Below, one piece after another: positions 1 through 64,000 of a stretch of 64,000 nucleotides of DNA (positions are counted from its first letter, which is position 1; every line of letters starts with the position of its first letter). The notes under the pieces were generated by a model. It saw only the letters and a list, made by a program, of their open reading frames with translations. It did no database searches and had not been told where the DNA came from. The translations under genes and the position numbers were made by a program. The stretch is taken from NCBI GenBank assembly GCA_964252035.1, contig OZ176207.1; one strand, 5' to 3'. This DNA comes from Podarcis erhardii (taxonomy: Eukaryota).

Positions 1-3000
1 CGAAAACATCTATGGAATCAGACCACTGCCAAAAAGCATAGTCTCATCCTGCACATTAGTCACCCATAGTTGCATGACAATAACAACAAGCCTGGATGGT
101 TATCCCATTCAAGGAATAGCAGTGTTCCGATGTCTCTAATGTGTGAGCACTGATACAATATTTCAGAGATTCTGTTAATGAATTCTAGCTGGTGTGAGAA
201 TTTGCTCTGGATTTTCATCATTATTCTATATGCTTGTCTCTGGGACCCTTGATACTATGTTGTGATGTCATAGTTTTGCCGTTAATTTTTCACATTTGCC
301 TAGCATTTTTCTACCTAATAAGACATGGGAGGAGCAGTCCTTAACAGTTCGTCAGGTGCTTCCCAAGAATGAAGTCTTAATTTGCTTCTGCTCCTAACTG
401 GTTTCTGGTACATACCTATATGCCCAGGACTGGTCTGGCCTCTGAGGAAACTGTGTAGGTCCAATTGCTCTGACTGCCTTCTGATCCAAGGATAAACTCT
501 GTTTTCAAGTTCACTCACATGGTCAGCTGGTGATGAGACCTGTTGGTTTCCCTACACAACAAAAAAACAACCAGTTACATACTAAAACTTACAAGCAAAC
601 ATTTATTTCAACCCTTTAACAGTGTCAATAGGTGTTTAAAGCCTAACAAAGTATTTTGTTTATATTGCAGAAGATCAGAGTTATAGAAGTAGCTTAATTT
701 TTTATTTTCCATGTTAAATTTCACATGAAGCTGGAGTAAGGGCAGCAGAGATTTTGCAGTGCAAACTGCACGTCTTTAAATTCTGCCAGCACAGAGATTA
801 CAAAAGTGCCTTTACTCTCCTTTCTCAATGCAATACATTATGTTGAGCAAATGATATGTAATGTAATCCCATGTTTTGCACACACTGTTTAACAAATGGG
901 CCTTGAGATAGATTGATTTTTTTTCAACGTGGGCGGCCTGTGGGGTGGGCTCTGGATGAACAGAGGCCATACTGACCTCTTTACATTCTCAGCATTCATA
1001 CGTTCTTAAATCATGGGTATGGTAACATAGCTAACAGTTTTAATTTGTGTGTAACAAATGGTATGCTCGCTGAAGAAAAAGTTTCAGAAATAAATCACAT
1101 GCATCTATGTGACAATTTCACTCTGTATCAAGTTTTGCCACACTCTTTGTGTCGTCTGCTGAAAGGCCATGTTTATACATGGTCAACACAGAGCAGTCTT
1201 GTTTGAGAGAGGGACTGTGTGGTGGGGGCAGGGTATTACCACTATGCTTTTACAATACCAGATACTTCTTCTTGTTGTAATTGGCTGCTGGAGCTGTGGA
1301 GCTATAGCTTCTGTTGCCATGTTTATCCTTAATCTAGTTGGGATTGTCCGGAATTGAACCATTCCCTCTGTGGGTGGAATCTGAGCAAAAAAAACGTCAA
1401 GAGGCCTCAGAGTAGTAGGCTGAACCACTGTCCATGTGCCAGATACATATGAGCTAGTGATGATCAATTAGATCAGAGGTCACTAACTTGGTGCCCACAG
1501 GCTTCCATGAAGGCTTCCCATGCTGACCTTGGGCAAGAATTTGGCTTTATTTTTTAAGTAAGTCTCTAAGCCCATTGAAAGAGAATAATGGGACAAAATG
1601 TGCAGCTGCCTTCTCAGTGATTTCTGTGCAATGATAGCAGCATGGCTACCTTTTATATATTTCCTCCATTAGTTGTGGTGGGCTAGTGGAGATTGCTTAG
1701 ACCTGTCTCTTTCCCACCATCTAAGTTTCTTTCTTGACAAGCCGTGACAGACTCTGCCTGCTAATATAAATGCTCCAAAGAAAAACCCTACACAGAATGT
1801 TAACATATTTCCTGAAAAGCAGGAAAAGGCTTAACAAAACAGATCTCATGACAAACAAATTGGGGAAGTACTGCAGTAGTGTTTTTCCAGAGCAGTAAGT
1901 AGCATTTTCCATTTCTTCTTTGTAATATCATACATAGGCTGCTTGGAATTAGGTGACTGTGTCTTGGGTACTGAACAAATTTACCACTGAACTTTTTTTC
2001 TGTACTGTACAAGTGCACAATCAATTTGCCTCCATTTCTTCGTTATGTATACCTCAGTCTTCAGTGTTTAAATTATATCTTACAAAGCCTGTAGTGCACA
2101 TCCTTATATCTTAAGACTATGAGCTTATTGAAATTAAGGGTGTCAACCAGTATATTTTTCAGTGCTTGTCCTTCCCTAATCATATGAAGTTTTAAAAAGG
2201 CATTCATATTAGAGTAGAGATTGTCTGAGACATTGATTCAAAGTTAAGCTTCATTGACTTAAAAATTCACTTTGAAATAGGTAGGACTTCAACATTGATT
2301 CTCCTCTCTCCCAAATTTGAGTAATCTCTCTGCCAGCCAAATACAAAACTGTTGCTTCCAGCTCTTCTCACAATACTCTCCTAGACGAAGCTGTTTCGGG
2401 CCCACCCTAGCAGGTGGGCATGACTTGGATTCCAGCTGCTTGGAATAGCCAACTGCCCATTAGTGTCCATTGCACTTAGACCATACCAAAGTGTAAAGTA
2501 AGGGCCATTTCACATAGCAGCATGACTCATAAATTTTTTTATGATGTGGACACTTGTCCACTAGAAACAGAGTAGCCAGGAGCTATTTCTTAGTAACTGA
2601 GTCTAAAATCCCATATCAGTGGCTATATAATTTCTATAGCATTAGTAGCAATAACTCAGGTGGGACGAGGACAGAGATTTACATCCATTAAAAATCACTT
2701 ATGCCGATAACTCCCTGGTGCTTTGAGACATAATGAAATTTGAGCTAAACATGCAAGAGAAAACAAGGACTCTCTCTTGAGGATAGCTTATTAGGGGTAG
2801 CCAAATGTTCTTAGACTCCAACTCCCATCAACCCCAGCTAGCATAGAGAACAGCCAAGGGTGAGAATTCAAAAATATCTGAAGGCCGGTATTTGGCTACC
2901 CACTGCTTTACAGTGGCATCATCCATAAGAGACAACGCCAGAGAGCAATAGTGTTGTTGTGTTTAGAAGAAACAAACATCTAGCCAGTCCCAGCAACAAT

Positions 3001-4439
3001 TAATGATCAAATATCCCATCTGCCTGATTTTTCTTGCTTCTCCTGTTCATTTTCCCACTGCTCTGTCTGTGGACTTTATAAGTCCCTTATAAAGGCTCTT
3101 AGGCCTGGATAGCAGGGTCACACAGGTGAAACCAGCCACCCTCTGTTGGCAACCACAGAGTTTCTCTCCCCCTCCAGCTCTTCCTTTGGAAACAATTCAT
3201 TTCTGAAGGCTCTCAACCCTCACAGTTGTTGTTCTGGCAGCAGCTCCCATACAAAAGGTCCTAGGCCACACAGTGGGGCCACACAGGTAAAGTCAACCCT
3301 AATGGCAACCAGAGTTTCTCTCCTCTCACAGCAAAAGTTTACCAAATTTTGATTGCTTGATTACTCTTCCTTTTCGCCTTCAGGAGCACCAAAGGCCTAA
3401 TTTGAATTAAAAAATATTAAAACAGTAAATACAGTAAATAAAACTAGCTATACATAACAACACTTTAAAAATTGCTCACAAAAGACACATAGAAACAAGA
3501 GCAAGCACCAACTATATCACAACAGCCTAAATCCAAAAAGTCTACAGTAAGAGTTTTGAATAGATCTGTCACCCAGGGCCAGCTCCTGGTCTGAGAGCAC
3601 AGTGCCCTCTGATAGGCCCTCACCTCTCTTGACAGGCTCTGGTACAGTGGGCTGCAGTAACAACAGCAGTGAGTGGCTACGTCTAGCTGCTGTTTGAATT
3701 TCCCACAATGCCCCAGATTGAAGCTACATCAGGAACATAGACAGACATGAAAACTGCAGCTAGACCCAGCCATCTTGTACTGTTTAATGCACTGGGTTGG
3801 CAAATTAATTTTAAACTGAGGGGCAGTGGGACTTAGGGCAGAGGTCAGCGATGAGCTATTCCGGGGCACTGAGGCCCAACAGTTGCCTAAGGGTGCCAGA
3901 TGCTAACTTTGTTTTTTCCAGCAATGTCCCTTGAGAGACAATTTCATAAACAAGGTGCCCCCGCCCAAAATATACCAGTATTGCTTAGAATGGTGGTGGC
4001 ACCTGAAGAAAGGGAATGGGGTGATGGGGAATAGATGCATTACAGATTATTTGGAAGTACTTAATCCAGGTTGAGAGACTTCACAATTGTCCTTTTTCAG
4101 GATTTATACTAGTGACTTTAGATGCTGATTCCTGAATTTATATTCATCTGTTCCTCCTCTGTTTGGATTTTCAGGAACCATTAATGAAGCCCTGTCAATT
4201 ATTTGGAGACAGCATGATACAACTAGTGGCCTTTGGCTTGGCATAAGTCTTACAAAAGTTAGAGGATAATAATGCATGAGGCAACTTAAAAGCACAGAGA
4301 CTTGCAGTCTGCTCAAAATGTTGAAGTGCTTTGAAAGAATGAAGTGAAATGTCATTCATATATAGACACAGTCCCAGAGAAGGCTGGGCAGGGGGGCAGA
4401 GCCAGTTGCTGCTGCATTTTTTCCCTTCCTCCTCATTCT

Positions 4440-4617
4440 TCTGTGAAGTTGCAGAGTGAGCAGAGCAGGGAGGGTGAATCACAGACCGGGAGCCAATAAA
4501 ACGTTAACTGAGGCAAGGACATTGTGCATAGCTGAACTCTACAAAGTAGAGTCAGGAAGAGAGAGAGAGAAACAGAGAAGCAGAAGCAGACTGATCAGGA
4601 GCTTGTAAAATATCAGC
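4440..4617 (+). promoter_or_regulatory. TUBB6 proximal promoter / 5' UTR with CCAAT box (4493-4497)
   Basis: AGCCAAT about 120 nt upstream of the ATG, followed by a GA-rich leader; TSS not determinable. Confidence 0.45.
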
Positions 4618-4674
4618 ATGAGGGAAATAGTTCATATCCAGGCAGGCCAGTGTGGAAACCAAATTGGAACCAAG
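4618..4674 (+). CDS. TUBB6: Beta-tubulin class V, coding exon 1 (MREIVHIQAGQCGNQIGTK)
   Basis: MREI N-terminus; 57 nt; AAG|GTAAGG donor. Confidence 0.98.
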
Positions 4675-5502
4675 GTAAGGGGAATTATTATTATTATTAA
4701 GTTGTATTTAGTACCCGGTGGTTCCAGTTGTAAATCCTTGTGGTACAGTAGGATTTTCTGTTTTGTGCTATTGGGACCCTCTTTCTTCAGACACCCACCT
4801 GCAAAAAAAGATACTTTTGGAAAAGTATGTTTAATTCATAGTGCCTTAAGAATTTAGGAAGAAAGTGATAAACAATTTTTTTTTCCTCCTAAGAGTTTCA
4901 CTTGTTTTGGAGAGAAGTTTCTTGTTCTGGAGCAAACTTGGATTCTAATTTTGTGTGTGCTCACATAGGCTACAGAGTGGGAAACCACCAAAACGGGAAC
5001 TAAATAGCTCATCTCTTCCACGTTGACCATAAAAGGTTCTGGAAAAAAACAGAAATGAAGGGAGAAAAAAACCCCTGAGGCAGCAGCGGGGTGGGGGTGA
5101 GGGGAATTAACCCAAGCTAGAAATGCTGCTGGAGATTTTATCCGTTTTCTCTGTGGTTTGAAATCTTGATGTGAATCTGCCTAGCTTTTGACCTTATCCC
5201 CCCCCCCACAACCCCACCCTGTATTTTCTCTGCTGTTCAAGCCTACAGCAGGGAGGGGCTCAGAGGAGCAGCCTTCAAACATGCCAAGAATTCGGCAGCT
5301 GTTGCTTCAACACATGCCTCAGAGGCCTGTTCTGTCCCTGCCAAGGATGGGTGGGTTTTGATGACTTGCAATTAGTGGCAGAGATAAAGAGTAAGGGAAA
5401 CACGCATACAGAGTGTGTTTTTTTTTTGGGGGGGGGAGCTATGATGATGACCATCTTCTCAGAGAGTTTGTCTCACTTTTATTTTTCTTTGCCACTCAAA
5501 AG

Positions 5503-5611
5503 TTTTGGGAAGTGATCAGTGATGAACATGGTATCGACCCAGCTGGAGGCTATGTTGGTGACTCACCACTGCAGCTGGAGAGGATCAATGTCTACTACAA
5601 TGAATCATCCT
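5503..5611 (+). CDS. TUBB6: TUBB6 exon 2 ([36 protein letters not shown])
   Basis: 109 nt, canonical beta-tubulin exon size; AG acceptor 5501-5502, GTAAGT donor. Confidence 0.97.
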
Positions 5612-7973
5612 GTAAGTGTACCATTGTTGTCCAAGGGCTAAGCATAATGTGATCTTATGGGAGGAGAAGCAATGAAGAAAGCAAAAAGGTTGCTCAGTTT
5701 CCTCTATGTACTTCATTAAGTGTGTGCATGTGTTGTTCAACCTCAACTGTTACAGTTCTATGCTCACTGCTTACTTTGTTGGCAATAGGAGGGAGGTAAA
5801 TTAGAAAGAGTGTGTGAACTACAGTTCCCAGCATCCTCAGCAAGCTTTACCAATGGCCAGGGATGATTGGAACTGTATTCATTAACATCTGGCAGGCCAG
5901 AGGTTCCCCACATGTGGCACAGAAACACAAAAAACTGGTACTTGGACACATAATTCAGCGTATTTTATTTCAAAATTTGAAACGAAACTTTAAAAACAAA
6001 TGGAAGATATGCGAAGATTGACTTGAAAGTGCTTTGAGCAAACTGGAGTGGAATCCCACAAGGAATAGGAGGAAAGGGGAACTAGATTTTTAGTGGGCCG
6101 GAGGACAGTCTCAGTGTGCTGTACTGCACTTTGCCCCCCCCCCCCAAGTAGAATAAAAGATATGCTAATTTCCTGGCTTTTTATTTTCTTGCATAGAGCA
6201 GAAACACAAGCAACTTAAGGAGACATCAGTTTCACCATGATCCTCCCTTTGCTAGCTGTATGCTGAAGGGCTGACCTCATTGCTTTGTATTTGTGCTCAG
6301 AGTATTGCAGTCTTCTGTTTTGTAGAGGCCTTCAGCTTCCACAGTCATGGGAAAGCTTTTCCCTGTCCCACAGAAACCTGTGTAGATTGTCTGGTTCTAA
6401 GTCTCGCTGTCGATACTTAATTTGTAAAGAGAGAAGAGCCCATTACTTAAACACTTTGCTTCCCACTTCGGTCCCAGATATGAAGGATGAGGTGATTAGT
6501 CACTCAAGGTGCTTTAAGACTGGTGGTGTTTAGTACTATAGTTCCCTGTTCTTCTGCTGAATCCTACATATGGAATTGCTAATGACTTTCTACACATTGG
6601 AGGATATGGTGCTCTGAGTGGTCTATCCAGCTGTGTTCCATCTACACTACTGGGCATAACATAACTTGTATGGGTGAGGTGAATGGAAAGTTCAATTGAG
6701 CATGTCATTTTAGCAGCATGGCTTTTAAAAATAAAAATGTGAAATTATTCAGTATACAGTAACACTGCTTAATTTAAGCACACTTGTGCAACTAACTTAG
6801 CAGAACATGCTTCTAAAATGGCGTTGACGGGAAAGGCAGCATATTAAAAAACGAACTTCTCAATTTGCACTAAAACACTTCTTTCATATAAGCACTGATG
6901 CTGCTGACTAGAAAGCTTAATAGCGAAGATGTGCTAAAGCATAGATGCATATCAGGCTCAAGTGCCTGATGCACTGCACATGTCAAACCTAGACGTCTTT
7001 TTAAAATAATACAGAATCATAACACTAGGGCAATCTGCACCTGCAGATATTGCGGTACTGCTCTGTTTTATGTTTTTTAAAGTAGGTTTTTGATATTTGA
7101 CAAATAGTGGAAGAATTATGGGGAAAACACAGGACAATGATTTCATGATAACATCACACAGATGCCCTGTAAAAAGCAACAAAAACTAATGAATTTACTA
7201 TGGTGTAAGCCTTAACTGACTATAGTTCATTTTGTAAGATGCATCCATTGGCAGGTATAGAAACAAAGAACTGTAGAGGAAAATAACGTAAGCAGCCATG
7301 AGGTTAGAAATAAATGAAATGCAAAAAATCCAACGCAAATGCCTGGTGTGGAAGCACCTTCTCATATAAAATGAAAGTTCTTTTCCACATGTATATAAGC
7401 AGAACTTGAATCTTCTTCACCTTCCAAAGGATAAGCCTTGGTACTGAACATCTGAGCCCTTGCTCAGTTTAAAGACTGCTTGTTATAAGGGTTATAGTGA
7501 GCACATGATCCTGTTCAGCTCCAACTTTTAATTTAACGAGTTCCAAGCACTTTTGCCTTTTGATTCAGGAAAGTTCATGGAGGACAAAGTTTGCAGCACC
7601 AGCTAAGCCGTGATTCACTAACAGCAGTTCCCTAAAAGCCAGGAACCATTGTCCCAGCCCAATAGCATAAAATCCTGCCATTCTTTACAAATACGAGCAT
7701 GTTAAGCGTTTATCCTGGATGCATTCCAGACTGGGTGGTTCATTCTCTTTCGACTAAAGACTTCCAACACTTTTGGTTGGGTTAGGCCTGCCACCTCCCC
7801 TCCTTCCATTTCTGGCTGATCAGTGCTACATAGTGCCTGTTATATTTATCTGTTCTAATCCCCCTGCAGTTCGCAGCATTGTTAGCAGATAGGAAGGGAG
7901 AAAGCAACTTTCCAGTCATGGTGGGGCCTGGTATAAGAGATAACAGTGGGACTATCCCTCCTCTTTACATCTG

Positions 7974-8196
7974 CAGTGGTACCTCTGGTTAAGAACTTAA
8001 TTTGTTCCAGAGGTCCGTTTTTAACCTGAAACTGTTCTTAACCTGAGGGTACTAAGCTAATGGGGCCTCCCGCTGCTGCCGCGCCACTGCTGCGCAATTT
8101 CTGTTCTCATCCTGAAGCAAAGTTCTTAACCCGAGGTACTATTTCTGGGTTAGCGGCATCTATAACCTAAAGCGTCTGTAACCCGAGGTACCACTG
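7974..8196. mobile_element. Tc1/mariner-pogo (Tigger-like) MITE family A, copy 1
   Basis: TIR CAGTGGTACCTC(G/T)GGTTA; TA on the right flank. Confidence 0.9.
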
Positions 8197-9326
8197 TAGT
8201 TGTTTAAAAGAGTCACAGAAACTCACCTATGCTTGCTAGAGTAACTTTAGGGGTTGACACAAGTAGGGAAGCAAAGGGCTAATACAGGCAAGGGAAACCC
8301 TTGACCCACCCCTCACCCCGCAGATATGACTGAACTATAGCTTCTTATTTGCCTTAGCAAGCATAGGCAGTGGCCAGGAATAAGGGGAGTTGTAGTCCAG
8401 CAATATCTAGAGGGCTACTGATTCTTCATCGCTTATTTGTGAGTGTGAGTCCCAACCATATATATTCGGGAACAAGCCCCATTGAACACAGTGGGATATA
8501 CTTCTGAGTATTGCCCATTGCTAATGGAAACATGATAGTGTTTTCCTGTTCCCGTATGTACAATTTTCTACCTAGCAGAACAAAATTAAATACTTTTAAT
8601 GTTAATTTCCTAACAAATGTATTTATAATGGCTTCCGTTACCCCCTGACTATTGGCTATTCTGGTTGAGCCGATTGGAGTAGGAATCCCACAACATCTGC
8701 AGGGCCAGTGGATCCCCATCCCTGCCTCAGGATATGTTTACAACCAGTGTCCTTTATCACATGTCCTTTCATTTCAGTTTTAAAATTGTTGTCCCCGTAC
8801 TAATCTCCATGTTTCCTCTGTATGTGTACTTCTTCCTCTCTAGATTGTGGGCTCATGTTTTCTATTGTTTTGTTTCAAAAATAGCACCAGCTTGTAGAGT
8901 TATATTCAGGTACCTATAAACTTGCTAAGAACTTTAATATGATATGCAAACAAGGGATTACGGGTGGGGTGTGTGTGTGAAGAAAGTGATCCAGGGGCTT
9001 GTAAAGTTGCTGCATTGTACAGAATGGAAAGAGCATCCTCTGTCACCAAAACAACTAAGCAAATTCCATGTGGTGAATGTGAACAAGATCAGCTGGTAAT
9101 AAAGACTTTGACAATAAAGGAAAAGGGTCATGCCAATGGTCACAATAAGGGACATTATGTTATATTTTCCCAAACATTTGTGGGGAAGTAGAGGTATACA
9201 TTAAACTGAGCTACTAGAAACACAGTGATAAATAATTATATTTATGTATGTGTATGCGATAAATATGTGGCAAGCAATTGTAATAAATTAAATCCCAAAG
9301 CAAGATGCATTTCATTTTTCTTATAG

Positions 9327-9437
9327 CTCAGAAATATGTGCCCAGAGCAATCTTGGTGGACTTGGAGCCTGGAACCATGGACAGTGTGCGGTCTGGTCCA
9401 TTTGGACAACTCTTTCGGCCTGATAATTTCATCTTTG
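9327..9437 (+). CDS. TUBB6: TUBB6 exon 3 ([37 protein letters not shown])
   Basis: 111 nt; ttatag acceptor, G|GTATGT donor; phases match neighbours. Confidence 0.97.
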
Positions 9438-10349
9438 GTATGTATATGATTGTCTGTTACAAATGCTGGCTAAACTTACCAAGTAGATTATGTTGGAATT
9501 TGGCAAAGTGCAGAAATAAATTGTTTCTTTCTTTCAACTGCTGGTTGAAAGAATAAAGAAACTTATTACTCCTGGCAAACAAGCCGTTCTGGGCACAAGC
9601 TCATATGGCCTTTATGGAGCCATGAGGTTAACAAAAAGGTCTAATACTAACTGATGGGAGGGTGGAGAGGAAGCAAGTAAAGCCTGAGGAAAACAATCTG
9701 TAGGTGGTGACTTAAGAAGGAATAAGCAAGGGAAGACTATGTTGCCTTTCTGTCTCTCATCCCCATCGGGTCAGGTAACCTATTGCAAGTACTGCTGCTT
9801 TCCTTCTAACAGATGATGAAAACAGGAAGGAAAATGTAAATCAGGGTGGGAAAACTGTGACTTCTCAGATGTTGTTGAACTCATCATCCCTGCTTCATTG
9901 GCCATGCTGGTTTAGGCTGATGGGAATTAAAGCCCCAAAACATCTGGAGTGTCACAGTTCCCCACTCTGAGGTAACCCTTGTTTACAGGCAGTTTGGGCC
10001 AATGTCTCACTCTAAGTCAGAAAAGGGCACGTGACCCACAAGTTACAGGCAGATTGCCAGTGCATTTCTATGTGACTTTACTGGAATCTTTTACAAAAAT
10101 GAAGTAGTGGGCTCTAAATTATAAATTTAGAGAGTCATATGTGTCGGTCTTTAAAAAGTGCAAGGAGAACGAGGGATCCACAGACTAAGTTTATCTGTGA
10201 TTGGAAAATAAGTGGTCCTGTTAAAGTGTGGGTCTATGAGGTAATCTCTTTTGTAAATAATATTTTTTTATTAAAAATGTCTGTGTAAATGATTACAGAT
10301 TTATGGAGTGCTTTTGGACATGCTGAAAGCAACACCTTGGTTTTAAATG

Positions 10350-10578
10350 TAGTCATACCTCATGTTGTGTCTGCTTCAGGTTACGTGTTTTCATGTTGCG
10401 TCCTGCGGCAACCTGGAAGTACTGGAAAAGGTTACTTCTGGGTTTCGCTGCTCGCACATGCACAGAAGTGCTAAATCGGGCCCTGTGCATGCGCAGATGC
10501 GGCGCTTCGGCTTGCGTTAGTTCCATGTTACAGATGGGTCTCCGGACTGGATCCTGTCCATAACACGAGGTTCCACTG
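10350..10578. mobile_element. Tigger-like MITE family C
   Basis: Ends (T)AGTCATACCTC...GAGGTTCCACTG-TA. Confidence 0.75.
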
Positions 10579-10773
10579 TAGTCAGAACAGTGCAGCATTT
10601 TATGTTATTTCTGTGGTGCCATCATGTCACTATGTACTTGAGGAACATGTGGAATGTTTTGGACATTTTGGACACATTTGGCAGTTAAATGAGCTCTCGG
10701 TGTAACTCTGTTTAAAAGTTTCCCACAAACTCTATGCTTAAATGCATACAGTGGATAAATATGAGTATTTTGA

Positions 10774-11901
<1,128 letters not shown>

Positions 11902-12201
11902 AGTCTATCAAATGCTGTTCTAAAAATGATTAAGTCTGAATAGCTAGCTCTAGTTTTAATCTTTTCCAGGATAGTAAAGGATATAACAGACTTATTTTTC
12001 AGGACTATATTGTTTTCCTCAAACTGTGAATCAGAAAAATCACCTTAGGCTGCAATCTTAAGCACAGTTACTTGAAAGTGAGTGTTGATACCAGCAGGAC
12101 TTGCATCATCAAAGTAAATGTGTTTTGCAGTGTTAGTGAGGCTTTTGAGTGCTATTCTGTACTAAGTATATAGTATTGAGTTGCTGGGAACAAACTCTGT
12201 T

Positions 12202-12207
12202 AATAAA
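12202..12207 (+). terminator. Probable TUBB6 polyadenylation signal
   Basis: AATAAA about 300 nt after the stop codon. Confidence 0.65.
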
Positions 12208-13502
12208 AGGAATGGAAAAAGTCTAATATTTCATATATTAAATGCATATAAATGAATGCGCAAGCATGGACATTTAAAGACTAAAAAACACACTATTTCC
12301 TTACACTAGTAGCTGGGAGAATGTCAAACCTCACACAATTTTATGATAGAATCCGTGTCCTTCACTGGGGTTGAAAAAGCTTTGCGTCTGCATCACACAT
12401 TCTGTGTTGAATCAATCAGAAGTGTTCTGCTTCTCCATTCATTTAAAATATTGAGTTGGCATAGTTAAACGGTTAGATCTTTCATTCAAGTGCACATGCC
12501 CCCACATAACTTTTCTCACTCCTGTGCCTTTCACAAGTACTGTCAGTTCACACAGGGTGATTCTGAACCAAAAGGCTGAACAAGTGCTCTGTGTGAATCA
12601 AGTGTGAGCCTTCCAATACTTGCCAGAATTCTCTGGGGCAGAGGCAGGGGTTGTATGAGAGACTTGTCATCACAGAAAGCTTTGAGACCTCCATATTGAC
12701 AAGCTAACAAACGTGATACTTTCCTGCGTAGGAAGCATTTGCCCTTTCATTTTCATTCTCCATTTTTGTTTTGTTGACTGTGTTGCCAAGATATACATGC
12801 AAATTCCCCCTTCCCTCTTAAGAGACTTAATTATGCCTTGCAACAAATTTACTCACAGAATCATGTTATTTCATGTCTGGATATTTCCTTCTCTTCAACA
12901 TTCTCAAGCCTCATCCACTTCCCCCAACTACAGCAGTTGAGCAAACAAGTGTATGAACAGACCTCCCATTTGTTGAGCTTGTTCTCCAATTTAAAAATGT
13001 TTAAAACTTGGAAGTATAGTATGAACCTTAAACATCCCACCTGCAGTGTCAGGAATTTCATAGCAAAATCCTATGCATGTCAACTCAAAAGCCCAACTGA
13101 GGTCAATAGAGACTTATTCCAGGCAGGAGTGCCTAGAGATGCAGGGTTCAGAACTTGCAGTAATACAGAGAAGCGTATGAAAAGTAAATTGAATAGCTGG
13201 TTAGAATGCTCAGGTACAGCTGAGGGTTATTACATACACGTTTGCTGCTGCTCTTCAGAGAGCTACTTCTGGGTTTTAGAAAATATAAGAACTGGAAAAC
13301 ACAGTGGTGGCCTGTCACTAAGGGCAAATAGGACGCTTCCTCATAAATATGACTGCCTTCAGACAGCTCTTACCTGCCTGCCTTCTTACTTAGCAATCAG
13401 TCAGGTGGCTCCTGCCTTTTACTGGTTCTGGGTCCAGCTACAGTGGTCTCTCTGCCTTCTACCCTACCAATGGGCACCAACCAGCATTGGGGAAACACTA
13501 AT

Positions 13503-13970
13503 GATAGATAGATAGATAGATAAATAATTTATTATTTATACCCCACCCATCTGGCTGGGTTTTCCCAGCCACTCTGGGTGGCTCCCAAAAGAATATTAAA
13601 AGCATGATAAAACAACAAACATTTAAAGCTTCCCTAAACAGATGTCTACTAAAAGTCAGATAATTATTTCCTTGACATCTGATGGGAGGGTGTTCCACGG
13701 GGCAGGCACCACTACTGAGAAGGCCCTCGGTTCCCTGTAAGCTCACTTCTCACAGTGAGGGAACCACCAGAAGGCCCTCGGCACTGGACCTCAGTGTCTG
13801 GGCTGAATGATGGGGGTGGAGACGCTCCTTCAGGTACACAGGGCGGAGGTCATTTAGGGCTTTAAAGGTCAGCACCAACACTTTGAATTGTGCTCGGAAA
13901 AGTACTGGGAGCCAATGTAGGTCTTTAAGGACTGGTGTTATATAGTCTCAGTGGCCACTCCCAGTCACCA
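13503..13970 (-). mobile_element. L2 LINE 3' fragment with (GATA)n/AT-rich tail
   Basis: Typical lacertid L2 3' end (TATACCCCACCCATCTGGCTGGG on +) followed by ORF2 remnant. Confidence 0.75.
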
Positions 13971-14516
13971 CTAAAGATAATCTGCCTAGTTTCCCCTCTG
14001 AAGTAGATCAAATTATTTCCCAAAACCTAACTGGCACCTGTGTTTCAAGAACACAGTAATGGTTTACAAATAGGAGTGCTAGTAATATGTGCTAATAATC
14101 TTCAACTTCTACCCTCTGTTAATACAAGCATCCATGTCCTTCATGGATACAGACCTTCTCATGATCGGCTTCTGCTCCAATACTCCATTTCAGCTGAGAG
14201 CAAGACAACTTGGTGTCACTTTTTCCTGGTTTGTGGTGATGCCAGGTTCATCCTGAATACCAAATTCAATGACTAGTGTGGCAATCACATTCTGAAAAGT
14301 TATTTCCTCTAGGCCTTCCACCCAACAACAGCCATAGATGCATCATCTATACATAAATATACAATTTTACCACAGAATGCTTTTATTCATAGCCTCTCAT
14401 GACTGGAGAATTTCTTCATGCAGTCCAGTGTGCCAATAATGTTTCCAAACTGTATTTACAAAATACAATACAATCATATGTTCAATACTGTACAACTGCC
14501 AGTAAAAAAAGAAACC

Positions 14517-14522
14517 TTTATT
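14517..14522 (-). terminator. Candidate AFG3L2 polyadenylation signal (alternatives at 14382 and 14759)
   Basis: AATAAA on the minus strand about 660 nt after the stop. Confidence 0.5.
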
Positions 14523-15177
14523 AAAACAGCAATAATATAATTTAGACTTTACACATTATTCCAGCCTCGGACCCAAAATTCTATTGGAAAAGCTCTTTAG
14601 CAGGCTTCAAATTTCACGATGGACACCAGCACAGCTTTGTTTTACAAATGGCAAGGCAGAAATAAATTTATAGAGTTGGGTGATAAGTAGATGTTTCTGC
14701 AGAACAGAAGAAGTATTGTCATAAATTACTTTGACTCCTGGTAAGCACCAGCAACGCATTTATTGTGTGCTAACAATTTGCATTTGATGGAGGCTACTTA
14801 AAGACAGGCAGATGATTTCCCTCTGTTATCCATGACAGTACATTAATCTAGGTCCTCTTAAATGTATCTGGTGATGGGCAAGAGTTGCACAACTCGGATA
14901 TGGATCTAAAAAGTTGAAAGAAGGGGACTCAGTCCAGATTCATAAGCTGCAAGGTCTCCACATTTTTTGTGCAGATTTTTAGGAAGCAGGACCTACTAGA
15001 ATCTGAATCCTCCTCTGTCAAATACAACAACAAACCCTTTCCTGGCTTCACCACTGCTGCAGGCTTGCTTCTTTCCAATCGAGGATTCTTGAAGACTAGA
15101 CTCTGACATGTTCCCTCATTTTCTTTCAGTGTGCAACACATGTACTGTGCCAGTTTATACAACACCATATTTCAACA

Positions 15178-15441
<264 letters not shown>

Positions 15442-15805
15442 TCATACAATTTGTATAGAAGGTAAAGAATGTAAACTGGCTATCTTCCACAGCATGCAAA
15501 ATAATAACCAAGGATTTAACCTTTCACTGTGTATAACAGAATCAAAAGTACCATATTACAAATAGCTACTATAACCTCCTCTACATTGTTTCTAGCATTA
15601 GTCAAACATACTCTAAAAACTAACCATTAAGAAGCTGCTGCAAGGTATTTCCATGACGTACCTACAGGATGTGTTTATCAATGCATCCTGGTTCCAAACT
15701 TCCTAAGGAATGCACACATTTTGCTTTCTCTGAGGCAGAGTTGCCCCATTCATTTTAGTGTTAGGGAAAGGGCCACGTATACATCCTCATGTCATGAACA
15801 GGGAA

Positions 15806-16174
15806 ATTATTATTTATTAAATTTGTATACCGCCCTATACCTGCAGGTCCCTATACCCACAATACAAAAATACAAAATACATAATAAAATGAGAGCAAAA
15901 GCAAACCAATAACTCCCCCCTTCCACAACACATTTAAAAGGGCATCGGATGGTCAAAGAGGAACATGGCTCTTAAAGGTGTATAACGATGATGCCAGCTG
16001 AACCTCCCTGGGGAGAGCATGCCGCAAATGGGAAGCCACTGCAGAAAAGGCCCGTTCTTGTGTTGCCACCCTCTGGACCTCTCGTGAAGGAGGCACACAA
16101 AGAAGGGTCTCAGTGGATGATCTCAGGGTCCAGGTAGGTTCATACGGAGAGCAGGCCCTTGAGGTATTGTGGTC
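15806..16174 (-). mobile_element. L2 LINE 3' fragment (second family)
   Basis: Minus translation TLRSS...ERAFSAVA...ALPREV resembles the L2 ORF2 C-terminus. Confidence 0.8.
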
Positions 16175-16368
16175 ATTATTGCTTAAGCAAGTAATAGGCA
16201 GAGCTGCTATTCTTGTGTAAATCTGATAAAGGGCAAATAAGGGCATAATATAACTTGTAGAGTCCTGCTACCCCACTAACACATATACTGTGTATAAAAC
16301 AGCAATGTTTTAGTAGCATGTTGATCAAAGAACCTGGTAACCGTTTCTGTAGGCAAATGAATACGCAC

Positions 16369-16563
16369 CTTTTCCACCTCTGCCTTCTTCTCAGTTAGGA
16401 GAGACAATGTCCGTTCGTAAGCTGAATTAATAAGCACTCGCACCTCTTCATCTATCAGTCTTGCAGTTGCCTCACTATATGGTTTTTCTAATACCATGTC
16501 TCCTTGCCGAGGAAGCTCAAATGAAATTTGCCCAACTTTTTCATTCATTCCAAACTGAACAAT
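16369..16563 (-). CDS. AFG3L2: AFG3L2 exon 16 ([11 protein letters not shown]...AEVEK)
   Basis: 195 nt; canonical splice sites. Confidence 0.97.
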
Positions 16564-16841
16564 CTGAGGATTGAATGACACACATTTTTAAGTGCCTTAG
16601 TCACGAATGCTATGAAAAATATTAAGAGTCTTTATTCTAGCTACAATACTTTAGTATTAGCAGTTGCAACTAACCAAACTCTGCACCAGAGATGAGGAAT
16701 CTGTGGCCCTCCAGATGTTCTTGGGCTCCAACTCCCATCAGCCTTGACCGCTGGCTTGTTGGCTGTGGCTGAAATGGAGTAAAACACCTGGAGGGTCCCA
16801 GGTTCTCCAACCCTGCTCTACATTACTGTCAGGATTTTAAC

Positions 16842-16906
16842 CCAGCTCTTGGCAAAAACCAGCTCTTGGCAAAAACCAGCTCTTGGCAAAAACCAGCTCT
16901 TGGCAA
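16842..16906. repeat. 17-bp minisatellite (CCAGCTCTTGGCAAAAA) x3.8
   Basis: Perfect tandem copies. Confidence 0.95.
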
Positions 16907-17278
16907 TCTAATTTATTCCTGTAATAGTCCATGTACGCTTACTGGGAAAGGTTAATGTTAGTGTTTGAGTATGGTCATTACTAATTACAAAACTGTTAGA
17001 AATCTATTGCATCAATAATCTGGCTCTTGAAGTATTCATAAAATATTAGACAACCAATAGTAGCATCCAGGCATCAAAATGCACTACAAATTGTAAAATA
17101 TTGTATACTACAAAAATATAAATATTAACATGTACCACCAGCATACAAATTATTTTTCCCCCAGGAAGAAACAGTGCTAGACTTTAGGGGGTGGGGAGTA
17201 AGCCTCCATAACAAATCATTAATATATACCAGATATCAGAAGTATTTTTGTGGCATGAGTGGTGTATAAAGCATATCA

Positions 17279-17596
<318 letters not shown>

Positions 17597-18158
17597 TTAA
17601 ACAATCCAGCTTATTCCAGTTGGAACACATGCAAACTTGACTGACCTGGGGAAAAGGGTTTGTCTAAACTATTCCTGTTACAGCAGATCCCAAAATGCTC
17701 CATGAATCAAGCCAAGGTTGATGGCATAGAATTATCATCAATGTGCAAGTATCACAGAGGGGGTTGGGGAGGGTATGAAGCTAACAGAACTCCTCCGCTA
17801 GGAAATTCAATAAATAATAATAATTTTACTTTTTCCAGACAGATAAGTAGGAAGCACAGAACTGTTTCCCATAGTTCAAAGCAGTGGCAACAACTGGCAA
17901 TGAAGTGAGTGAAGCTGCCACACTTTTTACTGCTTCCTCAGCAGCTGCTCAGAGAGGAAGTGAGATAGCTAGTTACCATAGCTTCCTGGTTTGGATGAAA
18001 TGGGAAACTGAGGTTAAGAGACTTGATTACTCATGCTGCAAAGCAAAGAATGAAGGGTCTGTGTGTGAAGGCAAAAGGCTAGTTCATATCTAAACTTACT
18101 AAGCCAAATTCTGATGATCCAAATGTGATCATTGTACAGCAAGCGTCTTGCTAAGTCA

Positions 18159-18287
<129 letters not shown>

Positions 18288-18530
18288 TTAAAAACCCCAA
18301 AACTTTACTACTGAGGTGCAGATTTCCAAATTGGTGATAAGATAGCCCCCTAGAACCAATAGATTTGGGGTTTCCTCCATCCCCTCCTCAACTTGAGATA
18401 GTTAGGCCTCACACTCAACAGACTATTGCAAATAAGGGAGAAATATTTACTGTTTGATATAATGGAGCACTAGCTCCTTAAAATTATTCTCCCCTCCCAC
18501 CATAATCAAGAAAGAAGATTATTGTTGTTA

Positions 18531-18752
<222 letters not shown>

Positions 18753-19065
18753 TCAGAGCCGTTTCCAAACATAACACCCATCACTTAACACAATGAGGAT
18801 AACCAGATATGCAATCAAGCACAGTAACTAAAGTTCCCGCAAAGCTGCACATTTTAGGGTGGGGGAGAGTAGTCTAGTTGTTGCTATTATTAAATAATGG
18901 GGTATCAGAAACCCTTGCTGATCTATTACGAATCATGCAAATTCTGCAGTAGATATAGAGCTAACATCATTCCACCTCCAATCTGTCATCACAATTTCCT
19001 CATAAAAATGAGAAAATAATACTTCTAGAAACGTACCAATTGCACAGGAGTAAAAGATCACCTAC

Positions 19066-19191
19066 CTGAAAATCCAGGAGTAAGTGATGCAAGTTTTCGT
19101 GCTAAATTATCTCTATTCAAGCTACTATCCAACTTCAGGGGCCTAAGATGAACTTTGAAAATAGATGCTCTTCCCTTTATATCTGGTGGCC
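19066..19191 (-). CDS. AFG3L2: AFG3L2 exon 12 ([15 protein letters not shown]...TPGFS)
   Basis: 126 nt; canonical splice sites. Confidence 0.96.
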
Positions 19192-19336
19192 CTTGAAGAG
19201 TTTGAAGAAAAAGCAATTAACTTTACAATTGCAAACATTTCTGCTTTCTAATAGTCCCACTGACCAGCTTTAGCTAACATCTCCTCTCTGTTCTCATAGT
19301 TTTGAGTTGACATCTTTATGAGGTCAAAGTTGTCTA

Positions 19337-19492
<156 letters not shown>

Positions 19493-20738
19493 TCAGTAGC
19501 AAAAATGTTTTTTTCCAAAAGGCTATGGTGAATCTTAAGCATGCTATTTTGTAAATTCTGAAGTGACCAGAGTATTGGCAATTCTGCCTTCCGTCAAGGA
19601 CTTAACGACTGAGCAGGTGAAGAGAACTACACCGTGTTAAAGAATGAGGAAAAGATGCAAAACTATTGCATACTATGTAATATGAGTGCTTACAATTCAC
19701 AGGACAAGGTACTTTCAAAATTCTGAACCACTGTTACTACAGCCTACAACAACTTCTTCTTTGGCGATCACTTGTAGCCAAGTAAGATTGTCTTCCATAA
19801 ACATGGTTTTAACAATGAGTCCGTAAGTGACTGTGGAGGCCAATTCTGGATCCACACGTCCTTCCACAGTGGGAACATTGGTTTCCAGGTGACCTTATAT
19901 GGCAGGCAATAGCTTATGAAATGGGAAACAAGTCAAAGAGAAGTATCCAACTAAGTTATACTCAGAGTAGAACAAGTGAAATCAATAGGCTTAAGTTAGT
20001 CATGATATCACCCACAGAGATTATGGGTTATGTCCCCCAACCATCTTGAGCAGATTTGAATGTGCCAAGGGGGCTGTAGTGGGGAGACGTCCCATTGTGC
20101 AAACAGAAGTCTGTTTCACTTGCACACTGGCAGAATTGGATACAAACCTTAGTGTACAATCCCATACAATTAGCAATAAGGTTACAAAACAAAAAGAACA
20201 GAAAGATGCTTTCTGCTATGTTCATTCAGTATCATGAAAAAACAACAACCCACTCTTTCTAAAAGAGATTATAAAGTCTAGGTTATATCCAATGTCAGTC
20301 ATACTGGGAATAGGCCGCTGAAATTGATCAAAAAAGTTAACTCTATTTATTTCAATGGGCATAATCAGGTTGTGATTATGTAGATATTATTCTACCCTTT
20401 TCTGGTTATTAACATAAAACACATCATTTTCATCTTCAAATATGTTGTTACTAATAAAGCCATCCAACCCCTGAGGGGGTTATTGGTTTGTTTTTGTTTT
20501 ATTACTTGGTATGTATTTTATGGAGGACACCAGGCTGGCGACGCTGGCTCTAACCAGCACCTGCCTACATTCCCTACTGATTTTTAACAGCCAGTTGATT
20601 TTTGACATAGGTTTTCATCACGTTTGGTTGTGTCCCCATGCAGCTTGTTTCATACCAGTAGGAGCTGTTTCCAGGTAATTTGTTTAAGAATGAAGTGTTA
20701 CTCTATATGTAAGTGGCAGTAGGAATAATAAAAATTTA

Positions 20739-20933
<195 letters not shown>

Positions 20934-21111
20934 TCAAAATCATGTATTGCCACACAGCTACGGTAGTTGTCCATCAACACTACAGAATACACCACAGAGT
21001 TAGCATTCATGTCATTGAAATAGGTATACAACATTAGACTCATTTGTCCGTCTATCAGGAAATTATATTGCAGCTAACATGTTAGGTTATGAAATAAATT
21101 GAATGCTTTTA

Positions 21112-21341
21112 CAGTTGTACCTTTGTTTTCGAACAGCTTAGTTCTCGAACGTTTTGGCTTCTGAACACCGCAAACCCAGAAGTGACTGTTCCGGTTTGTG
21201 AACTATTTTAGGAAGCCAAATGTCCAACAGGGCTTCCGATTGGCTGCAGGAGCTTCCTGCAGCCAAACTTTGGTTTACGAACGTTTTAGAATTTGAAGAG
21301 ACTTCTGGAACAGATTCTGCTCGACTTGCAAGGTATGACTG
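21112..21341. mobile_element. Tigger-like MITE family D
   Basis: TA-CAGTTGTACCTT...AAGGTATGACTG-TA. Confidence 0.75.
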
Positions 21342-21390
21342 TAATTTGAAAGCTGTAGAAATCAAACTCTGGAAAAGTGTTTGGAACCAT

Positions 21391-21600
21391 GGGTGGTATT
21401 CAACTACTACATCCTGTCAGCGCAAGGATTTCTACTTGTGCAAAGGGACTGCCCCCCCTCACTGTGTGTGCCCTCCCCAAATCTGCTCCAGAAGATTGGG
21501 AAAACGCTTAGAACAAATTTGGAGGTGCATAGGGGGAGGACATTCTGTTGCACAAGCAGAAATCCCTGCGCTGACAGAATGAGACTTAGTGAACAAAGAA
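21391..21600. mobile_element. Non-autonomous inverted-repeat element with about 33-bp arms (21411-21443, 21548-21580)
   Basis: ATCCTGTCAGCGCAAGGATTTCTACTTGTGCAA vs its near reverse complement; a related element lies near 49620-49810. Confidence 0.6.
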
Positions 21601-22005
21601 TTCTGCCCAATGTTTTTATTTCTACATAAGTACTTGAAACAAATGCTTTATGCTGGAAGAGCCAGCAGTGTCCAAAGTACAAGAGCTAGACTTGGATGAA
21701 GGAGACCTTGGTTAAAATTGCATCTTTCCCTAAGAGCCGGGACTTCTTAAAATAGCATAAATTTCCTACACAACTCCGTAGAGAAGTGTGGAGAACCTTT
21801 GTGTACATGGATGATAAATCTAGCCTTCCTTCAACAGCCATCAAATTTAGAATACCATTCGCTTGTCCTTATCAACTGTTAGGAAAAAGAAGACGACAGT
21901 GGCAAAATGCAGTCAGAGGGCTACAGCTCTGAAGCAATAAGATTTCCTAGAAACTAAGTGAGATATCAGAGTTATTAATTAAAATAGCTTGCAGCCAGCT
22001 ATTTA

Positions 22006-22326
<321 letters not shown>

Positions 22327-22355
22327 TTAAATTTTCTTCAATATGAGTCAATATA

Positions 22356-23051
22356 CCGTATTTTTCGCTCTATAGGATGCACCTTGTTTTAGAGGGGAAG
22401 AACAAGAAAAAAAAAAATCTCCCCCTCTCTGCCCAGCGCCCCTTCAGCGAAGCGGCAGGAGGCACTGCGCAGAGAGGGGGAGATTCCCCCTTGTTTTCCC
22501 CCTCTAAAACAAGGCGCCGTTCAAGGTGCATTCAGTAGCTTCAGGCGGCTACCTTGGAAGCCTGGAGAGCGAGAGGGGTCGGTGCGCACTGACCCCTCTT
22601 GCTCTCCAGGCTTCAGGTTCCTTTTGACCTGCTTTTTGGGGCTGGGGGGGGAAGCCCACCGCCAGCCCCAAAGAGCAGGTCAGAGAGCAGCGGAAAGGCG
22701 CGCAGCGGAGAGGCTGCTGCCATAGCCGCGTGTCACCTCTCCAGCTGGGAGAAGGTACGCGGGGCTATGGCAATACCCCCACCTCCCGTAAAAGCCCACA
22801 GGAGCCGCACACCCTTTAAGGAGCACGCGGCTCCTGTGGGCTTTTCTACGAGGAGGGAGAAGGGACTGACTGGCCGCGTCAGTCCCTTGTCCCTCCTGAG
22901 GAAAAGCCCGCAAGAGCCGTGCAGAGCTTGTGTGCGGTTTTTTGGGGCTTTTCCTGCCTGCCTCCCTCCTGCATTTGCTCCATAGGATGCACATACATTT
23001 CCCCTTCATTTTGGAGGGGGGAAAGTGTGTCCTATAGAGCGAAAAATACAG
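22356..23051. mobile_element. TcMar-Tc2-like non-autonomous DNA transposon
   Basis: TA-CCGTATTTTTCGCTCTATAGGA...TCCTATAGAGCGAAAAATACAG-TA TIRs; GC-rich interior. Confidence 0.85.
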
Positions 23052-23175
23052 TATTTAGAACTCTGTTTCAGGGAAGTATAACACGTTTCCTAGTTCCACA
23101 AATAACTCAAAATTTTCTCTTTTTCCTGAAATGTTCTAGTCCTTGAAAAAGTAATTTGAATTTCACATAACTGTA

Positions 23176-23400
23176 CAGTGGTACCTCGGGTTACATACGC
23201 TTCAGGTTACAGACTCCACTAACCCAGAAATAGTACCTCGGGTTAAGAACTTTGTTCAGGATGAGAACAGAAATTGTGCTCCAGCGGTGCAGCGGCAGCA
23301 GGAGGTCCCATTAGCTAAAGTGGTGCTTCAGGTTAAGAACAGTTTCAGGTTAAGAACGGACCTCCGGAACGAATTAAGTACTTAACCCGAGGTACCACTG
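23176..23400. mobile_element. MITE family A, copy 2 (AFG3L2 intron 8)
   Basis: Same TIRs and body; opposite orientation to copy 1. Confidence 0.9.
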
Positions 23401-23842
23401 TGTTTTGAATGGGAGTGCAAGCTGCAATATAGCTAAAGTAACCAATATTTGATCATGATCACACAAGATGGTCAATTTAATAAGTCTTCACAAGATTCAC
23501 CCACTATTTATTAATATCCATGAGGATATGATACTCTAACCTAATTTTTGGCCCTATGCTAATTCAGATTTTAAAAAATCAAGTTGGACAAATAGTATTT
23601 GCTTGCAGGTAAATTTGAGTAAGAAAGAACAGTGTCCTCATTTTACTGAAAGGGAAGCACAGAAAACAAAAGAATTTCATAATGTCACTAAATGAAGATT
23701 CAGTGGCTATGTGAAATGAGTTCTTATGATTCCACAAACTCTTGTGATCATATTTTTCAAATTCTGATGTTAGGTCAGAATATAGGAATAATGCAAATTG
23801 TCACTAAATTCAAAAAAATTAATCCCCAGCTAAAAGAGCTCA

Positions 23843-24190
<348 letters not shown>

Positions 24191-24429
24191 TTAATTCATT
24201 GTTTCATAACAAAATATGGGGTGGGGAGGAGTCACATAAGAGCAATTTCATTTGTACATTATGAACAACTTTACTCAATAAGGTGCAATTTCAGTTAAAA
24301 TATGCTGGGCTACAACAAATCATGCACAGTTCATAGCACCTTTCTGATTCATAATACAAATGTGCGCTAAAGCTAATGAATTCCTAGATCAGGCTAACTT
24401 TATCTCTTGCTCTTTCTTACATTCCCCAT

Positions 24430-25881
24430 TAGTTGGCATCCATCTATCTCAGGAGAAAATGGAGGAGTTCACTTTTGGAGATGAAGTCAAACCCTTGGGA
24501 GAGTTGCAGCACCTGCTGTGGTTGTAGAAACCGATACGGGACATGTTTTGCTGCAGCTAGGGCAGATGAAGGCGTCCAATTGTGCTGCTGCAGATGCACC
24601 ATGGCGTTTCTTCTCTCTGCCTTCCTCCCAACTGTCGCTCCTCCTCTAGCCAATGCTGTGGAGGCATAGCCTGTGAGCCAGTGTGGTGTAGTGGTTAAGA
24701 GCGGTAGTCTCGTAATCTGGTGAACAGGGTTCGCGTCTCCGCTCCTCCACATGCAGCTGCTGGGTGACCTTGGGCCAGTCACACTTCTGTGAAGTCTGTC
24801 AGCCTCACTCACCTCACAGAGTGTTTGTTGTGGGGGAGGAAGGGAAAGGAGAATGTTAGCCGCTTTGAGACTCCTTAAAGGGAGTGAAAGGCGGGATATC
24901 AAATCCAAACTCCTCTTCTTCTTCTTCTTCTTCTTCTTCTTCTTCCTGTCTCCAGACACTGCGATCATCTGCAAGGCATCCCCACATGGCAGGGTTGATG
25001 TTGCCACCCTTCGTCCCATTTGCAGACATGTATGTAACACAGAGTTGGTTTGCAAATGGGCCTGATGCCAGCTCCCAATAGAGCACACCCTTGGGGATTC
25101 TGCAATCTTCCATTCTGTGGACAGGACCAAGACTACGTAGAAGTTGCAGAGACAGGAGTCTGAACTTTGTGGGAACGTGGGCAGGACTCTGTCCTGCCAT
25201 GTGAAACCCCAAATCCTCCTGACACTGTATATGTGGAAAGCATTGAAGTGTCATTCCTGGCAGGTCTAAGTTGCCCACGTCTCACTACCATGAAGCAGAA
25301 TCCTCAATACGCAAGCCTAGTAGACCTTCATCTTAGTATTAGCATCACATCCTCCCATACCCTTTGGAGTGAAAAGCCATTGTTGGAGCTGCCTTGCCAA
25401 TTCACTTGTCCAGCTCAGCGTCGATGGAGAGATTGCTGGTTATGGTGGAACCCAGGTAGACTTGTCTACCACCCCAAGTGTGTGGTCACCAATGCTGATG
25501 CGTGGAATGCTGATAATGGCTCAGGATGCTCATCCCCGTCAGGCTGATGGTAAGGCCAAACTCCTTGCAGGCTTGGGCAAAACGGTTGACGAGTCTTTGT
25601 AGAGCTTCCTCTGAGTGCTCTGTAAATGCTGTGTCATCTGCAAACAACATCTCTCAGGTAAGACCCGTTGCACTTAAGTTTAGGTGCAGAGACGTGCCAG
25701 GCTGAACAAACTCCTGTCTCAACAAGGTAGGATGTCCACCTAAGCTTTACAAGATGATAGTGTCCTTCCACGAGAACATGCATGGCACCGTCCAGTATGA
25801 CAGCTCATCCTAGGACTCCTTCCCTATAAAGAGCAGTGTGAAACAGGGCTGTGTTCTCGCCCCAACTTTCTTTGACATTCC
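24430..25881 (-). mobile_element. Degenerate 5'-truncated RTE-clade LINE; the 25730-25881 segment is inverted; interrupted by a SINE
   Basis: Minus strand: LFADD RT motif, ALQRLVNRFAQACKEFGL, HRMEDCRIPK, terminal C2H2-like remnant; plus strand: GCPPKL...VKQGCVLAP. Confidence 0.85.
24675..24944 (+). mobile_element. Squam3-like tRNA-derived SINE with (TTC)n tail and 5-bp TSD CCTGT
   Basis: GAGCCAGTGTGGTGTAGTGGTTAAGAGC head with A- and B-box-like motifs; CCTGT at 24670-24674 and 24945-24949. Confidence 0.85.
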
Positions 25882-26062
25882 ATACCTTACTGCAAATGAG
25901 AGAAAACCCTTCTTCTTCCGCCATGCATATGCTAAATCATTTGAGAGTGGTGGATGATAGGGGTTACCAACAAGCGCAACCAGAGACTGGCTTGTCAGCA
26001 AGCCAATTCTAAAAGGTAATATCATATATTCCATTACAATTCCAATCATTTTAAACACTTAC

Positions 26063-26187
26063 CCATCACTCTCTGCTGCATACACTACAGGTATCCGGCT
26101 CTCCCCTTCTATCCCCATCTCAAGCTGTGCAGTTTCCAAGTTCCGCTCAAATGTGTCCACACTTCCAATATTAAACCAAACATATTG
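26063..26187 (-). CDS. AFG3L2: AFG3L2 exon 7 ([18 protein letters not shown]...AESDG)
   Basis: 125 nt; cag acceptor, GTAAGT donor. Confidence 0.95.
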
Positions 26188-26439
26188 CTGTAAAAACAAA
26201 TACAATAATTCATGGTGTCTCAGTTTTAGCATTTTAAATTAACCTGAGAGAGACAAGATTATAAAGCTTATTTTAATATAAAGAAGCAGCTTAATTGAAT
26301 ATCCAAAAAGTTACAATACATACGTATCAACTAGAGGCAGAAATTTAATATGCTGGTTTTAGTTGCATCGTTTCTATTTGCTGAAGAAAACACCTCCACT
26401 GAATGTGCATTTCTGAATGCTAGACTGGCAAAATATTTA

Positions 26440-26681
26440 CAGCGGTACCTCGGGTTACATACGCTTCAGGTTACATACGTTTCAGGTTACAGACTCTGCT
26501 AACCCAGAAATAGTGCTTCAGGTTAAGTACTTTGCTTCAGGATGAGAACAGAAATTGTGCTCCGGCAGTGCGGCGGCAGCAGGAGGCCCCATTAGCTAAA
26601 GTGGTGCTTCAGGTTAATAACAGTTTCAGATTAAGAACGGACCTCTGGTACGAATTAAGTACTTAACCTCAGGTACCACTG
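26440..26681. mobile_element. MITE family A, copy 3 (AFG3L2 intron 6)
   Basis: TA TSDs; extra internal copy of the ACATACGCTTCAGGTT-type unit. Confidence 0.9.
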
Positions 26682-27047
26682 TATAGGACTTCTGCCATGT
26701 CTCCCATTGATGGCAAAAGTATTTCTATTATAGTGTTATACAATACTATATAACAGGTGAAATCCCTAATAGGTATGGTGCAGAGAAACCACACTTGCAC
26801 ATCATGTTCTGTATCTTTAAGCAAAAAGCATGTGGAGATTCCTACAGTATGTAGGGTGCACTAGACATCAGATTCTGCACATGCTCAACACATTTTGTCA
26901 TTTACTTGCAAGGGCACAGAGCACAGCCCTGATACATCAAAATAACAAACTGTCAGATCCATATTTAATACGCTATACAGAAACGTTTACAAACATAAAT
27001 GATTCAACCCCTTAATGCATTTGGTGAATTGAAAAAAATTGATTTAC

Positions 27048-27122
27048 CCCATCAATTGGCGACTTCCCTGGGGTAAAAACCACTCTAACAAAGCGCTTGT
27101 TCACCACTTCTAGCTTGTCCAC
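27048..27122 (-). CDS. AFG3L2: AFG3L2 exon 6 ([25 protein letters not shown])
   Basis: 75 nt; canonical splice sites. Confidence 0.95.
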
Positions 27123-28285
27123 CTGTGAAAGCACAAAATACATTTCAGACAGTAACTTTTTCCTCCTGGGAGAAGCCAAAGATTGAACCACAGACCTTCT
27201 GCATGTAAAGCATCGTCTCTGCCCCTGAGCTAGGGACCTTCCCTTATGCTGTATGAACATGACCCTGTGAGATGTGAGTGTACTGAAACTGCTGAGGACT
27301 GTTTCAGAATCAAAAACATCCAAAATCTGCTAAAAAAAGTCTGGCCCAATACATTATAAGTTCAAAATCTTTCTTCCAAAAGGAAAGGCCCCCAAATATA
27401 AAACTGATTCCTTGGCAAGGTACCAATTCTTTGACCCTACCATGAAGCACAGAAGGTTGCAGGAAGAGCCTTGCCTTCACTTGCACTCAGGGCTTGAATA
27501 AAGAAACTATGCTGATTCTGCTGTTCCTTTCCACTTTGTCAAAGCTCCCTGCAAGTGGGACAAAACATTGCTTCTCCTCTGATCCTTCTAGCAAGCATGC
27601 AGGGACACAGGGTAAGGTGGAGTGCTGTTTCATATTGCTGCCCAAGGCTTGGATAAGAACACAACAGGAAATAAGAATGTGTCAGTGGGGTCTTGACTCA
27701 GCTTGTGTCAGACACAAAGAAAACAGGAGATCAGCCTGCTGTTGCTTTTCTTATCCAAACTATGTGAGTGAGAGTTCTGCCCTCTCTTGCCTCAGTGAGC
27801 AAGCAAGTCCTGAGAAAGCAGGGTCTCAAAGTAAATAACCTGTCCATTGAAGAAAATGCAAACTTATGGTCTCTCTTTTAGCCCACTACACTAAACTTAT
27901 TCTTGAACTCTCTTCAAGAGTTTTGCTTGTTGTGGTTTTTTAGCTTGCTATTTTTATATTTTAAATTATTTTCCTTGAGTTTTTTTGAAGCAAAGGCAGG
28001 AAAAGTTTCAAATAAATAATATGCCCTTAAAAAGAGTCGTGGAGCTCAAAATGTCTTAGGCCATTTTCTAACAATATGGCTAACCTCTACTTTTTGCCTT
28101 TTGTTTCTGGAATAGAAGTTCTGACCACATGCAGTAATTTTCTTCTTCTTTCTTTAATACAAATTCATCCTCAGCCTTTCCAGCTTCAATTAAATTATAG
28201 CCCACCCTGGTTTACATTCAGTCACAATGGATAACTTATTCTGTGAAATGTACATTTCAGCTGAAGGTGCCTCAGTGCTACTTAC

Positions 28286-28438
28286 CACTCCTTTGGAAAG
28301 GTAGTTGTTGGCAAAGTCCTTCCATGTGATTTCTCTCCCAGCATTCCTGAAGAAAACATAGTATGTAGCAAAAGCCCAGAAAATTGCAGTGCCCATGAAA
28401 TAAAAACGGAACTCTTTGTCATCCCAGGGAAAGTCACC
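28286..28438 (-). CDS. AFG3L2: AFG3L2 exon 5 ([10 protein letters not shown]...TM1...NNYLSKGV)
   Basis: 153 nt; canonical splice sites. Confidence 0.95.
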
Positions 28439-28977
28439 CTAAAGTGGAAGAGGAAGAAGGAATACTGGATTGAGATTGACTTTTGTATGTGAAAATGGTG
28501 GGTTTTCTGATCTGCTGTCACAAAAGCAGCCCTATGTAAGCACCAATTTGTAAAAGATTTTTTTTACAGAAGATTTATTCATAAAAACATGAAAAAGTGT
28601 CCGGAATTACAGTCATGCCTTCATTCCCACCTACAAACCCTTTTCTACTAACTTGGTGGAGAGGCAGATTCACATATGAAATGTGTTGAGCTTTTCTGAG
28701 GTGAATGGGAATGCTTCCTTTGCAAAAGCTCACAAAATCTACTGCACTGCATACTGGGCCTTGAGTCAGGGCCACTATAAATCTTAGATTCATATAATCT
28801 TTCAGAGAAATTTAAGAAACACGTAAGTAACTGAGTTTAAAAAACCATAAGTCAACAGCATCCCCATGGTGAAAATAATCTGAATAACATTTAGAGAAGT
28901 AATAATATTTTACAGAACTGCAAAACACAATAAAGCAGGTTGATAAAAGCAGCGTCACAAAAAATATGAATTGGGAC

Positions 28978-29105
28978 CTTTTGCATTCTGGACCACCAGT
29001 TAGTATCTTCTTTCTTGCCACCTTTTTTCCCTCCTCCTCCACTGCTTCCTCCTCCTCCTCCACTGTTGGTTCTGGAAGGGCGCTGGGAGTTGGCTTGCTT
29101 TACAT
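28978..29105 (-). CDS. AFG3L2: AFG3L2 exon 4 (Gly-rich; ...KKGGKKEDTNWWSRMQK)
   Basis: 128 nt; poly-Gly then WWSR; donor AAG|GTCCCA is weak but keeps frame with exon 5. Confidence 0.88.
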
Positions 29106-29613
29106 CTACAAAAAAAGTTCACACGCATGTTTCTACAAAAAATAGAAAGCAAGCCTATGTCCCTGTAGTTCTTTGTTTTGTTACTTCTGTAATCTTTACA
29201 CAACACTGATTCTTACAAGATTAACAGATAGATTAGATGTTACAACACACACACACGGCTGTCTACAAAAATAGCGTTCACTCATCTAATCCCAACCCTT
29301 ACTCTGTACCATGGAACAGATCTTACTTTATGCTGCGACAGCAAAACGTTCTGCACCTCCCCACCCTGTATCACTGACTGCTGATGGCATGGTGCAGGGA
29401 ACACAGAACATCATGATGTCACAGCATAGCAAAGCTCTACCAGAAAGCATCAGGGGGTGGGCCTAAATGTGTGGCAGCTGTTTACAACAGAAGTCACATA
29501 TTTAATGTGCAATTTGTTTTTAACACTCAGAATCTGGACTAAGTTACAGAGATGTTACAAAGACTACTTATATCATGTAAATGATGTCCTTTGAGGATTC
29601 AGTAAAGGCAGTA

Positions 29614-29968
29614 CAGTGGTGCCCCGCAAGACGAACGCCTCGCAAGACGGAAAACCCGCTAGACGAAAGGGTTTTCCGTTTTGGAGGCGCTTCGCAAAAC
29701 GAATTTCCCTATGGGCTTGCTTCGCAAGACGAAAATGTCTTGCGAGTTCCTGCGGGGTTTTTTCCCCTTTCCCCCCTTTTCCTAAGCCCTAAGCCGCTTA
29801 TCAGCTGATCCGCTGATAAGCCGCTTATCAGGTGATCCGCTAAAAGCCGCTAAACCACTAATAGCGCTAATCCGCTAAGCTGTCAATGGGCTTGCTTCGC
29901 AAGACGAAAAAACCGCTATACGAAGAACCTCACGGAACGGATTAATTTCGTCTTGCGAGGCACCACTG
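29614..29968. mobile_element. Tigger-like MITE family B
   Basis: TIR CAGTGGTGCC(C/T)CGCAAGACGAA; TA TSDs; CpG-rich, so probably young. Confidence 0.88.
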
Positions 29969-30671
29969 TATATAAAGATTATTATGATGCATCACGCCAG
30001 GCCATGTGTTTAGGTGGGGAACAGTAATGATTATGTAAGAACTCACAACACAGTGAGAGCCTATTAGGGAGAAAACCTGGTGTAAACTGGTTATTGTTGG
30101 GGTGTCTCAAACAACGTATCATGGTACATCCAGATAATGCTTTTTGATTAGATAGAATCCAGTTTTTAGTGGAACAATAGTACAAGCTCAATTTTCCCAA
30201 CCCATTTCCAGCTTCCAGCTCCCTTCTTTATTATGTTTAAATACAGTACCCATGTCAATGTAGCTTTGGCCCTCTTTCTTAACTGATACAAAGTACTCAA
30301 TTCTTTAACAAACATTAAAAGGCACACAAACCAGGGATATAAACAGGCCCAGTTAACGTAGATCGTTAATCAAATGCTCAAGGAAAAAATAACACCACCA
30401 CAAACATCTAACAGAGAATTCAGAAATTGAATATGGTGATGCTGGAGCAGAAACATATCAATTCTACAATGTGAAGACCTGGCACATAAAATGTGACAAC
30501 AGAAGTCACAAGACAGAAGTAAACTGTAGGAAATAGTGACCACTTTCATGGCCATTGTCAAAACTAGGACACAGCAACATGGGGCTTGTATATAAGAGCA
30601 GTCAAAATTAATAATAACCAAAGTGACATTTATCCTACATATGAGCCTCAAGTGAAAAAGCAGACTGGTAC

Positions 30672-30740
30672 CTTTAGCTTCTCCTTCTGAGCCCTTTGTT
30701 TCATTAGGTTTCTTTTCATCAGGGAAATATTTTTCAAAAC
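30672..30740 (-). CDS. AFG3L2: AFG3L2 exon 3 (GFEKYFPDEKKPNETKGSEGEAK)
   Basis: GFEKYFP motif; 69 nt; phase 1-1. Confidence 0.92.
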
Positions 30741-31199
30741 CTAATAAGGAAAAAAGCAGCAATAAAAATTGAATATATTATATTATGCTTGAGGCAGTGA
30801 AGTCTCATCAAAAATAGCCTCACCATGTGTTTCAGGGAACAGGAAAAGAGGTGGATATGTGAGTTTCACATATCTGATAAAGCTAAACAGGAGGGTGGGT
30901 GGGTGGGAAAAGGAGATAAATGCATGTGTGTCATTTAAAAATATTTCTGATAAAGAATAGTAACTGCCCAAGTGCCTATCAAAAGTGTCTACCCTCTAGT
31001 TTCTAGAAGAACTACACTGCTGAAACAAGAAAAAGGTAGGAAGGTGGAAAACTGGAAGCAGTCTTTTTTGTGGAGAGAAAGGACTATTCTGAGAGCTCAG
31101 TCAGCCCTTGGACTGAAACAGGTGAGTCAAAGAACATATGTAGCTTGAGATAGGGACAAAGAAAGAATAATATTCCTGTCCAGCTTCAGGCCTGGGTTT

Positions 31200-31570
31200 A
31201 GCTTGAAAAACACCTTGACTGGCCTTGGTGGTTGACTTATCGACTGGGGATGGAACTGAGCACAATCCTACTGGCTGTCCAGGATCTCTTAGTGGCTTTC
31301 AACACCATCAATCAACACTATCCTTCTGAGCTACTTGACTGGGTTGGACTTGGAAGGCAGAGTGTTCTGCTGGCTCTGGTGCCTCCTGGATAGTTGATTC
31401 CAGATGGTTGTGATGAGGGGACCTTCTGTTTTACCCCTTGAGTTTTGGCTTTGTTTTGTGTTCTGTCTCCCATGCTTTTCAACATCTGCATGAAACTGCT
31501 GGGAGAAGTCATTCAAAGGTTTCAGCTGCCACATGCAGGTGACTTTAGCTCTACCCCTTGTTTCCATCTA
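31200..31570 (+). mobile_element. Old L2/CR1-group reverse transcriptase fragment
   Basis: Degenerate DL(S)AFNTI and MLFNICMKLLGEVIQRF motifs. Confidence 0.65.
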
Positions 31571-32130
31571 CTCATCTCAGGGAGGCTGTGGGACTCCTGA
31601 ACTAAATGGTTTGTGATTAGGTTACTTGAAAGACTGTCTACGTATGTATCAATCTGTCAGGAACCCATACTCATGTACCCACCAGTGTGATCATTTAGGT
31701 TGGTGGGCATGAAGGAAAGGCCCTTCTCAGTGATGGTCCAAGATTGTGCAACAATACGAGAGGGGAGTTTTGTGGGAGATTGCTTTCTGACTGCACATTA
31801 TGCTGGAAAGACAGCAGGACAGCTGTGCTTAACTTCTAAAGAGTAAAGAGCTAGGGCTCAGGCCACATCTTTCATTCTGAGTGAGGAAGCAATGCAATTA
31901 AGGTGTAATTGTTCTGCAGCAAGGCAATAGGTCTCTGCACATTCTCAGAACTATGCTCCTTCAAACATTCTAGTGCAGCTCTGGTATTGGAAAAAAAACC
32001 ATGTTTATTTCTATGCTGCTTCCCATAAAATTGTGCCTAAGCAGTTTTAAACACATAAGATGAATAAGCGTATTAGTCAATAATATAATAATAAGCTACA
32101 CAATATTATTATTTTACAGCAAAAAATTAC

Positions 32131-32230
32131 CTTTTGGAGGTTGGGAGAAGAGCTTCCTGTAAACAGCAATTACACTTGCAAGGACATTGCTTCTGTTTGT
32201 AGGAACTTGTGTGGCCACATGGTCATGAAG
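32131..32230 (-). CDS. AFG3L2: AFG3L2 exon 2 (LHDHVATQVPTNRSNVLASVIAVYRKLFSQPPK)
   Basis: 100 nt; ttttcag acceptor, AAG|GTAATT donor; ends in the conserved PPKG. Confidence 0.92.
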
Positions 32231-33307
32231 CTGAAAAAATGAGAATTGTCACTAAAAAACCAAGACAGATCCTCAGCATCTTTTCAGCACAATCCTATGC
32301 ATGCTTAATTGCAAATAAATCCCATAGATTTCAATGGGGCTTACTTTCTAGTAAGCATGCACAGAATTGCTGCCTTAGGTTGCAACCCAAACCCTAGCTG
32401 GAGAGCAGTGGGACCACCAAGGTATCCACAGCCCAGTTGTTCATGCTAGCCCAGAAAGGGGAGATGGCAGGCAAACAGCTGCCCAAGCCTGGAGCTGTGC
32501 CAGAGATCAGGCCCATAATGGGACTAATATAATTATGTGACTGCTGCAGGACCAGCTTGGGATCCACTGGATCCCAGGCTGACTCAGACCTTCCCTGCCC
32601 CCAGAACACACGGTTTCAGGGCTATCTGTCTGCATGTTTGTGCCAGTGGATACAAACTGACATGGGTACAGGGCTGGCAGGGCTGGACACAGCACCATCT
32701 CTGCCCAATATAAACACCCTTTCTGGAAAAAGGTGTTTGAATTGCAGCCTTAGACTGCAGTTGTATACATTCATACATGCGAGTAGGTTCCACTTGAAGG
32801 CCTGTTTTTGCAATATGAAATAATGGTTATTCATTTAAAAGCAGCCACTCTCCCAGTTTCACAAATATCCTGGCACATTTTTTTACATCATCGGAGGTTC
32901 TCCTGCACCACCCCTGATGTAAAAGATGTCTTTTGGTTTCATTTCTCAATGGGTACTCTGGATAGGTACATCTGGAATGTTGCCTGGGGATGAAATATCA
33001 CAAAATAACAGGGTAAGGGGGATAAGCAAAGAGAGTGAAAGTTCGCTCCACAGTGTGAGTAAAAGCAGTTTACTCCATCATTCATCCTCTTACTTTTCCA
33101 AATGAGATGCTGAAGCAAGTTTACAAAGAACAGATAAAAGCAACTCTCAACTCACCTGAGCTAGAAACTAGCTCACATATCACTTCTGTTATGAATTTAG
33201 CAGGTGATGTTAAATAAACCACTGTCTCTACTCACACTTTGCCCTCAACCCAATATACAACAGGGGGATAATGATGATATGCTTTACAGGGTTGCTGAAA
33301 GATAATA

Positions 33308-33532
33308 CAGTGGTACCTCGGGTTAAGTACTTAATTCATTCTGGAGGTCCGTTCTTAACCTGAAGCACCACTTTAGCTAATGGGGCCTCCTGCTGCCGCC
33401 GCGCTGCCGGAGCACGATTTCTGTTCTCATCCTGAAGCAAAGTTCTTAACCTGAAGCACTATTTCTGGGTTAGCGGAGTCTGTAACCTGAAGCGTATATA
33501 ACCTGAAGCATATGTAACCCGAGGTACCACTG
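33308..33532. mobile_element. MITE family A, copy 4 (AFG3L2 intron 1)
   Basis: TA TSDs; orientation as copy 1. Confidence 0.9.
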
Positions 33533-33744
33533 TAATTATAAAATTACAAGAGAATGTACAGGAAACTCTTTGAACACTCAAAAGCACTATACAAATCCTT
33601 TTGAATACGAGAAGTGCAGTTCAGTGGTAGAACCCATTTTCTTCATCTGCAAAAAGTTCCAGATTCACTCTCTGACATCGCCAGGCAAGAGCGGTCAAGA
33701 TTTGCTTTTTAAAAAAATATTTCTCAAAACCGTCAAGAACCTCT

Positions 33745-33773
33745 GTCAGTCAGTCAGTCAGTCAGTCAGTCAG
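33745..33773. repeat. (GTCA)n microsatellite
   Basis: Read directly. Confidence 0.95.
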
Positions 33774-33869
33774 CGAAGCCCACTGTGGTCTTCTTGGACC
33801 AAGGGACTGTGACTCGGTAAAAAGCAAAACCCGCATATGCCTAAACCGAGTATCCGTGATTCAGGCTAG

Positions 33870-34530
33870 CAAAGGTGAGATGCTCAGCATTTCTCGCCGT
33901 CACCATTACGGTGCTGAAACAGCCACGACACAAGCCGGTTCTCTCTTTTAACCTTCGGGGGGATACGAAACGTCAGCTGCCAAGTGACTCCACGGGGACG
34001 GGACTCCCTCGCGGCAGCGGCGGCCCCGGTCCACCTCCGGCAGGCGCGGCCAGGAAGGGCGGCGGTGCCCGGGAGGCGCACCCCACTCCCCTCGCGCCCT
34101 GCCCTTGCCTGACACGCACGTGACTCACCAATCTCAGGTAGCGCGAAGGCGCTGCGGGGCCTCGGCCCCAAAGCAGCCGCTGGGCGGCCCCGGGGATCCC
34201 GCCGGGGGAACGCCGGCAGCAGCCCCGCGACAGCCACAGGCAGCGGTGAGCCATAGTCGCCGAAACAGGCCAGCGGCCCCAAAGGACCGCTCTCTCCACT
34301 CACTCAGTTACACAAACAGGCGAGCGGGTGGTTGGGGGACCTTGGCCACGCCCCCGGCGCCGCGCGTGACGCCATCACGGCGCCCCATGACCCCTCCCGC
34401 GCGTGCGCGCAGCCTTCGCCATGCTCCGCCTTTTTTCGTAAGCCCCGCCTCTTTTGGAGGCGTTGCGCGTGTTGCTCTCCGCCAGCCTGGTGCAACAACG
34501 AGACGACCCTATTGAAGACTTGCACGCTAG
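33870..34530. promoter_or_regulatory. CpG island, AFG3L2 promoter and exon 1; NRF1-like GCGCACGCGC at 34399-34408 (-)
   Basis: Very high GC and CpG density around the ATG. Confidence 0.85.
34129..34254 (-). CDS. AFG3L2: AFG3L2 exon 1 (MAHRCLWLSRGCC..., mitochondrial presequence)
   Basis: MAHRCL start as in vertebrate AFG3L2; inside CpG island; TTG|GTGAGT donor; 126 nt. Confidence 0.93.
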
Positions 34531-34554
34531 CTGAAAGACGACCCCTGCTTGGTA

Positions 34555-34780
34555 CAGTGGTACCTCGGGTTACATACGCTTCAGGTTACACACTCCGCTA
34601 ACCCAGAAATAGTGCTTCAGGTTAAGATCTTTGCTTCAGGATAAGAACAGAAATCGGGCTCCGGCGGCGCAGCAGCAGCAGGAGGCCCCATTAGCTAAAG
34701 TGGTGCTTCAGGTTAAGAACAGTTTCAGGTTAAGAATGGACCTCCGGAATGAATTAAGTACTTAACCCGAGGTACCACTG
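34555..34780. mobile_element. MITE family A, copy 5 (just upstream of AFG3L2)
   Basis: TA TSDs; perfect terminal TIRs. Confidence 0.92.
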
Positions 34781-35739
34781 TATTTGTACCCAAGGCAAAC
34801 ACGCCTACAGGGTGATGGTTGTGCCTGCTGAGGCAGGTTGGCACCTGTGGATCAGGAGTCGATGAGCGCCGAAATCACATGGCGTCAAGGACACTTGCGT
34901 AGGCCCCGACGGTATTAATTAGTTACATATATGTCGAAGGGGAAAGAGTGATGCCTTGGAATTTATTTGCAAGGTCAGTCGGACGGAGACACGTGGCTCC
35001 GGCATAACCTCGGCCCAGGAAAGTGGAAGAGAGTTCACCAATAAAAGGTGCCGGAAGCTGCAATTATTTTAATCCTATTTGATTTTAAATTGTCCCAGTA
35101 CCACGGTCGCTGCCTACTGATTTCGGATTGCATCTCTCATTACGTTACCCGCGCAGAAACTCTGTGATGAGACAGTTCGGTGTAAATTGCAAGCCTAAAC
35201 ACATTTATTGGGGAGTAGAAACTGAACACAGTTACATAAAGTTACATAATCCTATGTTCGGTATTTTCGAGGACTCTGTTTTGATTACTGTCAAGTAGTT
35301 GGGCTTAAATCGCATAGAATACAGTAACATTTTCTCCCCAATTATGTGTGTGTAAGAACATCGGTAGATGTTAATTCTGTGACAATCCATAGGCAGGTTT
35401 TCCCGCGCTCTGCTATGTATTCTAGCGATGGCCCTAGAAATCAAGGCCAGTCGTGAAACCAGTTTGCTTAATTTTCTCTAATGTAACAGGCCTGCCTTAA
35501 GTCAACTTGAATTTAGTTTTGTTTTAAGAATGATTTTACAATGCGTTTGCCAGCGGCTTTGTACAATCTCATGTATATACATTGACAATCATTCATTCTA
35601 AATATGCGTGGATAGGACCGAACCTTTTCCCCTTTAATAAATACGCGCTGCAGAAAACGTGGAAGATTTTATTCCGTGAAAATGTGTGACCTGACTTAAT
35701 TCGCACCCTAAACCCAGTGAGACTGAAGTCAGTAAGAGT

Positions 35740-36680
35740 CAGAGGCCACGGCGACACAAGATACTACTCTTGTGCTTTCTGTGCGGGCAAAGATCAAAAC
35801 ACACCCCATGCCAAGGGCAGCCTTAGAATCCCACGCTCGGCTCACGACTGATGCAGCCGGCGCAGAGGCGCTACGGATCCGCAAACCCGCGAGGCAAAGC
35901 GACTGGATCCGCCGAGGAGTCACGCAATTGGCAAGGAGCGGCGCGTTTCCAGAGCCGAAGCCCTGACGTCACTGGCGAGGAATGTGAGCTGGGCGTCCCC
36001 TGTTCAAGGTCTTCACACGGACTTGACGCGTCCTTTCCCCGGGCATCGAAGGGTGCAGGGAGGCGGGAGCGAGCCAGGTGTCTTTCCAGCGGAGAGGAGC
36101 GGCGATTGGCTGGCGCGGGGAAGAAGGGCGGGTGGGAGACGGCTGACGTCATCGCCCACCCTCCTCCGGGGAAAAGCGCCGCCCTTTCCTTTGGGCCGGA
36201 GAAGCCGGTTCTTTCCATTGAGCCGCCATTAACGCCGCTGCTTTTACAGACAGGATGAAGATCTGGAGCTCGGAGCACGAGTTTGGGTAAGGCGAGGACG
36301 GGAGTGGCGCGCGTTCCGTCCTTGACAGCAGCAGCCCGCGCTGGCGGAGGAACAGAAAAACCACTGGTTCTTCCGAGCTCAGTGTTGCCTACACTGGCTG
36401 GCAGCGGCTCTCCAGGGGTCTCTCCCCGTCCCATCGGGAGATGCTGGGGGTTGAGCCTGTGCAAAGGAGATGCTTTGGCAGTGAGCTACAGCCCTTCTCT
36501 AGCTGAGCTATGGAGCTTTCTTTGGAAGGGAAAACGAATAAAACTCTCCTCTTCCCTTCTCCGTTTCCGCTTGGTATACAACTCGTGCTTTTTGGTCACC
36601 GCGAGAGGACATCGGTAGCATCCTGCCCCGGCGCGCTTGCTCCCTCACCAAGGGCTTTAAACATGGTCTGTCGTGGGTTT
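35740..36680. promoter_or_regulatory. CpG island, PRELID3A promoter: two full CRE palindromes (35964-35971, 36144-36151), inverted CCAAT (36105), GC box (36126), YY1-like GCCGCCATT (36222)
   Basis: Motifs read directly from the sequence; CpG-rich. Confidence 0.85.
36255..36286 (+). CDS. PRELID3A: PRELID3A exon 1 (MKIWSSEHEFG)
   Basis: 32 nt; PRELI/SLMO N-terminus; GG|GTAAGG donor. Confidence 0.95.
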
Positions 36681-39600
36681 GCGCTTGCTCCCGAATGCCT
36701 GCCTTATGAAAGACCTTTAAAAATGTTGTCTTAGCTGCCCTTTAAGGTCTCTTAAGTGTTGTTGTGTGACATACATCTTCCTTGACGGTGGGCTGAGGAC
36801 TGTTGGGTTGATGCAGTTTGAAACAAATGGTGGACTCCAGGTTGGGGACGGCTGGCCCCTGCGCTCTGTCTGTTGCTGTCTTTTTATTAGAAAGGGAAGC
36901 AGTAGGTGTTTCTCCATGCACTGAGCTGCCCTGCAAATGCTTGTGATATCTGGGGCAAAGGTGACAACTTCCTTTCTTCAAGGTCGTGTCATGGTAATAC
37001 GCCTTTGCTGCATAAACTGCTGAGTAGAACTGGTTTCTAAAAATACCTCAGTGTAACTCAAGTATGTTGCTATTGCCATGAATGTTGGGGACAGAAACTT
37101 GGTAGGCCTTTGCCACTCTCGTTTCCTTCAAGGGTTAGAACTGCTACCCAGAAGATGTTACTCTTGAGACTTCAGTTCTGCTTTCCATCATTTTAATGGG
37201 GCTTGGAATATTTTTGAGTGTCAGAGGCCCTCAGACTTTTTGGCTGGTCATGGTTACCAAAGCTAAGCTGGTGATTGCCAGGACTCCTTGCCTCCCTTTC
37301 GGTATATTAGGATTGGGCTGCTGGTCCCTGACTTTCCCCTGCATCTGTGCGCAAGGACATCAGCAATCCCCTGTGCGGTTACAGTCCCTATTACAGTGCT
37401 TACAGTAATAACAGTAATTGCAGTGGTTACAGTGCTGAAGTTCAGAAGACCTCATCTGTGTGGACAATCTGTTTTCTGATCACTTGGGACATTAATGCTG
37501 CCAGTGGTTCAAATAGCGATCTTCACTCTCCTGCTCTGGAGCTAGAGAGACTGGCTGGGTTTTCTTTGTTGTTTTTTGAAGGTGGCTGAAGAGACCTGAG
37601 CACCAAAATGGGAAGCCCCAATCTTTCTTTTCAGCTTGGAGCTGAGATGAGGGTATGGGATCTTCCTCTTTGATTTATTATGCCCTCTGAAACTCAGTTG
37701 ACCTCTGGTTAATGATCTCTGACTCCTCATCTAGAAGCTGGAGCAGAAGGATGGGACTTTTCTTGTCACTCTTACCAGGAATGATGGAATACTAGTGGGG
37801 TGCATAATTGTGGACCACTGTGAACTGTACCTTTTTGTTCTTCTAAGAAATTGAGCTGTAGGACATGAGGGACATGGAGGCAATGGTGCAATTGTTCTGT
37901 CTAGCAATTTAAGAGGGAATTTTCTTTAGTACTCCAGGAAAGGGTGGTTGAAAATGGGAGGAGAGGTTGCCACATCTTGCCTCTGTACAGATGCGTAGGA
38001 AATAACATCATGACAGTGGCTTCCTGGAATTTTGCAATAAAACAAGCTGAGACACTACCTGTAATAGCTTGTAATTAAATGGGTGGAAAGTAGGTTATGA
38101 TGTGTTCAGTGGGTTCTGTTTTTTTGCATTGCCATAAAAAAGGCATATACTTCTTCCAAAGAAAGAGGGGTTGAGACCCTATGGCATGAGTATACTGAAT
38201 TAGCAGTATGGCTTTGAAGGGCTCCTGAGACTATCTAGCAGTTAAGTGCAATACCAGATCACTGATGATGATGTTGGTATAAGCTACTTGTAAATAGCCA
38301 AAGTGCCATAAAACACTTTCCCAGTAATGAAGGAAATGCTTAAATTGCAACACCACACTCTTTTAAAAAAAAAAAAACTAATGTAAAAGTGTGTTTCTCA
38401 AAAGTGTGAGATAGCAGTGGAGCTACGCAGGCTGATACTGAATAAGTGTGATAATATCTGAATTTAAGCATGACTTTCTCTCTCCCTCAGTCCTTATCTT
38501 TGTGAACAAGGACAGCCCAATGTTAACTTCCTTTACTTAGTCACTGGGTTTCATAAGTTCTTATTAGCTTACTGAAAATATTTCACCACTGAGTTAATGT
38601 TACTTAAGCAATGAATGTTTTCTGGAAATGAAAGATATATGCTACATAGGAACATAGAATGTAGAAAGCTGGTTTATACCAAGCTAGACCATTTGTCCAT
38701 CTAGCTCAGCTTTTTCAACACTGAATGGAAGTGTTTCTCCAGCATTTCAGATGGGAGTCTTTCCCCGTGCTTCTTGAACCTTGGAGCATTTTCATGCAAA
38801 GCGTGTTCTATAACGTTAACCTATAATTCTTCTTCTTATTTTGTTATTGTGCATAATACTTCTACCACAGCTCTAAGCATGCTTGAGTGTGTCCTATTGA
38901 AATCAGTGGGACCCAGTTCTGAGTAAGCATGGCTAGGCTAGGATCCAGCTGTAAGAATTGATTTCCTATTGCTGTGTCAAATGCTTCCTCTCCAGAGGAG
39001 AACTTGTGCTAAATAAGTGCTGAAAATTGAAAGTGGTGTTTCTTGCCTTTAATATCTGTCACTCTGTTGTGCCTAGAAAGAGCTGCCATCTAAACTAGAA
39101 GTAGTCAACGTTGTGCCCTCCAGATATTGTTGGACTGTCACTCCCACCTTCCCTGACCATTGGCCAAAATGGTTGGGACTGGTGGGGGTTTCAGGATAGC
39201 AGCCTTTGAAGAGGGCTAGATCGGCAAATCTCTGATCTGACCAAAGTTTATATAGCACTATATTCTGAAACTTACTAATTGTGCTGGTCATTTGGGGGTG
39301 TCACTTAAACTGTAGGTGCTTGACAGGTTTGTGAACTGTCCTGAGATCTTTGCCTGAAGAGTGGTATATAAATTTAATAAATTATTATTATTATTATTAT
39401 GGTTCAAAGGTCTTGCTCTCCAGACGTCGGCACTGGAGGATTTCCCAACTCTTTGGAGTAGATTTTAAGGATGGAGAGTTGCTGCAGGGGGACAAAGGGG
39501 AAGTCTCATTTTTCAAGCAGAAATCTGTTCTGCTCTTGCAATTTCAGTATTGGATACCACCTTATACGTATAGTACCCTTATGCCAAAGTGCTTACAGTA

Positions 39601-39790
39601 GTTAACAGCCTAATAGACCAAATATGAAGCAAGTGACAGGGGAGGAAGAGAAAAATAAGCAAATTCAGGTACCAACTCTTACATGATATTAAATACTGTG
39701 TTTTGGAATGTATGCTTTGTATACCATAAATGCAAACTAAAATGTTCAGTTTTAATTAAATAGCATTTCATACAGAGAATTCTTAATGCA

Positions 39791-41508
<1,718 letters not shown>

Positions 41509-41742
41509 TAACCACGGTGGCTAGTGGTAGGCTGAATCTTTTTATGAAATAAAAACACGTGTTCTATTCTTGACTGCATTGCACATAATGACTCTCATAG
41601 TAAATGCTTAGGCTAAATTTCCTCAAGAGTTGCAACTCACCTAGAGAACCTGGTTCAATGAGACTCTTTGTTTGGACAGGGGCTATCACTGCATGCTTTA
41701 CAGAAATACATTTATCACCAACCTTTTTGATATTTTGCTTGA

Positions 41743-41967
<225 letters not shown>

Positions 41968-43099
41968 TGAGGCAGTCCTTGCTTATGTTGGGAAAACGTT
42001 GCTGTAAGGGCATAGCAGGAACCAAGGCTAGCATTCTCTGTGTATGCTAGATAACTTTAGATTATTATTTTTTAAAGAAACTGGGATTGCTAGCTTTACT
42101 TTCTCTGATGAAATTATTTCTAGAGGATCCGAAAGTTCTTTATGGGCAGAATCCAACTTTGCACAAGTGGACTTCCATTCATGCAGTGGGACTTCACCAT
42201 CTCCTCCTTTTCCTCGCTCTGTGCAGTCCCAAAGTCTTCTCCATTGGGCCCCCAACTCTCTGGAGCAAAATTTGAGGGTGGGAGGGCTGCTGGGGGGAGA
42301 GCAGGGAAAGGCGAGTCCTTCCCACACACAGGCAGCTTTGGGTATAAATGTGTGTAATTTGGCTGGCTCTATGCTATTTGAAGCTTGTAGTACAAGGTCA
42401 GGGAATTGAAGCAGGCCAGCAGGCCAAATCCATATCTCCCGTACTCCCCATAGGTCAATTCTGGCAGCTGGGGGGGGCTGCCCACCAGTTAGTCACCTGG
42501 CACCATCCTCATCATCATATCATCAGGTGAGGGCTTCAAAGGAGTTCCCTCTCAGCACTGATCAACTGATGGGTGCTGAGAGATCCCCTTTGAAGTCTGG
42601 TTGCAGCTGTGGTATGGATTCAGGCATGCTTTGTATCCAAACCACAGCTGCAACCAAACTTCAAAGCAACTTTCTCTCAATGTCCCTCAGCTTATGAGTG
42701 TGGAGATTGGAACTTCAAGGGGTCTTGCTCTCTCTGTCCGTCAGCTGATTGGGGCTGACAGTGAGCTATACCCAATTGCACATGGAGTTCACTGGTGGGG
42801 CGCTCCCTAGGGTAGCCAATGCTAGCCACATATTTATCTGTCCCAAACCTGGCATCACACATGTGGGGGAGTGGGTATGGTTTGTGACCTAACTAGGCCT
42901 ATGGACCTGAAATTCCTTACTCCTGCTTTAAAATGTGACTTTAATTCCTAGAAAGTTTGCTTAGGATCCAGCCTTAGTTGTTTTTAAAAATGCAGTCTAT
43001 CATTTTCTTTAAGTAAAGTAGACAATCTTTTTTATTATGTATTATGCTAGATAATACTAAGATTAGTTAAACTAATCTTTGTTTCTTCTTCCCTTTAAG

Positions 43100-43170
43100 A
43101 TAACACTTACAAATCTTATATCAGTTGATGAAAGGTTGGTATATACGCCACACCCTGAGAACCCGGAAAA
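43100..43170 (+). CDS. PRELID3A: PRELID3A exon 4 ([23 protein letters not shown])
   Basis: 71 nt; canonical splice sites. Confidence 0.95.
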
Positions 43171-43200
43171 GTAAGTTGGAATGTCTTTGACTTTCAGTAA

Positions 43201-43398
<198 letters not shown>

Positions 43399-44179
43399 TA
43401 ACTTTAAGGTGGTTCATTTAAAACCTAAAACTCAAATGTTTAAGTGCATTATGCTAGCATTGGTATCCCATAAGCCCAGGGTACTCTCAATTATACACAA
43501 TTCACTGTAAGACTTCAGGTCAGATAATGACTTTTCTTGTACTTGTGATGGTCTGTAGAGCCAGTTGTGTATTCTCAGTCCACATGTATTTCCTTTTAAG
43601 ATTCAAAACCATGTAAGGTATGAAGTCAGGAAAAGTGATTGTTGTCTCTCACTGAGACAACAGCAGCTTACAGCTAGAATGGGGGTAGAGGAGATAGTGT
43701 CTGGTTGTGTGATCAGATTAGTCTGTCTTTCAGCTTGCAGTTCGCAGAATACCTTCTCAGTTTAGCTATTGGATTCTGCAGTGGGTTGCTTGAGACAAAT
43801 AGGTTTATATGGAAAGCAGGCAAATCGTTTCCTTACTCTTTTCAGTGCTGAAAGCAGAGGAGAGAACTAAGGAGATGTCATATCTGAACTTTCCCTCATA
43901 ACCCAGACACTTATTATGTACAGATGTCTCTTGTTTTCTACTGTGTACAAAATGGTGGGTGTGAGCACATGTTCTAGTTGTCCTATTTGTAGTGTTGGAA
44001 AGGGAACTTATTCCACTTCCGATGGACAATAAACCAAATGCATATATAGGCTGTTAGTAGCAGAATAGGGGATAAATGAAAAGGAACTGTTCCCCTAAAT
44101 GCTATGGGTGAAGAAGTTCTGCTAGTACACAGACTTCTGGCTGTGCAGTGGAACTTTCCATTCCTTTCCCTGTGGGCCC

Positions 44180-44181
<2 letters not shown>

Positions 44182-44212
<31 letters not shown>
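44182..44212. repeat. (CAAT)n microsatellite, probably the tail of a short L2 end
   Basis: Read directly; followed by an L2-like TTTGTATACT...CAGGGCGGTTCAC. Confidence 0.9.
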
Positions 44213-44213
<1 letters not shown>

Positions 44214-45447
44214 TTTGTATACTGTTCTTCATGCATAGATCTCAGGGCGGTTCACAGCATTAACCTGTTCTGGGAATTCCCTCAACCCTCCAGAGTATAT
44301 TTCATATGCAAGCACTCCATGCATTAAAAGATACAGGAAGCTGAACTCCTGACCTCTTTATCTGGCCCTCACCTCCCTCCTTGCCTTTCCTGCAGCTAGA
44401 AAACAACTATCCTCTTGGAGTAAAGATTATTTCCCCCCTTGCCTAGATGCAGCTGGGATGGGGATGGTCAACCCTGCCTCCACATATGTTGTTTCATCAC
44501 CATGCTCCAAAGCACCCTCCCCATGCTCCTAGTGACTCCGACCTAATCGTGGCAGGCGGGGGGAGTGTTGTGTGTGGTGTGAGAGAGAGCATGGCATGGC
44601 CATGCCCACTGCTGACACAGGGCCCTCAGAAATGGGCTACGAGAGAACGTGACAGGCCCATCCCTGTTCTCAGCCTTCAACAATTCAGCATGCTACACAA
44701 TAAACCCTTTATTAAGTTCCGTGGGACTTCCGTGGGTACATTGGGATTTGACTATAAAACAGCAAATGAATAACTCAGCCTTATAAAGACTATTATTAGG
44801 GGGGAAATGAGCATTTCAAGTATTGTAATCCTAAACAAATATTTCTGTTCTCAGTCCTCCATGACTTCTGCACTTGTACAACAATACATTACAGGTCTCA
44901 TTCAGGTGCTCTACTGTTTCTTCTTCATTCTCTTTTAATGCTATATAAAGCAGCCTGTTTTAACTAAGTTTCCTTACAGGTGATCCCTCTCTCTTTACTT
45001 TTTCAACTTAGGGCCACTTCACACTTGCGGTACTACCAGATTTCTAGGCAGAAGTTGCTCTATAGGGATCTGGTAGCACGTCAAGTGATCCAAGTCTAGG
45101 ATGAGATGCATCTGTCAGAAGCATGCATGCTCATTTGAGCTCAACTTGCTTTTACCTAACTTATTCTACTGGGATGCATCCTGCTTTGGCATTCAGTTAA
45201 ACCTTTACATGATATAATTGCTTGTTACCAATATTTGCTAAGCGTGCTGCTCAACTAAGTCAAACTCAAGGTAGGCTTAGTCATAACTGTTACATCCATT
45301 CACTTTCAGTAGGTTTACTTGGACTTAGTTGGATATCACTCTCAGTTTACAATGCTTGATTTTCCTGTAGGCTCTTGAGATTTACAAGACTGTGATGGTG
45401 GAATAACTTTTTGTCATAAGTTGTACATCTTTTCTGTGTTACTCCAG

Positions 45448-45501
45448 GGGTGGGATGCTATTGAGTGGACAATTCAACATTCTGACAGTGTTCTAAGATA
45501 G
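45448..45501 (+). CDS. PRELID3A: PRELID3A exon 6a (GWDAIEWTIQHSDSVLR*), giving a 172-aa isoform
   Basis: ctccag acceptor, phase 0; resembles the mammalian PRELID3A end (recalled as GWAAIEWIIEHSESAVS). Confidence 0.9.
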   Translation, partial: GWDAIEWTIQHSDSVLR

Positions 45502-46410
45502 CAGTCTCTTTCTACAGCTGCATTTTGTACTAATTAGTGGTAATACCAGCATTTGTTACCTTGGTACAGCATTTCAGCTTCTAGCAAATCTGTGCATGTT
45601 GTTGTCATGTTACTTGAAAGCCTGCATGCCTCGTATATATACACACATTGCATATAGAGGAACAGCACCCTTATTCTTTAACTCTGGAATTGGGGGGGGG
45701 GGGGCGTCCGTACTGTCTAACACAGGAAAAGGTTCTTAAGAACCTGCATGTGTGGGCCACTAATATGGCCCACCTTCTGTTCTTTGGTAAATCTCTTTTG
45801 AGTAAGTGGAATACTGTTAAAAGAACAGCTGCACCTTGGCCCCAGAGTATTTTGGAAGTAGGTGAAGCTCTGTACAACCAGTCCTCTTGATCCAATGCAT
45901 GGAATGCTTTGGGGTGAAATACTTGAGGTTGTTAACTAGTTCATGTTACTGCTGGACTTAGCCTACAGTATGGCAGTTCTTGCCTATCAGTGTAGAAATA
46001 CAGTCCCATCACTGCTTGGACAGAAGGGTTCTCGTTTAAAAGAAAGCAGTTTATGAAGTCACAATTAGAACATTTGCACCTGTTTACTTGGTGCTTGTTG
46101 GTTTTTGCTTTTGAGGCAGCTTAAAATCTGTGCAAAAAGAATGCAAAAAGAAGAAACTGGTTTTCAAAAGTGCCAGCTATTAAGCTTTATTGTCGCTCAG
46201 CCCATTTTGGAACTGTCATTCCTCCCTCATGGTGCCTGAGAGGCAGCAGCATTTATATAAGTTGCTTCAGAAAGTCCAAGATTGATCCTGAGGAAGGAAC
46301 TTCTGTTCTGAAACACATTGTACTATCATAAACTTCAGCAGTTGGCACTTGGGAGAATTAGGTTCTGCTTTTTCTCTTCTTTGCAATATTTCTAGTGTCT
46401 GGGCCTCCCT

Positions 46411-46480
46411 TTGTTTAGTCGTTTAGTCGTGTCCGACTCTTCGTGACCCCATGGACCAGAGCACGCCAGGCACCCCTGTC
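46411..46480 (-). mobile_element. BovB (RTE) LINE 3' terminus
   Basis: Reverse complement of GGGGTCACGAAGAGTCGGACACGACTAAACGACTAAACAA. Confidence 0.85.
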
Positions 46481-48465
46481 TTACTTTAATTAGGCAGGAA
46501 TCATGCAAAACCTTTTGGCTGCACATTTTTGTTATGAGCACGAGCCTCACTCTATTCTTCCTGCATTTTGTGAGGGGAGATTAGAAGTGTTCACTTGCAG
46601 TTTTGCCCCAACATGGCCAACTGTGGTTTGCTTGTTTGCAAAACCAGGATTGGATCCTGGATGTGGGGGAAGATGAATTGAACATATCAGTTTGTTTTCT
46701 CATCCTGTTATGGCAAACTACGATTTGTTGCAGACTAGAAGTTGAAACAGCTTCTCTTCCTCCACATGTAAATAGGGAACACGGGGAAATATATGAACAA
46801 CAAACCATGATTCCTTTTTTCACATCTAAAATCCAGGCTTTTATCTAAACATACACTAATATATAAATAGTTTTGCTAAAACAAAACAGATGTTTTTGTC
46901 TAAATGCATTGTTTTAAGAGGCATTGCTAGCATCTGTTTGGCTTGCGGGGAACTTCAGTGACCACCTTTTTCGTTCCTTGAGCTTGACTGCCAAGCTTGG
47001 AAACAGATTATTTGACTGTTGATCCTGCCCTTAAAACCCTCAATTTTCATTTGCAGAATACAGTTACCAAACATGCCTTAGTGTTGTGTAATACTTAACT
47101 ACTCCCAATTTTGGAGTGTGTGTATATATTACAAAAAAAAATAGTAAACTCTCACTGTATGTTTTCAGTTTTACCATTAAGCCTGTGAAATGTTTCAGAG
47201 TTTAAAATTTTATGCTCTCAATCGTTTGTTAAGTAGTAACCACTGAAATTATGTCCAGTTCTTAACTCTCATTCTGTATGTTCGGTGTGCTTCCACTATG
47301 TACGTAAATATATTAAAAGGTGCATGCTTTAATAGGAAATATGCTTGCTCAAGTCATATACTAATATGCTGTTTTATGGTACAACAGAAACTCAGTAAAC
47401 CAATCCTCTGTCAGATTGTTTTTGCTAGTTCCGTGCATGCTAAAAAGAACCCCGGTCTTATTGGTTCAGCATTTTGTTTTTAAAGTCTTGCCAGATGTCT
47501 ATGGGAAGCAAATAAGTAAGTCATCACCCCAATAGACCACTCTAACTAAGGTCATTTCAAACTCAACAAAATCGTTCAACATGCTCAGTTACTATGTAAA
47601 CGAATGACCAGCCCTCCCAAGGAACGCCGGCCAGACTGGATCAAACTTGACATCTGCTCAATTGTGTCACATGCAGCTGTATATATCATTGTTCCTGAAA
47701 TAATTACTGGCATGGGGGAGTCTGATGGGGACTTTTTCCATTCAGATCATGGTGAGTAGTTGAAAAGATAAGCCTCCTCTCCCTACTGGTTGCCTTCCCA
47801 GTAAGAATCTGTCTCCCTGTGAATGTAATTATTTAAGATGCATACTACATATTAGGCAAATGTCTAGTTTGGTCCAAAAAATCCACAGAGTTCCGCCCTC
47901 TCCTTAAAACCTAGTTCACCCCACCAATGTGCTTAGAATCTACTCTAACCAAGCTTGTCATTTCATTTCTTAGAATATGTTATGATGTACGTGTGCTACG
48001 CTTTAAGCCACAAAACTTGTATTTAGTGTTATAGCATGGAGGTTTTTTGATCAAAAGCACTTGGTGCTATAACAATGCAATATTTCCTGTTCTATCTCCC
48101 ATAGCAATCCTGTGAATTTATTAATTTGACATGTCATATGTCTGTTATTAATGGGGCCTTTTTTATTCTTATCTGATGCTTTGATTTTTAAATCCAACTT
48201 GTTCAGTTTCTAATGCTCAGAACTTCATTCAGTTGAAGGATTGGGTTAAAGGTGGTTAGTTCTGACCCAAGGCCAGGAATGGAAATCACTTCAAACTGAA
48301 TGGTGTTTTCAAAAGCAACAAATAATTGAAGAAATTCAGATAATTCTGGCCAAGTTTTTTGGGTCATATGCACACTACAGTCTTTTCTACAGGAAATTCT
48401 GGGCACTGCAATACCATCATCCAGTAACAATTACATACACACTCTCTCTCTATATATATATAATT

Positions 48466-48645
48466 GTCCAGTAGCACCTTAGAGACCAACTAAGTTTGTT
48501 CTGGGTATGAGCTTTTGTGTGCATGCACACGAAAGCTCATACCAAGAACAAATTTAGTTGGTCTCTAAGGTGCTACTGGACTTTTTTTTTATTTTTAATA
48601 TATATTTCTACTGCGTCAGACCAACACGGCTACCTACCTGAATCT
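48466..48645 (+). mobile_element. Penelope-like element terminal fragment with 116-bp fold-back palindrome
   Basis: GAAAGCTCATACC...TTGGTCTCTAAGGTGCTACTGG...CAGACCAACACGGCTAC PLE end plus an inverted copy. Confidence 0.8.
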
Positions 48646-49290
48646 AGAATTACTAGAATTGTTTGGAGAAAAATGTGATATTGTGATATTCTTAGAAGCC
48701 CAGTATAAGGTTACAGTGTAGATAAGTCCAAAGGCTGTTTCTTCAATCTATTGGTTCATTACACTTTCTATTTCAAAACTAAGGGTGGCTTCCAGTTAAC
48801 TTGTTCCATGAGCAAGGATTTTCACTTGCAGAAGGAAACTTACATCCCTCTTCTTTCACTGTGCATGCCCCATGCCCTCCCCAAATCTGCTTTATAGGGT
48901 TGGGGGTATAGCAGAACAGATTTAGTGGGGTGCCAGGGAAAGGAGAGGGGGTTAGTTCTGTTGTGCAGATGGAAATCTGCACACTGACAGAGCAAGCTAG
49001 TTGCCTTTTCACAATTTAGAAACAACACTTCAAATAATATAGCCATCTCTCTCTCTCTTCCAGGAGTGTTCACCTGAGCTGTTAAGTTTTCAGATTTCAA
49101 CTGAGCACATTTGTATCCAGAAAGACTATGTAACTGTCATTTAATCCAGTAGTGTTCTGTTTCAATTAAAACAAGCATCTATAAAAAAATTAAGTTGGTA
49201 GTCATGGTGTAGTACAGGCTTAAAACTAACAGTAATTTGGCTCGAAATGTTAAGCTTTAAGCTATTTAGTATTCTATACAAATATGTGTG

Positions 49291-49510
49291 AAAGCATGTC
49301 AAAGTGAAAGTAGATAAATAGGTACCGCTCTGGCGGGAAGGTAAACAGCGTTTCCGTGCGCTGCTCTGGTTCGCCAGAAGCGGCTTAGTCATGCTAGCCA
49401 CATGACCCGGAAGCTGTACACCGGCTCCCTCGGCCAGTAAAGCAAGATGAGCGCCGCAACCTCAGAGTCGGTCACGACTGGACCTAATGGTCAGGGATCC
49501 CCTTTACCTT
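49291..49510 (+). mobile_element. Sauria SINE (Squam1) 3' part
   Basis: GTAGATAAATAGGTACCGCT...CCCCTTTACCTT tail typical of lacertid Sauria SINE. Confidence 0.85.
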
Positions 49511-50640
49511 CAGGTGGCCTTTTGCATCTGGCCAGGTGATTAGGCTCCTAGCCTGAAAACTTATGGAGGCTCTCACTTTTTTGTTGAGTTTCTCTACTTG
49601 AGTTTACTGAGGTTTTCTCCTCAGTTCCACTAGTGCAAGCACTTTTAACTATGCACGAGAACTTACCCTACCTGCACACCCTCTAAATCTGCCCCGAAGG
49701 GTTGAGGGCAAACTCAAAAAATATTTAGAGGGTGCGCAGGTTGAAGCAGTTCCATTGTGCAGCCAGGAGTGCTTGCACTGGTGCAACTGTTGAGTTGAAT
49801 ACTGCCCAACATGTGTTTCAAGTTCTTCTTATTTAGGTTTGCCTTCTGTAGCTGGGGTGTAGCTGGTCTTTAGGCCCAGTTAAACTGAATTCTTGCAAAA
49901 GCAGTGCTCTTGCTTCCTACATTGCTCTGTACTGAGCATCAGTAATGGTAATTAGTGTTTCATGATAGAGAGTAAACAGGATGGGAAAGAAACCATAAAC
50001 TATAAGTTCATTAATAACGTTCATTAGGACTTGTAACAACTTTTCCACTGCTAGGATGAAGCGGAAGAAATTGAAGGGGGGAAATATTATTGATGGGAGA
50101 AGGGCTAGTATTAGGCCTCATGTCTGTTCTGTTGCAATCTTACCATGGTAATGGAGGAAGCCACAGAAATCTGATAGAAAAAAAATCAGGTTGTTCAGAG
50201 GCATGCCTGGGATAAGAAGCAAATAATGCTTTGCACTTTGGAAAAAGTGGGTAGTCAAAACTCTCTCTAGCACTGATCCAAGTGCAACAGTCTCATGTAA
50301 TTGTGCCTTGCTAGACAGATCTAACATTTGTACTCTGCAAAAGAGTTAGCTTGTAGTCTTGTAACTTTGTTGGCCTATTATTACTAAGAAAAATGTATTG
50401 TCTAAGCAGATCATCCTTCAATTTAAGGTTTTCCTTGTTACAGAAGCAAAGGTGGACTAGAATGAAATAATCTTGTCGTACAAATCCAATGGCACAATTC
50501 ATTATGATACATTCATAATTCAGAAGACAACAAAGCAGTTTGCTTTGGGAGATCTTTTGGTGTCTGACAGAGGAAAGATTTAGAAGTTTAACATCAATGT
50601 ATCTGGTCAATCCACTTAGCTCTTGTTCCTTCTTTAACAG

Positions 50641-50733
50641 GGTCGAGAAGCCTTGGAATGGGTGATTGGCGAACTAACTTCGACGCGAGAGAGCATGAAG
50701 TCCGCAATGGCAGCAGCATCAGCGGAGGACTGA
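50641..50733 (+). CDS. PRELID3A: PRELID3A exon 6b (GREALEWVIGELTSTRESMKSAMAAASAED*), giving a 185-aa isoform with a PRELID3B-like tail
   Basis: Strong pyrimidine tract and acag acceptor, phase 0; GREA-EWVI...MAAA resembles the PRELID3B/SLMO2 tail. Confidence 0.85.
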   Translation, partial: GREALEWVIGELTSTRESMKSAMAAASAED

Positions 50734-53700
50734 TGGAACTGTGGCAGAACTTTATTTTTCCATTATATTTTCTCCTTGCCAGGATGGATATTCCATTGTT
50801 TTTTATTTAGAAATATATATGTTTATATATTGAAATTTTACAGGTCAGAAGCAACCCCCCCCCCATTTTTAAGCCTTTCTAGGGCCCTCTATTAATCCAC
50901 AGTGTAAGTTAACAATTTATTTTTTTTTGCTTTCCCATGGCCTCTAGTTACAAGTGCTCAAATCTGATAGAGTATAGTGACCTTAAGTTCTACTGAAGTT
51001 AAATGGAACTGGCAGAGCAGATTGAAGATTGACATCTACATAAGCACCAAACTGTGCCTTGATCAGAGCTGAGAGAATAGACTTCCCATCTTATATAACC
51101 ATTTTCTTGTACTTGAAATTTATTTATTTATTTCTTTAAAAGTGCAGCTGCCGTTCTTATTCTGTAAACAACAAATAGGTACAGAAAGCACTGGAGATCT
51201 TCTCTCTCTCTCTCTACAGGCTAGATAAGTATAGTGGGGAGGTGAAATATGATGGCACAGGATGTTGACTGACCCCTGATGTGATCGTCTATGTAGTTCT
51301 GCAACACAACCTTCCTTTTACTTAGTGGAGCCTGAAAGAAGATCTGAAAAACCTTCCCTGAAATGAAGGTTGGTGTGCAACAAAGTTCCATGGTGGATTG
51401 TGCCCTTTGTTGGAGGCTGGAGATCTCCTCCTGAGACTTTGTCTTTGTGGATATTAATTCTTCCTTGCACTGTTCAAATGCAGATTCTGAACAAGGTGTT
51501 CTAGCACATTGCCTCCTAGTATTTTTACTGAAACCACTGAGAGCAGCCATTTTGTTGTGGTAAAAATGGCTTGAATCCTCTCTTGTCCATTTTTGTTTTG
51601 ATTTTTCAGTAGCTAATTTATTTCCATATATGTGAATATACACTCTGGTCACTTATTATGTGAAGACAATTGATACCTCAGTGGGAAGTACTAGGAAACT
51701 TATTTTCTATATGTAACGGGCATATGTTTGGAGTACTTAGTTGTGTAATTCATTTCTTACTTTTAGCAATGGATACAAGACCATAAAGGATATTTATGGC
51801 CCACCCCACATTTCACACCCATCTTCTGGCACTCTGTTTAGCAGTTCCGGGGAGGAGACTGTTTCATAGCGGTAGGGGGAATGTGATGTTGTGAAGCACA
51901 ACCACCTCTCCCACCAAGCCAACAGCTTTCATCATTGAGCAAGTTCAAACTCCATTTCTGACCTCTGATTTCAATGGAATTTTCTTCTGTACAACATCTA
52001 GAAGTAGTTCTATTGAAGCCGGTACGGACAGAGCACTTGCTTAAAACTAGGTTATGATGGCAGTAGCCCTAGATGTTCCACACAGAAGATTAGAGATAAA
52101 GAAGAGTGAATAGCAGGCTTTTCAATGGAATTATTTTGGAAGCATGCAGGTCCATCTAACTTCATAAGTAGTTCATGGTGTTACATTTTGTGTGATTCAA
52201 AGTTTTGTTAACAGTTCATTCATTGATGAAAGCCAATCTCCGTGGAACGGAAAGCTGCAGACATCTATAAATTAATGCACTTCCAAGCATTGTAGAGTTC
52301 AAAACTGTAGTTTAAAACTGTGCAAGAGGAAAAGTTGGAAAGCTCCTGATTCACAGAGAATGGCAAATGTCTTGGGCATGAGCACAAGATGTCTGCCTAC
52401 AATCCAGTATAATGAAAACAATTCCTTTCTCTCTTCAAACTTTGCTTGCAGTTATCTCTTCTGAATATTTTGCAAAAAGCCGAAAGAAAAAACTGAAGAA
52501 TAAGAAAAAACTGTGGAATAAGATGCCAAAATTCAGCATACTAGAACTCTTACATGGAAGCATAACAACATGCCAAGAAAACTTAGGATGTAGCTAAGCT
52601 GCATGCACATCTAAGTGGAATGGCGATGAATTGTTATTGGAGCCTTTTTTGCTCCCTGCCTGCCCTCCCCCGCCCCCACCAGCCTGAATAACCCACGGCA
52701 TTAACAATTTTTAAGCCCTGGCAGAAAAAGAGCTTTTTTTAATATGACCAAAGCATTTTTCTTCCATTTCAATATACTTTGTACAAAGAATAGTTACAAA
52801 GAGCCTGCCTTCTGTGAAGGGTATCAGGCCTGTCATGGAAGAGGTGGTGTGGCTGGGGCAGAGAAGTTCAGCATTCTAGCCCATATGTGTGTTCATTGCA
52901 AGAAGTGGACCAGTTAACCAAAATCACCAGCTTTCATATGGAATCCTTCACCCCACTTCCTTTATTTTGTGTGAAGGTAAACTTGTCCATGTTTATTCAT
53001 GTGCACTTCTTCCTTCTGTCTTCTATACAATCGTGGTTGAGTTTCCTTTAATAGTCCTACTCCTGTCTCCTAAAGGCGATTAGCCACACTCTTTCTTACG
53101 TTTGCTCTTTCTTGTTCCTTCCACGGATCTTGGCTGATGGAACTCCCATATGACTGCTGCTCCACAGACTGTCACTTGGTGTCTTGCTTGGTGCGATATT
53201 GTCTCTTAAGGCTGTTCTCTTAGTTCCCTAGTGGATCTTAGAGCTCACAAACCCCCGGGCAGGCAAGCGTGGTACTATTGCTTTTATACTGTTTACTTAC
53301 CAAATAATGACCATAGTCTTACATTTTCCTGGCTAGCACTTATTTATTAGATATTTAACATGGCACAGGAATATGGGCTTCTTTGGGAGGAAGAGCAGGA
53401 TAGAATTTAATAATAAAATCATGGAAAATAAAAATACGTTGCATTTTCACTCCTTAGCATGTGAAAATAGAGCATGCGCTCTTTCGATCATAGCTGCCAC
53501 TACCCTTGCTTCTCGCCCCTTCACATCTTCAGTAAAAGCACTCCATGCTTTTCCTTTGTCCTTGAAGGCCCTGGCATTCTCTGTTCTAGGTGACTGGAAA
53601 TCAAATCTTTTTATATCTAGTAGCTTATCTACCTTCCTGAAACTTACCAAAACCTCACCTGTAGGGGGTTCTTCTTTTGTTCTGTACCATCTTCTGCCCC

Positions 53701-55350
53701 TGAACATTCCAAATAACCCACCCTTGAAGCTTTATAAAATCAAAAATACATGAGCTGAGAGAATCTGCATCGCTTCCCACACAAGTATTGGCTTAGTGGG
53801 ACAGTACACAAAGGGATGGTGGTGCAACAATTTAGGACTTTGCCCATTCAGCCTTTTCCTTTTCCTTTACCCTGCATGGTCAGGATTTGCTTTACTTTAG
53901 AAAGAAGTTATTCTTCCAGTGACAGCACCTTTCTGAATAGGACTCTGAAGAGAGCATTTTAAAACTTGTTTCCAGGCTCTGTCTCACAACTGTTACATTC
54001 AGTGAGAAGATTACCATGCATGCCATGTATCATTCCAGGGTAAGGAGAGTCTCTAGCTACTAAATCTCTTCCTGTCTCATGGTTCTTTAAAGGAAAGACA
54101 ATAGTTTTCAACAGATAGCAGTAAACTTAACTGATACCTAAAGTTCTATTGGCCAGTTTCACTAACAAATACTGATATTCGTTTGAAGAACTGGGTGTTG
54201 GACAGTACACTGTCTCCTGCTGCACTTTTTGTTCCTATGTGCAAATAAAGGCAAAGCAGCTGTACTTCTAAGAGTTACGTAGCACAGGAAGCTGAAGCAG
54301 GTCACACACAGACGAGGAGAAAACTGCAATTTTTGAAACGGTATAGTAGTCCTGTCTTTCTTGGCATTTGGTCACAATCCTTTGTTTAATCCGAACTACC
54401 TTGATTGTTCAAAAACCACTGCTTTTCATTATGTAAACAACCTTGATTAACACTGCTTTCATGTAGGTGCCATTAATGTGAAGGTGTGCTTGTGGGGAGG
54501 GGAGCGAATGCTTAATCAGCTGTGACTTGAAGGATAATTGCATGCAGAAATGTTTCTCTTCCTGTATCTCTTGCCTTTTCCCACCTGCGTTTAGACTGTA
54601 AGCTCTTCTGAGCAGAGAATCTATCTGAAATGTTAAATGCTATGGACATCTGGGGCTATAAATAACATGACCTACTTAAAAATAGCAAACTGTCTTTTCT
54701 TTTTTCTATATAGTAAAACAAAAGACTGCTTTTGTGTTAACTGCCAAATGGGATGATCATGCAGTACACAACTGAGTCACAAACACTAAAAATAGCACAA
54801 GGGAGACCAGTAGGTGCCGCCCTGGAATTAACCAGCCCATCATCGCAGTTAGGAGGTTTTGGGAGAGTACCTTGGCAGTCATTAATTGTGGTTGAACTAT
54901 TAATACAATGCTTTTATGTTATTACTACAGCTAGGGCACACAGAAAATTTAACTTACATTGTTATTTTGGTACTGCTAAGATGTACCCTTTTAAAAAACA
55001 AAACCTCAGTCTTCACTTCCTTTTCTCCCAGAAGTTGGAAGCCACTTACCTATGAGTAAGCCCTACTAAATACAAGAGGTATTATTTTGCATAAACATGC
55101 AAAGGATTGTACTATGTATCTATTGAGAAAGCGGCGCTTGTACATTAGCTTCCTTAAAGAGTTATTAGTGCATGGAGACATGGACTAACTGGAAGTACGA
55201 TTTTAACAAAATAAGGTGAGGGACCCGTCTTAATTGTGCAGCCATCAAGGTGGTGATTGTAAATCTTGTGAAAACAATCAATGAAACTTAATTCTAACCT
55301 TTGGGGGAAGTCCCATTCTCATGTGTTTACAATAAAAGGGGAAAAGTCCT

Positions 55351-55480
55351 CTGAAGAAGTGTGCATGCACATGAAAGCTCATACCAATAACAAACTTAAG
55401 TTGGTCTCTAAGGTGCTACTGGAAGGAATTTTTTTATTTTGTTTCGACTACGGCAGACCAACACGGTTACCTGCCTGTAG
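55351..55480 (+). mobile_element. Penelope-like element terminal fragment beginning with a hammerhead-ribozyme core
   Basis: Same family as 48466; starts CTGAAGAAGTGTGCATGCACATGAAAGCTCA. Confidence 0.8.
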
Positions 55481-56343
55481 CGGAAAAGTATGCAGTGGTA
55501 CACACAACTTACTCTCTGCAATATTAGAAAACGTATTGATCTGATGAAGCAATGAAGACATCAGTACAACTTTTAGAATAGGTTTTTGTTTTAATTTGTA
55601 ATGCATAAACTGCATATCAGTATTACATAACAGGAAAACAAGCAGAAGAATTCTATTGCCCTTTTCATTTACAAATGGCTACCCTGGTGCATCAGAAGCC
55701 ATACAAAAACATGCACAGTGACATCACATAGGAGGAATTGAAGAACTATATATTGTGCTTCCAGTTGTTTTTCTTAAAGGTATGCTGTTCCTCAACCCTG
55801 CAACTATACATAATTAAGAGGATTTTGATGGATGCAAATTTGACTGAGAATTTTGCTTTCTGATATATAAGGTTACACAGCTGGGATTTGAAACTTATGC
55901 CTAAAGGAAGTTATAAAATGGGATAAAAAGGATATTGAGTTTTCTTAGCCTAGTATGCTGCTAGAATTAAGTTATTTAACAAAGCAATAAGACTTTGTTT
56001 TTAGAGATGAATCTGCGAGTTATTTCTCCTGCCAAATATATTTCAGCTTAGTTTTACCTTTCACTATCTTTACTCCCACTCTTCTCTCAAGGAGCTCAAG
56101 TTGGAGGGCTGGGTGGCTTAATTTATCCTGATGACAGCCCTGTAAGCAGGTAAGACTTTTTAAAAGAGTGGTGTACCCAGGGTCACACATTATACTGGAG
56201 AAGGAATTTGAACATGCATCTCCCTATGGTTGGTGGGTAGCTTGTAAGTTGCTTTGGGTTGCCTTGGCCAAGATAGTGACTAATTTAATTCATTAATAAC
56301 AATATCCATTCACATGATGTTTGTAAATTAATTCACCTGCATA

Positions 56344-56395
56344 AAAGGTAAAGGTACCCCTGCCCGTACGGGCCAGTCTTGACAGACTATGGGGT
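56344..56395 (-). mobile_element. Sauria SINE extreme 3' fragment
   Basis: AAAGGTAAAGGTACCCCTG reverse tail. Confidence 0.7.
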
Positions 56396-57729
56396 TGGTG
56401 CATACACACCACAAAAATGAGCATGTGTTGCTTGTTGATTTAGAGGCCATATAGAGCTTCTTTTGCCACCCCTGCTTTTTGCCATAAACTCACAGGTGCA
56501 GAGCTCTAGCCTTAGTTCTCTGCTTGCTTTCTAAAGCCAGCTAACTAGGAGTTGGCAACATAGCTGAAGACAGGCAGCATTCCGCTTCCTTCCCTGGGGC
56601 AATTGGTCCTTAACACGGAAGGAGATCTAGGTTTAACTACTGTTTTCACACTTGCAGTGCAGGATCAGTAAAAACAACAACCAAACAAACACTAATTGTT
56701 GAGGTAGTATGTTTTTATGTTTATCTCTTTATACTACTTACTTTCTTGTTGTCTGTGGTTTCTTTTTGTCTGCTGCTTAGATTTTTAAACCAGCAGTTTT
56801 AAATAAATTTCAAAGTACCGATTATAGCAGCCACCACCAACTTTATTGTATAAACTTTGTTCTGTAGGTGCTCCGTTGATGGATAGTGCTGTCTAAAAAA
56901 AGCCTGTCAAGACATTTGATATTACTTTAGCAGAGATACTTCACATATCTTTAATATGTACCCTTCTATGGACACACTTTGTTAGCAAGTGCAGATCTCT
57001 ACATGCACATTTTCCATTAATTCCATGTCTCTTAGTATAGAATGATGATCTCTGATACTAGTTTAGAAACAGAAATCCAACCAATAGGGGAAAAGTCATA
57101 GCACAAGAATGCTGCAATACTAAATTCTGTCAGCCATAGCAACTTATTGCTACAGAACCTTTCTACCACGAAGCATTCAGCATTTTAAGTCTTTGTAAGT
57201 GCAAATCTAGCTGGAATTCCACAAGGGTGCTTGTATAGTCATTATACTCTTAGTGGCTTTTGAACAATAATTATTTATTTAGTCTTTTTAATAGCAAAAA
57301 GATAAATGGGTTCTCCATATTATAATTCAGAAAGATGTCATTTAAAAACAGTAAACTAAACTGCCAGGTATGTTCTTCTTTGGCACACATCAGATTGTGG
57401 CAATATTAATTACAAGCTACTTTTGCCTGCATGATAAATTTTATATCCAATTTTGTAAGACCTACCGATCAATTGTATTCTAAAAACTGAAAAGTACTTA
57501 AGCTGGTGCTTTTAGAATCGGTGGTGTGGAGGACCTCACCTGCCCAAGTGATGGCTAGATTTGCATGCAAGTTGTAACACATTATAATGGGTATTTTCCC
57601 CCTGCTTAGAATTTTCCTTAGCATGGCATTACATCATGCTCATTCCAGAATATCACTTTGTGTTAGCTTAAGCCAAGATACACTTTTTAAATGGGTACTA
57701 TAAATCAGGTGATCAACCCCCCCAACCAA

Positions 57730-57777
57730 ATACATACATACATACATACATACATACATACATACATACATACATAC
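57730..57777. repeat. (ATAC)n microsatellite
   Basis: Read directly. Confidence 0.95.
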
Positions 57778-60700
57778 CAGCAATGTAAAATTAGTTGCAT
57801 GGTCCTTTGGGTCCAAGTGTGGTCAATGCCATCTTGGGGAAAAAACATCCACCATGTACGAAACAATATGCAAATTCAATCCTTCAGGAGTCAAATTGGT
57901 GTCACAGATAAAAATTTCTTCAAAAAATACGCAATACAAATACCAGGTAATTTGGAGTAGAGTTACATATATATTGCAAATGACAGAATGTCGTTTGAAT
58001 TTGCTAACATCATGTAACCTTCAAATTACTAAAACAAAAAACAAAACAAAACAAAAACCACCACCAAGTATTTGAACGTGAACTAAAGTTATTTTTCGGA
58101 AGTAATCCTGAATGCATAAATAATATGCAACAGTATTCTTGATTATCTCATAAACAAAAGATTAAGAGTGCAATCGTAAGCATGAGAGAATAAACACAGT
58201 AGGATGCACCATGTGAATATGCAGAAGATTGTGCTGTGCAGTTTGCATCTAGAGTATTTAAATTTTCTTATTCTATAAGCCACAGTAGCTTCTTCTTTTC
58301 CACAGCAACGGACACAGTCAATAAGTTGCCTGATATTCTAAAAATCTTGCATTTGGTTTCCAGTGCAACTGCAATCTTTTACTGGTGAGGGGAGAGGGGA
58401 GAGCACTTGTTCTTACTCTTCAAGGCAGAGAAAGAGTTGTGGAAATTGCGGAGGTGAGGGAGGGAAAGATGGTCCACAATTAAAATACTTATGCTGTTAG
58501 AATTCCAAAATTGTGCTAACAAGTACTCACACGTGATGCCATCGCTTGCCGAATACCTGCTTGGTGTGTCAGCATTTCACAAATGAAAATGTGAAACCAT
58601 GCGTTATTAAAAGGGAACCTCGTTTGACTCGCTTCACGTGCAGTAATCACAGAACTTTTTATTAATAGGTATAGGCAGAACAAAAGGGGTTGGGGAAGAG
58701 GGGTGATAAGTTTGAATTAATGTGTTATTGAATATGCTTCCTTTGGTAGAAAGGCCAAATTAATTTATTTTCTGACAGAATTTACACAATTAATGTAAAT
58801 GTAGTAGTTGCAGAGACTAAGGATTCAGCACAAATGACATGTAATTAGAAATGCACCTTGAGGTACAGAAATGTTTTTTGGAAAGTTTTTTAAACTTCGG
58901 TTTGTGAATCTTGTGCCAATTAAATGCTTAAAAAAAAATAGCCCATCAAAATTGCTTTATTGCTGTTCTTCAGATACATCTGACAGATTTTCTTCCTTTC
59001 ATGCAGCCCAAGCAAGTACTAAAATATTCATTTCAAATATTGTACATAGTTATAACAAATTATTAACACAGACAAAAGCTATGACAGAAAGGTGTTTTTA
59101 TTTTCCTCATATTTCATTTTTAAATAAAGGATTTCAACCAAAATAATAATAGAGTAACATTGTCACCAGGGATGCATAAAAGTTCTGTCTGCACACCAAG
59201 GCATTGCAAAGGCTTTGTCGCCACCTTCTGCAGAGCGGAGCTAGCTTGGAATTTCCCACAAAATATTTTCATGTACAAAACACACAATCATTTTACTGGA
59301 TGCAGGTTTTCTACAATACACTTGGGGTACTTCCTAGATTTATTAGTAATTAGAAAAATAAATGCTTTAAAGTTCTTATGGTGCCAAGTTTGCTGTTCTA
59401 GATAGCCTTTCTCCTCTTTAAAACTCATTTAAACATTGGTGTGATTTCTGATAACACAGAAGTTGGCTCATTTAGCTTATTTTAAATTTCCTCTTCACTC
59501 TTCATGAGAAGGTTGATTCTCACTACAAAGAGTGGTGGTTCTCCAAAGTTAATATATTTTACACATATTTACAAGTTGATATGACTATGTTGAAACAGAG
59601 TAGGGCACCAAAAAGCTTCATGTTACAGGCAGCTTCCTGTGATATGGAGAAACAGAGTGAATATCCTTATTACTTGGACCACAGTTGGAATATTAATGGC
59701 AAGGTGACAAGAATGTTATGTCACATAACACAACACTCAAGGAACTAAACTTCTCCTCAGGCTTCAAACAACAACTTTGTGGAACTTCCTCCCCCAAATT
59801 AAAGGCCGGCATATTTCCTTCATCCTGACAGAAAGAGTCAAAGAGGAAATGAGAAAGGCAAAGGGCACTTGGAAAGTGGTGACTGAAAAATATCGAGCTT
59901 GCTAGTGGCAGTTTCTATTAAGATCGAATGCTGCATGTGGCTGTAAGTGCATTGTTAAAGGGAAAGAAAGAAGGAATTGTGTTGTCTGTGTGCAGGGATA
60001 AAATTATTGAGACAAGTAAGCGGCCTCCGCTTATATCGCTGGCATTCAAGGTGACTCACACTGTCAGCACTTCAACCTCAAACCCCTCACCTTAGAATTT
60101 GAGGGGCCCTCTACCAGAAAGATCCCCACTTCACTCCCTGTAATTTGCCTGAACCCATAGGAGCACCAAAGTTCATGTGTGCAATACTAATAAAGAGCCT
60201 AGAAAATCTAAATAATATTTAATAGAACGAGGCGACGACATGAGTCCCAGACACATTTCACAAAGAGAATTCAGGCATTTGTCTGAACATGTGAACTCTG
60301 TATCTGTAGGCAGGAGATAGCACATGCAAGCCCTGCCCCACACATTTGTTCCAAAACTTCCCCACGTTGAGCAGGATAGGTCTATAAGGGCATAGTACTT
60401 GCATTCCCTTAAACGTGAGTAGAGCATCATGCATGATTGGGTACCCTGCTCAACCTGGGGAAGGCTGGAGACTGAGCGTGTGAGCTGATATAGATGGGGT
60501 CGTTGGGAGCAGGCTTTCCATCCATAGATGTATTTGTGTGTCCAGGCACATATCAGAATACAGCTTATTTCTCTAGAAAAGTAGCTAGACAACCAGTTCT
60601 TGATAAAGACCCCAGACTGAGGAAATAGAGCAGGTTAGCTACATGGAAGGAGAAGAGATGACATAGAAAACATGGAAGGGTGAGAATCTCCTAGCTGATG

Positions 60701-62708
60701 CCTCACCTTACTGGGAGCCATTGCTGATGCCTTTGTGAGCTGTGAGGTGACCCCTTTGCTTCCACACAATTTGTGGCATTTATTAATAAAATGTAGCAAA
60801 ATACAAAAGGAACAGGTGCTCTCAGTCCATTTTTTCCAAGCTGATTAATGGAAAAAAGACTATAGTCTAACAATACTTCTCGGTCTGATGTCATCACAAT
60901 GCAATTTTATCATGTCAATTAACAAAGTGAAATTTAACTTCTGCTGTTATTGACCATGGGTTATGTCCATTGGTGGAACTCTTGTGGCTTTCCCTGTAGG
61001 AGTGTTTTATTTTGCCAGTGAGAATTCCTCAATTGTGCCAACAGTGCCAGTTTTGTCTGTAGTGTAGACACGGCCTACATTGGTTTATCCAATGAAAATA
61101 GAGTAGTCCCACTGTCTTGGCTGAGTTGGACCAGAGACCCCATTGCATCCTAAGACCCCAAACATTAGTGCTTGTGCAGTTAGTTAAATTTCAGATATTA
61201 GAGCAGCAATATCAGGCTTTTAGTCTTTACATAGTAGCTCTATTTCTAGGCCTCTAATGTTTTGGTTTTCTTGGAAGATAAGAGTCATTTCTCAGCATAT
61301 TTTCATTAAAAAAAATGTCTGGATAGAGGTTGCATTAAAGCAGATTCTGCTTATTTTGGAAGTGAACTGAGATGTATCTCATCAACCTAAAATGTGAAAA
61401 TGAAAATTCAAATATTTGAATCCTTCCTATCATATACTGAATGCTGATATTAAATATGGACCTAGCCATTAAAAACGTGAAAGGATTATTGTTCCTGTCC
61501 ACTGGATGATTTGCAAATATTTATAACTGTGATGTTATAAATATAAAAACAACCTAGCTGCATACTCTACACTAAGCCCCAGTTTGTTTACATTTAAAAA
61601 TCAGAATATAAAAGAGTGCAAAAATGTAATGTTTGGTAATATTCCTGGAACTTCAAAACAGCTAGACAGTGTTTCTCCAAACCTTAAAAAAAACCTACCT
61701 CTCAATCTGAGACACTCCTGCCTCAAATTTTTGCAGGGTATAAAATTTCTTTACAGCCAAGATACAAACCCCTGTAAAAATGGGGCTTATAATGGATATG
61801 CTTCCAGACCCTTAATTATAGCAGTACTTAGGTGTTCTACTATAATACAAATATACATATGATCTATTTTCTCAGGATTGTCACCCAGAGAATGTTCTTA
61901 ATTTTACAAAAAACTCATTAATATTAAAAAGTTGCACTTATCTTGCATCCCCTCCATAGAGAGTATTTTGCTTATGTCTAAAAGCTACAACTAAGAACTA
62001 CTGCAACTAACATTCAGAATACATTCAAGATAGGGAAGAAACTGCTATTACTTTAGACATAACACACTTATCATTATACTGGAACAAGTAGCAGCTGCAG
62101 GAAATAGTTACCAAATCCAGGCTTCTTAGCTTATTCAATATTTTATTCTAGAACCCAGACAGTATAAACTATCTAGTTTGGATTGATCGACCATGCTGAG
62201 GACATCCTTTAAAGCTTTGTGCTATACCATAAGGCATTAAGAGCCATGGCCCCCGTCAATTTTCTGTACAAGCATGGGCTTGTATGCCACAAAGACTGAA
62301 ATGTATATGTTAGTTGGTAGTAAATGCCAGCATAGTTCAATAATTACAACTGTGCTAACAACATTGTGTAGTTCCGTAACTATATTTTGACTCTTTTCTT
62401 GAAAATTATTGAAGGAATGAACACTAGAAAAAATAATGCAAGTAAAGGCGCTCTTTGTACACTGTGCCACATACAAAAAGGCAACAATTTCAAACGGACA
62501 TTTTCTTCCTGTGCAAACAGTTTTATCTACTGACCTGCTGCATAGCCCAATTTCTTACTTTCTCTCTGTGTATAAATTATGGAGTGGCAAAACCAGTGAT
62601 CTAATGCAAATGTAAGCTGTCGGGTGGAACAACGGAAAAAAGACATTCTGGTTTCACCGAGTTCTCTCAAGACTTCATGAATACAAAGCAAAGAGAAAGG
62701 CACACAGC

Positions 62709-62967
62709 TCAGATCTCATTGATAGTCCTCTCAGAAGGGCAATACTCTGAGGTGCCTGGGGAGGACATGTAGAATGACTGGGTTTTCCTTTTTAATCTGG
62801 CTCGCTTGTTAGCCAGGGAGAGGCTGCGGCGGCTTGAATTGATGATTTCTGAAATGAACTTTTTGCAGTCCACACACACTTCCATGGTGCTCCAGTCCTC
62901 CATTAGCTCTTTTGGAAACAGTGCTTCTTCATCTGATTTATCTACAGACTTGGACTTTGAGGATAAC
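62709..62967 (-). CDS. SPIRE1: SPIRE1 last coding exon ([14 protein letters not shown]...[21 protein letters not shown]...ERTINEI*); upstream exons lie beyond the window
   Basis: Recognisable SPIRE1 C-terminus (end of FYVE-type domain and FSI motif); ttttcag acceptor; synteny. Confidence 0.96.
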
Positions 62968-64000
62968 CTGAAAATAAAGCAACAATTCTATTCTTATTAG
63001 GGTTATTCAGCTTTCCAATTGTACTAGAGAGGTGAACTCTATGCACTCTAAAATAACAAATCTGTCTCTCACAGGTCTTTTTACTTCCTAACATATTGTG
63101 TCAGGGGAGAGAGGTGTTTCTTGTGGCCAGTTATGATTAATGCAAAACACAGATTAATCATAGCAAAATTGTGCTATTTGGCTAACAGTTATGAAGGCAT
63201 TTATGATCTTAGAAAATGGTTATATACAAGCAAGAGAAAAATAAACCTTTGCAAATTAGATTCATATATGATTTTGCACATTGTTTCTATAACTTTAACG
63301 GCAACCTTAAGTTGAAAAACTAGTTATGTTTCTCTAGCAAATAATGAAACAAATTTTATGACTAGTGAGTACCAAAAAAGACAAATGCAAATTCAAATTT
63401 TAATTTTAAAAAGCTAAGCAAGTTCTTTTCTTGCAGCAAAACCTTAAAAACTAAACATTATGTCCGATTGCAGCGTCCTGTTCATGCAAATGAAACTTGC
63501 CCTTCTGCTATAATCTTGCAGCCCCTTGTACACCTCCAAAATCTGCTCTAAAGAATTGGGACGATGTAGAGCTGATTGGGAGAATTAGGAGGGTGGTGAT
63601 GAAAGGAAATTATGATGTGTCTGTTGGAGCAACACTGGATTTTAGAATAGATAATTAAATGAATATTTCTCTAAAGTTACTTCAGCATGCAGGATTGGGT
63701 GCAGAGATAAATTTTAATATAATTTTAAATATTAATGTGAAGATCCAAAGAGGCACATGTGTACATAAGATCCACTTATTGAAGTTTGGGTTTTTGTTTT
63801 TTTAGGGGAGGGAGGTGTGCCAATTTCTTCTTTCAGAAGCTACACCAGGAAGCCTACCAACCTTTGGGGTGGCTTTTCAGGGAGTTTGAAGGACTCCCAC
63901 AAGAAAAGGGAGGTTGAAATGCTTCTATAGATTGAACACCTTTTGATCACTGCCTTGAAACTTGTTGAAGGATAGGGTTTAAAGCTTTCACAAGTACCTA

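What the first reader, a model, noticed from the sequence alone, without database searches (positions are those of the whole stretch)
45448..50733. PRELID3A carries two homologous C-terminal exons: a 3A-type / 3B-type switch in one gene
After exon 5 there are two phase-0 exons encoding versions of the same helix: 6a GWDAIEWTIQHSDSVLR* (172 aa, mammalian PRELID3A-like) and 6b GREALEWVIGELTSTRESMKSAMAAASAED* (185 aa, resembling the paralogue PRELID3B tail as I recall it). The shared G-x-x-A-x-EW-x-I pattern points to exon duplication. A donor GTG|GTAATA at 45540 lies 38 nt after the 6a stop, inside the 50-55-nt NMD-escape window. So 6a may be a cassette: inclusion gives the short tail and makes 6b UTR, skipping gives the ancestral-type tail. 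This helix borders the lipid cavity of PRELI/Ups proteins, so splicing could tune phosphatidic acid vs phosphatidylserine transfer, membrane docking or YME1L turnover. The functional part is inference; predicted isoforms may already be in databases.
Basis: partly seen in the sequence, partly recalled or inferred. Interest (0 to 1): 0.75.

Follow-up and report, generated by a model that had tools for sequence, protein, structure and literature searches.

The report
PRELID3A alternative C-terminal exons, already annotated
This lizard or snake PRELID3A gene really has two alternative last coding exons giving a short mammal-type tail or a long PRELID3B-type tail, but the arrangement is ancient, shared across vertebrates and already present as predicted isoforms in public annotation.

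Summary
Exons 1-5 (465 nt, phase 0) can join exon 6a (45448-45539, 17 codons plus stop; 172 aa) or exon 6b (50641-50733; 185 aa).

Exon 6b is the standard last coding exon of PRELID3A in birds, turtles, tuatara, squamates, a newt and coelacanth. It is the exon seen spliced in RNA-type contigs of four runs from close relatives. Invertebrate homologues carry the same tail type, so it is ancestral.

Exon 6a encodes the tail of the mammalian, frog and elephant-shark protein. Its 17-codon frame, its stop and a donor 30-38 nt after the stop are conserved across tetrapods (15 nt in medaka). At DNA level the block is as conserved as the coding exons or more. Two UGCAUG (RBFOX-type) motifs follow the donor. 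This fits a regulated cassette exon that escapes nonsense-mediated decay.

No 6a inclusion was seen in the four runs, so a switch in this lineage is inferred, not shown.

RefSeq already lists both forms for one gene, for example Thamnophis elegans X2 and X3. I found no paper describing the exon pair. The functional claims remain untested.

Verdict: real, tidy, low novelty, moderate-to-low interest.

The parts
36255..36286 (+). PRELID3A exon 1, coding part (start codon at 36255)
41328..41496 (+). exon 2
   Evidence: Pfam PRELI PF04707 scores 62.7 bits on this exon alone.
41797..41886 (+). exon 3
43100..43170 (+). exon 4
43260..43362 (+). exon 5. It ends in phase 0 at AAG|gtaggt.
45448..45539 (+). 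Exon 6a, a 92-nt candidate cassette exon: 17 codons of the short 3A-type tail, stop TAG at 45499-45501, then 38 nt up to the donor.
   Evidence: Zero differences over 45300-45666 in relatives whose neighbouring intron differs by 3-5%.
45529..45534 (+). ACTAAT (ACUAAY) motif at the 3' end of exon 6a. It reads ACTAAC in snake, gecko, turtle, pigeon and Xenopus. It looks like a Quaking-type motif, by my own knowledge.
45540..45695 (+). Conserved intron block behind the 6a donor (gtaata). It holds two TGCATG motifs at 45593-45598 and 45623-45628.
50641..50733 (+). Exon 6b, coding part: 30 codons of the long 3B-type tail and stop TGA at 50731-50733. This is the acceptor used in all four RNA-type runs.
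50734..54540 (+). 3' UTR of the 6b exon. The end is approximate, taken from contig lengths of 3.9 kb beyond the acceptor.
   Evidence: records 8 and 16

Best explanation
This is the squamate orthologue of PRELID3A (slowmo homologue 1), a PRELI-domain mitochondrial lipid-transfer protein. It lies between AFG3L2 and SPIRE1.

After exon 5 the pre-mRNA has two choices.
- The default, at least in the RNA sampled, is to splice exon 5 directly to exon 6b. This gives a 185-aa protein whose distal alpha3 helix and disordered Ala-rich end are of the ancestral PRELID3B-like type.
- Alternatively the 92-nt exon 6a is included between exons 5 and 6b. It supplies a homologous but shorter end of helix alpha3 and a stop codon, giving 172 aa. 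Exon 6b then becomes 3' UTR.

The stop lies only 38 nt before the 6a-6b junction, so the inclusion mRNA should escape nonsense-mediated decay.

Exon 6a arose by duplication of the last coding exon, at the latest in early jawed vertebrates. Its splice sites and about 100-150 nt of flanking intron are under strong constraint, including two UGCAUG motifs 53 and 83 nt behind the donor. Inclusion is therefore most likely regulated, plausibly by RBFOX-type factors in neurons, muscle or heart.

Shown: the exons, frames, conservation, use of 6b, and database isoforms.
Inferred: the 6a-6b junction in this lineage, the tissue regulation, and any functional difference between the two proteins.
For: - Sequence and splice sites.
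- Orthology: AFG3L2 exons on the minus strand at 18-24 kb, and a candidate SPIRE1 last exon on the minus strand at 62.7 kb, named from memory with no Pfam hit. The same neighbours flank the gene in gecko, pigeon and snake loci.
- 6b is in use. In four RNA-type runs of relatives, depth is 34-140 from 50639 onward against 4-8 in the intron. In all four runs the high-depth exon contigs begin at 50639. A 710-nt contig carries 481 letters upstream of the acceptor and has no piece on 6a.
- 6b is conserved. The long tail appears in 108 of 119 newly returned hits, mostly birds, plus turtles, tuatara, gecko, newt and coelacanth and in six non-gecko squamates.
- 6a is conserved. The short tail appears from elephant shark to mammals. 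RefSeq lists isoform pairs in one gene for Thamnophis X2/X3, Pelodiscus X1/X2 and ostrich X1/X5.
- The donor TAGTG|GTAA and a 30-38 nt stop-to-donor distance hold in tetrapods. In medaka a consensus gtaagc donor lies 15 nt after the stop.
- A teleost mRNA contig stops matching the medaka genome about 4 nt before that donor, 11 nt after the stop.
- The 6a block is 84-89% identical to snake, gecko, turtle and pigeon, equal to or above the constitutive exons.
- TGCATG at +53/54 is present in window, gecko, turtle, pigeon and marmot. A second one lies at +83 to +95 in sauropsids. Local enrichment gives P about 1e-3.
- Mouse Prelid3a is listed with an exon junction downstream of its stop (PMC7452722).
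- Structure: exon 6 encodes residues 156 onward of helix alpha3. Pfam PRELI covers residues 15-168 in both forms.
Against: - No joint 45539->50641 and no spliced 6a contig appeared in any of the four runs. Depth over 6a is fully explained by unspliced, intron-level contigs.
- The runs are only guessed to be RNA, their tissues are unknown, they are contigs that drop rare variants, and they come from relatives 3-5% divergent, not the window's own species.
- The 6a donor is weak (gtaata).
- RefSeq short-tail models in reptiles may rest partly on protein homology rather than reptile RNA.
- RBFOX regulation rests on motifs alone. No paper in the library links PRELID3A to RBFOX.
Confidence: 0.75

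Rival explanations
1. Only 6b is ever used in squamates. Exon 6a would then be a conserved block kept for another reason, such as an intronic regulatory element, and the 172-aa form would not be made in this lineage.
For: No 6a inclusion in four RNA-type runs from four studies. No Logan-derived reptile protein with the short tail appeared among the listed hits.
Against: The 17-codon frame, the stop position and both splice sites are preserved in snake, gecko, turtle, pigeon and Xenopus. There are zero differences in 367 nt against a 3-5% background. The same exon is the canonical coding end in Xenopus laevis (a curated-type NP_ record), elephant shark and mammals.
Confidence: 0.12
2. Exon 6a is an alternative terminal exon with its own polyadenylation site, not a cassette spliced on to 6b.
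For: The donor gtaata is weak. ATTAAA lies at 47312, next to a conserved intron element.
Against: The donor position is conserved over more than 300 My, and medaka has a consensus gtaagc donor there. A teleost mRNA stops matching the medaka genome within about 4 nt of that site. There is no canonical signal for 1.8 kb and no raised depth in 45540-47300. Mouse has a junction behind the stop.
Confidence: 0.06
3. Inclusion of 6a serves mainly to tune expression, through UTR choice or decay, and does not make a protein with different activity.
For: Mouse Prelid3a rises in UPF3B knockout neurons and is flagged for a downstream exon junction. The 38-nt non-coding part of 6a is as conserved as its coding part.
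Against: The stop-to-junction distance is 15-38 nt in all species checked, below the usual 50-55 nt rule. The peptide GWDAIEW-I-Q is conserved from shark to mammals and is the crystallised human form, as 4XZV and 8AG0 match the gene.
Confidence: 0.07

Closest known systems
RefSeq predicted PRELID3A isoform pairs in other reptiles, e.g. Thamnophis elegans X2 (XP_032078148.1) and X3 (XP_032078149.1)
   Same: Same gene and same two tails. The snake long tail has the same 30-residue shortened form, and the short tail differs from the window at 4 of 17 residues. The window's 172-aa product is 162/172 identical to X3 without its N-terminal extension.
   Different: These are computational models. No paper in the searched library discusses the exon pair.
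Mammalian PRELID3A/SLMO1, 172 aa (PDB 4XZV, 8AG0, in complex with TRIAP1)
   Same: Same PRELI fold. The tail is encoded by the 6a-type exon. The marmot locus keeps the exon, a GTG|GT site 33 nt after the stop, and TGCATG at +54.
   Different: In mammals the short tail is the canonical product. No 6b-like frame lies within 10 kb behind 6a in marmot. A black rhinoceros model (isoform X6) still ends in a degenerate 6b-like tail.
PRELID3B/SLMO2 (PDB 6I4Y)
   Same: The first 21 residues of exon 6b align to human PRELID3B 169-189, and the Ala-rich end is similar.
   Different: It is a different locus. The window gene has 3A-type synteny (AFG3L2, SPIRE1) and a 3A-type exon 4. The alignment E-value for the short peptide is only 0.54.
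Tissue-regulated cassette exons with downstream UGCAUG (RBFOX-type) enhancers
   Same: A weak donor, intron flanks as conserved as the exon, and conserved UGCAUG within 100 nt downstream.
   Different: No binding or knock-down data, and tissue pattern unknown. This comparison rests on general knowledge of RBFOX targets, not on a test.

Membership tests
PRELI/MSF1 domain proteins (Pfam PF04707) | Significant match to the PRELI profile | tested here: met
   Exon 2 alone scores 62.7 bits against a cut-off of 27. The nearest full-length relatives score 187 and 178 bits over residues 15-168.
PRELID3A orthologue (not PRELID3B) | Synteny AFG3L2 - PRELID3A - SPIRE1, and presence of the 3A-type exon | tested here: met
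   AAA and M41 protease motifs lie on the minus strand at 18-24 kb. The same neighbours flank loci of proteins named PRELID3A. Best protein matches are all named PRELID3A. The SPIRE1 call within the window rests on one ORF recognised from memory, with no Pfam hit.
Cassette exon | Functional acceptor and donor, both conserved | tested here: met
   ccag|GGG and GTG|GTAA are conserved in six tetrapod loci, and medaka has a gtaagc donor.
Cassette exon | Junction reads on both sides (43362->45448 and 45539->50641) | tested here: inconclusive
   None seen in four contig runs of relatives. Exon 5 lay outside the 6,000-base stretch, contigs drop rare forms, and tissues are unknown.
Homologous alternative exons from tandem exon duplication | Same phase, same structural position, recognisable similarity | tested here: met
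   Both exons start in phase 0 at residue 156 inside helix alpha3. Five of the first ten residues are identical. A bird 6b-tail query finds Xenopus 6a as its best hit in that locus (67% over 9 residues, E 0.92). The similarity is too short for a significant score on its own.
NMD-immune stop upstream of a junction | Stop less than about 50-55 nt before the last exon junction | tested here: met
   38 nt in the window, gecko, turtle and snake; 35 in pigeon; 33 in marmot; 30 in Xenopus; 15 in medaka. The rule itself is established knowledge.
RBFOX-regulated exon | Conserved (U)GCAUG within about 100 nt downstream | tested here: met
   +53/54 in five species and +83 to +95 in four. The snake also keeps the first motif.
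RBFOX-regulated exon | Inclusion depends on RBFOX, with a tissue pattern of brain, muscle and heart | not testable with these tools

The most novel reading that the evidence does not exclude
A roughly 450-million-year-old regulated cassette exon, with RBFOX-type and possibly Quaking-type motifs, toggles PRELID3A between an ancestral PRELID3B-like long tail and a vertebrate-specific short tail. On this reading sauropsids default to the long form and mammals have largely fixed the short one, so the 172-aa protein studied in mammals is not what most reptile and bird tissues make. The swap of the distal alpha3 helix and tail would also change lipid preference, membrane docking or turnover.
Probability: 0.3. 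Interest if true: 0.5.

Novelty: already known. Interest (0 to 1): 0.3.

Why it matters
PRELID3A is the least understood of the vertebrate PRELI lipid carriers, and all structural work uses the mammalian 172-aa form. In birds, reptiles, a newt and coelacanth the standard product carries a PRELID3B-like tail. The mammalian tail comes from a deeply conserved and probably regulated alternative exon. This gives a natural pair of isoforms for testing what the end of helix alpha3 and the C-terminal tail do.

Published yeast work gives some precedent. The C-terminal helix and the Omega loop cap the lipid cavity, and truncations of the Ups2 C-terminal region were frequent among variants selected to substitute for Ups1 (PMC6408443).

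For genome annotation the finding adds nothing new, because both isoforms are already predicted.

Tried and rejected
- The spliced 172- and 185-aa products have no reference, so I did not type them into any search or fold. Instead I reached full-length relatives through the exon 2 translation and folded the nearest relatives: P0374, 175/185 identical, and P0272, 159/172 identical.
- Look-ups of short-isoform proteins in the contig index failed, because only the longest product per gene is on record.
- A search for a 6b-like frame within 10 kb behind 6a in Xenopus laevis and marmot found nothing. The exon is either farther away or lost as coding sequence there.
- Five paper searches found no description of the two C-terminal exons and no RBFOX link. 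A human SLMO1 'exon 1B' in endothelial cells and bovine 'exon 9' concern other exons.
- A hairpin that would pair the 6a donor with downstream intron is predicted in sauropsids. Its z-scores are only -0.6 to -2.2 and its pairs are invariant, so there is no covariation support. I do not claim it.
- The loose-end table of read laying was filled by SINE copies and did not list the letters upstream of 50639. The exon 5 to 6b join is therefore inferred from contig geometry and depth, not read directly.
- Human proteins appeared among search hits. I fetched no human contig, and I left alone the Logan contigs whose tail is identical to the primate form (P0290, P0297).
Full report
**1. The observation**

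The sequence is as described. I rebuilt the gene on the + strand.

- Exon 1 coding part is 36255-36286, exon 2 is 41328-41496, exon 3 is 41797-41886, exon 4 is 43100-43170 and exon 5 is 43260-43362.
- All exons have GT donors and AG acceptors. Together they hold 465 coding nt, so exon 5 ends in phase 0.
- Exon 6a starts at 45448, gives 17 codons and a TAG stop at 45499-45501. GTG|gtaata follows at 45539/45540, 38 nt after the stop.
- Exon 6b starts at 50641, gives 30 codons and a TGA stop at 50731-50733.
- The two products are 172 and 185 aa.

**2. Which gene**

- Exon 2 matches PRELI (PF04707). It also matches the solved human PRELID3A and PRELID3B chains about equally well.
- Orthology to PRELID3A follows from synteny. 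AFG3L2-type exons (Walker A, HEAGH) lie on the minus strand at 18-24 kb.
- A beta-tubulin last exon lies at 10.9-11.9 kb. An ORF that I take from memory for the SPIRE1 last exon lies on the minus strand at 62.7 kb; it has no Pfam hit.
- In gecko, pigeon and snake loci, genes whose products are named PRELID3A sit between a FtsH/M41 gene and a KIND-domain gene.
- SINE copies of a type I recall as the squamate Sauria SINE and the nearest proteins place the window in a non-gecko squamate.

**3. Exon 6b is the ordinary last coding exon outside mammals**

- A representative search with exon 2 gave a sparrow PRELID3A with a 3A-type body and a long tail.
- The word search from it returned 119 further proteins. 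Of these, 108 end in the GR[DE]ALEWVI long tail. They cover birds, turtles, tuatara, a gecko, a newt and coelacanth.
- A second search from a snake protein added Crotalus, Pituophis, Hemicordylus, Rhineura, Pogona and Anolis. All have the window's shortened 30-31-residue version.
- More distant, invertebrate-like representatives carry KGRQAMEWVI-type tails. The 6b/PRELID3B type is therefore ancestral.
- The first 21 residues of 6b align with human PRELID3B 169-189 (E 0.54 for so short a query).

**4. Exon 6a is ancient too**

- Scoring only the tail region of an ostrich short isoform found the tail GWDAIEW-I-Q-SES in many groups. These include elephant shark, Xenopus laevis (NP_001086156), many frogs, mammals, and teleosts, where the tail is a little longer.
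- It also appears as a predicted second isoform in ostrich, Pelodiscus, Heteronotia and Thamnophis.
- Cluster look-up shows pairs from one gene: Thamnophis elegans X2 (long tail) and X3 (short tail), Pelodiscus X1 and X2, and ostrich X1 and X5.
- A black rhinoceros model (isoform X6) ends in a degenerate 6b-like tail. At least some mammals therefore keep that exon.

**5. Cassette or terminal exon**

- In loci from gecko, snake, turtle, pigeon and Xenopus, the 17-codon frame, the stop and the sequence ...GTACTAACTAGTG|GTAA are conserved. The stop-to-donor distance is 30-38 nt.
- Marmot keeps GTG|GTCACT at 33 nt.
- Medaka has a consensus gtaagc donor 15 nt after the stop. A teleost mRNA contig stops matching the medaka genome about 4 nt before that donor, 11 nt after the stop.
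- Mouse Prelid3a is tabulated as having an exon junction downstream of its ORF (PMC7452722).
- The window has no AATAAA or ATTAAA for 1.8 kb after the 6a stop.
- These points favour a cassette exon whose stop sits inside the zone that does not trigger nonsense-mediated decay.

**6. Conservation pattern**

- BLASTN of the whole gene against the other loci shows the 6a block at 84% identity over 308 nt with snake, 89% over 250 nt with gecko, 88% with turtle and 86% with pigeon.
- That is equal to or above the constitutive coding exons. Exon 6b is only 70-74% identical.
- In the laid contigs of relatives, 45300-45666 has no difference in two runs of organism A (X1 and X10) and one difference in X6. 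Neighbouring intron differs by 3-5%.
- Behind the donor, TGCATG lies at +53/54 in window, gecko, turtle, pigeon and marmot. A second lies at +83 to +95 in the sauropsids. Two such motifs in 100 nt has P about 1e-3 at the window's own rate.
- The exon also ends in ACTAAY.
- From general knowledge, conserved downstream UGCAUG marks RBFOX-enhanced exons and ACUAAY is the Quaking core motif. This is a lead, not a test.

**7. RNA evidence**

- The single run search found 16 probable RNA contig sets, all from relatives. I laid four, from four studies and three organism labels, on 45300-51299.
- In all four, depth jumps from 4-8 in the intron to 34-140 at 50639 onward. In all four the high-depth exon contigs begin at 50639.
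- That start is the acceptor plus two letters, AG. These letters are shared with the end of exon 5 (AAG) but not with the end of 6a (GTG).
- One 710-nt contig has 481 letters upstream of the acceptor, about the 465-nt coding region plus a short 5' UTR. Depth over 6a leaves no room for a piece of that contig there.
- No 45539->50641 joint was reported. Depth over 6a equals that of single unspliced contigs.
- In these samples the long-tail mRNA therefore dominates, and 6a inclusion is undetected.
- Caveats: the RNA label is a guess, tissues are unknown, contigs drop rare forms, and exon 5 lay outside the 6,000-base limit.

**8. Structure**

- AlphaFold models of the nearest relatives have pLDDT 84 and 86. 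They place helix alpha3 at 138-169 in the long form and 138-165 in the short form.
- The last 14 residues of the long tail are disordered.
- Exon 6 starts at residue 156. The choice of exon therefore swaps the distal 10-14 residues of alpha3 and the free tail.
- Pfam PRELI covers residues 15-168 in both forms.
- The literature states that alpha3 and the Omega loop cap the lipid cavity. It also states that Ups2 C-terminal truncations were frequent among variants selected to substitute for Ups1 (PMC6408443).

**9. Verdict**

The feature is real, and the structural reading is right apart from the unproven use of 6a in this lineage. It is a general, ancient property of vertebrate PRELID3A and is already captured by automated annotation. 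I found no paper on it. Novelty is low. The conserved regulatory flank is the most interesting residue.

Noticed in passing
window 47379-47423: A conserved element in the intron between 6a and 6b, with core ACCAATCCTCTGTCAGA. It is identical in the window, gecko and pigeon. An ATTAAA signal and a TGCATG lie just upstream at 47312-47325. Function unknown.
   Followed up: partly
window 50641-50733; proteins P0356, P0374, P0377-P0381 against P0263, P0264: All non-gecko squamates sampled share a 7-8 residue in-frame deletion in the long tail (the KLNTEFEE stretch). Gecko, tuatara, turtles and birds keep the full 37-39 residues. This looks like a shared derived character of non-gekkotan squamates.
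   Followed up: partly
window 45524-45572: A predicted hairpin pairs the 6a donor GGUAAUA with downstream UGUUACC inside an outer UGUACUAA/UUGGUACA stem (-12.9 kcal/mol, z -1.9). Similar folds are predicted in snake, turtle and pigeon, but the pairs are invariant, so there is no covariation evidence.
   Followed up: partly
window 39786-40991 (+): A 401-codon open frame in intron 1 with no Pfam hit. Its end carries a CWKC...H...C cysteine motif that I recognise as the C-terminal part of a LINE-1 ORF2. It is probably a truncated L1 copy.
   Followed up: partly
window 10906-11901 (+), 18159-24190 (-), 62712-62987 (-): Neighbouring genes: a beta-tubulin last exon (Tubulin and Tubulin_C domains), AFG3L2-type exons, and an ORF that looks like the SPIRE1 C-terminal exon. 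By my recollection this is the same order as on human 18p11.
   Followed up: partly
window 46411-46482 and 49290-49501: SINE copies with very high contig depth in all four runs (up to 5e5). They filled the loose-end table of the reads tool.
   Followed up: no
L007 (Logan contig of SRR19345922) 825-880; L008 11918-11940: In a teleost mRNA, the sequence right after the presumed 6a junction begins GGACTGGAAG. It resembles the start of exon 6b (GGTCGAGAAG) at 8 of the first 12 bases. It may be a decayed 6b now serving as a UTR exon.
   Followed up: partly
protein P0383 (Diceros bicornis minor isoform X6): A mammalian PRELID3A model with a 6b-like tail that starts GREALEWVIGRLN and then degenerates. 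Mammals may still skip 6a at times.
   Followed up: no
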